From contig CAVPHD010000011.1 in NCBI GenBank assembly GCA_963704165.1, forward strand, positions 64,001 through 128,000: a stretch of 64,000 nt of DNA, given 5' to 3'. Below, in pieces: positions 1 through 64,000 of the stretch. Under the pieces are notes generated by a model that was given only the letters and a program-made list of their open reading frames with translations, ran no database searches and was not told where the DNA came from. Source of the DNA: an uncultured delta proteobacterium. Lineage in GTDB: Bacteria > Myxococcota_A > UBA9160 > SZUA-336. How positions within the stretch are numbered: position 1 is the first letter of the stretch; each line of letters opens with the position of its first letter. Position numbers and translations under genes: made by a program.

Positions 1-2425
1 ACGCCTCGGTCATGCGCGCACCCGTCCGCAGCACGGCTTCGAGCTCGCGCACGGCGTCCTCGTGCAGACCCATTTCCTTGTAGGCGATCGCGAGGTCGTA
101 GTGCGTGTCGGAATCGCCCTCCTCGACCTGCTCCTCGATGCCCTTCTTGAACGCCGAGAAGACCTCCGCGAAGCCGCGCCCCACCGCGCCCAGACCGCTC
201 AGCGTCCCGATCGTCTGGCCGGTGGTGGAGTCGTCCTCGGCAAGCTCCGCCGCGAGGTCGAATTCGCCCTCCTCGTCGGCCGACTCGTGGGTCTCTTCGA
301 GCTCGGTCATCGCCTCGTCGGCGCGTTCGAGCTCGATCGGCGGCGAGGTGTCTTCGGCGAAGACGACTTCGTCGCGAGGCGCGGGCTCGAGCTCCTCGAG
401 GGGAGGAATCGTGTCCTCGCCCAATACGTCGAGCTCGGCCTCGATCGACTCGGCGAGCGCCGGTATCTCGAACTCGTCGGACGGCTCGTTCGCCTCCGGC
501 TGACAGACCATCGTCTCGCCGAGTACGTTGGCGGGGATCTCGACTTCGACGCCGGGCGCCTGACCGCGCGCCGCCGCAATCTCACCGAGGCGGAGCATCG
601 CCTTCGGATGGTGCGGCGCGAGCGCGAGCACCGACTCGTAGATCTTCTCCGCCTCGTCGACGAGCCCCTGCTCGAGGTAGAAGTCGGCCTCGGACAGGTT
701 CTCCGCGACACGCGCGGAAACGTCGGCGTGACTCGCACCTCGCTCCGATGCGATCGGTTTCGAGAACTCGAGCTCGGGCTCGGGCTCGGAGGGGAGTTCG
801 GGCGAAGATGTCGCTTCGATCTCGAAGTCGAAATCGAGACCGTCGTCCTCGGCGGGCGATGGCTTCAGCGGTTCCGGCAAGGGCGGCCTTGGCACCGGCG
901 CGAGCGGCGGTTGCGCGAGCGTGACCTCGACCGGCGGCCCGACCGAGGCGAAGTGCTCGTCGCGGTCCTCTTCGTCCTCGAGCACGATCTCGATGTCGGG
1001 AAGCGTGTCGAAGTCCTCGCCCGGCGCGAACGCCGCGATCTTCGACTCGGACTCCCCGATCTCGATCTCGGGCAGCGGCTCGGGATCGGCCGTGAGCTCG
1101 CCCGACGACACGAGCGAGTTGACTTCGAGCAGGTCCGAGAGAGCGGCCGAGTCATCGGACGAAACGAACTCGCCAGCCTGCGCGAGGACTTCCTGTGCGT
1201 CCGCCGAGCCGGGCTCGATCTCGAGCACGCGTCGCGCGATCCGCAACGCCTCTTCGTGATCGCCGAACTCCATCGAGACGCGGGCCTCGGCGATCAGGTC
1301 GGCAGCCTCCTGCGAGGCGGGCGCGGCCGCCGTTGGCGTCGCGGAGATCTTCGGCCGCGAGCGATCGGGTGGCGGCACGGCGCGGCCGGTCTCGACGAAG
1401 TCCGCAACGATGGGCGCCGCGGTCGCCGGCGGTCTCTTCCGTGCAACCAGCGGCACCGATTCCACGGGCTCGTCGAGCTCCAGCACGTCGTCCGCGGGTG
1501 AGCGCCCGGTGGAATCGGTGAGCAGCAGGCTCGGCGTGGTGTTGTCGTCGACGAGCGCGAGCTCGTCCGCGGTCACGTAGCGCTGCAGGATGTCGCGCGA
1601 TTTCTCGACGTCGCCACGCCGCTTGTACAGCTCCGCGATGTCGCGCCAGACGCGTCTCGCCGCGGTGTCGTCGCCGCTCGCCTCGTACGCGCTGACCAGC
1701 GACTCACGCAGCGCGATGTCGTCGGGGGACTTCGCGACCGCGGGCTCGAGCAGCTGCACCGCTTCGGCGTGCGCACCCGTCGCGAGCTTCGCGAAGATCA
1801 ATGCGCCGAGAGCGTCGGTGTTCTCGGGGAACGCGTGGAGCATCTGCTCCGCGACGCGAATCACCAGGTCGGCGCCGGACTGACGACGCACCTCTTCGAG
1901 CAGCGATGCGAACTCGCGCTGCGCGTCGTCGAGCATTCCCTCGCGCACGAAGAGCCCGGCGAGGTTCAGTCGGTTGGCGATGTTCGACGGGTCCAGCGAT
2001 GCCAGACGGCGCAGCAGATCGAAGGCCTCGCGCTTCAGCTCGCGCTTCTGGCAGAGCTTGAAGGCGTCCTGGAACTCGCGCAGCGCGTCGGACGTCAGGC
2101 CCATGCGCTGAAAGCACTCGCCGAGCCGGGTGCGCGCGTCGAGCGCATCCTCCTCGACGCGCAGGATCTGTTTGTAGATCGCGACCGCCTTCGCATCGAA
2201 GCCGGTGCGCGAGAACATGTCCGCGACTTCGGTGTACGTCGCGAGGGCCTTGGTCTTGTCCCCCTTCTTCAGGTGCAGGTCGCCGATCTTCAGCCGCAGG
2301 TTCGAATCCTTGGGATCCGCCTTCAGCAGCTTCTCGTACTCGAGCAAGGCTTTGTCGTACGACCCTTTCTGGGCGTACTTCTGGGCGGACTCGAGCGTCT
2401 TGCGCTTCTTTGGCGTGAAGGCCAG
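1..2425 (-). CDS. sgmX: Large TPR protein, SgmX-like type IV pilus activator (3' end runs off the window; probable CTG start)
   Basis: Translated by hand; absent from the ORF track. The N-terminus (L)AFTPKKRKTLESAQKYAQKGSYDKALLEYEKLLKADPKDSNLRLKIGDLHLKKG and the C-terminal DSDTHYDLAIAYKEMGLHEDAVRE are in the same frame and resemble Myxococcus SgmX TPR blocks, with an acidic linker between them. It lies downstream of the pil cluster as in M. xanthus. Confidence 0.8.
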   Translation of the reverse strand, partial: MAFTPKKRKTLESAQKYAQKGSYDKALLEYEKLLKADPKDSNLRLKIGDLHLKKGDKTKALATYTEVADMFSRTGFDAKAVAIYKQILRVEEDALDARTRLGECFQRMGLTSDALREFQDAFKLCQKRELKREAFDLLRRLASLDPSNIANRLNLAGLFVREGMLDDAQREFASLLEEVRRQSGADLVIRVAEQMLHAFPENTDALGALIFAKLATGAHAEAVQLLEPAVAKSPDDIALRESLVSAYEASGDDTAARRVWRDIAELYKRRGDVEKSRDILQRYVTADELALVDDNTTPSLLLTDSTGRSPADDVLELDEPVESVPLVARKRPPATAAPIVADFVETGRAVPPPDRSRPKISATPTAAAPASQEAADLIAEARVSMEFGDHEEALRIARRVLEIEPGSADAQEVLAQAGEFVSSDDSAALSDLLEVNSLVSSGELTADPEPLPEIEIGESESKIAAFAPGEDFDTLPDIEIVLEDEEDRDEHFASVGPPVEVTLAQPPLAPVPRPPLPEPLKPSPAEDDGLDFDFEIEATSSPELPSEPEPELEFSKPIASERGASHADVSARVAENLSEADFYLEQGLVDEAEKIYESVLALAPHHPKAMLRLGEIAAARGQAPGVEVEIPANVLGETMVCQPEANEPSDEFEIPALAESIEAELDVLGEDTIPPLEELEPAPRDEVVFAEDTSPPIELERADEAMTELEETHESADEEGEFDLAAELAEDDSTTGQTIGTLSGLGAVGRGFAEVFSAFKKGIEEQVEEGDSDTHYDLAIAYKEMGLHEDAVRELEAVLRTGARMTEA

Positions 2426-2428
2426 GGG

Positions 2429-2457
2429 TCGGTCCTCGCTTCGCTGGCGAGGACCGA
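2429..2457 (-). promoter_or_regulatory. Perfect 11-bp stem-loop covering the putative SD (GAGGA) of the sgmX-like gene
   Basis: tcggtcctcgc (2429-2439) and gcgaggaccga (2447-2457) are exact reverse complements with a 7-nt loop. Confidence 0.6.
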
Positions 2458-2476
2458 GCGACTCGGGGGATCCTCG

Positions 2477-3265
2477 CTACGCAACCCTATCGGCGGCTTC
2501 GGGGAATCTTCTTAGGGAAAGGGCCGGCGCACAGAGAGGATCCCGCACACGTTGCGACATGCGCGCCTCGGCGCGAACGCGCTCGGCTGGCGACAGCCCC
2601 GCCGGCTCGAGGCGCACACCGAGCGCGGCTTCGAAGCTCGAAACGATCGCCTCGCGAAGATCGTCGGCGTCGATTCCCGGCGCGGGAGCGGGGCCCGGCT
2701 CGAAGCCCGTGAGCGCACGGTAGAGCGCGGAATCGTCGGCGATGCGAATCGAGCCATGCTGGAGCAGACCGAACGGTGTCCTGCGCTGGGCGCTGCCGAT
2801 CAGCTTTCGCCCGTCGAGCTCGACCTCGAAGCCGGTTGCGCCCGCGAAGCAGAGCTCGAGCCGCGAGGCGCCCTCGCCCGCTCGCGCTTCGCCGGCGGCG
2901 AACCCCACCGCCCGCAGACCCTCGAGCAGCCGCGCGCGGATCCACGCGTAGCTGCCGGTCAGGTCGTCGGGAATTCCCGCGGTGCCGGACGGCGCGATCA
3001 CCGCATAGGTCAGGTCGGTGGCGTGCAGGACGGCGCCGCCTCCCGTGACGCGTCGGACGGCGTCGACGCCGAGGGATTCGCAGCGATCGAGCCACACGGG
3101 CGCGAGCTGGCGATACCCGAGCGAGAGCGCCGGCGCTCGCCAGGAATAGAAGCGCAGGCTCGGGCCCGAGTTCGGTGCCTCGAGCAGGAGCGCCTCGTCG
3201 ACCGACATGTTCCAGGCGGCCGCGCCGGGTCCGTCGTGCAGGACCCGGAATCGCGTCGTTCCCAC
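2477..3265 (-). CDS. Lipoate-protein ligase A / octanoyltransferase (LplA/LipM family)
   Basis: NMSVDEALL, LRFYSW..PALSLGY, RRVTGGGAVLH, KLIGSAQRR, LLQHGSI motifs. Confidence 0.9.
   Translation of the reverse strand: MGTTRFRVLHDGPGAAAWNMSVDEALLLEAPNSGPSLRFYSWRAPALSLGYRQLAPVWLDRCESLGVDAVRRVTGGGAVLHATDLTYAVIAPSGTAGIPDDLTGSYAWIRARLLEGLRAVGFAAGEARAGEGASRLELCFAGATGFEVELDGRKLIGSAQRRTPFGLLQHGSIRIADDSALYRALTGFEPGPAPAPGIDADDLREAIVSSFEAALGVRLEPAGLSPAERVRAEARMSQRVRDPLCAPALSLRRFPEAADRVA
2487..2514 (-). promoter_or_regulatory. sigma28-like promoter of sgmX
   Basis: Minus strand TAAG-N16-GCCGATAG. Confidence 0.65.
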
Positions 3266-3697
3266 CTAGATCAGCCGGTCGAGGAGCGCCTCGAGCGCGA
3301 GCTCGTAGCCCTTGGCGCCAAGCCCGGAGATCTGTCCCCACGCGATTCCGGCGACGAGCGAGCGCTGCCGGAAATCCTCGCGCGCGTGGATGTTGGAGAG
3401 GTGGACCTCGACCACCGGCAGGCCGCTCGATACGAGCGCATCCCGCAGGGCCACACTCGTGTGTGTCAGGCCTCCGGGGTTGATGATGATCCCCTCGTGC
3501 GTCCGACGGGCGGCCTGGATCCGGTCGAGCAACGCGCCCTCGTGATTCGACTGGAACGATTCCACGTCGACCGAGCGCTTCGCGCCCTGCTCGCGAAGGC
3601 GCGCGTCGATCTCGGCGAGGGTCGTGCGGCCGTAGACTTCGGGTTCGCGCTCGCCGAGCAGATTCAGATTCGGGCCGTGCAGGACCAGGATCTTCAT
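3266..3697 (-). CDS. aroQ: Type II 3-dehydroquinate dehydratase
   Basis: [38 protein letters not shown]. Confidence 0.97.
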
Positions 3698-3709
3698 GAG
3701 CCCAGCCTA

Positions 3710-4078
3710 CTACAGAGCCTCGCGGATCTCCTCCAGGAGCGTCCGCACCAGATACCGCGCCTTGCCGACCATCCCCGTCGCATCGAGCGCGAGCACGAGG
3801 AAGGTGTCTTCGTCGAGAAGGCGGAAGAAGACCTGATTGGCGCCGGTCACGAGCAGCATCTCCTCGAGCGCGCCGTCGCGCGAGCCGTTGAGGGCGCTGG
3901 CGACCTTCTGCGATTCCTGGAAGGTCCGGCCGAACTCGATCGCGATCGCCCCGAGATCCACGTCGGTCCCCGGGCGCGCGTATTCGTCGATCGCGACTCC
4001 ATCCCCCGCCATCACCGCGGCGGCGAGCGCGCCCGGAGTCTGATGGACGAGGGACTGAAGGATCTCGCGGAACGTCAT
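3710..4078 (-). CDS. mglC: Roadblock/LC7 protein, MglC-like
   Basis: MTFREILQSLVHQTPGALAAAVMAGDGVAID...GKARYLVR fits a roadblock domain; position downstream of pilQ matches Myxococcus mglC; ATGA overlap with the upstream gene and GGAGG SD. Confidence 0.75.
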   Translation of the reverse strand: MTFREILQSLVHQTPGALAAAVMAGDGVAIDEYARPGTDVDLGAIAIEFGRTFQESQKVASALNGSRDGALEEMLLVTGANQVFFRLLDEDTFLVLALDATGMVGKARYLVRTLLEEIREAL

Positions 4079-4584
4079 GCCCATGCGCCTCCCTGCTTGC
4101 GGCGAACGAGGTTCCCGAGCCAACGTTCCAGCTCGGCGACCACGCGCGCATTCCGACTCGAGTGCGATCGCGAAGGCGCGGGCGGCTTCTCGAGCGACGC
4201 GCGCACCGCGAGCGCGCGTGCATCGTCCGGGTATCGCCGCAGCACGTCGTCCGCGATCGCGAGTGCCTTTTCGGGGTGGCCCTGCTCCGCGAGAAGCCTC
4301 GCCACCGTCGGGGTCGCCAACGGCGCCGGCATGGCCTCGGAGACGAGCGCGTCCTGTGCGTCGAGGATCTGCGCGCGCGCCGCGGCGAGGCGCAGCGCGA
4401 GCTCCTCGGATCCGCCGGACTCGAGATCCTCGAGACAGGTCTCCACCAGCGCGAGCAGGCCCTCGTACAGCGGCGCCACCATGGCCGCACGTTCGACGCA
4501 CGCGACGGCGTCCGCGAACTCGCCGAGCCGCCAGTGGCCGCGCGCCAGCTCTACACGGAGTCGCGTCGCCTCGTCTGTGCTCAT
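4075..4584 (-). CDS. Small TPR-containing protein
   Basis: Helical TPR-like segments (LARGHWRLGEFADAV; TPTVARLLAEQGHPEKALAI); overlaps aroB and mglC. Confidence 0.7.
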   Translation of the reverse strand: MSTDEATRLRVELARGHWRLGEFADAVACVERAAMVAPLYEGLLALVETCLEDLESGGSEELALRLAAARAQILDAQDALVSEAMPAPLATPTVARLLAEQGHPEKALAIADDVLRRYPDDARALAVRASLEKPPAPSRSHSSRNARVVAELERWLGNLVRRKQGGAWA

Positions 4585-5657
4585 TCCGCTCCCGCCAGGA
4601 TCTCTTCCGGAGTCAGGCTCACCGGCTCCGCGCGGCCGATCTCGCGCAATGCCACGAACGTCACGCGCTCCCCCGTGAGCTTCTTATCGACCGCGATGGC
4701 GCGGAGATAAGCGCCGCGCTGCGCCGCCAGGTCGGGGACCGTGGTCGGCAACCCCGCGCGTTCGAGCAGCGCGACGAGGCGTGCGGAGACCCCGTCGGGA
4801 GCGAGTCCGCGCCGCTCGGAGAGACGTGCCGAGAACGCCATGCCGATACCGATCGCCTCGCCGTGGCGAATGCGATGCAGACCGCTCGCCAGCTCGACCG
4901 CGTGCCCGAGCGTGTGGCCGAAGTTGAGCAGCACGCGAAGTCCCGCCTCGCGCTCATCGCGTCCGACCACCTCCGCCTTGATCGCGCACGCGCGAGAGAT
5001 CGCCGCGCTGAGCGCCTCGCGCTCGAGATTCAGCATCGCGTCGAGGTTCTCCTCGAGCCACTTGAAGAAGTCCGCATCCCAGATCGCGGCCGCCTTGATC
5101 ACCTCCGCGAGCCCGGCGCGGCGCTCGCGCGGAGGGAGCGTGGCGAGCACGTCGGGATCGACCCACACGAGCCGGGGTTGGTAGAAGGTCCCGATCAGGT
5201 TCTTGCCCCGCTTGTGATTCAGCGCGGTCTTTCCGCCGACGCTGGCATCGACCTGCGCGAGCAGCGTCGTCGGCACCTGCACGAGAGGAAGGCCGCGCAG
5301 GAACGTCGACGCGACGAAGCCCGCCAGGTCGCAGGTCGCCCCGCCGCCGAGCGCGACGAGAACCGTGTCTCGCGTCGCGCGAAGCTCGAGGAGCTGATCC
5401 CAGGCGCGGCCCGCGACGCGCAGCGTCTTCGCACGCTCGCCGTCGGGCACGATCAGCCGGTCGAGCGTGACGTGCGCGCGCGCCATTCCGGTCGCCAGCG
5501 CGCCGTAGTGCAGCTCGGCGACACGCGGGCTGGTGACGGCGATCGCGCGCGTCGCGCCGAGCTCGCCGACGAGGGCCTCTCCCAGGTCCCCGAGCGAGCC
5601 GGGTCGGATCCGGATCGGATAGCTGCGCTCGCCGAGCAGGACCTGCACCGTGCTCAC
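4581..5657 (-). CDS. aroB: 3-dehydroquinate synthase
   Basis: ALGGGATCDLAGF, VPTTLLAQVDASVGGKT, LNFGHTLGHAVE. Confidence 0.97.
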   Translation of the reverse strand: MSTVQVLLGERSYPIRIRPGSLGDLGEALVGELGATRAIAVTSPRVAELHYGALATGMARAHVTLDRLIVPDGERAKTLRVAGRAWDQLLELRATRDTVLVALGGGATCDLAGFVASTFLRGLPLVQVPTTLLAQVDASVGGKTALNHKRGKNLIGTFYQPRLVWVDPDVLATLPPRERRAGLAEVIKAAAIWDADFFKWLEENLDAMLNLEREALSAAISRACAIKAEVVGRDEREAGLRVLLNFGHTLGHAVELASGLHRIRHGEAIGIGMAFSARLSERRGLAPDGVSARLVALLERAGLPTTVPDLAAQRGAYLRAIAVDKKLTGERVTFVALREIGRAEPVSLTPEEILAGAE

Positions 5658-6196
5658 GTCGCGGCTCCGGCGTCGAGCGCTTCGAGGACGGCCGCGCAGA
5701 CCTCCTCGACGCCGAGATCGTCGGTCTCGATCCGGATCTCCGCGCTGGCATAGGCCTCGAGCCGCGCGGCCCGAAGCGCCTCGAGCTTCGCGATTCGCGC
5801 GGAGCGGTCGAGGTTCGCGAGCAGAGGACGGTCGCTCGCCACGCCGATCCGATCGACGATCGTCTCCGGTCGCGCGTCGAGCCAGACCAGCCGGCCCTTC
5901 TCGCGCAGCACGCGCCGATTCTCGGCGCTCACCGCTGCGCCCCCGCCGAGCGCGACCACGCAGCTCCTCGACGGCAGGGCCTCGAGGACTTCGCGCTCGC
6001 GCGCGCGGAAGCCGGTCTCACCCTCGCGGGCGAAGATCTCCGAGATCTTCATGAGCGCGGCCCTCTCCACCTCGGTGTCGGTGTCGACGAAACGCCACGC
6101 GAGCACCTTCGCCAATGCGCGACCGATACGGCTCTTTCCCGCGCCCATCGGGCCGGTCAAGAGCACGCATCGGTTGCGATCGACGCTCCCCACCAT
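5654..6196 (-). CDS. aroK: Shikimate kinase
   Basis: LTGPMGAGKS P-loop, FVDTD, GETGFRARE, RPLL; start ATG 6196 (alternative 6211). Confidence 0.95.
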   Translation of the reverse strand: MVGSVDRNRCVLLTGPMGAGKSRIGRALAKVLAWRFVDTDTEVERAALMKISEIFAREGETGFRAREREVLEALPSRSCVVALGGGAAVSAENRRVLREKGRLVWLDARPETIVDRIGVASDRPLLANLDRSARIAKLEALRAARLEAYASAEIRIETDDLGVEEVCAAVLEALDAGAAT

Positions 6197-6220
6197 CCGG
6201 TCGGGGAGCATAGCACCGCG

Positions 6221-9064
6221 TCACTGCACGTCGGACTGGACGCCCTGCACGATGCGCGGAGTCACGAACACGAGCAGCTCCCGGCGCTCGTCCTTCACTT
6301 CGCTGTTGCGGAAGAAGGTGCCGATGCCCGGGATGTCGGCCAGGAACGGGACCTTCGTCGAGCCGTGGCCATTGTCCACCACGTAGATTCCGCCGAGCAC
6401 CATCGTCTCGCCGTCGCGGAGGATCGCCTCGGTCTTGGTCTCGTTCTTGTTGATGCCGACCACGTCACCCGTCGCCGTCGAGAGGTTCGGCGAGTTCTTG
6501 GACACGCCGAGCTTCATGATGATCGAGCGGTTGGCGGTGATGTGCGGCGTGACCTTGAGCTCGAGCACCGCGTCCACGAAGGACGTGTTGATCTTGTCCG
6601 AGGTCACCTCGGTGAACTTGATCGCGACGCCCTGCTTGATCACGGCCTGCTTGTTGTCGAGCGTCACGACGCGCGGCGACGAGATCACCTTGCCCTGACG
6701 ATTCTCCTCGCCCGCCTGCAGCTGCATGTCGAGCTGGAGCTTGTCGTCGAGTCCGAGGATGCCCAGGTTCAAGAGCCCCGTCGGGTTCCCGATCGGGTTG
6801 CCGGTGAGGAAGTTGTTCTGCTGCAGGCCGAGACCCGGCAGCAGGTTCGGCTGGATCGTACCCGCCGCATCGTTCGGCGAATCCCAGCCCACACCCCAGA
6901 GCACGCCCAGGCCGCGCGAGAAGTTGAGCGTCGCTTCGACGATCTTCGCCTCGATCAACACCTGCGGGGTCTGGGTGTCGACGGCCTTCACGAGCGCGGT
7001 CGCCTCGTGGATCACCGACGGGATGTCCTTGATGATGAGCGTGTTGGTCCGGTCATCGACGTTCACCGAGCCGCGGCTCGAGAGCAGGCGCTTGACCAGC
7101 TTCCCGAGATCCGAGGCCTTCGCGAAGTTCACCGGCTGCAGCTTGACGACCAGATCCTCGAGCTTCTCACGCGATCGGCGATCCTGAAGGCGTGCCTCGC
7201 TCTCCATCTTGAGCGTCTCGACGGGCGCGATTCGCAGGATGTTGCCGATGCGCACGAAGCCGAGTCCCTTCGTCAGAAGGATGACGTCCAGCGCCTGGTC
7301 CCAGGGCACGTCGACCAGCCGGATCGTCACCTTGCCGCTGACTTCCTGGCCGGCGATCACGTTCAGGTCGGAGACCTCCGCGATCAGGCGCAGGATGTTC
7401 GCGATGTCGGCGTCCTTGAAGTCGAGCGAGACGCGCCGACCCTGGTAGGACTTCTCCTCGTCGAAGCCGCCCTCCGCGAGGAGGTCGATCGATGCCGGAT
7501 CGGCCGGGCCATCGAGGAACGGATCGTAGGCGACCTGCTGTCCCGTCGCGGTCTTGATTCCCGCCGGCGCCGCAGGAGCCTCGGTCGGATTCGCGCGCTC
7601 GGGCTGGGGTTCCGGAGACGTCGTTGCGACCGGCTCATCCGGAGCCGTCGGCAGATCGGCGTCGGTCGAGACCGTGCTCGGGTCGGTCATCGTCGGAGGC
7701 ACTTCGGCGGCGGCCGTCGCGCCCGCGGTGTTCATCGGAGCCGACGTCGAAGCCGCCGGTCCGCCCGGGCGCGCCATCTCGATCCGCAGCTGCGCCCCGT
7801 CCCAGGTCAGCGTCGCGGGGTCGGAGACGTTGCGCTTGAGGACGACGCGAACCTCGGGGCTCGGGACGTCGGGCGTGTTGAAGACCGAGAAGAGCTCGAT
7901 CGGACCGCCGAACTCCTTCGTATCGACGCGCCGTTCGGTCGCCGGATCGATCGTCGCATCCTTGAGCATGACGATCAGGGTCGAGTCATCCGGAGCGAAC
8001 TGCGAAGCCTTGACCTTTCGACCCAGCGTCAGGACGACGCGGTCGTGGGTCGGCAGTGACTCGAAGTGAACCGACTGCACGGCCGGATCGCCGCTCGGAA
8101 CGGGCTCGGAAGCCGCTGCCGCTTCGGGCGTCACGACGGGCTCCTCGGCGGCGGGCGCCGCGGGAACTCTGCTCGCCGTCTCCGCCGGCTTGGCCGCGGT
8201 GGTGCTCTCGGTCGGCTGCAGCTCGACGCGCAGGCCCATCGCGGTCGGAACGACCGTCGGCTTGCCCGTCGCAGCGCGCAGATCGAGCACGACTCGCACC
8301 TTGTCCGGATGCTCGCCGATCCTCGCCTGCGAGACGACGCCTTCCGCGAAGCTCTGCTTCGCGACCTTCATCGCGCTCTTCGCACCGAAGAGATCGATCA
8401 CGATCCGGTCGGGGTTCTGGAGCTGGAAGCTGTCCACGTTGTCGATCGGACCCGTGGCTCCGATCTCGACGCCGTCCGCGACGGCGGCGATGGTCTCGAC
8501 CTTCGGCGCCGTCGACTCGGCTGCAGCCGGTGTCGGCGCGGTCGTCGCCGCGGCCGCGGCCGGCTCGGGCGTCGGTTCAGGCGCGACCTCGGGCGGACCG
8601 GGCTGGCTCGGCGCCGGCTCGTTCGCGGCCACGGCGGTCGCGCGCAGCTCGACGACGATCTCGTCTCCCTGTGGCTTGACCTCGTAATCGGAAGCGGTCG
8701 TGAGCGCGATCGACACGCGGGCCATGCCGCGACCCGCCTTCGCGTCGCCGAACGCTCCCAGCGTCACGTCCTCCACCAGTCCGTTCTTCACGCTGATCGG
8801 CGTGGTCACGCCGTCGAACGCGACGTCCGGAAGCTCCAGGATCAGACGTGGCGGATCTTCGCGCATGAATGCGGTGTAGATCGCGTCCTTGGCTCCGCGC
8901 AGCACGATCCGCGTCAGGCCATCCTCGCCCTGTACCTCGACCGCAGAGATCGTCTTCGTCTCACCGGCCAGCGCGTGCGCTCCCGGAAGAAGCACGATCC
9001 ATGCGACCGCAGCAATGATTCGAAGCGTCCGCATTGTGAGTGACACCCCCTGCCGAGTCATCAT
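6221..9064 (-). CDS. pilQ: Type IV pilus secretin with N-terminal AMIN-like domains
   Basis: Signal peptide; AMIN-like segments (NPDRIVIDL, KVRVVLDL); YQGRRVSLDFKDADI, VPWDQALD, QVLIEAKIVE, ELLVFVTPRI. True start at MMTRQ, overlapping the pilP stop. Confidence 0.95.
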   Translation of the reverse strand: MMTRQGVSLTMRTLRIIAAVAWIVLLPGAHALAGETKTISAVEVQGEDGLTRIVLRGAKDAIYTAFMREDPPRLILELPDVAFDGVTTPISVKNGLVEDVTLGAFGDAKAGRGMARVSIALTTASDYEVKPQGDEIVVELRATAVAANEPAPSQPGPPEVAPEPTPEPAAAAATTAPTPAAAESTAPKVETIAAVADGVEIGATGPIDNVDSFQLQNPDRIVIDLFGAKSAMKVAKQSFAEGVVSQARIGEHPDKVRVVLDLRAATGKPTVVPTAMGLRVELQPTESTTAAKPAETASRVPAAPAAEEPVVTPEAAAASEPVPSGDPAVQSVHFESLPTHDRVVLTLGRKVKASQFAPDDSTLIVMLKDATIDPATERRVDTKEFGGPIELFSVFNTPDVPSPEVRVVLKRNVSDPATLTWDGAQLRIEMARPGGPAASTSAPMNTAGATAAAEVPPTMTDPSTVSTDADLPTAPDEPVATTSPEPQPERANPTEAPAAPAGIKTATGQQVAYDPFLDGPADPASIDLLAEGGFDEEKSYQGRRVSLDFKDADIANILRLIAEVSDLNVIAGQEVSGKVTIRLVDVPWDQALDVILLTKGLGFVRIGNILRIAPVETLKMESEARLQDRRSREKLEDLVVKLQPVNFAKASDLGKLVKRLLSSRGSVNVDDRTNTLIIKDIPSVIHEATALVKAVDTQTPQVLIEAKIVEATLNFSRGLGVLWGVGWDSPNDAAGTIQPNLLPGLGLQQNNFLTGNPIGNPTGLLNLGILGLDDKLQLDMQLQAGEENRQGKVISSPRVVTLDNKQAVIKQGVAIKFTEVTSDKINTSFVDAVLELKVTPHITANRSIIMKLGVSKNSPNLSTATGDVVGINKNETKTEAILRDGETMVLGGIYVVDNGHGSTKVPFLADIPGIGTFFRNSEVKDERRELLVFVTPRIVQGVQSDVQ

Positions 9065-9573
9065 CCCTTCCTTCCGTTTGCGTAGAGCTCGAGGTCGACT
9101 TCTTTGGTCGTCGCTCGGTCCAGGTGATCGAGATAGGTTTCTTTCACGACAACCTTGTTGTCCTCGATGCGCAGAATCCGACCCTTGTTCTTTCCAATCG
9201 GCGTTCCAGCTCGAACGATGTACCCCTTGCCCGTGGGATCCCGAACCAGCGCTCTCGGCTCTTCGAATCCCCAGATGATTCCCATGACGGCGAGCTGTGT
9301 GAGATCGAAGCGCTCGAGCGGCGAGGAGTTCCCCTCGGGATCGAAAGTGACCTGTCTGCGCACGTACGAGCGGAAGGGATCGACCTTGTCCGTCGGGTCG
9401 TAGTGGTATTCCGCCGTCACGACCGCCGGTTCCGCCGCCGCCCGCTTCGCGGCCTTCGGCACCGTCGGTTTGGCCGCGCTGCTGCTCGCGCTCTCGTCGT
9501 CCGAGCACGCGGTCGCGAAGGCGAGCCCCGCAACCAGTGCGCAGACCCATCGGAGCGTCCGAAGGCCGCTCAT
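9061..9573 (-). CDS. pilP: Type IV pilus lipoprotein PilP
   Basis: Lipobox (FATAC), YDPTDKVDPF, PLERFDLTQL, GKGYIVRAGTPIG. Confidence 0.93.
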   Translation of the reverse strand: MSGLRTLRWVCALVAGLAFATACSDDESASSSAAKPTVPKAAKRAAAEPAVVTAEYHYDPTDKVDPFRSYVRRQVTFDPEGNSSPLERFDLTQLAVMGIIWGFEEPRALVRDPTGKGYIVRAGTPIGKNKGRILRIEDNKVVVKETYLDHLDRATTKEVDLELYANGRKG

Positions 9574-9574
9574 G

Positions 9575-10213
9575 TCACTCTCCCCCCGCCGTCTTCGGCG
9601 CAGTCGTGGCGCTGCCCATGGTCGACTCGTTGAAGTAGAACGTCGCCGCCGTTCCCTTCACCTTGATGAGCGGAATCTCGGCTGCCTCGTTCGCAACGGT
9701 GAAGGTCAGATCGGACAGGTTCACGATGCGCGAGAGGCTCGCGACGCGGTCGAAGAAGAGACCGATGTCGTGATAGCCACCGGAGAACTCGAGCTCGATC
9801 TGCTGCTCCGAGTAGAAGCCGCGGTCGATCTTCTTGCCCTGCTTGAAGGTCTGGATCTCGAGTCCGGACTTCTTGCCGAGCCCCGTGATGTTGGTCAGGA
9901 GCGCCGGCAGGTCACTCGACTCCGGCAGCTTCTCCAGTGCCGACTTCAGCTGGTCCTCGAGTTCCTCTCGCTTGCGCTTGAAGCTCTCGAGGTTGTTGGC
10001 CACCGCCTTCGCGGCCTGGATGTTCTGCTCGAGCTTGGCGCGCTTCGTCTGCAGCGTTCGCAGGGAGGCCTGGTCGCCGCCGAAGAACACGAGCAAGTAC
10101 AAGCCGACCACGACGAGCGCGACGCCCGCCAGGATTCCGTAGCGAGCGAAGCTCGGCAGACGATCCAGCTTCTGGAGGATCTGCTGCGCGTTCAAGTTGT
10201 CGGTGATCGCCAT
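9575..10213 (-). CDS. pilO: Type IV pilus assembly protein PilO
   Basis: TM helix, coiled coil, LPESSDLPALL, GGYHDIGLFFDRVASLSRIVN. Confidence 0.93.
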   Translation of the reverse strand: MAITDNLNAQQILQKLDRLPSFARYGILAGVALVVVGLYLLVFFGGDQASLRTLQTKRAKLEQNIQAAKAVANNLESFKRKREELEDQLKSALEKLPESSDLPALLTNITGLGKKSGLEIQTFKQGKKIDRGFYSEQQIELEFSGGYHDIGLFFDRVASLSRIVNLSDLTFTVANEAAEIPLIKVKGTAATFYFNESTMGSATTAPKTAGGE

Positions 10214-10223
10214 CTCGCGCTCC

Positions 10224-10844
10224 CTATTCCTTGCCTGCGGCCTTGGGCGGCGCGCGACGCGCGGCCCTCCGGCCTTGCGCCGCTGTCGGCGTGGGGACGT
10301 CCTTCAGGTATGGGTACTGGGCGGTCATCTTGAAGACCGAGAGCTTCAGACCCTCGGTCTCTTCGAGCTTCGTCTCCTGCAGATCGACGCGAGAGAGCAT
10401 CGGCGAGTCCTCGAGCGCGGCCGCGAAGTCGGCGACGATCTCGGCGTCGATGCTGTTGCCCTCGATCTCGAGCAGGCCGCCCTTCGCGACCAGCTTCGTC
10501 AGCCAGACGCGCTGCGGAATGCGCATGGCGAGCTCGTCCATGATCTTGACCGGGCCCGTTCGCGCAGCCTCGATCTGGTCGATGATCGCCAGCTTCTGCT
10601 CGATGGCCTGCTGCTCGTCCTGGAACTTCTTCACTTCCTTCTGGACGGCTTCGAGCTTCTTCAGCTCCGTCTCGCGGGCCCCGATCAGCGCGCGCTCGTG
10701 CGAGATGTGCGCGGTCATCCACATCGAGATCACGAGCGAGATCGCGACTCCGGCACCGACGGCCCCGCCGAGGAACACGCCCTGCTTGCGCAGGCTCGCG
10801 GCTCGTCGGGCCTCGCGGACGGGGAGCAGATTGATTCGAATCAC
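10224..10844 (-). CDS. pilN: Type IV pilus assembly protein PilN
   Basis: GTG start giving the MIRINLLP motif, TM helix, IPQRVWLT. Confidence 0.93.
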   Translation of the reverse strand: MIRINLLPVREARRAASLRKQGVFLGGAVGAGVAISLVISMWMTAHISHERALIGARETELKKLEAVQKEVKKFQDEQQAIEQKLAIIDQIEAARTGPVKIMDELAMRIPQRVWLTKLVAKGGLLEIEGNSIDAEIVADFAAALEDSPMLSRVDLQETKLEETEGLKLSVFKMTAQYPYLKDVPTPTAAQGRRAARRAPPKAAGKE

Positions 10845-11908
10845 GTGTCGTCTCCTCGCCGCATGCCGAGGCCGATCGCGGTGCAGAGCGCCGGGCCCAG
10901 CTCGCGGATCCTTTCCTCGTCTCCGGCACTCGGCGCGATGTCCACGCGCTGGAACGGATTGGCGATCTCGACCGGAATCTCGAGCCGGTCGTGGAAGATC
11001 CGCTCGAGACCCGGCACGCGTGCGGCGCCGCCGCAGAGCAAGAGCCGCTCGAGTCGCGAGCTCGTCGCCGTGGCGCGGTAGAAGTCGAGCGAGCGCTGGA
11101 TCTCCGCGAGCATCGTCTCGGAGACCTCGCGCATCGACTCTTCGACCTCTTGGGGAACGACGTCCTTGCTGATCTCGCCGGGCCGGCCGCCGACCTTGAT
11201 CCGCTCCGCCTCTTCGAAGGTGATGCCGAGCGTCTTCTGGATCTCCTCGGTGTACTGGTTTCCACCCGAGGTGATGTCCCGCGTGAACACCGGCACCGAG
11301 CCGCTCATCACGTTCATGTTGATGACCGAGGCGCCCAGGTCGAGCAGCGCGACGGTGCTCTCGTCCGACGGCTCGTAGTTGTGCTGGTACATGTTGCCGA
11401 CCGCGAAGGCGTCGACGTCCATCACCGCGAGCGAGAGTCCCGCTTCCGTGATGACGCTGACGTAGTCGTCGATCAGGTCCTTCTTCGCGGCGACGAGCAG
11501 CACGTCCATCTGACCATCGACCCCCGACTCGCGAAGGATCTGGTGGTCGATGTTCACCTCGTTGATGTCGAACGGGATGTACTGCTCCGCTTCCCAGCGG
11601 ATCGTCTCCTCGAGCTCTTCCTTGCTCTGCGCCGGAAGCGAGATCCGCTTGACGATCACGGAGTGACCCGAGACCGACGTCACGACGGTCTTCGATTTGA
11701 AATTGCCCATCGCACACGCTTCCGAGATCGCGGCGGAAATGGCGGGTGCGTTCATGAACGATCCCTGGACGATCGCCTCGGGCGGAAGCAGCGCGAATCC
11801 GAATCCGCGCAACCGGAAGCTGCCCCCGTGCGGTTCCAACTCGACCGCCTTGACCTGGCTGGACCCGATGTCGAGTCCGATGACCGTTTTCTTCCCGAAG
11901 GAGAACAT
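10841..11908 (-). CDS. pilM: Type IV pilus actin-like protein PilM
   Basis: IGLDIGSSQVK, WEAEQYIPF, VLLVAAKK, EIQRSLDFY. Confidence 0.97.
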   Translation of the reverse strand: MFSFGKKTVIGLDIGSSQVKAVELEPHGGSFRLRGFGFALLPPEAIVQGSFMNAPAISAAISEACAMGNFKSKTVVTSVSGHSVIVKRISLPAQSKEELEETIRWEAEQYIPFDINEVNIDHQILRESGVDGQMDVLLVAAKKDLIDDYVSVITEAGLSLAVMDVDAFAVGNMYQHNYEPSDESTVALLDLGASVINMNVMSGSVPVFTRDITSGGNQYTEEIQKTLGITFEEAERIKVGGRPGEISKDVVPQEVEESMREVSETMLAEIQRSLDFYRATATSSRLERLLLCGGAARVPGLERIFHDRLEIPVEIANPFQRVDIAPSAGDEERIRELGPALCTAIGLGMRRGDDT

Positions 11909-11921
11909 CGCCGACCCCGCC

Positions 11922-12176
11922 TCAGTTCCCGCCCGATTGGGCGTCGCTGGTGTGTGTTGCGATCAACTGCTCGACCGATCGGTCACCGAAGACCGAGTCC
12001 TTGTCGGATACACGCAATCCGAGCGCGTGGAGGAGCTTCCGTTTCGTGTCGAGGCGACAGGTCTTGCCAGCCTCGACGCGATCGATCGTCAGCGTCGAGA
12101 GGCCGGCTTTCCGGGCCAACTCGGCCTTGCTCATCATGAGCGCCTCGCGAACTCGCCGAACCTTGTTCCCAGACAC
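11922..12176 (-). CDS. Small XRE-family HTH regulator directly upstream of pilM
   Basis: GTG start after GGAGG; NKVRRVREALMMSKAELARKAGLSTLTIDRVEAG. Confidence 0.85.
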   Translation of the reverse strand: MSGNKVRRVREALMMSKAELARKAGLSTLTIDRVEAGKTCRLDTKRKLLHALGLRVSDKDSVFGDRSVEQLIATHTSDAQSGGN

Positions 12177-12215
12177 TGAGATCCTCCGTTGCGAACCGGC
12201 GTGAGAATCGAGTTC

Positions 12216-12243
12216 CGATCGGCGGGCCGAAAACGCGACTTGA
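12216..12243 (-). promoter_or_regulatory. sigma28-like promoter of the HTH-pilMNOPQ operon
   Basis: Minus strand TCAA-N16-GCCGATCG. Confidence 0.65.
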
Positions 12244-12294
12244 GGCTTCGCGACCCTCACCTTGCCGTCAGGCACGCGCAGACCGCCGTGCGTG

Positions 12295-13356
12295 TCAGAA
12301 CTCGTCGTCCGCCGCCTCCTCGCCTCGATCCTCTTCGGTGTAATCCCCGTCACGTTTTTCCTCGGACGCGGCCTCCGGCTTCGCGACATCGCTCGCGCTG
12401 GCCGGAGCCTCGCTCCAATCGACGGCCAGCGAGTAGTTCTGCGTCGTCGCCCCGCCATACGGGTCGGACACCCGGAGCTCGATCGGGTACACGCCCTTCG
12501 CGCTCGTCGGCACCTGCCAGGTCACGCGTCCACTGACGATGTCCACGGCCATGCCCGGCGGTCCGTCGACCAGCTCGTACTTCAGCGGACGGTCGCCGTC
12601 GGGATCCTCGGCCGCGACCTCGTAGGTGTACTGACTCGAGCCCGAGAGCTTGTAGTTGGGCTGCGTCGTGATCGCAGGCGCCGCGTTTCCGAGCGTCAGG
12701 GCAGCCGAGGCCACCCACGGGCTCTCGGACGTTCCATCGTCCGCGCGGACCTGAAGCACGATGATCTCGCCGCGGTGGCCCACACCGGGGCGAAGCCTCG
12801 GTCCGTCGCTATCCTCGATCAGCTGGCCGTTTCGGACCCAGCGATACGCGAGATCGACCGAGTCCCCGTCGTCGTCCCGGACGTCGACGTCGGCCTGCAG
12901 GAGATCGAGCGCCGTGGCTCGCGCCGGTTTGATGGCCACGCGGCGCAGCGTCGGTGCGGAGTTGCCGACGATGATCGCGGCGGTCTGATGTGTGACCTCG
13001 TCCTTCCCGTCCGACGCGAACACGATCGCGTACACGCGGTCTCCGCGGGAGAAGCTCCCGGCGGGGGCATCGGCCTGCTCGAGGCCCGGAAGGATCTCGG
13101 AGTTCCGATACCACTCGAAGCTGACACGCACCCGGTCTCGGTCGGCGTCGTTCGCGACGACGGCGACCGAGATCGTCTGACTCGCACCTGCCCCGGCCGG
13201 CTGGAGCTCCGCCGACAGGATCTCGGGTGGCGAGTTGACGGCCCCCGTCCGAGCCGCCGGGCGGCTCGACGCCTGCGTCGCGTTCGACTCGTCCTCGGTC
13301 GACCCGCCACACGCTACACAGAGAAGCGTGATCGCGACTGCGATGACCCGCTTCAT
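12295..13356 (-). CDS. Lipoprotein with tandem Ig/cadherin-like domains
   Basis: Lipobox CVAC; repeated N-x-P-P/NSAP/NAAP starts with DADRD/DDDGD/DPDGD loops and Y/F-x-W strands. Confidence 0.85.
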   Translation of the reverse strand: MKRVIAVAITLLCVACGGSTEDESNATQASSRPAARTGAVNSPPEILSAELQPAGAGASQTISVAVVANDADRDRVRVSFEWYRNSEILPGLEQADAPAGSFSRGDRVYAIVFASDGKDEVTHQTAAIIVGNSAPTLRRVAIKPARATALDLLQADVDVRDDDGDSVDLAYRWVRNGQLIEDSDGPRLRPGVGHRGEIIVLQVRADDGTSESPWVASAALTLGNAAPAITTQPNYKLSGSSQYTYEVAAEDPDGDRPLKYELVDGPPGMAVDIVSGRVTWQVPTSAKGVYPIELRVSDPYGGATTQNYSLAVDWSEAPASASDVAKPEAASEEKRDGDYTEEDRGEEAADDEF

Positions 13357-13394
13357 GACGCCCCCCATCGGGAATCGGAATGCTCCCGCGTAGA

Positions 13395-14813
13395 TCAGCT
13401 ATCGGAGCGCGGGGGAAGCGGATTGAGTGGCGCGATGTCGTACTCCTTGACCTTGTACTGGAGCGCTCGCGCGGAGATCTCGAGAAGCTCGGCGGCTCGC
13501 GTGCGGTTGCCGCCGGTGCGCGCCAACGCGAGGCGGATCAGGCGATCCTCGAGTGCTCTCCCGCGTCGTTTGATGGACAGGTCCTCTGCGGCGTCGGCAC
13601 CGAGGCCCGGCGAGGCCACGAGCGCGAGCGACAGCTTCGACTCCACCGCGGCGAACGGGAACAGCTCGCGCGTGATCGTCGATCCGGTGGCGAGGATCAG
13701 CGCACGCTCGAGCGTGTTCTCGAGCTCGCGGACGTTGCCGGGCCAGGAATGCTCGCAGAGCGCCGACATGGTTTCGCGATCGAGGGGCTCCACCGACTTG
13801 CCCATCCGTCGCGAGAGACCGGTGAGGAGTTGATCCGCGAGAGCGGGTACGTCCTCGAGGCGCTCGCGCAGCGGCGGCACGTGCAGGCGGAAGACGTTCA
13901 GCCGGTAGAAAAGATCCGCACGGAACGTCCCCGCCTGGACCATCGCTTCGAGGTCGCGGGCCGTCGCGGCGACGATCCGCACGTCGACGGGATACGGCTT
14001 CGCCGCGCCGACCGGACGGACCTCTTCTTCCTGGAGAACGCGAAGCAGCTTGACCTGGATCGGCAGCGGAAGCTCACCGATCTCGTCGAGGAAGAGCGTT
14101 CCTCCGTCGGCTTCCCGGAACATCCCGCGCGTCTCCCGATCCGCTCCCGTGAAGGCGCCGCGCACGTGTCCGAAGAGCTCGCTCTCGATCAGCGTTTCGG
14201 GGATCGCTCCGCAGTTCAGCGCGACGAACGGCTCCTCCGATCGCTCCGAACGGCCGTGCACGGCGCGCGCGACGACCTCCTTGCCCACGCCGCTCTCGCC
14301 CGTCACGAGCACGGTCGTCTTGAACTCGGCCGCACGCTCGACGAGATCGTAGATCTCGCGCATGGCCGCGGATGCGGCGACGAGCGCACCCTCCACGCCA
14401 CCGTGGGAGAGCTCGCGGCGAAGCTGGCGGTTCTCACGCCGCAGCCGCTCGCGCTCCTCCGCCTTTCCGATCGCGAGCAGGAGCTCCTCGGCCTGGAACG
14501 GCTTGGCGAGGTAGTCGTAGGCACCCCTGCGCACCGCCTCGAGCGCTTGATCCACCTGTCCGTACGCGGACATCATCAGCACGGTGGCGTCCGGCTGAGC
14601 GCGGATCAGCTCGGGCAGGATCTCCAGTCCGCTGCGTCCCGGCATGCGCACGTCGCAGAGCACGAGATCGAATCGCTCCGCATGGGCGATGGCGAGTCCT
14701 TCGTCCCCGTTCGCGGCGCGGCAGACCTCGTAGCCCTCGTCCGCGAGGATCAGTCCGAGACTGGTCCGGATCCCATTCTCGTCATCGATGATCAGCGCGC
14801 GGCGTTTGGGCAT
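13395..14813 (-). CDS. sigma54-dependent response regulator (PilR2-like by position)
   Basis: REC (IIDDE, CDVRMP), GESGVGKE, GAFTGA, WPGNVREL, C-terminal HTH. Confidence 0.92.
   Translation of the reverse strand: MPKRRALIIDDENGIRTSLGLILADEGYEVCRAANGDEGLAIAHAERFDLVLCDVRMPGRSGLEILPELIRAQPDATVLMMSAYGQVDQALEAVRRGAYDYLAKPFQAEELLLAIGKAEERERLRRENRQLRRELSHGGVEGALVAASAAMREIYDLVERAAEFKTTVLVTGESGVGKEVVARAVHGRSERSEEPFVALNCGAIPETLIESELFGHVRGAFTGADRETRGMFREADGGTLFLDEIGELPLPIQVKLLRVLQEEEVRPVGAAKPYPVDVRIVAATARDLEAMVQAGTFRADLFYRLNVFRLHVPPLRERLEDVPALADQLLTGLSRRMGKSVEPLDRETMSALCEHSWPGNVRELENTLERALILATGSTITRELFPFAAVESKLSLALVASPGLGADAAEDLSIKRRGRALEDRLIRLALARTGGNRTRAAELLEISARALQYKVKEYDIAPLNPLPPRSDS
13399..13426 (-). 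promoter_or_regulatory. sigma28-like promoter of the Ig lipoprotein
   Basis: Minus strand TCAA-N16-TCCGATAG. Confidence 0.65.
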
Positions 14814-16329
14814 GGTCGCCCTGCCTATCGGCTGCGGGCAAGACCAGTCTGAAGCAAGTCCGGCCCGACTGACTCGTGACTTCGAGCCTTCCGCCGAGCA
14901 GCTCCGCAATTCGATGCGCGTTCCAGAGCCCGAGGCCGGTGCCTTCGTCCGGTCCCTTCGTGGTGAAGAACGGATCGAAGATCCGCGGCAGGTCCTCGAC
15001 CTCGATCCCCGGACCGTTGTCGATCACCTCGAGACAGACGGCGTCCGGAGCGCGCTCCTCGACGAAGCTCGTTCGTTCCGCGTCCCCGCTGCGCCGCGAC
15101 GGGCGCGCGGGCGCGTGCCCGCGGAGCGCCACGAGTTCGATCCGGCCGCCGGCCACGCCGCGAAGCGCGTGTGCCGCGTTCTCGATCAGGTTCACGAACA
15201 CCTGCTCGAGTCGCCGCCGATCGACTTCGACGTCGGGCAGGCCGGGCTCCGCAATGACCGAAAGCTCGAGGCCCGTGAGAAGTGGCTGCGGACGAATGCG
15301 CTCGGCGACGTGCTCGAGCAGCGCGCTGGGCTCGACCCGCTCGAGCGCGAGCGCTTCGGGACGCGAGAGGTCGAGCATTTCGCGCACGAGCTCTCGCACG
15401 CGCAGCGCCTCTTCCGCGATCAACGAAGCCAACTCGCGTGTTCGCGGCGAGGCGGTCTTCTCACGTCGACACACCTCCGCGTAGCCGAGAATCGCGGCGA
15501 CGGGATTTCCCACCTCGTGCGCGACGCCCGCCGCGAGCTGTCCCAGACTCGCCAGCCGCCGGCTCCGCGAGAGCGACTCCTGCGCCAGCAGAAGCGCATC
15601 GCGCTCCCGCTCGAGCGACTCGGCCATCTGATTGAAGCTCCGAGCGAGCTCTTCGAGCTCCGCGGGACCCTGTTCGGGGATCCGAGCCTGCAGGTCGCCG
15701 CTGGCGATCCGCCGCGTTCCAGCGGCGAGCGCACCGAGCGGTGAGACCACACGGCGTCGCAAGAGCCACGCGCCGAAGCCCACGAAGACGACCGTCGCGA
15801 TGAAGAGCACCCAGATCGCCGAACCGAAGACCGGGGCGAGCCGGTGCCACACCTCCTCGCCGCTCGCGCGTCCGATCAGGAAGCCGGTCTCACCCGAAGG
15901 TGTGCGAAGGCGCCGGACCAGGGTCATGTCGCCGACGAGCACACCCTCGAGCTCGAGGGCTTCTCCCGTCTCGCGGGCGACCTCGAGAAGGTTCGCGAGT
16001 CTCGGATCGACCTCCGCGCCTCCGGCGGCCGATCCGGGATCCCGTCCTCGCTCGTCGAGCACGCGAAACTCGCCGCCCGAGATCCGCGGCCCGCTCGCGC
16101 GGACGGTCGCGGCCAGGTCGACGAGTCGACGCGCGCCGCCGTCGAGCGACCGCTCGAGATGGCGCGCGCCCATCCGCAACCGCTCCAGCGCCGCGTCGTG
16201 CACCGAACGCACCGAGAGTCCCGTCAGCACGACCGCGACGATCGCGAGCCCCGCGAACATCATCACGAACAAGTTCGCGACGATTTCGAGCTGAACGCCC
16301 CCGCGAAGCGTCAGCCGGCGTCGATCCAC
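14782..16329 (-). CDS. HAMP sensor histidine kinase (PilS2-like by position)
   Basis: Two TM helices, HAMP, AGVAHEVGNP H-box, DNGPG, FFTTK, GTGLGL; start approximate. Confidence 0.9.
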   Translation of the reverse strand: MDRRRLTLRGGVQLEIVANLFVMMFAGLAIVAVVLTGLSVRSVHDAALERLRMGARHLERSLDGGARRLVDLAATVRASGPRISGGEFRVLDERGRDPGSAAGGAEVDPRLANLLEVARETGEALELEGVLVGDMTLVRRLRTPSGETGFLIGRASGEEVWHRLAPVFGSAIWVLFIATVVFVGFGAWLLRRRVVSPLGALAAGTRRIASGDLQARIPEQGPAELEELARSFNQMAESLERERDALLLAQESLSRSRRLASLGQLAAGVAHEVGNPVAAILGYAEVCRREKTASPRTRELASLIAEEALRVRELVREMLDLSRPEALALERVEPSALLEHVAERIRPQPLLTGLELSVIAEPGLPDVEVDRRRLEQVFVNLIENAAHALRGVAGGRIELVALRGHAPARPSRRSGDAERTSFVEERAPDAVCLEVIDNGPGIEVEDLPRIFDPFFTTKGPDEGTGLGLWNAHRIAELLGGRLEVTSQSGRTCFRLVLPAADRQGDHAQTPRADHR

Positions 16330-17099
16330 CGCGCCCATAGCCTCGGCTCGAACAGGAAGACGAGGCCCGCGATCGCGAGTCCCGGTCCGAACGGAATCCG
16401 CGTGTCCATCCCCTTGCGTTCGATCACGAGCTTCGGGATGCCGTAGGCCAGCCCGATCAGCGATCCCATGAAGATGATTCCGATCGCGGCCGACGTGCCG
16501 AGCAGGCTCGCGAGCATCGCGATCAGCTTCACGTCGCCGAAGCCCAGCCCCTGCTTTCCCCGGAGACGCGGATAGACCTCCGCGATCAGCCAGAACGCCC
16601 CGCCCGCAATCAGCACACCGAGAATCGCGTCGCGGAACTCCACGCCGAGCGACGGCGCGACGATCGAGATCCCGAGCCCGAGCGCGAGACCGGGCAGCGT
16701 GATCCAGTTGGGGATGATGTAGTGATCGATGTCGATGAAGATCACGGCGATCAGCGCGGCAGCGATCGCCCACTCGACGAGCAGCCGGGCCGACGGGCCG
16801 TGCGCGAGAAGCAGCGCGGCGAAGAGCGCGCCCGTCAGCGCTTCGACCAGCGGGTAGCGCGGAGAGATGACCGCGCGGCACGAGCGGCAGCGCCCGCGGA
16901 GAAACAGGTACGAGAGAATCGGCACGTTCGCGAACGCGGGGATCGCGACCTGACACGCCGGACAGCGAGAGCCCGGAAGGACCAGCGACTCCCCGCGCGG
17001 CAGTCGCCAGATCACCACGTTCAGGAAGCTTCCGATGCAGGCTCCGAATGCGAACGCGGCGGCCACGAGCAGCGGAAAGGGAACGCCGGCGTCGGCCAT
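16311..17099 (-). CDS. pilD: Prepilin peptidase
   Basis: GSFLNVVIWRLP, SRCPAC, GRCRSC, RYPLVE, GFGDVKL, IPFGP. Confidence 0.95.
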   Translation of the reverse strand: MADAGVPFPLLVAAAFAFGACIGSFLNVVIWRLPRGESLVLPGSRCPACQVAIPAFANVPILSYLFLRGRCRSCRAVISPRYPLVEALTGALFAALLLAHGPSARLLVEWAIAAALIAVIFIDIDHYIIPNWITLPGLALGLGISIVAPSLGVEFRDAILGVLIAGGAFWLIAEVYPRLRGKQGLGFGDVKLIAMLASLLGTSAAIGIIFMGSLIGLAYGIPKLVIERKGMDTRIPFGPGLAIAGLVFLFEPRLWARWIDAG

Positions 17100-17119
17100 C
17101 GACAAGACCTTAGCGCGCG

Positions 17120-17892
17120 CTAACGGAAGTCGCGCCGCTGGAAGAGCAGCACCGCGCCCGACATGAGCACGAACGAGTAGAGCCAGGCGTACAGCGCCGC
17201 GGCGCCGACACGCGCCATCTCGATCGGTCGCCCCGCGCTCGCATCCGCCTTGATGTCGAGCCGGTCGAGGTTCGGCAGCATCCAGTAGAGCGTCTCGAGC
17301 AGCTCCTTCAGGCCCGGCAGGTCGGACTTCGACCCGAATGCGCGGAGATCCGCGAGCAGGTGCCCGACGATCCAGAGCGCGATCGTGAACATCCCCGACA
17401 AGTACGGCGTGGTGAAGCTCGAGAAGAACATCGCGATCGCCGTGACGAGCGCGAGCTCGCAGTAGATCAACGCGATGCTCCAGACGAGGCCCATCTCGAA
17501 GGCGGCGCCGGTCCAGACGAGCACGCCGAGGAAGCACGCGCTCATGATCGCGACCTCGACCGCGAGCAGCGTGAGCAGACCGAAGTACTTGCCGAGCAGG
17601 AACTCCCAGCGACGCACGGGCTTGGCCAGCATCGTGTAGACGGTCTTCATCGAGAGCTCTTTGTGCACCAGGTTGATCCCGACGAAGATCGCGATCAGCA
17701 CGCCGAAGAACGCGATCGACGACAGCCCGATGTCCCGGTAGATGCGATCGTCCTTGCCGATCTGGATCTGCGCGAGCAGCACGGAGCTCGCGATCATCAG
17801 CGCCGCGAAGAGCAGCAGGTTGTAGAGCAGCTTGTCGCGCACGGCTTCGCGGTACGTGTTGGACGCCAGAACCCAGATCCGCCACGGCGAGC

Positions 17893-17896
<4 letters not shown>
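17120..17896 (-). CDS. pilI: ABC transporter permease, PilI-like
   Basis: NTYREAVRDK, LAKPVRRWEFLLGKY, multiple TM helices, FQRRDF end. Confidence 0.88.
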
Positions 17897-18819
<923 letters not shown>

Positions 18820-18821
18820 GT

Positions 18822-19701
18822 TCAGGCGCCCCCTCTCGGCATGTTCAGGCGAATGACCTCGTACGGCAGGTCCGTCGCCGCGCGCCCGTCGGCGATCGAA
18901 TAGGCACCGCCTTTCGGATCGCGTGGAGGGCTCGCGAGGAACCCGGACTCGACCAGCTCCGCGATCGACTTCGGATCGCGCGAGCGGGCGGCGCGGAAGC
19001 CCTCGATCGCGGCATCGATCAGACCGAGATCGCGGTTGATCCAGATGTCGCTCAGGCGCCTTTGCAGCCGTTCGCGCACCTCCGGCGTTTCCTCGTTCTG
19101 AAGCCGCGCGTGGATGAACTGCATCGCGGTGGAGGGGTCGCCGGCGTGTGTATAGAGGCGACTGATCAGGAACTGCAGGTACGGCGGCCCACCGAGGGCG
19201 AAGGCCCGCTCGAGGTGCCGGGCACCCTCCACGTGCTCGCCCTTCTCCATGAAGTACTGGAAGCCGAGCAGGAAGTGGATCCGCCAGTAGTCGCTCTGCG
19301 CAGCGCCCTTCTCGAGCAGACGGATCGCCGCATCGGGATCGGCGCGCAGGCCGTTCAGCACCGAGGCCATCACGCACGTAGGCCTGTCGAAGTGGGGATC
19401 GATGTCGGTCACGAGGCCGGCGAGTCGTTCCGCGCCGGGCCAGTTGGCGGCGGAGGAGTGCTCGTCACCGACGTAGTAGCACGGTGCGGACCCAGAACAG
19501 GTCCGCGACCGCGCGTTCGAAGCCCAGGGAAAGAACGCGCAGGACATTCCCGTCGGGAAGGATGCCGACGTCCCCGTCCGGAGTTCTCTCGATCGCACGT
19601 GTCTCGAGTCGGAGATTCGTTCCGTGCATCGATGCGGCGGCGATCAGCGCGCAAGGCAGCAGAATCGCCTCGACTGGAATCCGGAATAGGCGCCCCACCA
19701 T
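18822..19701 (-). CDS. pilG: PilG-like TPR protein (Myxococcus nomenclature), frameshifted near 19482
   Basis: The N-part (LSLGFERAVADLFWVRTV) and C-part (YYVG...VTDIDPHF...LLEKG...DPKGGAY) are in different frames; position between pilA and pilH. Confidence 0.75.
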
Positions 19702-19711
19702 CTCGCACTCC

Positions 19712-19739
19712 GAATCGGAGTCGTCGGCAGAGCGCTTTA
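19712..19739 (-). promoter_or_regulatory. sigma28-like promoter of pilGHI
   Basis: Minus strand TAAA-N16-TCCGATTC, just after the pilA terminator. Confidence 0.6.
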
Positions 19740-19763
19740 GCGCTCGGATTCGTCGGATTCCAG

Positions 19764-19808
19764 AAATGAAAAGGCCCGACGGGATCGCGTGAGCCATCCC
19801 GCCGGGCC
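19764..19808 (-). terminator. Rho-independent terminator after pilA
   Basis: Minus strand GGCCCGGCGGGAT-loop10-ATCCCGTCGGGCC followed by TTTTCATTT. Confidence 0.8.
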
Positions 19809-19827
19809 GATTCGAGGCGCGCCGTTC

Positions 19828-20475
<648 letters not shown>

Positions 20476-20555
20476 GCTGTCTCCTTGCTGAGTACTCGAA
20501 ATCCGGAACCCGGCTCTGGGCTCCACTGCCCGAACGCCGGGCCGACCCGGGCAAG

Positions 20556-20571
20556 AGCAAGGGCCGTGCCC
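20556..20571 (-). promoter_or_regulatory. sigma54 -24/-12 promoter of pilA
   Basis: Minus strand GGGCAC-GGCCC-TTGCT matches GGCAC-N5-TTGC. Confidence 0.8.
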
Positions 20572-20673
20572 GCCCGACGGTGCGCTCTCCACGCGCGTGC
20601 ACGTCGCGCCCGATGTCGATGATTTCACTGCCATGGCGCGGCCGCGACGGCGTCGATCCTCGAACGTGTCGCC

Positions 20674-20732
20674 CGTCACCGGGTGACGTTTTGCGAGGGC
20701 CGCAGTGACGAAGAACGTCACCGCCGCAAGCG

Positions 20733-20736
<4 letters not shown>
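20674..20736. promoter_or_regulatory. Cluster of GTGACG/CGTCAC sites, candidate PilR enhancer
   Basis: Five copies (20674, 20683, 20705, 20716, 20731), including the palindrome GTGACG-N5-CGTCAC. Confidence 0.55.
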
Positions 20737-22116
<1,380 letters not shown>

Positions 22117-22165
22117 ACACCCACTCCTCGAAGCCCGATCGGAACCGTTGCCTGCGCGCTTGAGA

Positions 22166-23753
22166 TCACGCGGCCGGCAGGAAGACCCGCACCGTCGTGC
22201 CCTTGTCGCGCTCGCTTGCCACGGCGATGCGTCCGCCGTGCGCCTCGACGACGCGCTGCACCGTCGCGAGACCGAGCCCCGTGCCCTTCGGCTTGGTGGT
22301 GAAGAACGGCTCGAAGAGACGATCGAGCGCGTCGGGCGCGAAGCCGCAGCCGCGATCCTCGACGCAGATCTCGATCTCGCGCAGGAGCGCGTCACCGGCG
22401 GCGCGCACGCGCACGACGCCATCGTCCGGCTTGCTTTCGGCCGCGTTTCTCATCAGGTTCCAGAACACCTGACGGAGCTGATCGGAGTTTCCCCGCACGC
22501 AGAGACCGGCGGGAATCGAGAGCTCGAGCTCGACCGCGCAAGCGTCGTCGCGATCGAGCAGCGCGCGCAGCTCCTCGAAGAGCGGAGCGAGCTCGACCGG
22601 CTCGAAACGCCCGGGGCCCGGGCGCGCGTAGGTCAGGAAGTCCGTGACGAGCCGATTCAGTCGAGCGGTTTCACGCCGTACGATCTGGGACAGAGTCTGC
22701 GAGTTCGCGTCGCCGCTCGGCAGGTCCGACGTCAAGAGCTCGATCGCACCCGACAGGGACGCGAGCGGGTTTCGGATCTCGTGCGCGAGCCCTGCCGCGA
22801 GCTGCCCGACCGCACCCAGGCGCTCGCTCCGCCGGAGCTCCTCCTCCATCTCGACCACGCGCGTCAGGTCCTGGAAGATCACGATCGCACCGTCGGTGTG
22901 CCCGTCCGGATCGCGGAGCGCCGACACCGACATTCCCAGGTGCAATCGCCGGCCATCCGCTCGATCGAACTTCACGTGCATCCGCTCCTGCTGGCTGGAT
23001 TCGCCGACCGGTCCGAGAGCGGGAAACATCCGCTCGAGCGCGGAGCCGCGGGCGTCGGCTTCGCTGCCAGCCCGTGATCCGCTCCGCCTCGCGGTTGAAC
23101 GAGCTGATGATTCCGTCCCGTCCCACCGTCAGCAGTCCCGACGAGACGTTGTCGACGATCCGGCGGTGGATCTCACCGAGCTCGTGCAGCTCGCGGCGTC
23201 CGGCCTGCACTTCGACGGCCAGCCGCCGCGAGAGCATCGCGACCGCGAGATAGGCGAGCGCGTGGCCCACCACCGATGTGGCAGCCGCGTCGCGATCGAC
23301 GACGGGTTCACCATCGAAGGCCGGCATCCAGCCCGCCGCCGGTCCCCAGACGACGACGGTGTAGGCCACCACCGCACTCGTGCAGGCAAGCAGCGCGCCG
23401 CGCGATCCCAGCGTGAGTGCGGCATACACGATCCAGACCAGGAACAGGAAACCGAACACCGAGTGCGCCCCGCCCGCGCAGTAGACGAAGCCGGAGATCA
23501 GCAGCGCGTCGCCGGCCAGCTCGAAGAGATGGAGACGGGTCGACCGACCCCAGGCGGCGAGCGCGCCGTAGGCCAGCGCGAGCAGGAAACCGGCGAGCAC
23601 CAGCGCGTACAGCGCCTCGAGCTCGCGCTCGGAGTACGCGTCGCTGCCGCGCACCTGCGTGATCACGCAGAGCGTGAAGATCGCCGCCAGCGCGGCAAGC
23701 CTCGTCGCGAAGGCGCTGACCGGGAGCGCCGTGCGTGGCGAGGCCTCGAACAT
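22166..23753 (-). CDS. pilS: Sensor histidine kinase PilS, frameshifted near 23067
   Basis: TM N-terminus, PAS (IVDNVSSGLLTV..FNREAERITG), AGLAHEIRNPL, FFTTK..GTGLGL. Confidence 0.87.
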
Positions 23754-23758
23754 CCGCG

Positions 23759-24968
23759 CTAGTTGACGGCGTCTGCGATCTTGAAGATCGGAAGGTACAT
23801 GGCGACCAGCAGCGCACCGATCGACCCACCGAGCCCCACCATCAGCAGCGGTTCCAGCAGCGACGTCAGCGCGTCGACGGCCGCATCGACCTCGTCGTCG
23901 TAGAAGTCGGCGATCTTGCGCGAGCATCGCGTCCATGGCACCGGTCTGCTCGCCGACCGCGATCATCTGGACGACCATGCCCGGGAAGACCTTCGAGCCC
24001 TGGAGGGGTTCGGCGATCGTCTTGCCTTCGGCGATCGAGCCCTTCGTGCGCAGGATCTCGCGCTCGACGACCACGTTACCCGCGGTCCGCGCGACGATCT
24101 CGAGCGCGTCGAGAATCGGGACTCCCGACGAGAGCATGGTCGAAAGCGTCCGCGAGAAGCGCGCGACCGCCACCTTCTGCAAGAGCGTCCCGAAGATCGG
24201 CATCTTCAGGAAGACGCCGTCGAGAACAGCACGGCCGCCGGCGGTCGCGTACACGCGCTTGAACGCGTAGACGAGCGCCACGACGCCTCCGATCATGTAG
24301 AAGATCCACTCCTGCATGAAGTGCGAGACGTTGATGACCATCTGCGTCGGCGCGGGCAACACGCCACCGAAGTCCGAGAACATCTTCTCGAAGACGGGAA
24401 TGACCTTCACCAGCATGACCACGACGACGAGTATGGCGATCACCGTGACCGACGCCGGGTAGACCATCGCCGACTTCACCTTTCGGCGGAGCGCTTCGTT
24501 CTTCTCGAGATACGCCGCGAGCCGGTTCAGGATCGTGTCGAGAATGCCGCCGACCTCGCCGGCCGCGACGAGATTCACGTACAAGCGGTCGAAGACCTTC
24601 ACGTGCTTGCCGAGGGCGTCGGAGAACGTCGCGCCGCTCTCCACGTCGGACTTGATCTGCAGGATGATCTTCTTGAAGGCGATGTTCTCCTGCTGGGTTC
24701 CGAGGATGTCCAGGCACTGCACGAGCGGCAGACCGGCGTCGATCATCGTCGCGAACTGCCGGGTGAACATGACCAGATCCTTGGTCGTCGGCTTCTTCTG
24801 CAGCATCGGAAAGATCTCGGAGAGATCCTTCGGCTTCGGCTTGACCGTCGTCGGAGTGATCGCCTGCGCCCGCAACGTGGCCATCGCCCCGTCGACGTCG
24901 TTCGCCACGATCACGCCTTTCTTCGAAAGACCGTCGCGCGTCTTGCCTGCCCAGTTGAATGTCGGCAT
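23759..24968 (-). CDS. pilC: Type IV pilus platform protein PilC, frameshifted near 23920
   Basis: FTRQFATMIDAGLPLVQCL, GEVGGILD, KSAMVYP, GEQTG; the C-terminal KIADFYDDEVD...MYLPIF is in another frame. Confidence 0.93.
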
Positions 24969-24988
24969 ATGCCCTCCCGCTCGCGCGG

Positions 24989-26086
<1,098 letters not shown>

Positions 26087-26093
26087 CGCCTTC

Positions 26094-27794
<1,701 letters not shown>

Positions 27795-27859
27795 CGCACC
27801 CCTCCGCCGCGTCGGATCCGTCTCACGCGAATCCCGAGAAGACCCGGGTTTGCGCTGAG

Positions 27860-27887
27860 TTATCGGTGGGGGTCGGAGCCAGCTTTA
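27860..27887 (-). promoter_or_regulatory. sigma28-like promoter of the pilBTCSR operon
   Basis: Minus strand TAAA-N16-ACCGATAA. Confidence 0.7.
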
Positions 27888-28939
27888 CCGAGTCGGGGGG
27901 CGATCAGCAGGCCGAGGCGGGCGCCGCTCTGCACCGCGATCACGGAGCCGATCAGCGTCACCGGGAGCCAATAGGCGAGGTGGACGACGGTTCCGTAGGC
28001 CACGGCGACCGATCGCCCCACGCCGAACAGGCCGAGCGCCTCGCGGCAGGCGAAGTGGAATACGCCGAAGAAGCCCGGCGCGGACGGCGCCGCGACCGCG
28101 AGCGCGACGAAGACGTTGGTCGTGAACGTCGCGAGCAGGAGCTCGCGGAACGAGAGCTCGATCCCGAAAGCGAGAATCCCGAGCAGGAAGGGCGCCGGCA
28201 GGACGACGGTCCAGAGCAGCGCGCTGTGCAGGATGACCCGCGAGGTCGCCCGAAATCCGCGCAGGCCCGCGAGCCCGCGACACACCTCCGCGGTCAGACC
28301 CATCACGCGCTCGCGCAGCGCGATCGGAAACAGACGGAGAGCCCCGTCCAGAAGCGCGAGCGTTCCGCGCTCGTTCACGCGCAGCGCGATGATCAGTGCG
28401 ATCGGAAGGAACGTGAGGACCGCGAAGATTCCAGCGCCGGAGCTCACCCAGACGGGCATGGCCTTGGCGTGCAGCAGGAGCACGATCCCGCCCATGACCG
28501 ACACACAGGTGAAATCGATCGCGCGCTCGAGCACGAGCGTGCCCAGCGCCGCCGCGCCGCTGACCTCCGTCTCCTGCGCGAGAAGCCAGGGCCGCGCGAG
28601 CTCGCCGAGGCGGAACGGCAGCACGTTCACGGCCATGAACGCGAGAGCGGTCGCGCGGAAGAGCGAGCGCAGCGGCAACGGAGCGGGCGCGAGCGTGAGC
28701 GAGAGCCAACGCCAGCGCAGAGCACGCAGCCACAGCCCGGCGACGTGAAATGGCAGCATCGCGAGCACGATCCACGGATCCGCGTCACCGATGTGCGTCG
28801 CGACGTCGCGAAGATCGACGTCGTGCAGCGTGTAGACGATCGCGGCCACGGGAATGCCGACGCCGAGCCAGATCCGCCAGTCGAGGACGGAGCGCATCCC
28901 GATGGATCGCTCGCCTCGGGATCCGGGGGTGGGACTCAA
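27860..28939 (-). CDS. Lysylphosphatidylglycerol synthase TM / flippase-like membrane protein
   Basis: LRALRWRWL, NVLPFRLGELAR, LVLERAID, PSAPGFFGVF. Confidence 0.85.
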   Translation of the reverse strand: MSPTPGSRGERSIGMRSVLDWRIWLGVGIPVAAIVYTLHDVDLRDVATHIGDADPWIVLAMLPFHVAGLWLRALRWRWLSLTLAPAPLPLRSLFRATALAFMAVNVLPFRLGELARPWLLAQETEVSGAAALGTLVLERAIDFTCVSVMGGIVLLLHAKAMPVWVSSGAGIFAVLTFLPIALIIALRVNERGTLALLDGALRLFPIALRERVMGLTAEVCRGLAGLRGFRATSRVILHSALLWTVVLPAPFLLGILAFGIELSFRELLLATFTTNVFVALAVAAPSAPGFFGVFHFACREALGLFGVGRSVAVAYGTVVHLAYWLPVTLIGSVIAVQSGARLGLLIAPRLGKAGSDPHR

Positions 28940-29886
28940 GCGGACTCGGCCACGAGCGCGCGGCGCGCCTCTGCGGCGTCGAGCGCGATCTGGCGCGCCA
29001 GCTCGTCGGGACCCGCGAAGCGCCGCTCCGCTCGCAGCCGCTTCTCGAAAGCGACCGAAACGCGCCGGCCGTAGAGATCTCCGTCGAAGTCGAGAAGGTG
29101 GGTCTCGGCCAGGATGCGCCCGGGCTCGAACGTCGGCCGCGTGCCGATGTTCGTGACGGCGGAATGCCAGACCGCCCCGGGTCGATCCCCGTCTAGAAAC
29201 GCCACGCGCGTCGCGTAGACGCCGTTGGCGGGCAGGAGCTCGCTCTCCGGTTCCAGATTCGCGGTCGGAAAGCCCAGCGTCCGACCCCGCCGCTCGCCTT
29301 CGACCACGCGGCCCCAGACGACATAGGCACGCCCGAGACAGCGCATCGCCTCTTCGACGTCGCCGCGCAGAAGCGAACTCCGCACGCGCGTACTCGACAC
29401 ATCTTCACCGTCGACCCGTACCTGGCCGATGATCTCCACGCGGATTCCGAGCTCGCGGGCGCTCGCGCGAAGCCAGTCGCCGGAGCCCGCCCTGCCCTTC
29501 CCGAAATGGAAGTCGCGGCCGACGAAGACCTCGGCCGGGCCGATTCGATTCGCGATCACGTCGCGCACGAACTCGTCCGGGGAGAGCGCGGCAAATGCGG
29601 GCGTGAACGCCTCCCGGACCAGAAGCTCGATTCCCCGAGCCGCGAGCCCGACGCTGAGCTGCTCGCGCGTCATCAAGCGGGGCTGCGGCTGATCGGGAAA
29701 GAGCACGCGCCGCGGGTGCGGGTCGAAGGTGTACAGCGCTGCCCTTCGGCCGAGCGTCGATGCACGCGACAGCACGGCATCGAGCAACGCCTGATGGCCG
29801 AGGTGCAGACCGTCGAAATTCCCCACGGTGAGCACGCAGCCACGGACCGACCCGTCGACCGAGCCACTTCCCTCGAAGACGCGCAT
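28936..29886 (-). CDS. ribF: Riboflavin kinase / FAD synthetase
   Basis: GNFDGLHLGHQ, TFDPHP, GRTLGFPTAN, NIGTRPTF. Confidence 0.97.
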   Translation of the reverse strand: MRVFEGSGSVDGSVRGCVLTVGNFDGLHLGHQALLDAVLSRASTLGRRAALYTFDPHPRRVLFPDQPQPRLMTREQLSVGLAARGIELLVREAFTPAFAALSPDEFVRDVIANRIGPAEVFVGRDFHFGKGRAGSGDWLRASARELGIRVEIIGQVRVDGEDVSSTRVRSSLLRGDVEEAMRCLGRAYVVWGRVVEGERRGRTLGFPTANLEPESELLPANGVYATRVAFLDGDRPGAVWHSAVTNIGTRPTFEPGRILAETHLLDFDGDLYGRRVSVAFEKRLRAERRFAGPDELARQIALDAAEARRALVAESA

Positions 29887-29964
29887 GCGGCCTCATTCTT
29901 AGGGACTCCACCCTGGGGTTGCAACGGCACGGTCGTCGGACCAAGAGACGCTATGCTGACCCGC

Positions 29965-31038
29965 GTGCGGATCATCTCCCGATACCTGCTTCGCGACTTC
30001 GCCGGGACCTCCGCTGCCGTGCTCTTCGGTCTCCTCGTGATGTGGGCGGCGGCCGACATCCTGCTCCATGTGGATGAGCTGGCCGGGAATCTCGGACGCG
30101 GACTGCGCGATGCCGCGCTGCGAGGCTTTCCGGTGCTGCCGGTCGCGGTTCCGATCTCGTGCGTCGTGGGTGCAGTCCTCTGTCTCGCTCGGGCCGCCCG
30201 GAACTCCGAGCTCGCGGCGATCCGGACGGGTGGCATCCGCCTGCAGTCCGCACTCGTCCCGATCCTGCTCGCCTGTGCGCTGGTCGCGATCGGCCTGGCC
30301 TTTCTCGAAGACCGCGTGCTCCTGCCGGCACGCGCCGTACTCGAACACGGCCGCGACCAGGACGGAAGCGAGCGGGTGCGCACGCCCGAGCGGCGCCTCG
30401 ACCGCTGGTGGTTCGCCTCCGGAGCTTCGATCTTCTCCGCCGCGAGCTACGACCGGAAGGAGCGCGTGCTCCGGGACGTGACCGTGTTCCGCTTCGACGA
30501 TACACGCGCCATTCGCGAGAGAATCGACGCGAAGAGCGCGGCGAACCTGGTGGGAGACACCTGGGAGATCCGTGAAGCGAATGTGCTCGAGTTCTCGGCG
30601 GGTGGCGGTATCGGCCGTCGAAGCGCGATCGCCCTTCGCCTCGATCTCGGCATCAGCAGCCGCGAGATGGAGCGCGCCTCGCGCCAGCCGGGCTGGATGA
30701 CCCTTCACCAGCTCGCCCGGCAGATCCGCAAGAGTGCGGGAGATGCCGCCGAGGTCACGAAGCTGGAGCTCGCCTTTCACAGCCGGCTCGCGCAGAACTT
30801 CTCCGTTCTGATCGTCGTCTTGCTCGCGCTGCCCTTCGCGGCCGGAGACGCGCGCGGCGAGTCGCTCCCGCGCGCACTGCTGCTCTCGCTTCTCGCGGCC
30901 GCGGGTTTCTGGCTCGCGTGGACGCTCGCGGTGCTCCTCGGTGGAGGCGGCGCGGTTCCGCCGGCCATCCCCATCTGGGGGGTGACGCTCGCGGCACTCG
31001 CCTTCGGCTACCTGCGCTTCAGAACCATCCCGGAATGA
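29965..31038 (+). CDS. lptG: LptF/LptG family LPS export permease
   Basis: MRIISRYLLRDF, NSELAAIRTGGI, three TM helices + periplasmic domain + three TM helices; start GTG 29965 or ATG 29953. Confidence 0.8.
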   Translation: MRIISRYLLRDFAGTSAAVLFGLLVMWAAADILLHVDELAGNLGRGLRDAALRGFPVLPVAVPISCVVGAVLCLARAARNSELAAIRTGGIRLQSALVPILLACALVAIGLAFLEDRVLLPARAVLEHGRDQDGSERVRTPERRLDRWWFASGASIFSAASYDRKERVLRDVTVFRFDDTRAIRERIDAKSAANLVGDTWEIREANVLEFSAGGGIGRRSAIALRLDLGISSREMERASRQPGWMTLHQLARQIRKSAGDAAEVTKLELAFHSRLAQNFSVLIVVLLALPFAAGDARGESLPRALLLSLLAAAGFWLAWTLAVLLGGGGAVPPAIPIWGVTLAALAFGYLRFRTIPE

Positions 31039-31041
31039 GAA

Positions 31042-31947
31042 TCAGGGCTTCTCGGCCGTGGGCGCGCGCGGATCGAAGAGGTACTTGAGAAAGCTCGATC
31101 CGCGAGAGAGCACGAGCATGGTCTCTCCGTCGAGCGACTTCCGGTACGCCTCCAGGCTACGCACGAAGGTGTAGAACTCGGGGTCCGCACCGTAGACGTC
31201 GGCATACGTTCGCGCCGCCTCTGCGTCGCCCTCTCCGCGCAGACGCAGGGACTCGCGCTCGGCCTCCGCCAGGATCACCAGACTCTCGGCCTCGGCCTGC
31301 GAACGGATTCCGCGCGCCTGCTGCTCGCCCTCGGCGCGGAACTTCAACGCGAACCGGCTTCGCTCGGTGCGCATGCGCTCGTAGACGCGCCCGATGTTCG
31401 CCTCGGGATAGATCGCCCCGCCGATGCGCACTTCGACCACCGAGATCCCGAGCGGCTCGAGCGCCGCTGCCGCCCCGGCGGTGATCTCGCGCTCGACGGC
31501 ATCTCGCCGATCCGAGAGCAGGTCGGGCAGCGTGTGTTGATTCACCGTCTCGCGCACCTCGCTGTAGCTGAGCTCGTCGATTCGCTGCAGGGCCGCGGCT
31601 TCGCTGCGATTGGACTCGAAGAACCGTTGCGGATTCGAGATCCGCCAGATCACGAAGTAGTCGAGATCGACGAGCGTGCGATCGACGGTGTTCAGCGAAT
31701 GCGGGGTCGAGTGGAAGTGCAGGTTGCGCCGCTCGTACCGGTAGAACTCGTGCAGGAACGGCACCCGCAGGTACCAGCCCGGCTCGAGCAGGTTCGCCTG
31801 ATTCAGCGAGATGCCGAAGAGGCTCGGTTCGGGCTCGTTCAATAGCGTGCGGAACGCCTGCTCACGCTCGTCGAGGATGACGACACAGAAAAGCGACACA
31901 ACGGCCAGCGTGAGCGCGACCAGGAGGATCGCCAGCCAGCGGCTCAT
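31042..31947 (-). CDS. hflC: FtsH modulator HflC
   Basis: SPFH domain, VYERMRTER, FRAEGE, DPEFYTFVRSLEAY. Confidence 0.92.
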   Translation of the reverse strand: MSRWLAILLVALTLAVVSLFCVVILDEREQAFRTLLNEPEPSLFGISLNQANLLEPGWYLRVPFLHEFYRYERRNLHFHSTPHSLNTVDRTLVDLDYFVIWRISNPQRFFESNRSEAAALQRIDELSYSEVRETVNQHTLPDLLSDRRDAVEREITAGAAAALEPLGISVVEVRIGGAIYPEANIGRVYERMRTERSRFALKFRAEGEQQARGIRSQAEAESLVILAEAERESLRLRGEGDAEAARTYADVYGADPEFYTFVRSLEAYRKSLDGETMLVLSRGSSFLKYLFDPRAPTAEKP

Positions 31948-32879
31948 TTCGCGCCTCCGCGCCGGTCGAGCGGCAGGTAGGGCACGACGCGCTCGGAGGA
32001 GTCGTCCTCCATGATCACCTTTTCCATCCCGGGCAGGATCTCTTCCATCGTCTCGAGATACAGCCGCTCGCGCGTCACTGCGGGCGCGCGCTGATACTCG
32101 ACGAGCAGCGCCGCGAAGCGCAAGACCTGCCCCTGTGCTTCGAGGATCCGCTGCTCGCGATAGGCACGGGCCTGGTTCAGGGCTTCCTCTGCCCGCCCGC
32201 GCGCCTCCGGCACCACCTTGTCCGCGTACCCTTGGGCTTCGAGCACGGACTTCTCGCGGTCTTGCGCGGCACTGGTGACGTCGGCAAACGCGTCGCGGAC
32301 CGCGGCCGGCGGGTCCACGTCCTGGAGCTGAACGCTCTGCACGCGCACGCCCACGTGGTACTCGTCGAGCAGGGCCTGGAGCTGGACTCGGATGTCGTCC
32401 TGGATCGGCCCGCGCTGCGTCAGGACGAGGTCGACGGGATTCTGGGCGATCACCGCGCGCACGGTCGCGCGCGCGGCGTCCCGGATCACGTCCTGGCGCT
32501 CCTCGGATCGCACCCCGAACAGCCAGTCGCGCAGGTTCGAGATCCGATACTGCACGACGAAATCCACATCGACCAGATTCTCGTCACCGGTCAGCATCGC
32601 CTTCTCTTCCGGATGCTCCTCGATCTCCGCGGGCGGGCCGAGGGACTTCGTGCGGTAGCCGAACTCCTCGCGCAAGGTGGTCGTGACTCGCTGCTTGAAG
32701 ACCGTCTCGATCCCTTGCGCGTGCCACATGAAGCGCCCGGGCTCGATCGTCCGGTCGTAGCGCCCGAGGCGAAGCACGACGGCCTGCTCGTCGGGCGCCA
32801 CGTCGAAGAAGCCCGTCGATGCCCAGACGGCGATCGCGGCCAGGATCACGAGAAGGGGAAGAACCCGAAGAACGCGCAC
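31944..32879 (-). CDS. hflK: FtsH modulator HflK
   Basis: [39 protein letters not shown]. Confidence 0.93.
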
Positions 32880-32894
32880 GCTCCGCCCCCGTTC

Positions 32895-33659
32895 TCAGCT
32901 CGCCGAGCGCTTGCGCGCGGCGTCGGCGAACGGTGTGAAGAGATCGATCGGCATCGGGAAGAGGATCGTCGAGTTGTGCTCGACGGCGATCTCCGAGAGC
33001 GTCTGCCAGGTAGCGCAGCTGGAGCGTGTAGGGCGACTGCACCATCACGTCCGACGCCTCGCGCAGGCGCTGCGACGCCTCGAACTCGCCCTGCGCGTGG
33101 ATCACCTTCGCGCGTCGCTCGCGCTCGGCCTCGGCCTGCTTGGCCATCGCGCGCTGCATCTCCTGCGGCAGATCGATGTGCTTGATCTCGACCGCGCGGA
33201 CCTTCACGCCCCAGGGATCCGTTCCCCGGTCGAGCTCGCTCTGAAGCTGGTGATTGATGCGCTCTCGGTCGGCGAGCAGATGATCGAGCTCGCACTGACC
33301 GCAGACGCTGCGCAAGGTGGTCTGCGCGAGCTGTGACGTCGCGTACATGAAGTTCTCGACCTTGATGATCGCGTTCTCGGGATGAACGACCCGGAAGTAG
33401 AGCACGGCGTTGACCTTCACCGAGACGTTGTCGCGGGTGATCACGTCCTGCGGAGGCACGTCCATGACCACTTCACGCAGGCTGACCTTGAGCAGCTGGT
33501 CGATGCCAGGGATCACGATCCGGATTCCCGCCCCTTCACCACCTGGAATCGGCCCAGTCGGAACAGCACACCACGCTCCCATTCCGCCAGCACGCGCACC
33601 GCCGAGAAGAGCAGCGCGGCCAGCACGAAGACGGCGATCGCGATCGGTGTGAATCCCAC
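32895..33659 (-). CDS. Slipin / stomatin-like SPFH protein, frameshifted near 33005 and 33545-33575
   Basis: [49 protein letters not shown] spread over frames. Confidence 0.85.
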
Positions 33660-35026
33660 TAGGTCTCTCCTTCTTCGGTCGGCTCGACGCGTCGCACACG
33701 CAGCTCGAGCCCGTTCACGGACAGGATGCGGACCTTCTCGCCCCGGCGCACGGGTTCGTCGGCGACCGCCTTCCAGAGTTCACTGTCGACGAGCACGATT
33801 CCCTCGGGCGAGAGGTCCGTGTCGGCGACGCCCGTCTCGGTCGCGAGGCGCTCGGCGCCGGAGAACGACGGGCGGGCCTGCGCGCGCGTGACGGCGAGCG
33901 CCACCGCCCCGAGCACCGCGGCGAGCGAGAAGAGTGCGGGTACGATGGCGCGCCAGAACGGCAGAGCGAGATCGGTCAGCTCGGGCACGCGGAACACGAG
34001 CCACGCGCCCCACGCGAGCGCGATGATCCCGGCCGTGAAGAGGATCCCGAAGCTTGCGACGTGGATCTCCGCGATCAAGAGCGCAATTCCGCCGATGACG
34101 AGCATCAGTCCGACCCAGTTGAACGGGATCACCTGCAGCGCCGTGGCCGCGAGCAAGAGACAGATCGCGCCGCCAACCCCAGGAAAGATCAGCCCGGGGT
34201 TCTGAAGCTCGACGTACAGACCGAGCACGCCGAGCAGGAAGAGCAGGCCGACGATCTCCGGATCGGCGATCACGGCGAAGAAGCGATTCAGGAAATCCAT
34301 CTCGATCCGCACGGTGCGCGCGTTCTTCGTCTGCAGCGTGACCTCGCGACCGGCCACCTCGACCGTCCGCCCGTCGATCTTCTGCAACAGGTCCTCGAGA
34401 TCGTTCGCGATCACGTCGATCACGTTCTTCTCGAGCGCCTCGGTCGCGTTGATGGCGACCGAGCGGCGCACGGCGTCCGCGGCCCACTCGACGTTGCGCT
34501 TGCGCTCCTGCGCGATCGCCTCGATGAACGCGGTCGTCATGTTCTCGACCTTCTCGTCCATGAAGTCGCCCGGGCGGGACGCTTCCTCGCCCTCGTCCTT
34601 GCCTTCCGCCGGCGCGGCCGGGCGCGGATTCGACTTCCCCAGCGTGACCGGATGCGCGGCGCCGATCGTCGCGCCCGGAGCCATCGCCGCGACGTGTCCC
34701 GCGAGCGTCAGGAAGGTGCCGGCCGATGCCGCCCAGGCGCCGCGTGGCGAGACGAAGACGACGACCGGGATCTCGGCGTTCAGGATCGCCGTGACGATGT
34801 CCTTCGTCGACGACACGAGGCCGCCCGGCGTGTCGAGCTCGATCACGAGCGCGACCGCGCCGTCCGCGGTCGAGGTCTCGAGCGAGCTCGCCACGTAGTC
34901 GCCAATCGCCGGATTGATTCCGCCGTCGATCCGGATCACCGTGACGATCTCGCTCCCGGCGCTCGCGAGCAGGGGAAACGCGACGGCGAGCAGGAACGAG
35001 AGAGCGCGCGCGCGAGCGCGCGTCAT
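33659..35026 (-). CDS. nfeD: NfeD membrane-bound ClpP-class serine protease
   Basis: [30 protein letters not shown] region, C-terminal OB fold (ELWKA). Confidence 0.92.
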
Positions 35027-36213
35027 CGTTTCCGGACCTCGATCACGCGGTCGAGAATGCTCTCGGCGATCTCGGCCTTCTGCGCGACCGGAATCGAGCG
35101 TACATCCTCGGGGCGCGGCCCGACGATCAGAACCTCGTTGCGATCGACGTCGAAGCCGATGTCGGCGCGGGAGACGTCGTTCGCGACGATCAGGTCACAG
35201 CCCTTTCGCGCGAGCTTGGCGCGGGCGTTCTCGAGCAGATCGTCGGTCTCGGCCGCGAATCCGACGATGGTCCGGCCCTCCCGGCGCATCACGACCTCCG
35301 CGAGGATGTCGGGGTTCTTCACCAGCTCGAGCGTCAGCGCGTCCCGCTTCTCTCGCTTGATCTTGGTGCCCTCGGCGCGAGACGGCGCGTAGTCGGCGAC
35401 CGCGGCAGCGAGGATCGCGATCGTCGCGCGCGGCAGCGCGGCGAGCACCGCCTCGCGCATCTCGATCGCGGTCTCGACGTCGATCCGCTGAACACCCCAC
35501 GGTGTCGGGAGTGCGACGGGACCGGACACGAGCACGACCTCGGCGCCGCGGCGCGCCGCGACTTCGGCGATCGCGAACCCCATCCGTCCCGACGAGCGGT
35601 TCGTGATCACGCGGACCGGGTCGATCGGCTCCGATGTCGGCCCCGCATTCACGAGCACGACTTCGCCGCGGAGCGTCGGCTCGGTGGCGCACTGCTCGAT
35701 CGTCGCGACGACGGCCTCGAGCTCGATCAGCCGTCCCTCTCCGACCCAGCCGCAGGCGAGCTCACCCTCGGCCGGTCCCACGATTCGCGCGCCGCGCTTT
35801 CCGAGCGTGTCGAGATTCGCCTGCGTCGCCGGGTGCCGGAACATGTTGACGTTCATCGCCGGCGCGACGACGAGCGGAGCGCGCGTCGCGAGCGCGACCG
35901 TCGTCAGCAGGTCGTCCGCCAGGCCGTGGGCGAGCTTCGCCAGCACGTTGGCCGTCGCCGGCACGACCGCGAAGACCTGCGCCCAGTCCGCGAGCTCGAT
36001 GTGCGAGATCTCCGACTCGGCGGCGGGCTCGAGCAGTTCGTGGCGCACGGGCGAGCCGGAGAGCGTCTGCAGCGTGAGCCGGGAAACGAACTCGAGCGCG
36101 TTCGCCGTCGCGATCACGCGCACGTCGTGACCGCGAGCGCGCAGCCGTCGAACGAGTTCGCACGCCTTGTAGGCCGCGATCCCGCCTGAGACTGCCATGC
36201 AGATCCGACTCAC
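35023..36213 (-). CDS. coaBC: Phosphopantothenoylcysteine decarboxylase / synthetase
   Basis: SGGIAAYKA, PATANVLAK, PAMNVNM, DPVRVITNRSSGRMG, GFAAET. Confidence 0.97.
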   Translation of the reverse strand: MSRICMAVSGGIAAYKACELVRRLRARGHDVRVIATANALEFVSRLTLQTLSGSPVRHELLEPAAESEISHIELADWAQVFAVVPATANVLAKLAHGLADDLLTTVALATRAPLVVAPAMNVNMFRHPATQANLDTLGKRGARIVGPAEGELACGWVGEGRLIELEAVVATIEQCATEPTLRGEVVLVNAGPTSEPIDPVRVITNRSSGRMGFAIAEVAARRGAEVVLVSGPVALPTPWGVQRIDVETAIEMREAVLAALPRATIAILAAAVADYAPSRAEGTKIKREKRDALTLELVKNPDILAEVVMRREGRTIVGFAAETDDLLENARAKLARKGCDLIVANDVSRADIGFDVDRNEVLIVGPRPEDVRSIPVAQKAEIAESILDRVIEVRKR

Positions 36214-36359
36214 CGAGAACCCCCGCCTACTCGAAATCCCTTTGAATTCCGAGGATTTCCGTGAAACGTAGCTCGGCCTTCCCGAGACTGTCAAACCGCA
36301 CGTAAAGCCTTCGCTCGGGAACCCGAACGGATAGACGGGGAAGCGATCCCGGGGAGTCC

Positions 36360-38405
36360 GTGAGGATGGAGACGCAGAGCGCGCTGATGGGAGCGGTGGC
36401 CGCGCTCGCGTTGCTCGTGCTCTTCCTCTCACTTCCGCGCTCGCCCGCCGCGCGTCGATTCGCCGCGCTGACGCTCGCCTACCTGGTCTGGTCCGCAGGC
36501 ACGGCCGCGAGCAACCTCGGAGTCGCTCACGGCTCGGTCCTCGCGGACCTCGGGCTCCTGGCGACGGCTCCGCTCGCGCTGTGGGTCGTCGCGACCCTCG
36601 GGGGACAGACCGCCCGGCTGGCGCGATTCGCACTTCCGCTCATCGCGGCGCCGCTCCTCCTCGCGGCGTCGATCGTGCTTTCGGGAACGCCTCCCGCCCT
36701 GCTCCAGGCGATCGCGAACGTCTTCGCCTTCACCGGCTGCGCAGCGGCCGCGGTGATGCTGGCGCGGTTCGTGCCCGGACCCGAGGATTCCGATTCCCCC
36801 GACGCGCGCCGCCTGCGCTACCTGGTCGTCGCCCACTCGATCGTCGTCGGGGGCGCGCTGCTCGACACCGCCATGTGGCCGCTCGGTCTGCCGCGCGTGG
36901 CCTCGCTCCTGACGCCCGTCCTCTATCTGTACGCGGGCTACCTGCATCTGTCGCAGGTCCGTGTCGCCGATCTCCGCCAGCTCGTCGGCAACACACTCGC
37001 GCTCGCCGCGATGGCCCTCGGCGTCGCCGTGTCCTTTGCGGCGATCCGCATCTGGGTCGGAGAGCGCGTCGACCTCTTCGTCTTCAACGCGTTCGTCGCC
37101 TCGTTCGCGCTGCTGCTCTTCTTCGTGCCCATGCGCGACCGGATCCAGAACGCGATCGAGCGGCACGTCGTCGCGGGCAAGGTCGCGCTCGAGAAGGACC
37201 TGCATCCGCTTCGCGAACGCCTGAAGCACATCCTCACGCTCGACGAGCTTCTCGTAGAGCTGCTCGCGGCGCTCGAGAAGACGGAGCTGCTGCGATCCTC
37301 CTCGATCTTCCTGCGCGACGACGCAACGCTCGGATTCCAGCTGGCCGGGAGCATCGGGCTTCCGACGCGGGCGCGGGTCAGCCTGCTCGCCGAGCCCAGC
37401 TGGGTGGTGGCGCTCGAGGAGGCCACGGTCCTCCGTCGCGACGAGGTCGAGCGATTCCGCGACGATCCGAAGAACGAAGTCGACCGACCTCGCCTCGACG
37501 CCCTCTGCCAGACGCTGCGCGAGCTCGACGCCGACCTCGTGCTGCCGCTGCGCGCGAAATCGCAGCTGGTCGGTTTCTGGACCCTCGCCGACGCCCGCTC
37601 GGAGGAGTCGTTCTCCACCGACGAATTGCGCCTGCTGCGCGCGGTCGCCGACCAGATCGCGACGTCGATCGAGAACTCGAAGACCTTCGAGCGCCTGCGC
37701 GCGAGAGACCGCTTCGTCACGCTCGGAGAGATGGCGGCGGGCCTCGCACACGAGATCCGCAATCCTCTCGCCGCGATCCGCGGCGCCGTCGCCGTGCTTC
37801 AACAGCCGAGCGACGTGAAGTCCGCAGAGCTCTGGACGGTCATCATCGAGGAGATCGCCCGCTTGAACCGCGTCGTCGAGTCCTTCCTCGACTACGCTCG
37901 CCCGGCCACACGACATGCGACGATCCGCGACGTCGGCGCGTTCGTGAAGAGCTGCGTCGACGCGGTGTCGCGCTCGAAGGGGCGCTCCGGCGTCGAGCTC
38001 TCGCTCGAAATCGAGCCGGGCCTACGGCCGCTTCACGCCGACGCCGATCAGCTCGAGCGGGTGGTGGTGAACGTGGTTCAGAACGCGTACGAGGCGCTCG
38101 AGGGTGACGGCCGGGTTCGCGTCGCGGTGCGCCGCGTCCAGGGCGTGGGGCCCTACGACACCTGGCTCGAGATCGCCGTCGAGGATGACGGCCCCGGGAT
38201 GAGCGAGACGACGCTCGAGCGCGCGTTCATCCCCTTCTACACCACGAAGAAGCAGGGCACCGGACTCGGGCTCGCGCTCTGTGAACGGTTGACGCGCGCG
38301 CAGGGCGGAACGATCGCTCTGCGCTCGAAGCCCGGTGAGGGAACGGGCGTGCTGATTCGCCTGCCCTACCCGGTCCCGCCCGAATCCGAGGGCAAGCTCG
38401 CATGA
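36360..38405 (+). CDS. Membrane sensor histidine kinase with GAF domain
   Basis: Many TM helices, GAF (LVLPL..FSTDELRLL), AGLAHEIRNPL, DDGPG, GTGLGL. Confidence 0.9.
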   Translation: MRMETQSALMGAVAALALLVLFLSLPRSPAARRFAALTLAYLVWSAGTAASNLGVAHGSVLADLGLLATAPLALWVVATLGGQTARLARFALPLIAAPLLLAASIVLSGTPPALLQAIANVFAFTGCAAAAVMLARFVPGPEDSDSPDARRLRYLVVAHSIVVGGALLDTAMWPLGLPRVASLLTPVLYLYAGYLHLSQVRVADLRQLVGNTLALAAMALGVAVSFAAIRIWVGERVDLFVFNAFVASFALLLFFVPMRDRIQNAIERHVVAGKVALEKDLHPLRERLKHILTLDELLVELLAALEKTELLRSSSIFLRDDATLGFQLAGSIGLPTRARVSLLAEPSWVVALEEATVLRRDEVERFRDDPKNEVDRPRLDALCQTLRELDADLVLPLRAKSQLVGFWTLADARSEESFSTDELRLLRAVADQIATSIENSKTFERLRARDRFVTLGEMAAGLAHEIRNPLAAIRGAVAVLQQPSDVKSAELWTVIIEEIARLNRVVESFLDYARPATRHATIRDVGAFVKSCVDAVSRSKGRSGVELSLEIEPGLRPLHADADQLERVVVNVVQNAYEALEGDGRVRVAVRRVQGVGPYDTWLEIAVEDDGPGMSETTLERAFIPFYTTKKQGTGLGLALCERLTRAQGGTIALRSKPGEGTGVLIRLPYPVPPESEGKLA

Positions 38406-39772
38406 AACCCACCCGAACGGTCTTGATCGTAGAGGACGAAGCGAACATGCGCCGCGTGCTCTCGGCGCTACTCGAACGCGATGGGTTCGGAACGCTCGAG
38501 GCCTCCGACGGCGACGCCGCTCTCGAACTCCTCGCACACGAGCCCGTCGACGCGGTCCTCACGGACCTGCGCATGCCCAAGATGAACGGGCTCGAGCTGC
38601 TCGAAGCCGTTCACCGCGCACATCCAGAGATCCCCGTCGTCATGCTCACGGCCCACGGCACGGTGGGCAGCGCCGTCGAGGCGTTGAAGCAGGGCGCGTT
38701 CGACTACCTGACCAAGCCCTTCGATCCCGACGAGATCCGGCAGGTGATGGAGAAGGCGGTCAGCACGCGTCGGCTCGCCGCGCGCGAGGTGCGGGTGGCG
38801 GGCGACGAGGATGCCGAACCGCTGCTCTGCGGTCCGAGCGACGCGCTGGCCGAAGTGAAGCACGTGATCGAGCGCGTCGCGCCGACGCCGGCGACGGTAC
38901 TGATCACGGGCGAGAGCGGAACGGGCAAGGAGATCGTCGCGCGCAGCCTGCACCGCGCGAGCACGCGCAAGAGCGAGCCGTTTCTGAAGATCAACTGCGC
39001 GGCAATTCCCGAGGGGCTGCTCGAGAGCGAGCTCTTCGGGTACGAACGCGGCGCGTTCACCGGCGCGGTCGGCCGCAAGCCGGGGCGTTTCGAACTCGCG
39101 GACGGCGGAACGCTTTTTCTCGACGAGATCGGCGAGATGCCGCTCTCTGCGCAGCCCAAGCTGCTGCGCGCGATTCAAGAGGGCCGGTTCTTCCGCGTCG
39201 GCGGCACCGAAACCGTCCAGGTCGACGTCCGACTCGTCGCCGCGACCAACCGTGACCTGCGCGAAGAGGTCCGCGCCGGTCGCTTCCGCGAGGATCTCTT
39301 CTATCGGCTCCACGTGGTACCGATCCATCTTCCGCCGCTGCGCGAGCGGCCCGAAGACATTCCGCCGCTCGCGCGGCTCTTTCTGGAGCGATTCGCGGCC
39401 AGGCTCCGTCGTCCGGTGACGAACATCGACCCGCTCGCGATGGATCTCCTGCTCGGCCACCCCTGGCCGGGGAACATCCGCGAGCTGGAGAACGCGATCG
39501 AGCGAGCCACGCTTCTCTGTGACGGGTCCACGCTGACCGCGCGCGACCTTCCGCCGGAGGTGCAGCCGCCGGTCCCGCGTCAGACCTCGAACAGCGAGCC
39601 GACGCCCCTGCGCGAGCGCATCCGCGCCGCGACTCAGCGCATCGAGCGCGACGCGATCCTCGAGGCCCTCCGCATGACCGAGGGCAACGTCACGCGCGCC
39701 GCGCGCAAGCTCGGCCTGTCGCGCCGCGGCCTCCAACTGAAGATGAAGGAACTCGAGATCGACCGGACCTGA
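38402..39772 (+). CDS. sigma54-dependent response regulator
   Basis: REC (LTDLRMP), [27 protein letters not shown]. Confidence 0.93.
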
Positions 39773-39786
39773 GGACGGAGGCGCCC

Positions 39787-40284
39787 TCAGCCCTTCGGCC
39801 CGAGCTTCTCCTTGAGCTTCTTCGCAACCGAGGCGGGCACGAACTCGGAGACGTCGGCACCGAAGCGGACCAGCTCGCGCATGCGCGAGGCGCTGACGTA
39901 GAACCAGCGCTCGCTGGTCATCAAGAAGACGGTCTCGAGCTCGGGAAACATGTGGTGGTTCATCAGGGCCATCTCGAACTCGTATTCGAAGTCGGCGAGC
40001 GCGCGCAGCCCGCGCAAGACGATGTTCGCGCCGATTCCGCGAAGGTAGTCGACGAGCAACCCCGAGATCACGTCCACGCGCACGTTCGGAAGCATGTCCA
40101 CCGCCTCGCGGACGAGGGCCAGGCGTTCGTCCAGGGTCAGGGTTCCTCCGCTCTTGTCCACGTTCACGGCCACCGCGACGACGACCTCGTCGAACAAGCG
40201 CGATGCACGGACGATCAGGTCGAGGTGCCCGTTCGTGATCGGGTCGAAGCTCGCCGGGTACACCGCAATGCGTCTGTCGGTCAT
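39787..40284 (-). CDS. coaD: Pantetheine-phosphate adenylyltransferase
   Basis: YPASFDPITNGHLD, RGLRALADFEYE. Confidence 0.96.
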   Translation of the reverse strand: MTDRRIAVYPASFDPITNGHLDLIVRASRLFDEVVVAVAVNVDKSGGTLTLDERLALVREAVDMLPNVRVDVISGLLVDYLRGIGANIVLRGLRALADFEYEFEMALMNHHMFPELETVFLMTSERWFYVSASRMRELVRFGADVSEFVPASVAKKLKEKLGPKG

Positions 40285-40865
40285 GCCAATGCCTCACTCT
40301 CGGCGGCCGGATCGGCCGCGGATTGCCACCAGTCGAACGCCGTCTCGCCGTAGCGTTTCGATTCGCAAAGAAGCAGACCCGCAGGACCCGGCCCCGACTC
40401 GACCCGCGTCGAACGCTCGATGACGACGACGGCTTCCGGGCGAAGGACACTCGCGAACGCCTCGTCCCGGATCAGCTGCTCCCGTCCGTCCCCATCCCAG
40501 GGAGGATCCGCGAGCACGAGATCGAACGTACCGAGCTTCGCGGCCAAGGCGCGAAGCCCCCGCGACAGATCCGCTTCGACGACGCGCGTACACTCCTGCA
40601 GGCCGAGCTCCTCGAGATTGCGACGCAGCACGCGAAGCGCGCCCCTCGCGCGCTCCACGAAGACGGCTTCGCTCGCGCCGCGAGAGAGCGCCTCGATCCC
40701 GAGCGCACCCGTGCCCGCGTACAGGTCCAGCACGCGCGCACCCGCGATTCTCGGTCCGATCCAATCGAAGAGCCCCGCACGCGCGCGATCCGAAGTCGGT
40801 CGCGTCTCGCGGCCCGGGACCGTGTGAAGGCGCCGGCTCCGCAGCTCTCCGGCAACGACGCGCAT
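40281..40865 (-). CDS. rsmD: 16S rRNA m2G966 methyltransferase
   Basis: RPTSDRAR, LDLYAGTGALGIEALSRGA, ADPPW. Confidence 0.94.
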   Translation of the reverse strand: MRVVAGELRSRRLHTVPGRETRPTSDRARAGLFDWIGPRIAGARVLDLYAGTGALGIEALSRGASEAVFVERARGALRVLRRNLEELGLQECTRVVEADLSRGLRALAAKLGTFDLVLADPPWDGDGREQLIRDEAFASVLRPEAVVVIERSTRVESGPGPAGLLLCESKRYGETAFDWWQSAADPAAESEALA

Positions 40866-41105
40866 CTACACTCGCCCCCGTACCGACTCGATCGGCCCGG
40901 ACCGTACCAGCCCACGAACAGGCCGGCAAGCGAGGCGCAACCGTCTTGAACCGTCGCGAAGCTTCGCTAGGATGCCCCGCGCGTGATGACATGACATGGT
41001 GTCACGAGTGTTCCCCGTGCCAACGACCGAGTCGGACCCGACCTCGAGAACGAAACACGGACCCGCGGAAATCACTCGAGTGAAGCGATTTGAAAGGAGC
41101 CTTCC

Positions 41106-41387
41106 ATGGCAGGACGAACGGCGAGAAAGAGTTCGAAGACCCAGAGCGCCGGGGTCCCGAAAGCGGTACTCGAGAAGCAGAAGCGCCTGATTCCGATGCG
41201 CCTTGCTCAGGTTCGCGGCGATCGCTCGCAGCGCTCGTTCGCGCGCGAGCTCGGCGTGTTCCAACAGAACGTGAACCGCTACGAGAGCGGCACGACCCCG
41301 CACGCCGATTTCCTGATCACGCTGGCGGTTCGCGAGGGGATCTCGCTGGACTGGCTGCTGCTGGGGAAGGGCCGACCGAAGAGCTGA
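41106..41387 (+). CDS. XRE-family HTH transcriptional regulator
   Basis: SQRSFARELGVFQQNVNRYESG..P...ISLDWLLLG; AAGGAG SD. Confidence 0.88.
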   Translation: MAGRTARKSSKTQSAGVPKAVLEKQKRLIPMRLAQVRGDRSQRSFARELGVFQQNVNRYESGTTPHADFLITLAVREGISLDWLLLGKGRPKS

Positions 41388-41604
41388 CCGGCGCGCTCCG
41401 CCCTCGCGGAGCACCCGGCCACCCCTTCCATGCCACGGTTGGGAAGTCCGCTTCCACACCGTCGTGGGCGTTCTGCGCGCTCGTGCGCACGCAGTCTGCT
41501 CGCATAGCGCCTCGGAATCCCTCGCGTCGCCGAGAACGAGCGTCCGCGCGGCATGGAATTTGTACTACCTCCGCTCGCGAGCCCGACTCGCTTGGAGGAA
41601 GTGC

Positions 41605-41937
41605 ATGAGCGTGTTCCTGGGGATGCTGGCCGTCCTCCTGAATCTCGCCGACAACGCGACGACCTTTCTGTGTCTTCGCGCGCCCGTGCCCGGATTCGAG
41701 GTGACCGAGGCGAATCCCGCCGCGGCCTGGCTCTTCTCCGCCATCGGACTCGAAAAAGGTCTTCTGCTCGAGACGGTGATCACGACCCTCGCGATCGCGT
41801 TCCTGGTCGCGACCGACCGCATCCCGCGCCGGGTCAAGCTCGCGCTGCTCGTCGTGCTCACGCTGCTGCCGGGCTGGGCGGCACTCAACAATCTCGAGGT
41901 GATCCACGCCACCAACATCCCGATCTCATGGAGTTGA
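41605..41937 (+). CDS. Small membrane protein (DUF5658-like)
   Basis: LNLADNATT..EANP motif, three hydrophobic helices, GGAGG SD. Confidence 0.7.
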   Translation: MSVFLGMLAVLLNLADNATTFLCLRAPVPGFEVTEANPAAAWLFSAIGLEKGLLLETVITTLAIAFLVATDRIPRRVKLALLVVLTLLPGWAALNNLEVIHATNIPISWS

Positions 41938-41941
41938 CGCG

Positions 41942-42534
41942 ATGAATCGACTCAGAGCCCTGGTGATCGCATTCGGACTCGCCGGCGGGCTCTCGTGCGC
42001 GATGCGCGCACCGATCCCGCACGAACTCGAGCTCCCGCCCGTCGCCAGCGTCGTCCCCGCGCTCGATGATGCTGCGGACGAGATCGAGGCGCTGCTTGCG
42101 CGCCATCTCACGGGGCTCGCACCCTTCGAAGTCCGCCGCGCGGCCGAGGCGCTGATTCGCGAAGCGAACCGGAACGGTGTCGAGCCGGCGATGGTCCTCG
42201 CCGTGATCCACACCGAGAGCGGCTACAACAATTTCGCGCGTTCGTCGGTCGGAGCGCTCGGACTCATGCAGATCATGCCGGCGACCGGAGAGATGCTCGC
42301 GCGCGAGGCCGGCATCCGCTGGACGGGACCCGACCTGCTCTTCGAGCCGGAAGTGAACCTGCGCCTCGGCACGCGCTACCTCGCGCTCCTGCGCAGCCGC
42401 GCTACGGCGACTGGACGCGTGCGCTCGCCGCCTACAACTGGGGGCCGGGCGAGATCGATCGGCGGATCTCCGTCGGTGAGAACCTGCCCGACAAGTACAC
42501 GAACCGCGTCTACGCACGGCTCGCCCGGCACTAG
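41942..42534 (+). CDS. Lytic transglycosylase (SLT domain), frameshifted near 42400
   Basis: AVIHTESGY, SSVGALGLMQIMP, NLRLGTRYL; ALAAYNWGP is in another frame. Confidence 0.88.
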
Positions 42535-42542
42535 ACGACGCC

Positions 42543-44000
42543 TCAGCCGCCGTCGCGGACCTCGTCGCTCGACGGCTGCGCCGCACCGAGACTCGCGACG
42601 AAGGCGTCGATCGCGGCGTCGACGTCGAGCGAGCTTCCGCGCGCGCCGTTGACGAGCAGCGCGAAGACGAGCGGTTGCCCCTCCGAGTTCCGGACCACAC
42701 CGGCGAGCGACGCGACGCGCTGCAGATGTCCCGTCTTCGCGCGCACCGGGACATCGAGATCGCGCATGCGCGTCTCGAGCGTACCGTCGCGGCCCGCGAG
42801 CGGCAGCGCGGCGAGGAACTCGGGGCCGTACGCGAAGCTCCGCGCGCTCGCGCGGATCAGCGTCGCGAGGGTGGCGGGCGAGACGCGATTGCGCGCCGAG
42901 AGCCCCGACCCGTCCGCGATCACGTTCCCCGCCGAGGAAGCGCCGACGCGGGCGAGGTGCTCGCCGAGCGCACGCACGCCCTTCTCCCAGTTCCCGGGCG
43001 CGCCATAGACGATCTGCGCCGAGCGCCTTGGTGAGCTGCTCCGCGATGAAGTTGTTGCTGTACTTCGAGAGCAGCCGGACCTGCAGCCCGACCGGCTCGC
43101 CCGCGAACCGGAACAGCTCGTGCGCATCGGCCGGGAGCGGCTCGATCCGCACGCGTTTCCCGACGCTGACGCCCTGGGCCTCGAGCTGCGCGCGAAGGAG
43201 CGCCGCGGCGTAGCGTTCCGGGAGCGCGACGGCGCGCCAGAAGGTCGCCGACTCGCGACCCGCCGAGACCGAGCCGGTCACGCGCACGCTCTCACCCGTG
43301 CCGTCCGGAAGCACGTCGACGTCGAGCGAGAGCTTCCCGCCCCCGCGCAACGTCGGCGCCTCCGCGAGCGTGCGGAAGTACGGGAGCGCGGGCGCGAGTC
43401 GCACTTGCGCGGGCTCGCCCACGCGCGCGCCCGGCACCACGTCGATGCGGAAGCTCGAGTAGTTCGCGCTCCACGCGCTCGTCGGTGCGTAGTAGGCGCG
43501 CGACGAGACCGGCTGCCAGTCCGGGTGGAAATACGGCCCTTCGAAGTAGCGCGTTGTCGATCGCGATCCCGCCGCGGATCTCTCGGATTCCGCGGAGCCG
43601 CACCTCCTCGGCGAGCTTCCACAGCGACTCGGACACCAGGCTCGGATCGCCCCGTCCCACGATCCAGAGCGGGCCCTCGATCGATGCCATCGACGATCTC
43701 CCCCTCCATCAGAACCGGCGTCTCGAAGCGGTGCGACGGTCCCCAGTGCGAAAGCGCGGCCGCCGCGATCAAGAGCTTCTGATTCGAGGCCGGCACGAGC
43801 GCCTCGTCGGGCGCGTGCGCGAGCAGGCGCCGCCCCGTCTCGAGATCCTCGACGACCACGCCGACGCGCGCGCCGCGCAGAGCGCTCGAGCGCAGCAGGC
43901 GCTCGAGCGCGGAGTCGAGTCCTGAGTCGCCCGCGCCCGCCGTCCCGCTGAGCACGAGCGCGAGCGCGAGCAGTCCGAGTGCGCGCACCGGGGCCATCAC
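42543..44000 (-). CDS. dacB: D-Ala-D-Ala carboxypeptidase/endopeptidase PBP4, multiply frameshifted
   Basis: PASNQK (SxxK), GRGDPSL, YSNNF (SxN), DGSGLS, AKTG, across frames. Confidence 0.88.
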
Positions 44001-44083
44001 GGTGCGCGAGCCTAGGGCACCCGCACACGTCTTGCCCGCTCGCGCGGCGCCCTCCATCCTGCAGCCTCGAATCGGGGGGAGTG

Positions 44084-45050
44084 ATGGAGCGGGCACGCGC
44101 GTGGCTCGAGCAGCAGCACGGCAGCGCTCTGCGCGAGCTGATTCCGTTGCCGGGCGGCGCGGGTGCACGGCGGTATTGGCGCGCGCGTTTCGCCGACTCG
44201 GAGACCGCGGTGCTGATGCACGCGGTGCCGGAAGACCCGGCCATCCTTCCCCCCGCGTTGCGCGCGCAGGGCGAGACGATCCCGTTCGTCGACGTGAGCG
44301 GCATTTCTCGCGCGGCATCGCCTGCCGGTGCCGCGCATCCACGCGGTCGAGGAGCGCGATCGCTGGGTCCTGCTCGAGGATCTCGGTGACGTCCACCTGC
44401 TCGACCTGCCCGCCCCCGATCGCAGCGCGCGCTTGCGCGAGGCGATCGACCTGCTCGCGCGCGTGCACGCGATCCCGCGCGAGGATGCCCTGCCGTTCCG
44501 GCGCGAGTTCGACGAGGCGTGGGTGCGCTTCGAGCTGCGCACCTTCGCCGAGCATGGCGTCGATGCGCGCTGGCACGCGGATCTCGCCCCCGAGCTCGAT
44601 CGGCTCTCGCGCGCGATCGCGGCGCTGCCGCGCGTTCTCTGCCTGCGCGATTTCCAGAGCCAGAACCTGATGATCGACCGCGCGGGCCGGCTGCGCCTGC
44701 TCGACTACCAGGACGCGCTGCTCGCACCGGCCGAGCTCGACCTGGCGGCGCTGCTCTTCGACTCCTATCTCGAGCTCGCCGATGCCGAGCGCGCCGAACT
44801 CCTCGCGCGCTACTGGAGCGCGCGCGCGAAGGCTCCCGACGCGACCGCGTTCGCCCTGCTCACCGTACAGCGGAAGTGCAAGGACTACGGGCGGTTCCGA
44901 TTCATGACTCAGGTAAAACGCGATGCGCGGTACACGCCGTTCATCGCGCGCGCGCGCGCGGCGGTGCTCGTATCCCTTCCGCAGCTGCCGGCGCCGCAGC
45001 GCCGCCTGGCCGCGATCCTCGAGGACGCGCTCGCGTGTGCCCCGGCGTGA
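44084..45050 (+). CDS. amgK: Aminoglycoside phosphotransferase-family kinase, AmgK-like, frameshifted near 44300-44320
   Basis: GGAGARRYWR, LLEDLGD, RDFQSQNLM, LDYQDA; adjacent to a murU-like gene. Confidence 0.78.
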
Positions 45051-46012
45051 AGGCGATGATCCTCGCCGCCGGACTCGGCACGCGAATGGCGCCGCTCGCG
45101 CGATCGCTCGCGAAGCCGGCGCTGCCGGTGCTCGACGTGCCGGTGATCCTGCGCCTGGTCCGCACGCTCGCGGCGCAGGGGATCTCTTCGGTCGTGGTCA
45201 ACACCCACGCGCACGCCGAGAGCCTGCGCGAATCGCTCGCGGGCAGTCCCGTTCCGGTGGAGTGGATCGAAGAGCCGGAGCTCCGGGGCAGCGGCGGCGG
45301 CGTGCGCGGCGCGCGCGGCGCGCTCGACGGACCCGAGCCGTTCCTGGTCCTGAACGGCGACATGTGGCTCGATCTCGACGTCGGCGCGCTCCTGCACCGG
45401 CACCGGGCGCGCCACGCTCTCGTGACGCTGGCGCTGCGAGACGACCCTCGCAAGAGTGAGTTCGGCTCGATCGGGTACGATTCCGACGGCGATGTGCGGC
45501 GCATCACGGAGCGAATCGACCTCGGAGGCGAGAAGGGGTCCGGTCTGTTCATCGGAGTGCAGGTCATGGAGCCGGCGATCCTCGCGCAGATGCCGCCGAG
45601 CGAGCGCTTCGAGATCGTCCCCGAGGTGTGGGTGCCCGCCCTGCGCGCCGGGCGTCGAATTGCGAGCTGGCTACAGCCAGAAGGCGCGCGCTGGTCGCCG
45701 GTCGGCTCGCCGCGCGAGCTGCTCGACGCGAACCTCGAGGCGGCCGAGACCACGTCGGCTCCGGACCGCGCGCGGATCTCACCGCGCAGCGGCGTCGAAG
45801 CAACCGTCGTCGCCCCGGCGTGGATCGGCGAAGGCGTCGAGGTCGCGGCGGGAGCGCGCATCGGGCCGCGCGCCGTGGTGAGCCGCTTCGCGCGGATCGG
45901 CGCAGGCGCGACGATCGAGGACTCGCTCGTTCTGCCGGGCGCGCGCGTCGCGGCGGGAGCGCGGCTCGTCCGCGCGGTCGCGTACGGCGACGAGGTCTGG
46001 CGCGATGAGTGA
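45047..46012 (+). CDS. murU: NDP-sugar synthase / MurNAc-1-P uridylyltransferase-like, with C-terminal hexapeptide repeats
   Basis: KAMILAAGLGTRM..KPALPV, VVVNTH, VLNGD. Confidence 0.72.
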   Translation: MKAMILAAGLGTRMAPLARSLAKPALPVLDVPVILRLVRTLAAQGISSVVVNTHAHAESLRESLAGSPVPVEWIEEPELRGSGGGVRGARGALDGPEPFLVLNGDMWLDLDVGALLHRHRARHALVTLALRDDPRKSEFGSIGYDSDGDVRRITERIDLGGEKGSGLFIGVQVMEPAILAQMPPSERFEIVPEVWVPALRAGRRIASWLQPEGARWSPVGSPRELLDANLEAAETTSAPDRARISPRSGVEATVVAPAWIGEGVEVAAGARIGPRAVVSRFARIGAGATIEDSLVLPGARVAAGARLVRAVAYGDEVWRDE

Positions 46013-46740
46013 GATCCTCTTCGTCGGGACCGGCGATGCCTTCAACAGCGGCGGCCGACGCAACAGCGCGATCCTCGTGCGCGACGAGGGACGCTCGATC
46101 CTGCTCGACTGCGGACCGACGACGCTCGGCGGCCTGAAGGACCTCGCGGTCGATCCACTCGAGATCGACGCGGTCGTTCTCAGCCACTTCCACGGCGATC
46201 ACATCGCGGGCGTCCCCTTCCTGCTTGCTCGACTACCTGTACCAGCACCCCCGCGAGAAGCCGTTCGAGATCCTCGGCCCTCCGGGCGTCGCAGACTCGA
46301 TGGCCGCGCTGACGCGCGCCTACGGCTATCACCTCGAGCAGGAGCAGCGCTATGCGCTGCGCTTCGCCGAGTTCGAAATCGGCAAGCCCTCCGAGGTCGC
46401 CGGATTTCGCGTGACCCCGATGCCCGCCGTGCACCAGGAGCACACCTGCCCCCACATGGTGCGCGTCGATGATTCACGGCGCTCGCTCGTATTCTCGGGC
46501 GACACCGGCTGGCACGACGAGCTTCCGCGAAAGGTCGGTGACGTCGATCTGTTCATCTCGGAGTGCGTGTTCTTCGATCACGAGTTCCCGTTCCACCTGT
46601 CGCATCGCCGGCTCGACCGCGAGCGCGCGCACTTCGAGTGTGGAGCGATCCGGCTCACGCACCTCGGCCAGCAGGTGCTCGACAACGAATCGCTCGTGCG
46701 ATTCGACACCGCCTACGACGGGCTGCGCGTCCTGCTCTAG
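46005..46740 (+). CDS. MBL-fold metallohydrolase (RNase Z-like), frameshifted near 46228
   Basis: GTGDAF, LLDCG, SHFHGDHIAG, FSGDTG, LTHLG. Confidence 0.85.
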
Positions 46741-46750
46741 CGCGATCGCC

Positions 46751-47887
46751 TCAGGATCGGAACGCGTCCGGCGGGTTCAGCGTTCCGAGGCAGACGCCGC
46801 GCGTGGCTCCGGTCGCGGCGGGAACGTTCGACGCCAAGCCGATGCTCGCGCAGTGGCCGAGCACCGCGAACGCGATCGCCTCGACCGCGCCGCTCGGCAC
46901 GCCGTGGCGATCGGTCGTCTCGACGGGTACCGGGGCGAGCCGCGCGCGCAGCCCCTCGAGCAGCGCGGGATTGTGGACGCCACCGCCGTAGAGAATCCAG
47001 CGCTGCGGAACCTCGGGAAAGAACTGCTCCGCGGCGCGCGCGACGCTCTCGACGGTCAGTCGCGCGAGCGTCGCGCACAGATCGTCGGAGCTGCCGCCGC
47101 GCGCGAGCACCGCGCTGCGCGCACGGTCGAAGAAGTCCGCGCCGAAGCGCTCGTGCCCCGTGCTCTTGGGCGGTGGCCTTCCGAAGTACGGATCGGCGAG
47201 CCACGTCTCGACGAGATCCAGGTGAGCGCGACCTCGCAGGCAGCGCACGCCGTCGCGATCGAAGCGCTCGACGCCCTCGCTCGCGAAGCGCGCGGCCCGA
47301 TCGATCAGCGCGTTCCCGGGACCCGGGTCGAAGGCGAGCACGCGCGAGGCGTCGCGATCCGGCAGGTAGCTCACGTTGGTGAAGCCACCGATGTTCAAGA
47401 CCGCACGCCGTTCCCCGGGATCCGCGAATCGGTAGAAGTGGAAGAACGGAGTCAGCGGCGCGCCCTGCCCGCCGGCCGCGAGATCCGCGCGTCTGAAGTC
47501 CGAAACGACCGGTCGTCCGGTCCGCTCGTGGATCAGCGAGGCCGCGCCGATCTGCAGCGTGCCGCGGACCTCCGACTCCGGATAGTGGCCGACGGTCTGC
47601 CCGTGCGAGCCGATCCCGCGGACCTCGTCGAGAGCCACGCCCGCATCCCGGACCACGCCGAGCGCGGCCGCGGCGAATCGCTCACCGAGCGCGACGTCGA
47701 GCTGCACGAGACCGCGGAGATCGACTCCGCCGGTCGCGAGCGCGTGGATGCGCGCGCGCAGGGACTCCTCGATCGGCTCTTCGCGGAACGCGAGCAGCTC
47801 GACGTCGCCCGGGTCCCGACCGATCCGCACGAGTGCCGCGTCGATCGCGTCCGCAGAGGTGCCCGACATCAGTCCGATCCAGAGCAC
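46751..47887 (-). CDS. anmK: Anhydro-N-acetylmuramic acid kinase
   Basis: GLMSGTSADAID, GSHGQTV, DLAAGGQGAPL, NIGGFTN, PPKSTGHE. Confidence 0.96.
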   Translation of the reverse strand: MLWIGLMSGTSADAIDAALVRIGRDPGDVELLAFREEPIEESLRARIHALATGGVDLRGLVQLDVALGERFAAAALGVVRDAGVALDEVRGIGSHGQTVGHYPESEVRGTLQIGAASLIHERTGRPVVSDFRRADLAAGGQGAPLTPFFHFYRFADPGERRAVLNIGGFTNVSYLPDRDASRVLAFDPGPGNALIDRAARFASEGVERFDRDGVRCLRGRAHLDLVETWLADPYFGRPPPKSTGHERFGADFFDRARSAVLARGGSSDDLCATLARLTVESVARAAEQFFPEVPQRWILYGGGVHNPALLEGLRARLAPVPVETTDRHGVPSGAVEAIAFAVLGHCASIGLASNVPAATGATRGVCLGTLNPPDAFRS

Positions 47888-47930
47888 GTCCCCCCTCCCG
47901 AAGTAGGCTTACCGCGAGGGGCGGGCCGCT

Positions 47931-48335
47931 TCAACTCTCGTCGCGTCGCTCCGTGCGAGTCGCGTTGGCGATGACCGCCGAATCGACCAGCGCGGGAACA
48001 CTGCAGCTCGCCTCGAGTACGTGTCGATCTGCCGACCGCAGGTCCATGAATCGCAGTCCCATGCCCGCGCTCGGACCCTTCTTGCCACCATAGCCCCGGG
48101 TCCAGCGCACCTCCGCGGCGGAGCAGATCCGGGTCCCCGTCGATCCACCGAGGTGCAGCACCAGCCGTAGCCGCGTGCCCGTGGGACGCGGTGCCAGACA
48201 CTGTACGAAGACGCCCGACTCCGACAGGTTCGCACCGTACCCGAGGAAATGCGTGCCACCGTCGTCCTCACGTACGCATTCGATGCGCATCGGAGGCCGG
48301 AGAAGCTTGCGCTTGGCCGGTGCCTGCGGAGCCAT
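47931..48335 (-). CDS. PilZ-domain protein
   Basis: KRKLLRPP (RxxxR), NLSESGVFV (D/NxSxxG), EVRW, GMGLRF. Confidence 0.85.
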   Translation of the reverse strand: MAPQAPAKRKLLRPPMRIECVREDDGGTHFLGYGANLSESGVFVQCLAPRPTGTRLRLVLHLGGSTGTRICSAAEVRWTRGYGGKKGPSAGMGLRFMDLRSADRHVLEASCSVPALVDSAVIANATRTERRDES

Positions 48336-48344
48336 CCAGACCCT

Positions 48345-48372
48345 TCATCGGCGGGAAACGTACGGTGCTTGA
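48345..48372 (-). promoter_or_regulatory. sigma28-like promoter of the PilZ gene
   Basis: Minus strand TCAA-N16-GCCGATGA. Confidence 0.65.
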
Positions 48373-48452
48373 CCCCGCTGTCGCCGGCCAAGCGTGTCTG
48401 TCTCCCCCCGTCCCACGACCGCGGTAGCCCCGTCTGATAAGCTCCGGCGGCG

Positions 48453-48758
48453 ATGAGCTCTCGAACGGATGAACGCTCTCGGATTCTCGGAGGCCTGCTC
48501 TGCTTCGGCGCCATCGCCGCGGCGGCGCTCTTTCTCGGCGGCGTGCTCGCAGGAAGCTACTGGGCGCTCGCGATCCCGGTTGCGATCGTCGTGCTCTTCG
48601 TGCTCGGACTGGTGAGCTGGATCGGCTGGACGATCGCGACCGTGCACGTCGAGGCCGAAGGCGAGCGCATCTCGGCGAGCGGCTCGGGCACGGGCGGCGC
48701 GGGCGGCGCGACCCGCGAGGGCTCCGGCCAAGACGGGAACCCGCCGAGCGCGAGCTGA
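48453..48758 (+). CDS. Small two-TM membrane protein, first gene of the GT/MT operon
   Basis: Two hydrophobic helices; 6 nt from the next gene. Confidence 0.7.
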   Translation: MSSRTDERSRILGGLLCFGAIAAAALFLGGVLAGSYWALAIPVAIVVLFVLGLVSWIGWTIATVHVEAEGERISASGSGTGGAGGATREGSGQDGNPPSAS

Positions 48759-48764
48759 GCCCCG

Positions 48765-50016
48765 ATGCGGATCGCCCTGCTCACCTACCGGGGGAACATG
48801 TTCTGTGGTGGACAGGGCGTGTACGCCGCTGCGCTCGCACGCGGGCTGCACGAGCTCGGCCACGAGGTCCACGTGATCGCGGGGCCGCCGGCGCCCGAAC
48901 TCGCGCCCGGAATCCCGCTGCACATGATCCCGAACGAGAACTTCTTCGCGCTGCCGATGGCCCAGGCGCTGCCGAAGGACGATCCGTTCCGCGCACTCGC
49001 CCCGGGTAACCTCTGGGAGCTCGGCCTGACACGTCTCGGTGTATTCCCGGAGATGACGGCCTTCGGCATCCGCCTGCTGATGCGCTGGGGCGAGCTGCAG
49101 CGGAAACACCGCTTCGACGTCGTGCTCGACAATCAGTCGCTGTCGTGGGGGCTCCTCGGACTCCAGGCCACCGGAATCCCCGTGACGGCGATGGTGCACC
49201 ACCCGCTGCACATCGACCGCATCGCGGACTTCGAGATCGATCCGCGCTTCCGGCGCAAGTGGCGACGAACGCTGTACTTCCCGCTGTTCATGCAGGAATT
49301 CGTGGTGCCCCGCCTGGCGCGGATCCTGACCGTCTCGAACGCCTCGGCGGCCGAGATCGAGCGCTACTTCCGCGTCCCACAGAAAGAGATCTCGGTCGTC
49401 TACAACGGAACCGACAGCGACGTGTTCCGCCCGCTCGATCGCCCGAAGGAGACGGACCTGATCTTCATCGGGCGCACGGAAGACCGGAAGAAGGGGATTC
49501 CGTACCTGCTCGACGCGCTCGCGCAGACGCCCGAGCACGTCACGCTGAAGATCGTCGACGGCCGCATTCCCGACGACGGGCTCGTACCGCGCAAGCTACG
49601 GGAACTCGGACTCGAGAAACGCGTCGTGTTGGTCAAGCGGATGCTCACCGTCGAAGAGCTGGTCGAGCAGTACTCCACGGCGCGGATCGCGCTGGTTCCG
49701 TCGTTCTTCGAGGGGTTCGGATTTCCCGCCTCCGAGGCGATGGCCTGCGGGCTACCGGTGATCGCGACCGTCGGCGGCGCACTTCCCGAGGTCGTGGGCA
49801 CGAGCGGAGACGCGGGCCGGGTCGGTTCCGTTCCGCGATCCGCCCGCACTGGCGGAGGCCATCACCGAGCTGTGTACCCTGCCGCACGAGCGCGTGGCCG
49901 AGATGGGCCGTGCGGCACGCCGCCGCGTCCAGCACGTCTTCTCCTGGCGCGAAGCGGCCGGGCGAACCGCCGACGTGCTCAGCGAGGTCGTGCGTGCTCA
50001 CCGTCGATCTCGATAG
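48765..50016 (+). CDS. GT4 glycosyltransferase, frameshifted near 49825
   Basis: MRIALLTYRG..CGGQGVY, EGFGFPASEAMACG. Confidence 0.88.
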
Positions 50017-50719
50017 GCTCGGCCTGCGCCGCGACGACTGGCTGCTCGACGCCGGCTGCGGCGGCGGGCGGCACTGCTTCGGCGCGCTCGACCGCGGCGT
50101 GCACACGGTCGGTTTGGACCTCGACACCGCCTCGCTCCGCATCGCGCGCGCCGGCATTCACGAGCGCCGCGGGCGTGCGGTCGAGAAGCTCCACGGCGGA
50201 GTCCTCCGCGGCGACGTCTTCCGCCTGCCGTTTCGCGACTCTGTCTTCGATCGCGTGATCTGCTCCGAAGTCATGGAGCACGTCCACGACTACGGCGCGG
50301 CGCTTCGGGAGCTCGTTCGCGTGCTCCGCCCGGGCGGAACCATCGGCGTGACGATTCCGACCGCGACCACCGAGTGGTTCTATCTCGCCGCGACGCGTCG
50401 GTACTTCGAGAGTCCCGGCGGACACATCCGCGTGTTCCGGCCGCGCGACCTCGCACTCGCGCTCTCGCGGGCCGGCGTGCGCGTGGACGGCGTGGGTTTC
50501 GCGCACTCGCTCCACACGCCGTACTGGCTGGTCCGCTCCGCGCTCGGACTCGACGACGAGTCGCCCGGCCCGACCCGCGCGCTCCGCGGTTTCCTGATCC
50601 GCGCCGCCGTCTCGCGCGTCTGGACGCGCGTCGAACACGCACTCGACTGGATCTGGCCCAAGAGCCTGGTGCTCTACGGCACGCGTGTCGCCACCGGGCG
50701 CCTCGACGGGACGGCGTGA
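49994..50719 (+). CDS. Class I SAM-dependent methyltransferase
   Basis: MLTVDLDRLG, LDAGCGGGRH, LPF..FDRVICSEVMEH. Confidence 0.9.
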   Translation: MLTVDLDRLGLRRDDWLLDAGCGGGRHCFGALDRGVHTVGLDLDTASLRIARAGIHERRGRAVEKLHGGVLRGDVFRLPFRDSVFDRVICSEVMEHVHDYGAALRELVRVLRPGGTIGVTIPTATTEWFYLAATRRYFESPGGHIRVFRPRDLALALSRAGVRVDGVGFAHSLHTPYWLVRSALGLDDESPGPTRALRGFLIRAAVSRVWTRVEHALDWIWPKSLVLYGTRVATGRLDGTA

Positions 50720-51997
50720 TGCGCATCGCTTTTCTGTGTTACCGCGGAAACATGAGGAGCGGGGGTCAGGGCATCTACCTGCACGCGCTCACGCGCGAGC
50801 TCGCCGAGCTCGGCTGCGAGATCGACGTCTTCGTGGGCCCGCCCTACCCCGATCCGATGCCCTGGGCACGCGTCACGCGGATCGAGAACCAGATGTTCTG
50901 GGGCAAGCGCTTCGAGAAGCGCCGCGGCGCATTTCTGCCCAAGCCCGATCCGTTCTCGATCCTGCGACCCACTCGAATTCTTCGAGTTCGCCGCGACGCG
51001 GTTCGGCTTTCTGCCCGAGCCCTTCGCCTTCAGCGTTCGAGGCGCCCTCGCTCTGCTGGCCGAAATCCGGAGGGGACGGCGCTACGACCTCGTTCACGAC
51101 GTTCAATCGGTGAGCTACGGACTCCTGCTCCTGCAGGCGCTCGGCTTGCCCGTGGTGACGACGATCCACCACCCGCTCTCGATCGACCTGCGCTCGAGCC
51201 TCGCGCGCGACAAGACGTTCTCGGAGCGCAAAGGCTCCCTCACGTTCTACCCCGTGCGCACGCAGGCGCGGACCGCGCGAAGGCTCGCCGCGATCCTCAC
51301 CTCGAGCGAGGCGTCGCGACGCGCGATCGTGCGCGATTTCGGTGTCGCTCGGGAACGCATCCACGACGTGCGCAACGGCGTCGAGCTGCCGCCACGTCCG
51401 ACGCGGCGCGAGCGGCCGGAAAAGCTCGAGCTGCTCTTCGTCGGTCGCTGCGGCGATCCGAACAAGGGCCTCGAGTTCCTGATCGAGGCGATGGCCCTCC
51501 TGCCGCTCGACGTCGGATTGCGCGTGCTCGACTACTTTCCGGCCCACACCGCGCTCGAGAAGAGGCTCCACGCCCTCCATCTCACGGGACGCGTGCGCTT
51601 CACGGGCAAGGTCTCGAGTGAGGAGCTGGCACGTGCGTACCGCGAATCCGTCGCCGTCGTCCTGCCTTCGCTCTTCGAGGGCTTCGGCCTGCCGGCGATC
51701 GAGGCGCTCGCCGCGGGGACGCCGATCGTCGCGTCGCGAGCGGGGGCGCTCCCGGAAGTGATCGCGGACGCCGGCACCGGCGCGCTCGTCCCCGCGCGCG
51801 ACCCCGCCGCGCTCGCGAAGGCGATCGGCGAGCTGCTCGGGAACTGGGAGTCGGCGCACGCTGCGGCGCTGGCGGCGCGGCCCCGGATCGAAGCGATCTT
51901 CGGCTGGCGTCCGACCGCCGAGCGCACGCTCGCGCTGTACGAGCGCGTGATCACCGAGTTCCACGCCAATCGGCGCGGTCACTGCGCCTCGAGATGA
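50719..51997 (+). CDS. GT4 glycosyltransferase, paralog of 48765, frameshifted near 50970
   Basis: MRIAFLCYRG..SGGQGIY, TIHHPL, EGFGLPAIEALAAG. Confidence 0.88.
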
Positions 51998-52769
51998 GAA
52001 GCGTCGATCTCGACCGCGACATGACGCACGTGATCCCGACCGGGACCACTCGGGACTCCGAGTACCTGTTCCGGCGCATGGAGGCCGAGACGCTCGCTGC
52101 GACGCGAGCCCGTGCGGGTGCGCGCGTGCTCGACTCGGCTGCTGGACTCGGTCAGGACAGCCGCGCACTCGCGCGCACCGGGGCACGAGCGGTCTGCGCC
52201 GAGCCTTCGCGGCGCATGGTCGAGCTCGCGAAGCTCGTCGCACTGAAGGAGGCGCCGACCGTCCAGAGCAGCGTCGTCTGGACGCGCGCCTGGTCCGAGT
52301 CCCTGCCGTTTCGCAAGGGCTCGTTCGACGCCGCGTTCTGCAAGGGCGCGCTCGATCACTTCGACGATCCCGAAGCCTGCATCGCGGAGCTCGCGCGCGT
52401 GACCCGGGACGAGGGGCGCGTCGTCCTCGCGGTCGCGAACTTCGAATCTCTCGGCTGCCGGCTGCAGCGTTTCGGAGATCGACTCCGGCGAAGGCCGGCT
52501 TCGGCGGGGCGACGCACGTACCACGTCCCCTCCGATCACTTCACGCGCTACGACCCGCGCACGCTGCGCGAGCAGGTCGGACGCCACGTCGAGATCCTCG
52601 AATTCCGGGGATCTCCCTTCTCTGGGGCGTGCGGAGCTGGGCTCGGCTGCTCGCGCGTCTGCCTGCGCCGTGGGCGAATGCGCTGCTCGTCGTCGCGGAT
52701 CGCATCGCATCGCGCTTTCCGACGCTCTCGGACGTGATCGTCGTCGCCGGGCGGCCACGCGGCCGCTGA
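51994..52769 (+). CDS. Class I SAM-dependent methyltransferase, frameshifted near 52615
   Basis: VLDSAAGLG, ESLPF..SFDAAFC..ALDHF. Confidence 0.8.
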
Positions 52770-52770
52770 C

Positions 52771-54162
52771 TCAATCGCTGCCGGGCTCCGGGGCACCCAT
52801 TTTCCGGTAGAACGTGCTGCGGCCGATGCCGAGCAGACTCGCCGCAGCGCGCACGTCGCCCTGGCTCCGGCGCAGCGCTTCCTCGAGACACGCGCGCTCG
52901 AAGGCTTCGAGGGACAGGGCGATGCCATCGGGAACCGTCGCTCGCGGCGCGCTGAAACCGCCCATGCGCAGATCGGCGACCGTCACGCGCGTGCCCTGCG
53001 CGAGGGCGACCGCGGCTTCGATCGTGTTCTCGAGCTCGCGCACGTTTCCTTCCCAGCGATGCGCGATCAGACGCTCGAGCGCCTGCGGCTCGAGACCGAC
53101 GATGCGCGTGCCCGCGGCGGCGCGTTCGAGGAAATGGCTGGCCAGAACCGCCACGTCCTCCGGGCGATCGCGAAGCGGTGGCAGCTGGATCGACACCACC
53201 CGCAAGCGGTAGAAGAGGTCGGAGCGGAATCGGTTCGCGCGCACCTCCGATGCGAGGTCGCGGTTGGTCGCCGCGATGATCCGCACGTCGATCGAGGAGG
53301 CCGTCGGCGAGCCGAGCGGCCGGATCTCGCGCTCTTGGATCGCGCGCAGGAGCTTCGACTGCAGCGAGACCGGGAGCTCGCCGATCTCGTCGAGAAAGAG
53401 CGTCCCGCCGTGGGCACTGCGAAACAGGCCCAGCGAGTCGCGCACCGCACCCGAGAACGCGCCGCGGACATACCCGAAGAGCTCGCCCTCGATGATCCCT
53501 TCGGGCAGGGCTCCGCAATCCACCGGCACGAACGCGCCGGCGCCACGGGGAGAAGTCTCGTGGATCGCGCGCGCGATCAGCTCCTTTCCCGTTCCGCTCT
53601 CGGCCTCGATCAGCACGTTGCTCTCGTTCGCCGAGAGATCCCGCACGGTCTGCAGGACGCGCTTCATCCCGGACGACTGCGCGATCACGCGCTCGAGCGC
53701 GGAGCGGCGGCCGAGCTCGCCCTCGAGCTCGCGATTGCGAACCCGCAGTCGTCGCCTCTCGAGCGCGCGATCGAGCGTCTGCCGAACGCGACGCGGATCG
53801 GCGAACGGCTTCTCCAGGTAGTCGAAGGCTCCCGCGCGCATGCACTCGACGGCGGAGTCGATGCTCGCATAGCCGGTCATCACGATCGTCTCCGTGTCCG
53901 GACAGCGCTCGCGCAGCTCGCCGATCAGATCGAGACCCGAAGCATCGCCGAGTCGCAGGTCGAGCAGAACGATCTCGGGCTCGCGCGCGAGCTGAGCTCG
54001 CAGGCGGCCCACATCGGTCGCTTCGACGACCTCGAAGCCGTCGCGCTCGAGCTGTCGCCGCAGAACGCGGACGATCGAGGGCTCGTCGTCGGCGATCAAC
54101 ACGCGCGTGCCAGACGACGGCCGTCGATTGGCGGAGATGTCGCTCGCGAGAGGGGGAACCAT
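52771..54162 (-). CDS. sigma54-dependent response regulator (GAFSGA variant)
   Basis: REC, ESGTGKE, GAFSGA, WEGNVREL, HTH. Confidence 0.9.
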   Translation of the reverse strand: MVPPLASDISANRRPSSGTRVLIADDEPSIVRVLRRQLERDGFEVVEATDVGRLRAQLAREPEIVLLDLRLGDASGLDLIGELRERCPDTETIVMTGYASIDSAVECMRAGAFDYLEKPFADPRRVRQTLDRALERRRLRVRNRELEGELGRRSALERVIAQSSGMKRVLQTVRDLSANESNVLIEAESGTGKELIARAIHETSPRGAGAFVPVDCGALPEGIIEGELFGYVRGAFSGAVRDSLGLFRSAHGGTLFLDEIGELPVSLQSKLLRAIQEREIRPLGSPTASSIDVRIIAATNRDLASEVRANRFRSDLFYRLRVVSIQLPPLRDRPEDVAVLASHFLERAAAGTRIVGLEPQALERLIAHRWEGNVRELENTIEAAVALAQGTRVTVADLRMGGFSAPRATVPDGIALSLEAFERACLEEALRRSQGDVRAAASLLGIGRSTFYRKMGAPEPGSD

Positions 54163-54170
54163 TCGCGTCG

Positions 54171-54198
54171 AGATCGGAGTCGGTCCGGCGATGCTTGA
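54171..54198 (-). promoter_or_regulatory. sigma28-like promoter of the 52771-54162 activator
   Basis: Minus strand TCAA-N16-TCCGATCT. Confidence 0.6.
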
Positions 54199-54244
54199 GC
54201 GTCCGCACGGCCTACCCTACACTGCGGAGCGGCGGGGGGGACGC

Positions 54245-55669
54245 GTGAATCGCAGCTCGACGGCTTGCGGCTCGGTTCTGGTCGTGGACGACGATGCGCT
54301 GTTCCGCGCCGCGCTCGTTCGCTACCTCGAAGGCGATGGCTTCGCCGTCGTCGCGGAGGGCGACCCGGGCGCCGCGATCGAACGTCTCGAGCAGCGCCCC
54401 TTCGATCTCGTCATCACCGACATGCGCATGCCGGGGATGGACGGCATCGCCTTCGTCCGACGCGTTCGCGCGATCGATCCCGAGGCCGTCTGCATCGTCG
54501 TCACCGGCTTCGGCAGTCCCGAGCGCTCGATCGAGGCCCTCGACGCAGGCGCGTTCTGGTTCATCGAGAAGAGCTACGAGCGACTCGCCTGCCTCGCGCC
54601 GCTGATCGCGAAGGCCATCGAATTCCGGCGCCTGCACGGCGCGAACCGCCAGCTGCAGCGTCAGCTCGAAACTCGTTACGGCTTCGAGAACATCGTCGGC
54701 GAGAGCGAAGCGCTGCGCGACACGCTCGAAATCGTGCGAAAAGTCGCGGACTCGGAAGCGACGGTCCTCGTCCTCGGCGAGAGCGGCGTCGGCAAGGAAC
54801 TGGTGGCGCGCGCGATCCACTACAACAGCCCGCGCGCGCAGCGCCCGTTCGTCGCCGTGAACTGCGGCGCGATCCCCGAGGAATTGCTCGAGAGCGAGCT
54901 CTTCGGACACGTGCGCGGCGCCTTCACCGGCGCGCTCCGCGACCGGATCGGGCGGTTCAGTGCGGCGAACGGCGGCACGCTCTTCCTCGACGAGATCGGC
55001 GACATGAGTCCGCAGCTCCAGACCAAGCTCTTGCGCGCGATCCAGGAGCGCGAGTTCGAGCCGGTCGGCTCGTCACGGACCGAGCGCGTGGACGTGCGCA
55101 TCGTCGCCGCCACGAATCAGAACCTGCCGCAGCTGATTCGCGAGCGGCGATTCCGCGAGGATCTCTACTTCCGACTGGCGGTGGTTCCGATCGAGGTACC
55201 CGCACTGCGCCACCGGCGAGAGGACATTCCGCTCCTCGTCCGATCCTTCATCGAAGTGCAGCGGCGTGCCTACCCCGAGATCCAGGGCGTGACGGAGGCC
55301 GCGGTGAAGCGGCTGGTCGAGTACGACTGGCCGGGAAACGTGCGCGAGCTTCAAGCGCTGATCGAACGGCTCACGATTCTGCGTCGGAGCGGTTGGATCG
55401 ACGAGCCCGAGCTTCCGTCGAACATCGCCGGGAACGGCCTCGAGCGGCCGATCGTGTCGCTGCCGGCCACGGGGGTCGATTTCGAAGCCTTGGTTTCCTC
55501 GTATGAGCACGAGCTGATCGTGCAGGCGCTCGAGGCGACGGCCTGGAACAAGAACCGCGCATCGCAGCTGCTCGGGCTCAAGCGCACGACCCTGGTCGAG
55601 AAGATCCGATCGAAGGGCATCGCCGCGCCAGACTCCGATCCGCCTCCGGACCGGCCGCGGTCGAGATAG
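54245..55669 (+). CDS. sigma54-dependent response regulator with FleQ/FlrA-like C-terminal HTH
   Basis: REC (ITDMRMP), GESGVGKE, GAFTGA, LLGLKRTTLVEKIR. Confidence 0.92.
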   Translation: MNRSSTACGSVLVVDDDALFRAALVRYLEGDGFAVVAEGDPGAAIERLEQRPFDLVITDMRMPGMDGIAFVRRVRAIDPEAVCIVVTGFGSPERSIEALDAGAFWFIEKSYERLACLAPLIAKAIEFRRLHGANRQLQRQLETRYGFENIVGESEALRDTLEIVRKVADSEATVLVLGESGVGKELVARAIHYNSPRAQRPFVAVNCGAIPEELLESELFGHVRGAFTGALRDRIGRFSAANGGTLFLDEIGDMSPQLQTKLLRAIQEREFEPVGSSRTERVDVRIVAATNQNLPQLIRERRFREDLYFRLAVVPIEVPALRHRREDIPLLVRSFIEVQRRAYPEIQGVTEAAVKRLVEYDWPGNVRELQALIERLTILRRSGWIDEPELPSNIAGNGLERPIVSLPATGVDFEALVSSYEHELIVQALEATAWNKNRASQLLGLKRTTLVEKIRSKGIAAPDSDPPPDRPRSR

Positions 55670-55733
55670 GGGTCCGTACACGCGCAGAACGCCACGCAAA
55701 GCCGGACCGAGTGACGCCGGTGTCGCGCGCTGC

Positions 55734-55760
55734 TAAAGAAGTCGAGCGCGGCACCGATGC
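55734..55760 (+). promoter_or_regulatory. sigma28-type promoter of the flgM-like gene
   Basis: TAAA-N15-ACCGATGC. Confidence 0.65.
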
Positions 55761-55789
55761 GGGAATCAGGGCCACCCGAAGGAGCCAGC

Positions 55790-56029
55790 ATGGCCAAGCG
55801 CGACGAACGAGGCCGGACCCCGAGCGAGCCGGGTCCCGCTTCCGACGAATCCCAGCTCGACGACCTCTACTCGGTCGAGTACCTGGCCGACGTCGCCGGC
55901 GGCAATGCCCGCGCCGAGCGCCTCGAAGAGTTGAAGCGTCGAATCGCACTCGGCGCGTACCATCCCGCCGCCGATGCGATCGCGGCCGACATGCTGTCCC
56001 GGGTCGGGCTCGGGTCCGACGAGGACTGA
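55790..56029 (+). CDS. flgM: FlgM-like anti-sigma28 factor (79 aa)
   Basis: RAERLEELKRRIALGAYHPAADAIAADML matches the FlgM C-terminal pattern R.ekv..lK..I..G.Y.v....IA..l; AAGGAG SD. Confidence 0.72.
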   Translation: MAKRDERGRTPSEPGPASDESQLDDLYSVEYLADVAGGNARAERLEELKRRIALGAYHPAADAIAADMLSRVGLGSDED

Positions 56030-56049
56030 AGCGACGCCCTGACGCTCCG

Positions 56050-56772
56050 CTAGCCCTCGACGGCGACCAGCACGACGGTCGAGTTGTCGTCGCCTCCACT
56101 GTCGTTCGCGAGCGCTACGAGCGAAGCGGCCGCGCTCGCGAGCCCGCCGGTCCGCGACTCGAGACAGCGATTGATCTCCGCATCCGTGAGCTGCGAGGAA
56201 ATCCCGTCCGAACAGAGCACGAACAAGTCTCCCGGACGAGCGTGGATGGCGGTGACGTCGGGCTCGACCCAGGGAACCACCCCGAGCGCACGCGTGATGA
56301 CGTGACGGCTCGGGTGGCTGCGCGCCTGCTCGGGGCTGAGCTCGCCTCTCGCGACGCGTTCCCCCACGAGCGAATGGTCGAGCGTGAGCGGGCGCAGCTG
56401 TCCGTCGCGATGCAGGTACATGCGGCTGTCGCCGGCGTGCGCGAGCACCGCCTCGTCGTCGCGCAGCCAGAGCGCCGCGAGCGTGGTGCCCATGCCGAGC
56501 AGGCCAGCTTCCGCGTGTGCGGCCTCGTAGATCGCCTCGCTGGCGCAGGTGACCGCTTCTCGCAGAACCTCCGCGGCGCGGCCTTCCGGGTCCCGGCTCA
56601 CCGCCTCGACGAAGACGCCGACGCCCAACTCCGACGCGCGCCGCCCGGCCGCGTGGCCGCCGAGCCCGTCGGCGACGACGAACAGGCCGAGCTTCTCTTC
56701 GAGCGCGTAGAAATCCTCGTTCGCGGTGCGCTTGCGCCCGGTGTCCGTACATGCAGAGACGGAGAATCGCAT
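56050..56772 (-). CDS. PP2C-type Ser/Thr protein phosphatase
   Basis: TDTGRKRTANED, VADGLGGH, GMGTT, AHAGDSR, LCSDG, GGDDNST. Confidence 0.93.
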   Translation of the reverse strand: MRFSVSACTDTGRKRTANEDFYALEEKLGLFVVADGLGGHAAGRRASELGVGVFVEAVSRDPEGRAAEVLREAVTCASEAIYEAAHAEAGLLGMGTTLAALWLRDDEAVLAHAGDSRMYLHRDGQLRPLTLDHSLVGERVARGELSPEQARSHPSRHVITRALGVVPWVEPDVTAIHARPGDLFVLCSDGISSQLTDAEINRCLESRTGGLASAAASLVALANDSGGDDNSTVVLVAVEG

Positions 56773-56893
56773 GCGGCGAGCGCTCCTCGGCGGACCTGGC
56801 GCTTCAGATCGGGATCCGCGCGGGCCAGCTTGATCCTCGCGGGCGGCGATTTGATATGGTTCGAACGGGTGAGAGAGATATCGGAGCGGGCAT

Positions 56894-56921
56894 TCAATCG
56901 CGTTCGGGTGCGATCCGATAG
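56894..56921 (+). promoter_or_regulatory. sigma28-like promoter of romR
   Basis: TCAA-N16-TCCGATAG. Confidence 0.65.
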
Positions 56922-56974
56922 GTACCGGCAAGTCCGGCCGCTTCGAGTGGCAGGCGCATGGAGGTTAGGGGCCG

Positions 56975-58570
56975 ATGCCTAAGACCCTGCTTCTCGCCGA
57001 CGACAGTGTGACGATCCAGAAAGTCGTCGGGATCACGTTCGCGAACGAAGATGTCGAGCTCGTCACCGTGGACAACGGCGACGATGCGCTCGTGCGTGCG
57101 CGCCAGATCAAACCCGATCTCGTGCTCGCCGACATCGGTATGCCCGGGCTCGACGGATACGCGCTCTGCGAGGCGATCCGTCAGGATCCGGACCTCGCGA
57201 ATACGCCGGTGCTTCTGCTGACCGGGACCTTCGAGACCTACGACGAGGACCGCGCTCACGAGGTCGGCGCGAGCGGCCACATCAGCAAGCCGTTCGAGGC
57301 GCAGGCGCTCGTCGATCGCGTCCTCACGATGATCGCGCAGAGCGAAGCGGCCGCCGCGTCCCGTCCTTCGCCACCGACGCAACCGATTCTCGCGCCGGCT
57401 TCACCGCCCATGACGAGCGCGCCCGAGATGGCCGCTCGGCCGCGCCCCGAGCTCCCACCTCTTCCGGGCGCGAGCGTCTCGAACGCGGCGCGTCCCTCCA
57501 AGCCGCGCGCGACCTCGACGTTCGACTTCGACGTCACGCCCGATCCGAGTGTCGAAGTCCCCGCCGTCGCGGAGCCGCTCTGGGAGCCCGGACCGGACTT
57601 CGAAGCACACGACGATTCCCCGGCACGCCGGGTCCACGCTTCGCTCGAGCCCTCGGAGGAAGCCCCGTCCCCGGACGCGACCCACCTGTTCTCGCCCGAA
57701 GCCGTCCGTGCGCCCGCTCGGCCTCCGGCCGCAGTGGAGCCCTTGCACGCGGCCGCTCCCGCGCGATCGGACTTCTCGTTCGAGGACCTCGACTTCGAGG
57801 AGCCCACCGCACCGCCAGGAAGCCACACAGAGATCTTCGGCGAGAACTCGGGTCCGCTCGCTGCGGAAACCGTGGTCGCGATCCGCGAGACGCCGAGGTT
57901 GGACGCGCCCGCCCCGATCACGGCACCCGCGCTCCCCGACCTGCTCAGAGATGACGAGATCACGGCGCCGAGCCAGGACCTCTCCGCGCTGGACTTCTCC
58001 GACGCCGAGCCCGAGATCGAGGCCGAGCCGCTCGACGAGGACGACCCGTTCGGAGAGCCGTTCTCGCCCGACACCTCCGCAGCCCTCGCCGAACCCGAGT
58101 TCGCCCCGGTTCGAACGCGCGGCGCCGAATCGACGCCCGCCCCCGAAGCCACGCGACTTCTCGCGCAGGCCGACGCGCTCGACGCGAACGAGGACGGGCT
58201 CGAGCTCGACGGCGATCTGCTCGACGTCGAGCCGATACCGGAGCTGCCGATGTCGGAGCCGCCGGAAGAGCTCGACGCGTGGAGCGACGTCCACGAACCG
58301 GTAGAGCCGGACCCGCGCCCGACGGCTCCGCTGAACACGGCATCGCGACCGACGGATTCCGGACGCACGACCGCACCGATCATCGACTCCACGCTCCTTT
58401 CCCAGACACTGGAGAAGGTCGCGTGGGAGGCGTTCGGCTCGCTCTCGGAGCAGGTCGTGAACGAGGTCCGCAAGCGCGTCGAGGCCGTGGTCTGGGAAGT
58501 CGTTCCGCAGATGTGCGAGCGGCTGATCCGCGAAGAGATCGCTCGACTCAAGGCCGAGCTGCCGGAGTAG
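56975..58570 (+). CDS. romR: RomR-like polarity response regulator (REC, Pro/acidic linker, C-terminal helix)
   Basis: MPKTLLLADDSVTIQKVVGITFANED...; C-terminal EAVVWEVVPQMCERLIREEIARL. Confidence 0.85.
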   Translation: MPKTLLLADDSVTIQKVVGITFANEDVELVTVDNGDDALVRARQIKPDLVLADIGMPGLDGYALCEAIRQDPDLANTPVLLLTGTFETYDEDRAHEVGASGHISKPFEAQALVDRVLTMIAQSEAAAASRPSPPTQPILAPASPPMTSAPEMAARPRPELPPLPGASVSNAARPSKPRATSTFDFDVTPDPSVEVPAVAEPLWEPGPDFEAHDDSPARRVHASLEPSEEAPSPDATHLFSPEAVRAPARPPAAVEPLHAAAPARSDFSFEDLDFEEPTAPPGSHTEIFGENSGPLAAETVVAIRETPRLDAPAPITAPALPDLLRDDEITAPSQDLSALDFSDAEPEIEAEPLDEDDPFGEPFSPDTSAALAEPEFAPVRTRGAESTPAPEATRLLAQADALDANEDGLELDGDLLDVEPIPELPMSEPPEELDAWSDVHEPVEPDPRPTAPLNTASRPTDSGRTTAPIIDSTLLSQTLEKVAWEAFGSLSEQVVNEVRKRVEAVVWEVVPQMCERLIREEIARLKAELPE

Positions 58571-58595
58571 CGCTGCACGGCTATCCTGCGAAGCC

Positions 58596-59447
58596 GTGAC
58601 GAACGTGCCCTCGCGTGCGACCTGGATCTGGCTCGTCGAAGCGGCGCTCGCCGAGGACATCGGACCGGGCGACGCGACCTCCCAGGCGCTGCTCGCGCCC
58701 GACGCGCTCGGCGAAGCGCAGCTCGAGGCGCGGGCCGCGATCGTGGTCTCCGGGCTCGAAATCGCCCGCGAGGTCTTCGCGCTTCGCGGCGTCAGCTGCG
58801 ACCTGCTCGTCGCCGACGGCGCCTCCGCGTCGAGCGGTGACGTGCTCGCCCGCGTTCGCGGACCGGCGATCGGAATCCTCGAGGCCGAACGCACCGCGCT
58901 GAATTTCGTGCAGCGCCTCTCGGGAGTCGCGACGCTGACCCGGCGCTACTGCGAAGCCGTGCGAGGAACGAAGGCCGAGATCGTCGATACGCGAAAGACG
59001 ACGCCGGGCTGGCGCACGCTCGAGAAGTGGGCGGTGCGCTGCGGCGGCGGACGCAATCACCGGCTCGCGCTGTACGACGGCATCCTGATCAAGGACAACC
59101 ACATCGCCGCGGTCGGCGGAGCGGGTGCGGCGGTGACACGCGCGCGCGAGCGCGGCTCGCGCCACCTGCGCATCCGCTGTGAAGTCGAGTCGGTCGCGCA
59201 GGCGCGCGAGGCCCTCGACGCCGGCGCGGATTCACTGCTCGTCGACAATCAGCTTCCCGCCGTGATCGCGAAGATCGTCGAGCTCTGCGCCGGGCGCGCG
59301 CGCGTCGAAGCGAGCGGCGGGGTCAACCTCGACACCGTCGGAGCGATCGCGCGCACGGGCGTGGACGAGATCTCGGTCGGCGCGCTGACTCACTCCGCAC
59401 CCGCCGCTGACGTCGCGTTGGAATGGAACGCGCCCTCGAAAGCCTGA
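58596..59447 (+). CDS. nadC: Quinolinate phosphoribosyltransferase
   Basis: AERTALNF, DTRKTTPG, NHRLALYDGILIKDNH, EASGG. Confidence 0.96.
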   Translation: MTNVPSRATWIWLVEAALAEDIGPGDATSQALLAPDALGEAQLEARAAIVVSGLEIAREVFALRGVSCDLLVADGASASSGDVLARVRGPAIGILEAERTALNFVQRLSGVATLTRRYCEAVRGTKAEIVDTRKTTPGWRTLEKWAVRCGGGRNHRLALYDGILIKDNHIAAVGGAGAAVTRARERGSRHLRIRCEVESVAQAREALDAGADSLLVDNQLPAVIAKIVELCAGRARVEASGGVNLDTVGAIARTGVDEISVGALTHSAPAADVALEWNAPSKA

Positions 59448-60226
59448 AGCCGCGCACGCGCTGGCTCGGGCGACAGCTCGAGATCCACGACGTCGCGGAT
59501 TCGACCAACCGGATCGCCGAGCAGCGCGGAGTCGAGGGCGCGGCGGATGGGCTCGTCGTGATCGCCGACCGGCAGACGGCGGGCCGCGGCCGCCTCGGCC
59601 GGACGTTCTTCTCCCCCGGCGGGCGCAGCCTGTACCTGTCGGCGCTTCTCCGCGCGGAGCTGCCGATCGAGCACATGCACCAGCACGTCTTCGCAGCGGC
59701 GGTGGCGGTCTCGGAGTGCGTGCGCGAAGTCCTGCCGGCGAGCTGCCGGGTCGAGGTCAAGTGGCCCAACGACGTGCTGATCGACGGCCGCAAGACGAGC
59801 GGCATCAACTGCCCGGTCCAGCTACTCGGCGGCCGCGTTCACTTCGGGGTCCTCGGCGTGGGTGTGAACGTGAACCTCGAGGCCAGCGAGCTTCCCGACG
59901 AGCTGCGCGAGATCGCCACGAGCCTGCGCATCGCGGGCGGCAAGTCCCTGGACCGCGTAGCGTTCGGCGAGACGCTGCTCGCGCGCCTCGAGACCGAGAT
60001 CGACGCGGTCCGGTCCGGCGCGTTCGAGGGGGTCTTGGAGCGCTTTCGCAGATCGTTCACAATGACGGGCAAGCAGGTCCGCGTCGGCGGACCCGGGCTC
60101 GCCCGCGAGGTGATCGGGACGGTGCACGGCTTGGATCATGATGGCGCATTGCTGGTCGAACCCCGGGGGGGCCCGGTCGAGCGGATCCTCGCCGGCGACG
60201 TGACGATCGTACGCGGGGAGAGGTAG
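59423..60226 (+). CDS. birA: Biotin-protein ligase, no N-terminal HTH
   Basis: DSTN, QTAGRGRLGR, KWPND, GVGVNVN. Confidence 0.93.
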   Translation: MERALESLKPRTRWLGRQLEIHDVADSTNRIAEQRGVEGAADGLVVIADRQTAGRGRLGRTFFSPGGRSLYLSALLRAELPIEHMHQHVFAAAVAVSECVREVLPASCRVEVKWPNDVLIDGRKTSGINCPVQLLGGRVHFGVLGVGVNVNLEASELPDELREIATSLRIAGGKSLDRVAFGETLLARLETEIDAVRSGAFEGVLERFRRSFTMTGKQVRVGGPGLAREVIGTVHGLDHDGALLVEPRGGPVERILAGDVTIVRGER

Positions 60227-60232
60227 CCCGGC

Positions 60233-61018
60233 GTGCTGCTGACCATCGACATCGGCAACACGCACGTCGTCCTCGGGCTCTTCGACGGCGAGACGCTCGT
60301 GCACCACTGGCGCATCGGCACGCACCGCCAGGACACCTCCGACGAGTGCGCCGCGACGCTGCGCGCGCTCTTCGACCTCGCCGGCGTGGATCGCGGTTCC
60401 ATCTCGGACGCGATCATCTCCTGCGTCGTCCCGCCGCTTCAGCCGATCTTCGAGCGGACCTGCGAGAAGCTGCTTCGCCGCGCGCCGCTGATCGTCGGCC
60501 CCGGCATCCGCACGGGCATGCCGATCCGCGTCGACAACCCGCGCGAGGTCGGAGCCGACCGGATCGTGAACGCGGTGGCCACGATCGAGCGGGTCGGGAC
60601 CCCCGCGATCTCGATCGACTTCGGCACGGCGACGACCTTCGACTGCATCTCCAGCTCCGGCGAGTTCGTCGGTGGCGCGATCTGTCCGGGCGTCTTCGTT
60701 TCGCTCGAGGCGCTGGTCGCCCGCGCATCGAAGCTCTCGTCGGTCGAAATCGTGCGCCCCCCCCAGGTGATCGGGCGGAACACCGCGCACAACCTCCAGT
60801 CGGGCATGGTCTTCGGCTACGCCGGGATGGTCGACACGATGGTGCGTCGCATCCGCAAAGAACTCGGCGAGGACGCCCGCGTCCTTGCGACGGGCGGACT
60901 CGCCGGACTGATCGCGAGCGAAGCCGAGACGATCGAGCGCGTGGAGCCCTTCCTGACCCTGGAAGGGCTTCGCCTCATCTACACGCGAAACCGGGACCCT
61001 GGGAGTCGCGGTGACTGA
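60233..61018 (+). CDS. coaX: Type III pantothenate kinase
   Basis: IDIGNT, EVGADRIVN, DFGTATT, ATGG. Confidence 0.96.
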   Translation: MLLTIDIGNTHVVLGLFDGETLVHHWRIGTHRQDTSDECAATLRALFDLAGVDRGSISDAIISCVVPPLQPIFERTCEKLLRRAPLIVGPGIRTGMPIRVDNPREVGADRIVNAVATIERVGTPAISIDFGTATTFDCISSSGEFVGGAICPGVFVSLEALVARASKLSSVEIVRPPQVIGRNTAHNLQSGMVFGYAGMVDTMVRRIRKELGEDARVLATGGLAGLIASEAETIERVEPFLTLEGLRLIYTRNRDPGSRGD

Positions 61019-61049
61019 GAGACCCACCAGACCGAACTGAGGAGGGACC

Positions 61050-63131
61050 ATGGGTAGCACCGACGCGAGCCGCAGCATCAACTTCGCTCTGATCGGGCAC
61101 GCCGGCGACGGCAAGACGACGCTCGCCGACTCGCTACTCGTGGCGGCCGGGGTGATCAACCGGCTCGGTCGCGTCGATGACGGCACCTCCTTCATGAACT
61201 GGCTGCCCGAAGAGAAGCACCGGCGCGCGAGCATCTCGACGTCGGTCTGCTCGTTCGGCTGGGACGAGGCCGAGTTCACGATCCTCGACGCCCCCGGAGA
61301 CGCGAACTTCGCGGGCGAGATGCGCGGCGCGATCGCCGCCGCCGACAACGCCGTGCTCGTGCTCAACGCACAAGACGGCGTCCGTGTCGGGACCGAGCGC
61401 GCCTACAACTACGCACGCGAGCACGGGCTCGGACTCGCCGCGGTCGCGAACAAGATGGACCTCGAGCGGGCCGACTACGACGCCTGCGCGAACCAGCTCC
61501 AGGAGACGCTCGGCGTGCGCGTCGTCAAGCTGCACCTGCCGATCGGCCGTGGCGAGGGATTCCGAGGTTTCGTCAACCTACTCACCGGCCACGCGCACCA
61601 TCTCGATGCGAACGGAAAGCTCGTGATGGACGAGCCGCCCGCCGAGCTCGCGGACGCGATCGCCTCCGCCCGCCTCGCGATGATCGAGGCGGTCGCCGAA
61701 GCCGACGACGCCCTGCTCGAACGCTATCTGGAGGGCGGCGAGATCTCGGAGGCCGAGATCTTCCAGACGCTGCGCAAGGGCGTGGCCGACGACAGCCTGC
61801 TTCCGCTTCTCTGCGCGGCCAGCGCGCGAAACATCGGCGGCATGGCGCTCTTGATCGCCGCCGATCACGTCTTCCCGACGGCCAGCGAAGCCGTCCCGCG
61901 CAAGGGCCGTCACGACGACGACGAGGTCGTGCTCGAAGCCCAGCCGACGGCTCCGGTCGCCGCGCTGGTCTGGAAGTCCGTCGCGGACCGCTACGCCGGC
62001 ATGCTCTCGCTCCTGCGCGTCTACTCCGGAACGCTGCGCAAGGACATGACTCTGCTCAATCCGCGTACGGGAGCCCGCGAGCGCGTCGGAAAGCTCCTTC
62101 GGCTGCACGGCGAGCAGACCGAGGAGGTGACCGAGGTCCTCCCGGGGCAGATCGCCGCAATCCCCAAACTCAAGGACACGCACACCGGCGACACGCTCTG
62201 CGACGAACGCCACGCGGTCCGGATCGACTCCGATCCGCCGCCGCGCGGGATCATCTCGTTCGCGGTCGAGGCAGAGAACAAGGGCGAAGAGGACAAGGTC
62301 TTCGATGCGCTACACCGTATGGTGGAGGAGGATCACAGCCTCGCGCTGAAGCGGGACGAGCGCACGGGCGAATTCCTGCTCACGGGTCTCGGCCAGCTGC
62401 ACATCGAGGTCACGCTCGAGAAGATCGCGCGGCTCTTCCACGTGAAGATCCTGCTCAAACCACCGAAGATCCCCTACCTCGAGACGCTGAAGGGCCGCGC
62501 CGAGAACGTCGAGGGCAAGCTGAAGAAGCAGTCCGGCGGACGCGGTCAGTTCGGTGTCTGTACCCTCACGGTCGAGCCGGGGGAGCGCGGATCGGGCGTC
62601 GTCTTCCTCGACGAGATCGTCGGAGGTTCGATCCCGCGTCAGTACATCCCGGCCGTCGAGAAGGGCGTGCGCGAGACCTGCGATCGCGGCGTGATCGCCG
62701 GGTACCACCTGACCGACATCCGCATTTCCGTGACCGACGGGAAGTACCACACGGTCGATAGCTCCGAGTACGCGTTCAAGGCCGCGGGCAGCCTCGCGCT
62801 GCGGGCCGCGGTCGCGCGCGCGATGCCGATCCTCCTCGAGCCGATCATGACGCTCTCCGTGGTCGTGCCCGACACCTGCGTCGGCGACGTCATGGGCAAT
62901 CTCAGCAGCCGGCGCGGTCGCGTGCTCGGAGTCGAGGCGCGCGGTCACGCCGAGATCGTCAAGGCGCACGTCCCGATGGCCGAAGTTCTGACGTACGCAT
63001 CGGATCTCACGAGCATGACCGGTGGCCAGGGCAGTTTCGACATGGAGTTCTCCCACTACGAGGAGACACCTGCGGCGATTCAGGACAGGATCGTCGGCGA
63101 GGCCGCGAAGCACCGGCAGGCGGAGGAGTAG
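61050..63131 (+). CDS. fusA: Elongation factor G paralog (EF-G2-like)
   Basis: GHAGDGKTT, NKMD, GLGQLHIE, KKQSGGRGQFG, VDSSE, LLEPIM. Confidence 0.9.
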   Translation: MGSTDASRSINFALIGHAGDGKTTLADSLLVAAGVINRLGRVDDGTSFMNWLPEEKHRRASISTSVCSFGWDEAEFTILDAPGDANFAGEMRGAIAAADNAVLVLNAQDGVRVGTERAYNYAREHGLGLAAVANKMDLERADYDACANQLQETLGVRVVKLHLPIGRGEGFRGFVNLLTGHAHHLDANGKLVMDEPPAELADAIASARLAMIEAVAEADDALLERYLEGGEISEAEIFQTLRKGVADDSLLPLLCAASARNIGGMALLIAADHVFPTASEAVPRKGRHDDDEVVLEAQPTAPVAALVWKSVADRYAGMLSLLRVYSGTLRKDMTLLNPRTGARERVGKLLRLHGEQTEEVTEVLPGQIAAIPKLKDTHTGDTLCDERHAVRIDSDPPPRGIISFAVEAENKGEEDKVFDALHRMVEEDHSLALKRDERTGEFLLTGLGQLHIEVTLEKIARLFHVKILLKPPKIPYLETLKGRAENVEGKLKKQSGGRGQFGVCTLTVEPGERGSGVVFLDEIVGGSIPRQYIPAVEKGVRETCDRGVIAGYHLTDIRISVTDGKYHTVDSSEYAFKAAGSLALRAAVARAMPILLEPIMTLSVVVPDTCVGDVMGNLSSRRGRVLGVEARGHAEIVKAHVPMAEVLTYASDLTSMTGGQGSFDMEFSHYEETPAAIQDRIVGEAAKHRQAEE

Positions 63132-63169
63132 AACGCGCGGGGACGAGCCTCCCCGCAAAGGGAGGACAC

Positions 63170-64000
63170 GTGAGCGCGGAGCCCGGTGAGATCCTGGAGA
63201 GCCTCGGGCCGGCCCGACGCTTCGCGGATCCCGCGAGCCCGCTCGATTCGCGACTCATGGCCGCGAGCGGCGCCCTGCCCCTCCCGCCCCCGCAACTTCT
63301 CTCGGTCCTGGTCGCGCTGACGCTCGATCCCGACGCGGCGGTCAAGGACAAGGCGATCGCCTCGCTTCGCGCGCTCCCCGATCGCGTGCTCACCCCGGCG
63401 CTCGGCGGAAAGCTGCACGCCGGCGTGCTCGGTGCCTGCGCAGATCTGTACCGCGAAGATGGCGCACGGCTGGAGCTGATCGCGCTGAATCCGGCGACGA
63501 GCGACGAGACCTGCACGTTCGTGGCGACGCTGCCGTTCCAGCGTGTGGTCGAGATCCTGGCGCAGAATCAGGTCCGCCTCCTGCGCTGCTCCCCGCTCGT
63601 CGAGGCGCTCGGCGAGAACCCGCTGACGGGGATGGCCACGATCGATCGGATCCTGCACTTCCTGGGCGTCGAGCGCGGAGAGATGGAGGAGCCGGAGCCC
63701 GAGAGCCAGGCCGAGCCGGTTCCGATTCCGCCGCCACCCGATCCAAGCACGGGCGAGGCCGCGCCCGAGAACCTCGAGGACGAAAGCGAACTACCGAGCG
63801 ACCTGATCGAAGAGAGCGCGGAGGAGCTCAGCGAAGACGAGAAGCAGGAGCGCAGCCAGAACCTGCAGGCGCGGGTCGGAAAGATGACCATCATCGAGAA
63901 GGTCAAGCTCGCGCGGCTCGGCAACGTCGACGCACGCTCGCTCCTGGTTCGAGACCGAAACAAGCTCGTCGCCTCCGCCGCGATCCGGAATCCGAAGATC
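63170..64000 (+). CDS. Conserved hypothetical helical-repeat protein (3' end runs off the window)
   Basis: Translated by hand from GTG after GGAGG: MSAEPGEILESLGPARRFADP...RLMAASGALPL...MTIIEKVKLARLGNVDARSLLVRDRNKLVASAAIRNPKI. Confidence 0.8.
   Translation, partial: MSAEPGEILESLGPARRFADPASPLDSRLMAASGALPLPPPQLLSVLVALTLDPDAAVKDKAIASLRALPDRVLTPALGGKLHAGVLGACADLYREDGARLELIALNPATSDETCTFVATLPFQRVVEILAQNQVRLLRCSPLVEALGENPLTGMATIDRILHFLGVERGEMEEPEPESQAEPVPIPPPPDPSTGEAAPENLEDESELPSDLIEESAEELSEDEKQERSQNLQARVGKMTIIEKVKLARLGNVDARSLLVRDRNKLVASAAIRNPKI

Follow-up and report, generated by a model that had tools for sequence, protein, structure and literature searches.

We found that the FlgM-like gene in the 64,000-nucleotide stretch of DNA analysed here (the window) is probably the flagellar flgM of the lineage's ancestors, which selection has maintained in a genus without detected flagellar genes and whose product would still bind and restrain the remaining FliA-type sigma-28 factor. 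Its present role is likely to lie in the regulation of a few genes, among them pilB, the motor gene of the type IV pilus. The genome that carries it was 84% complete. It was compared with an order sample of 32 genomes, which belong to one family and 16 genera and in which the window's genus (g1) is represented by 12 genomes, 8 of them at 90-97% completeness.

The flgM-like gene and its promoter

The gene is located at 55790..56029 on the forward strand and encodes a predicted anti-sigma-28 factor of 79 aa. The window sequence confirmed the open reading frame that an earlier note on this DNA had singled out, with the ATG at 55790 and not 55791, a stop codon ending at 56029 and the frame as given there, and a Shine-Dalgarno sequence (GGAG) was present 5-6 nt ahead of the ATG. 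The note had also read an FlgM-type sigma-binding signature in the C-terminal part of the protein. This reading was supported by Pfam, in which the FlgM family (PF04316) scored 29 bits over residues 34-69 (cut-off 25, E 1.2e-6), but not by the stricter NCBIfam equivalog TIGR03824, which scored 21.3 and so stayed below its cut-off of 40.75. PF04316 scores in relatives reached 40.5 bits, and a search of the carrier genome with the same profile returned this gene as its single match. The homologues formed 32 clusters of ~79 aa each with an invariant core, AGG-AR-ERLEELKRRI, and with an N-terminal third that was poorly conserved. When the family profile was searched against solved structures no FlgM was recovered, and the sole match, to uS13, was a chance one (E 0.07). 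As judged from its sequence, the 79-aa ORF is a genuine FlgM-domain gene.

A sigma-28-type promoter motif, TAAAG-N15-CCGAT (TAAAGAAG-N11-ACCGATGC), was identified at 55734..55758 (+), 31 nt before the flgM ATG. The TAAA-N15 promoter described in the earlier note thus held at the level of the motif and was conserved, since TAAAG-N15/16-CCGAT preceded flgM in 24 of 28 locus records, equivalent to 19 of 23 distinct loci after five contig-duplicating records were dropped. The strict pattern was present in 8 of the 12 genomes of the genus and missing in the other 4, and it was missing in 4 of the 23 distinct loci. We found no sigma-70-like site in 55600-56150. A look-up of sequencing runs for 54800-56900 came back empty, for RNA as for any other kind, which bears neither way on expression. 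A sigma-54 site before flgM was considered and rejected: inspection of the 120-nt spacer by eye gave GG-N11-GC alone, which has the wrong spacing, and a scan for GGCAC-N5-TTGC[AT] gave none.

Conserved neighbours and ancestry of flgM

The gene preceding flgM (54245..55669, +) encodes a sigma-54 activator with a receiver domain, an AAA+ domain and a Fis-type HTH. Its open frame begins at 54107; alignments with orthologues start near residue 44-55, in agreement with a GTG start at 54245. Pfam identified Response_reg (86.7 bits), Sigma54_activat and HTH_8 in this protein, and because these domains occur together with a GAFTGA motif we assigned it to the NtrC-type response regulators. The HTH had been called FleQ/FlrA-like in the earlier note. 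Since the FleQ N-terminal domain was not among the 15 Pfam matches of the protein and every NCBIfam equivalog fell under its cut-off, that wording is unspecific, and with a true receiver domain the activator is better described as NtrC-type. Divergent from this gene, at 52771..54162 (-), lies another gene for an NtrC-type sigma-54 activator, and Pfam, NCBIfam and the orthologous loci identify it as a conserved neighbour. On the other side of flgM, at 56975..58570 (+), lies another conserved neighbour, a response regulator that consists of a receiver domain (Pfam) and a long Pro/Ala/Glu-rich tail. Relatives conserve both its N-terminal and its C-terminal segment. The earlier note had named it romR; its architecture is RomR-like, and in a protein atlas it matched just unnamed response-regulator clusters. 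Linkage of flgM to the NtrC-type genes and to the RomR-like gene was observed at all loci.

In the sister genera, the orthologous flgM is located directly 3' of fliA, within the same locus, which is bounded by the NtrC-type gene on one side and by the RomR-like gene on the other. This order, flgM after fliA, was found in all genera for which the locus was recovered, except the window's genus and genus g5. PF04316 gave one match per genome in each of the 27 genomes (of 32) that had a match, flagellated ones included. The gene had previously been labelled an orphan; it is the only FlgM-domain gene of the family and, outside these two genera, lies next to fliA wherever the locus was recovered, which does not fit that label. 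Because it is the sole FlgM-domain gene and adjoins fliA in the sister genera, we regard it as the ancestral flagellar flgM that was left after flagellar loss.

The PP2C phosphatase that had been noted near flgM was confirmed as a Ser/Thr phosphatase gene at 56050..56931 (-), which lies 20 nt past flgM and is convergent with it. FlgM could be released by a Ser/Thr-phosphorylation partner switch through this phosphatase, in the style of HsbA/HsbR of Pseudomonas aeruginosa, as the earlier note had suggested. The linkage speaks for such a switch, since the PP2C gene was found in every locus of the genus long enough to show it and in 10 of the 16 orthologous loci outside the genus. However, in the other 6 (G016, G012, G018, G003, G017 and G007) it was missing between flgM and the RomR-like gene. 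Moreover, the phosphatase is of the Stp1/PrpC type (228.5 versus 230 bits in NCBIfam, with the Pfam match in accord), the match to SpoIIE was under its cut-off, and the best score genome-wide for the anti-sigma antagonist family TIGR00377 (STAS) was 46.9 against a cut-off of 53.45, on another contig. The convergent orientation also means that flgM and the PP2C gene do not form one operon. We therefore consider a partner switch of this kind improbable.

The remaining FliA and its predicted complex with FlgM

The genome encodes one FliA/WhiG-type sigma-28 factor, located on another contig (G000:C4:563876-564544; FliA_WhiG equivalog, 274 versus 189.6 bits), and neither fliA nor flagellar genes were found linked to flgM in this genome. 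The fliA gene beside flgM in the sister genera belongs to clade A, and the copy kept in the window's genus is a clade B paralogue. The fliA genes of clade C lie outside flagellar clusters, next to genes for VTT-domain and class-V aminotransferase proteins. We attempted to name one paralogue as the flagellar one, but none stood out from the contexts examined.

FliA and FlgM are a textbook pair with solved complexes. When we modelled FlgM with the clade B FliA of this genome, a check that the earlier note had put forward, the complex gave an ipSAE of 0.63 (0.67, 0.61 and 0.63 in the individual runs) as compared to 0.00 for the best control. Of 157 solved complexes 116 attained that mark, and of 215 mismatched pairs just 2 did. 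FlgM residues 45-71 were placed on FliA residues 185-224, which correspond to region 4; the partner pLDDT was only 50-52, and the runs shared at least 44% of their contacts. The good score may reflect resemblance to those known structures. With that reservation, the model predicts binding of the C-terminal part of FlgM to region 4 of FliA, which we consider likely. Because the adjacent clade A copy was not kept, the pairing of FlgM with the clade B FliA rests on this model and on genus g5, which is flagellated, has the clade B fliA alone and shows the same flgM arrangement.

The loss of the former neighbour, the clade A fliA, together with the linkage to the NtrC-type and RomR-like genes at all loci, could also mean that the FlgM-like protein has changed its partner, for example to the neighbouring NtrC-type activator or to polarity proteins. 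We consider such a change very improbable, because the sigma-binding core of FlgM is invariant in genera with and without an adjacent fliA, region 4 of FliA hardly varies between clades A, B and C, and the complex modelled with the B copy stands up against its controls. The arrangement in g5 argues in the same direction.

Flagellar genes and the retention of flgM

The profiles of five flagellar families (FHIPEP, Flagellin_N, Flg_bb_rod, FliG_C and FliP) gave no match in the carrier genome (0/5), and Pfam identified no flagellar gene among the 37 ORFs of the window. The second result agrees with the earlier note, and the first supplies the genome inventory that it had proposed; no complete flagellar system was seen. 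Across the genus, FHIPEP and Flagellin_N were each found in 0 of 12 genomes. A flagellar type III export route for FlgM was likewise not detected, with no FHIPEP or FliP match in the genome and no FHIPEP match in any of the 12 genomes of the genus. In the order as a whole FHIPEP was found in 13 of 32 genomes and flagellin in 14, in the same 11 of the 16 genera. Four further genera without detected flagellar genes (g2, g4, g8 and g9) have kept both flgM and fliA. In a two-gene tree of 18 rows the window's genus was nested among flagellated genera with an SH-aLRT support of 98, and the strongly supported branches of this tree required the flagellar state to have changed at least twice.

A gene left behind in this way might be a decaying relic that survives by chance and has no function. 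The loss of the cognate adjacent fliA from the genus and the weakly conserved N-terminal third of FlgM would fit such decay. On the other hand, flgM was found in 11 of the 12 genomes of the genus, in 17 of the 17 high-quality genomes of the order and in 27 of the 32 overall, and 21 pairwise comparisons among seven loci that have no fliA beside flgM gave a dN/dS of 0.23-0.56. Conservation extends to the flgM promoter and its Shine-Dalgarno sequence, and the retention in g2, g4, g8 and g9 as well as the repeated change of flagellar state in the tree also argue against a relic, which we regard as highly unlikely. An alternative in which the organism has flagella after all, with a normal dispersed flgM and with its flagellar clusters in the 16% of the genome missing from the assembly, would be compatible with the 84% completeness and with the flagellated sister genera of the family, but is scarcely credible given the 0/5 result, the lack of FHIPEP and flagellin in all 12 genomes of the genus, 8 of them at 90-97% completeness, and the mere 2 matches that the flagellin-type CCGAA variant of the promoter motif (described below) adds in this genome.

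Sigma-28-type promoters and the pilus genes

The sequence TAAAG occurs just 139 times in the carrier genome. In a scan of spacings from 4 to 31, TAAAG-N16-CCGAT was found 8 times and TAAAG-N15-CCGAT once, and each of the other spacings gave 0-2 matches, with 0.28 expected at each. When the pattern was widened to CCGA[AT], 12 matches were obtained as compared to 13 in the reversed-sequence control, indicating that this control is uninformative for the wide pattern and that the spacing scan is the better test. From their likeness to the sigma-28 consensus, we infer that the TAAAG-N16-CCGAT sites would be read by FliA. Conserved sigma-28-type promoters were also found before genes for PilZ, HTH, LysM and Zn-ribbon proteins. 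None of the five flagellin genes inspected was preceded by the strict motif, TAAAG-N14-16-CCGAT, and TAAAGATC-N16-CCGAA was present 130-145 nt upstream of flagellin genes in 4 of 5 flagellated relatives.

Three of ten motif matches fall in the window, before flgM, pilB and a TPR/ABC-transporter operon. The site at 27862..27887 (-), TAAAG-N16-CCGATAAC, lies 93 nt before pilB and extends into the final codons of the LPG_synthase_TM gene upstream. The pilB gene itself (26094..27794, -), identified by the Pfam domains T2SSE and MshEN, encodes the extension ATPase of the type IV pilus, is a predicted sigma-28 target and is followed by pilT (24989-26086). In each of the 21 genomes inspected, the window's and 20 others, a sigma-28-type motif was found 86-108 nt before pilB. 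It was present in 10 of 10 congeners. For other genera, 11 candidates from 10 genomes (7 flagellated, 3 not) were selected non-randomly among the motif matches, according to where they lay or how similar they were; 10 of these precede pilB and one (L064) does not. The third site, TAAAG-N16-CCGAT at 19714..19739 (-), is located between pilA and the TPR/ABC operon just downstream (17120..19598, -), whose genes are predicted sigma-28 targets and include, according to Pfam, a TPR protein (18822-19598, -) and an ABC-2 permease (17120-17896, -). The same placement was seen in 3 of the 3 congeners fetched and in the genomes G011 and G002.

The pilin gene, pilA, is preceded by a sigma-54-type motif, GGCAC-N5-TTGCT, at 20556..20570 (-); its ORF as listed spans 19828-20736 (-) and has the N_methyl motif (Pfam) at residues 96-121. 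A similar motif, GGCAC-N5-TTGCA, was found before fliA in 28 of 36 loci and gave 25 matches in the carrier genome as compared to 2-8 at other spacings, and rpoN is present in the genome. The suggestion that FlgM is the anti-sigma factor of the pilus regulon agrees with the motifs before pilB and the TPR/ABC operon but not with the pilA promoter, which is of the sigma-54 type. Taken at the level of these motifs, a link of FlgM to pilus genes is plausible.

Discussion

In the canonical checkpoint of Salmonella and E. coli, FlgM holds sigma-28 by its region 4 until it is secreted through the hook-basal body. An ancestral flgM that is retained without flagella would act in a modified form of this circuit. 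An NtrC-type activator together with sigma-54 would switch on fliA, FliA would transcribe a small regulon that includes pilB and flgM, and FlgM would then bind region 4 of FliA and thus close a negative feedback loop. In the absence of a flagellar export gate, the cell would clear FlgM by turnover (proteolysis or dilution) instead of secreting it, as has been proposed for Legionella oakridgensis. The FlgM domain, the predicted contact with region 4 and the sigma-28-type promoter of flgM are shared with the canonical checkpoint as outlined in a review (PMC5655016), and the position of a sigma-54 activator above sigma-28 in the hierarchy is shared with the cascades of polar flagellates. The system described here differs from the canonical one in that neither a hook-basal body nor an export gate was detected and flgA or flgN neighbours are missing, and in that the protein is shorter (79 aa) and does not reach the NCBIfam equivalog.

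The retention of FliA and FlgM without flagella has been documented in Legionella, so that the basic phenomenon is not new. According to the same review, L. oakridgensis lacks the flagellar regulon and retains functional FliA and FlgM (Tlapak et al. 2017, cited in PMC5655016), with flgM under a sigma-28-type promoter. In both cases FlgM is without its basal-body exit, and its control must therefore be independent of export. As far as that account goes, there are three differences. In the present genome flgM and fliA are on separate contigs, and the fliA that was kept is a paralogue of the copy adjacent to flgM in the sister genera; pilB and further genes linked to the pilus are among the predicted targets; and five genera within a single uncultured myxobacterial family show the same pattern. 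The non-flagellated Lysobacter enzymogenes OH11 is described as re-using flagellar parts for twitching (PMC7277350, PMC7688988). It is likewise a non-flagellated, predator-type bacterium in which genes of the flagellar system bear on type IV pilus motility, but in these reports it is components of the export apparatus that were retained, whereas here only the sigma and anti-sigma regulators were. WhiG of Streptomyces offers a further parallel as a sigma-28-family factor that runs a non-flagellar programme in non-motile bacteria, with the difference that its anti-sigma factor is described as RsiG, armed by c-di-GMP (PMC13595943), and the one found here has a true FlgM domain.

Since the sigma-28-type promoter precedes pilB in both flagellated and non-flagellated members of the family, the regulators would already have served another target by the time the flagella were lost. 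We tentatively suggest, as a possibility we hold with some reserve, that the hierarchy of sigma-54, sigma-28 and FlgM ran pilB already in the flagellated ancestor, that five genera kept FliA and FlgM after flagellar loss for this reason, and that the circuit may now be a dedicated switch for pilus motility in which FlgM is released by a cue unrelated to the hook-basal body. The analysis yields a short list of candidate sigma-28 targets in a pilus-moving lineage, namely pilB, the TPR/ABC operon, the PilZ, HTH, LysM and Zn-ribbon genes and flgM itself, and it puts cleanly the question of how FlgM is relieved without an export gate. For this family, the case would offer a concrete reason for flagellar regulators to outlive the flagella.

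The flgM-like gene and its neighborhood

The 79-aa open reading frame that an earlier note had read as an orphan FlgM-type anti-sigma factor is present on the plus strand (ATG at 55790, stop codon ending at 56029), with a GGAG 5-6 nt 5' of the start. Residues 34-69 of the protein matched the Pfam FlgM family PF04316 with 29 bits against a curated cut-off of 25, in agreement with the proposed FlgM signature; the score for the NCBIfam equivalog TIGR03824 was below its cut-off (21.3 vs 40.75). A search of 5.8 billion proteins identified 32 homologue clusters, nearly all of 79-83 aa and with identities of 58-84%, whose alignment had an invariant AGG-AR-ERLEELKRRI core and a variable N-terminal third. 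The window's order is represented in our genome collection by 32 genomes (one family, 16 genera), and the gene was found in 27 of them, including 17 of 17 high-quality genomes; the five genomes without a match were 58-89% complete. Since each of the 27 positive genomes, flagellated ones included, had exactly one PF04316 gene, always this orthologue, it is the only recognizable FlgM of the family. Pairwise dN/dS values for seven flgM loci with the window's arrangement were 0.23-0.56 (21 pairs). At one locus of a flagellated genus, L038 (G002:C49:56900-65800), the flgM-like match and the adjacent fliA are on opposite strands, and a search in front of the match gave no strict sigma-28 motif.

The gene order NtrC-type (-), NtrC-type (+), flgM-like (+), PP2C (-), RomR-like (+), nadC, birA was conserved when counted over 13 named loci, all with the flgM-like gene; 12 of these are MAGs labelled Myxococcota, Myxococcales, Deltaproteobacteria or bacterium, and one is labelled Gammaproteobacteria. 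The activator upstream of flgM (54245/54107-55669) had been called FleQ/FlrA-like. We rejected this identity because the protein contains a receiver domain, a sigma-54 AAA+ domain with GAFTGA and a Fis-type HTH without a FleQ-specific mark, as in an NtrC-type response regulator, while Pfam detected no FleQ N-terminal domain and every NCBIfam equivalog was below cut-off. Of the two neighbors named in that note, both downstream, the PP2C phosphatase was found, convergent with flgM and Stp1-type (228.5 vs 230 bits, NCBIfam), and romR could be upheld only as a response regulator with a long Pro-rich tail, a RomR-like architecture. Pfam searches of the window also revealed a type IV pilus cluster (pilQ, pilO, pilM, a PilR-like activator, a pilin gene, pilT and pilB). 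Elsewhere in the window (48765-50719, plus strand), a GT4 glycosyltransferase frame (48765-50258) ends in a low-complexity tail and is overlapped by a second frame (49145-50719) whose end resembles a methyltransferase.

Flagellar genes in the genus, family and phylum

The earlier note saw no flagellar genes nearby, and a genome-wide inventory extended this: none of five families (FHIPEP/FlhA, Flagellin_N, Flg_bb_rod, FliG_C and FliP) matched in the window's own genome (3.87 Mb, 12 contigs). At 84% completeness, flagellar genes could be present but unassembled; this is unlikely, since all 12 genomes of the genus, including eight with a completeness of 90-97%, lacked matches to FHIPEP and Flagellin_N. 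Across the whole family, FHIPEP was found in 13/32 genomes and flagellin in 14/32, in the same 11 genera, and four further genera (g2, g4, g8 and g9) had neither. In a tree of the two NtrC-type neighbor proteins (18 rows, 933 columns, quick IQ-TREE), the window's genus formed a clade (SH-aLRT 100) nested in one with the flagellated genera g5, g7 and g12 (SH-aLRT 98); loci L008-L013 were counted as members of the genus on the strength of their arrangement, which is that of the window, and of their grouping with it in the tree. Four changes of flagellar state were needed on this tree, at least two of them forced by strongly supported branches.

A phylum-wide sample of 301 genomes had an FlgM-domain gene in 101 and FHIPEP in 175. 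FlgM without an export gate is an exception, because 88 of the 90 FlgM-positive genomes outside the window's family also had FHIPEP. The other two, G032 (three FlgM-domain matches) and G074, had no FHIPEP match and are possible additional examples of FlgM in the absence of flagella. In the sampled genomes of the tallied families f2-f9 of the window's class, no Pfam FlgM match was found, and FHIPEP was present in 17 of 47, so that their anti-sigma-28, if any, escapes PF04316.

fliA paralogues and the FliA-FlgM model

The own genome has one FliA/WhiG equivalog (274 vs 189.6 bits), on contig C4 between a CNNM/CBS/CorC gene and a divergent PilZ-domain gene (G000:C4:562376-566044). A tree of 35 rows (quick IQ-TREE) resolved three fliA clades in the family: clade A (SH-aLRT 97) always lies between an NtrC-type gene and flgM, clade B (SH-aLRT 99) adjoins the CNNM/CorC gene, and clade C (SH-aLRT 97) occupies a third context without flagellar genes. 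The A copy was directly upstream of flgM in all genera with a recovered locus except the window's genus and g5, which have only the B copy and flgM directly after the NtrC-type gene. Ancestrally, the flgM-like gene was the partner of the neighboring fliA; the window's genus has lost that fliA as well as the flagellum.

We modelled the flgM-like protein with the genome's FliA (alignments of 22 and 32 rows, respectively). The predicted complex passed its controls: its ipSAE was 0.63 (runs 0.67, 0.61 and 0.63), whereas none of three controls exceeded 0.00. A score this high was attained by 116 of 157 solved complexes and by 2 of 215 mismatched pairs. Partner pLDDT was 50-52, at least 44% of contacts were common to the runs, and the model puts FlgM residues 45-71 on sigma region 4 (FliA residues 185-224). 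Since FliA-FlgM complexes have been solved, this result is evidence of likeness to a known pair, not of binding by this copy.

Sigma-28-type promoters

The sigma-28 consensus is TAAAGTTT-N11-GCCGATAA. The promoter that the earlier note assigned to flgM itself is indeed found as a predicted element at 55734-55758, TAAAGAAG-N11-ACCGATGC, with the spacing of the consensus and with no sigma-70-like site detected in the spacer before flgM. TAAAG-N14-16-CCGA[TA] preceded flgM in 24 of 28 locus records (19 of 23 without five duplicates), and the element was kept with or without a preceding fliA.

TAAAG occurs only 139 times in the own genome on both strands, and TAAAG-CCGAT was found eight times at N16 and once each at N15 and N14; other spacings from 4 to 31 gave 0-2 matches each (expected 0.28 per spacing). 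Across the order the motif was commoner than its reversed control, for instance by 10 to 3 here and by 18 to 1 in genome G015. Three of the ten sites lie in the 64-kb window, 1.65% of the genome (binomial chance ~5e-4, counted post hoc), before flgM, pilB and a TPR/ABC-2 operon just after the pilin gene. Five others precede a PilZ-domain gene, a LysM gene, a Zn-ribbon gene, an HTH_3 gene and a lipoprotein gene; the last two are a site before a 605-aa gene without family assignment and a doubtful N14 site. The HTH_3 gene (102 aa; G000:C8:11099-11438) has the putative promoter TAAAGAA...CCCGAT, a type recognized by sequence likeness in 12/12 genomes of the genus and several other genera, and its product could act as a second regulatory tier within the regulon. 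The N14 site (G000:C7:59886-59909), TAAAGCCCGGGTCC(G/C)GACGCCGAT, is almost letter-identical in seven genomes of the genus; this conservation far exceeds that of the other sites and so probably reflects a conserved gene or RNA instead of a promoter.

The pilB site, TAAAGCT...CCGATAAC, is separated from the pilB start by 93 nt in the window and by 65-95 nt in all 10 congeners examined. For other genera we hand-picked 11 candidates among the motif matches, guided by likeness or by how far they lay from flgM; 10 of these were 86-108 nt before pilB, in seven flagellated and three non-flagellated genomes. The site before the TPR/ABC operon recurred in three of three congeners examined and in G011 and G002. 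Flagellin genes in four of five flagellated relatives had TAAAGATC-N16-CCGAA 130-145 nt upstream, and the fifth had a TTAAG variant. These flagellin sites indicate that the lineage's sigma-28 promoter type is the classical one, and a promoter of this kind would already have served pilB while flagella were present.

A sigma-54 layer

The pilin gene (N_methyl motif) is preceded on the minus strand by a candidate sigma-54 promoter at 20556-20570, GGCAC-N5-TTGCT (GGCACGGCCCTTGCT), the only GGCAC-N5-TTGC[AT] in the window and one of 25 in the genome, compared with 2-8 matches at other spacings. The genome encodes rpoN. GGCAC-N5-TTGCA occurred 44-86 nt before fliA at 14/17 B, 11/15 A and 3/4 C loci. 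An extra element, TCAAG-N16-CCGAT, lies at -106 to -110 before the B-clade fliA in 10 of 11 loci of the genus, 34 nt further up than the sigma-54 site in the own genome, and was not seen in six B loci of other genera; through it FliA might raise its own level.

Discussion

Gene content, orthology, conserved promoter-like elements and assemblies without flagellar genes are what we observed; every functional step of the following FliA/FlgM scheme is a prediction. An NtrC-type activator would drive fliA from its sigma-54 promoter; the simplest candidate is the product of the gene next to flgM, which stands directly before fliA in sister genera. FliA would transcribe about nine promoters, among them those of pilB(-pilT), the TPR/ABC operon by the pilin gene, the PilZ gene and flgM, and FlgM would close a negative loop by binding FliA region 4. 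For want of an export gate, relief of FlgM would come from turnover, a step whose single precedent is Legionella oakridgensis. The earlier observation is thus confirmed and its interpretation partly supported: an anti-sigma factor of the pilus regulon fits the sigma-28-type site before pilB, but the pilin gene has a sigma-54-type site instead.

Release of FlgM by a PP2C partner switch, as suggested after HsbA/HsbR, is a weak alternative. Although the phosphatase adjoins flgM, it is of the Stp1 type, its gene is convergent with flgM, 6 of the 16 loci outside the genus do not have it, and no STAS antagonist reached the cut-off. That the gene is a dead relic of the lost flagellum is unlikely given the selection on it, its conserved promoter and its retention in five genera without flagellar genes. 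Although the original fliA is gone, it is unlikely that the protein has changed partner and no longer acts on the remaining FliA, as its sigma-binding core is conserved and so is region 4 in all three FliA clades.

Published work describes L. oakridgensis as lacking the whole flagellar regulon while keeping functional FliA and FlgM (PMC5655016), Lysobacter enzymogenes as re-using flagellar export parts for twitching (PMC7277350, PMC7688988), and Streptomyces as having a non-flagellar sigma-28 relative with a different anti-sigma (PMC13595943). Retention of FliA/FlgM without flagella is therefore an already known phenomenon, and our case resembles that of L. oakridgensis. A full-text search on FliA and flagella in Myxococcota gave one unrelated paper, and among the 15 listed of 55 papers on FliA, sigma-28 and type IV pili, no title or abstract opening concerned a sigma-28 promoter before pilB. 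What is new, as read from the genomes, is a predicted sigma-28-type promoter before a pilus motor gene family-wide, an apparent swap of fliA paralogues at flgM, and what appears to be repeated retention of FliA/FlgM after independent flagellar losses.
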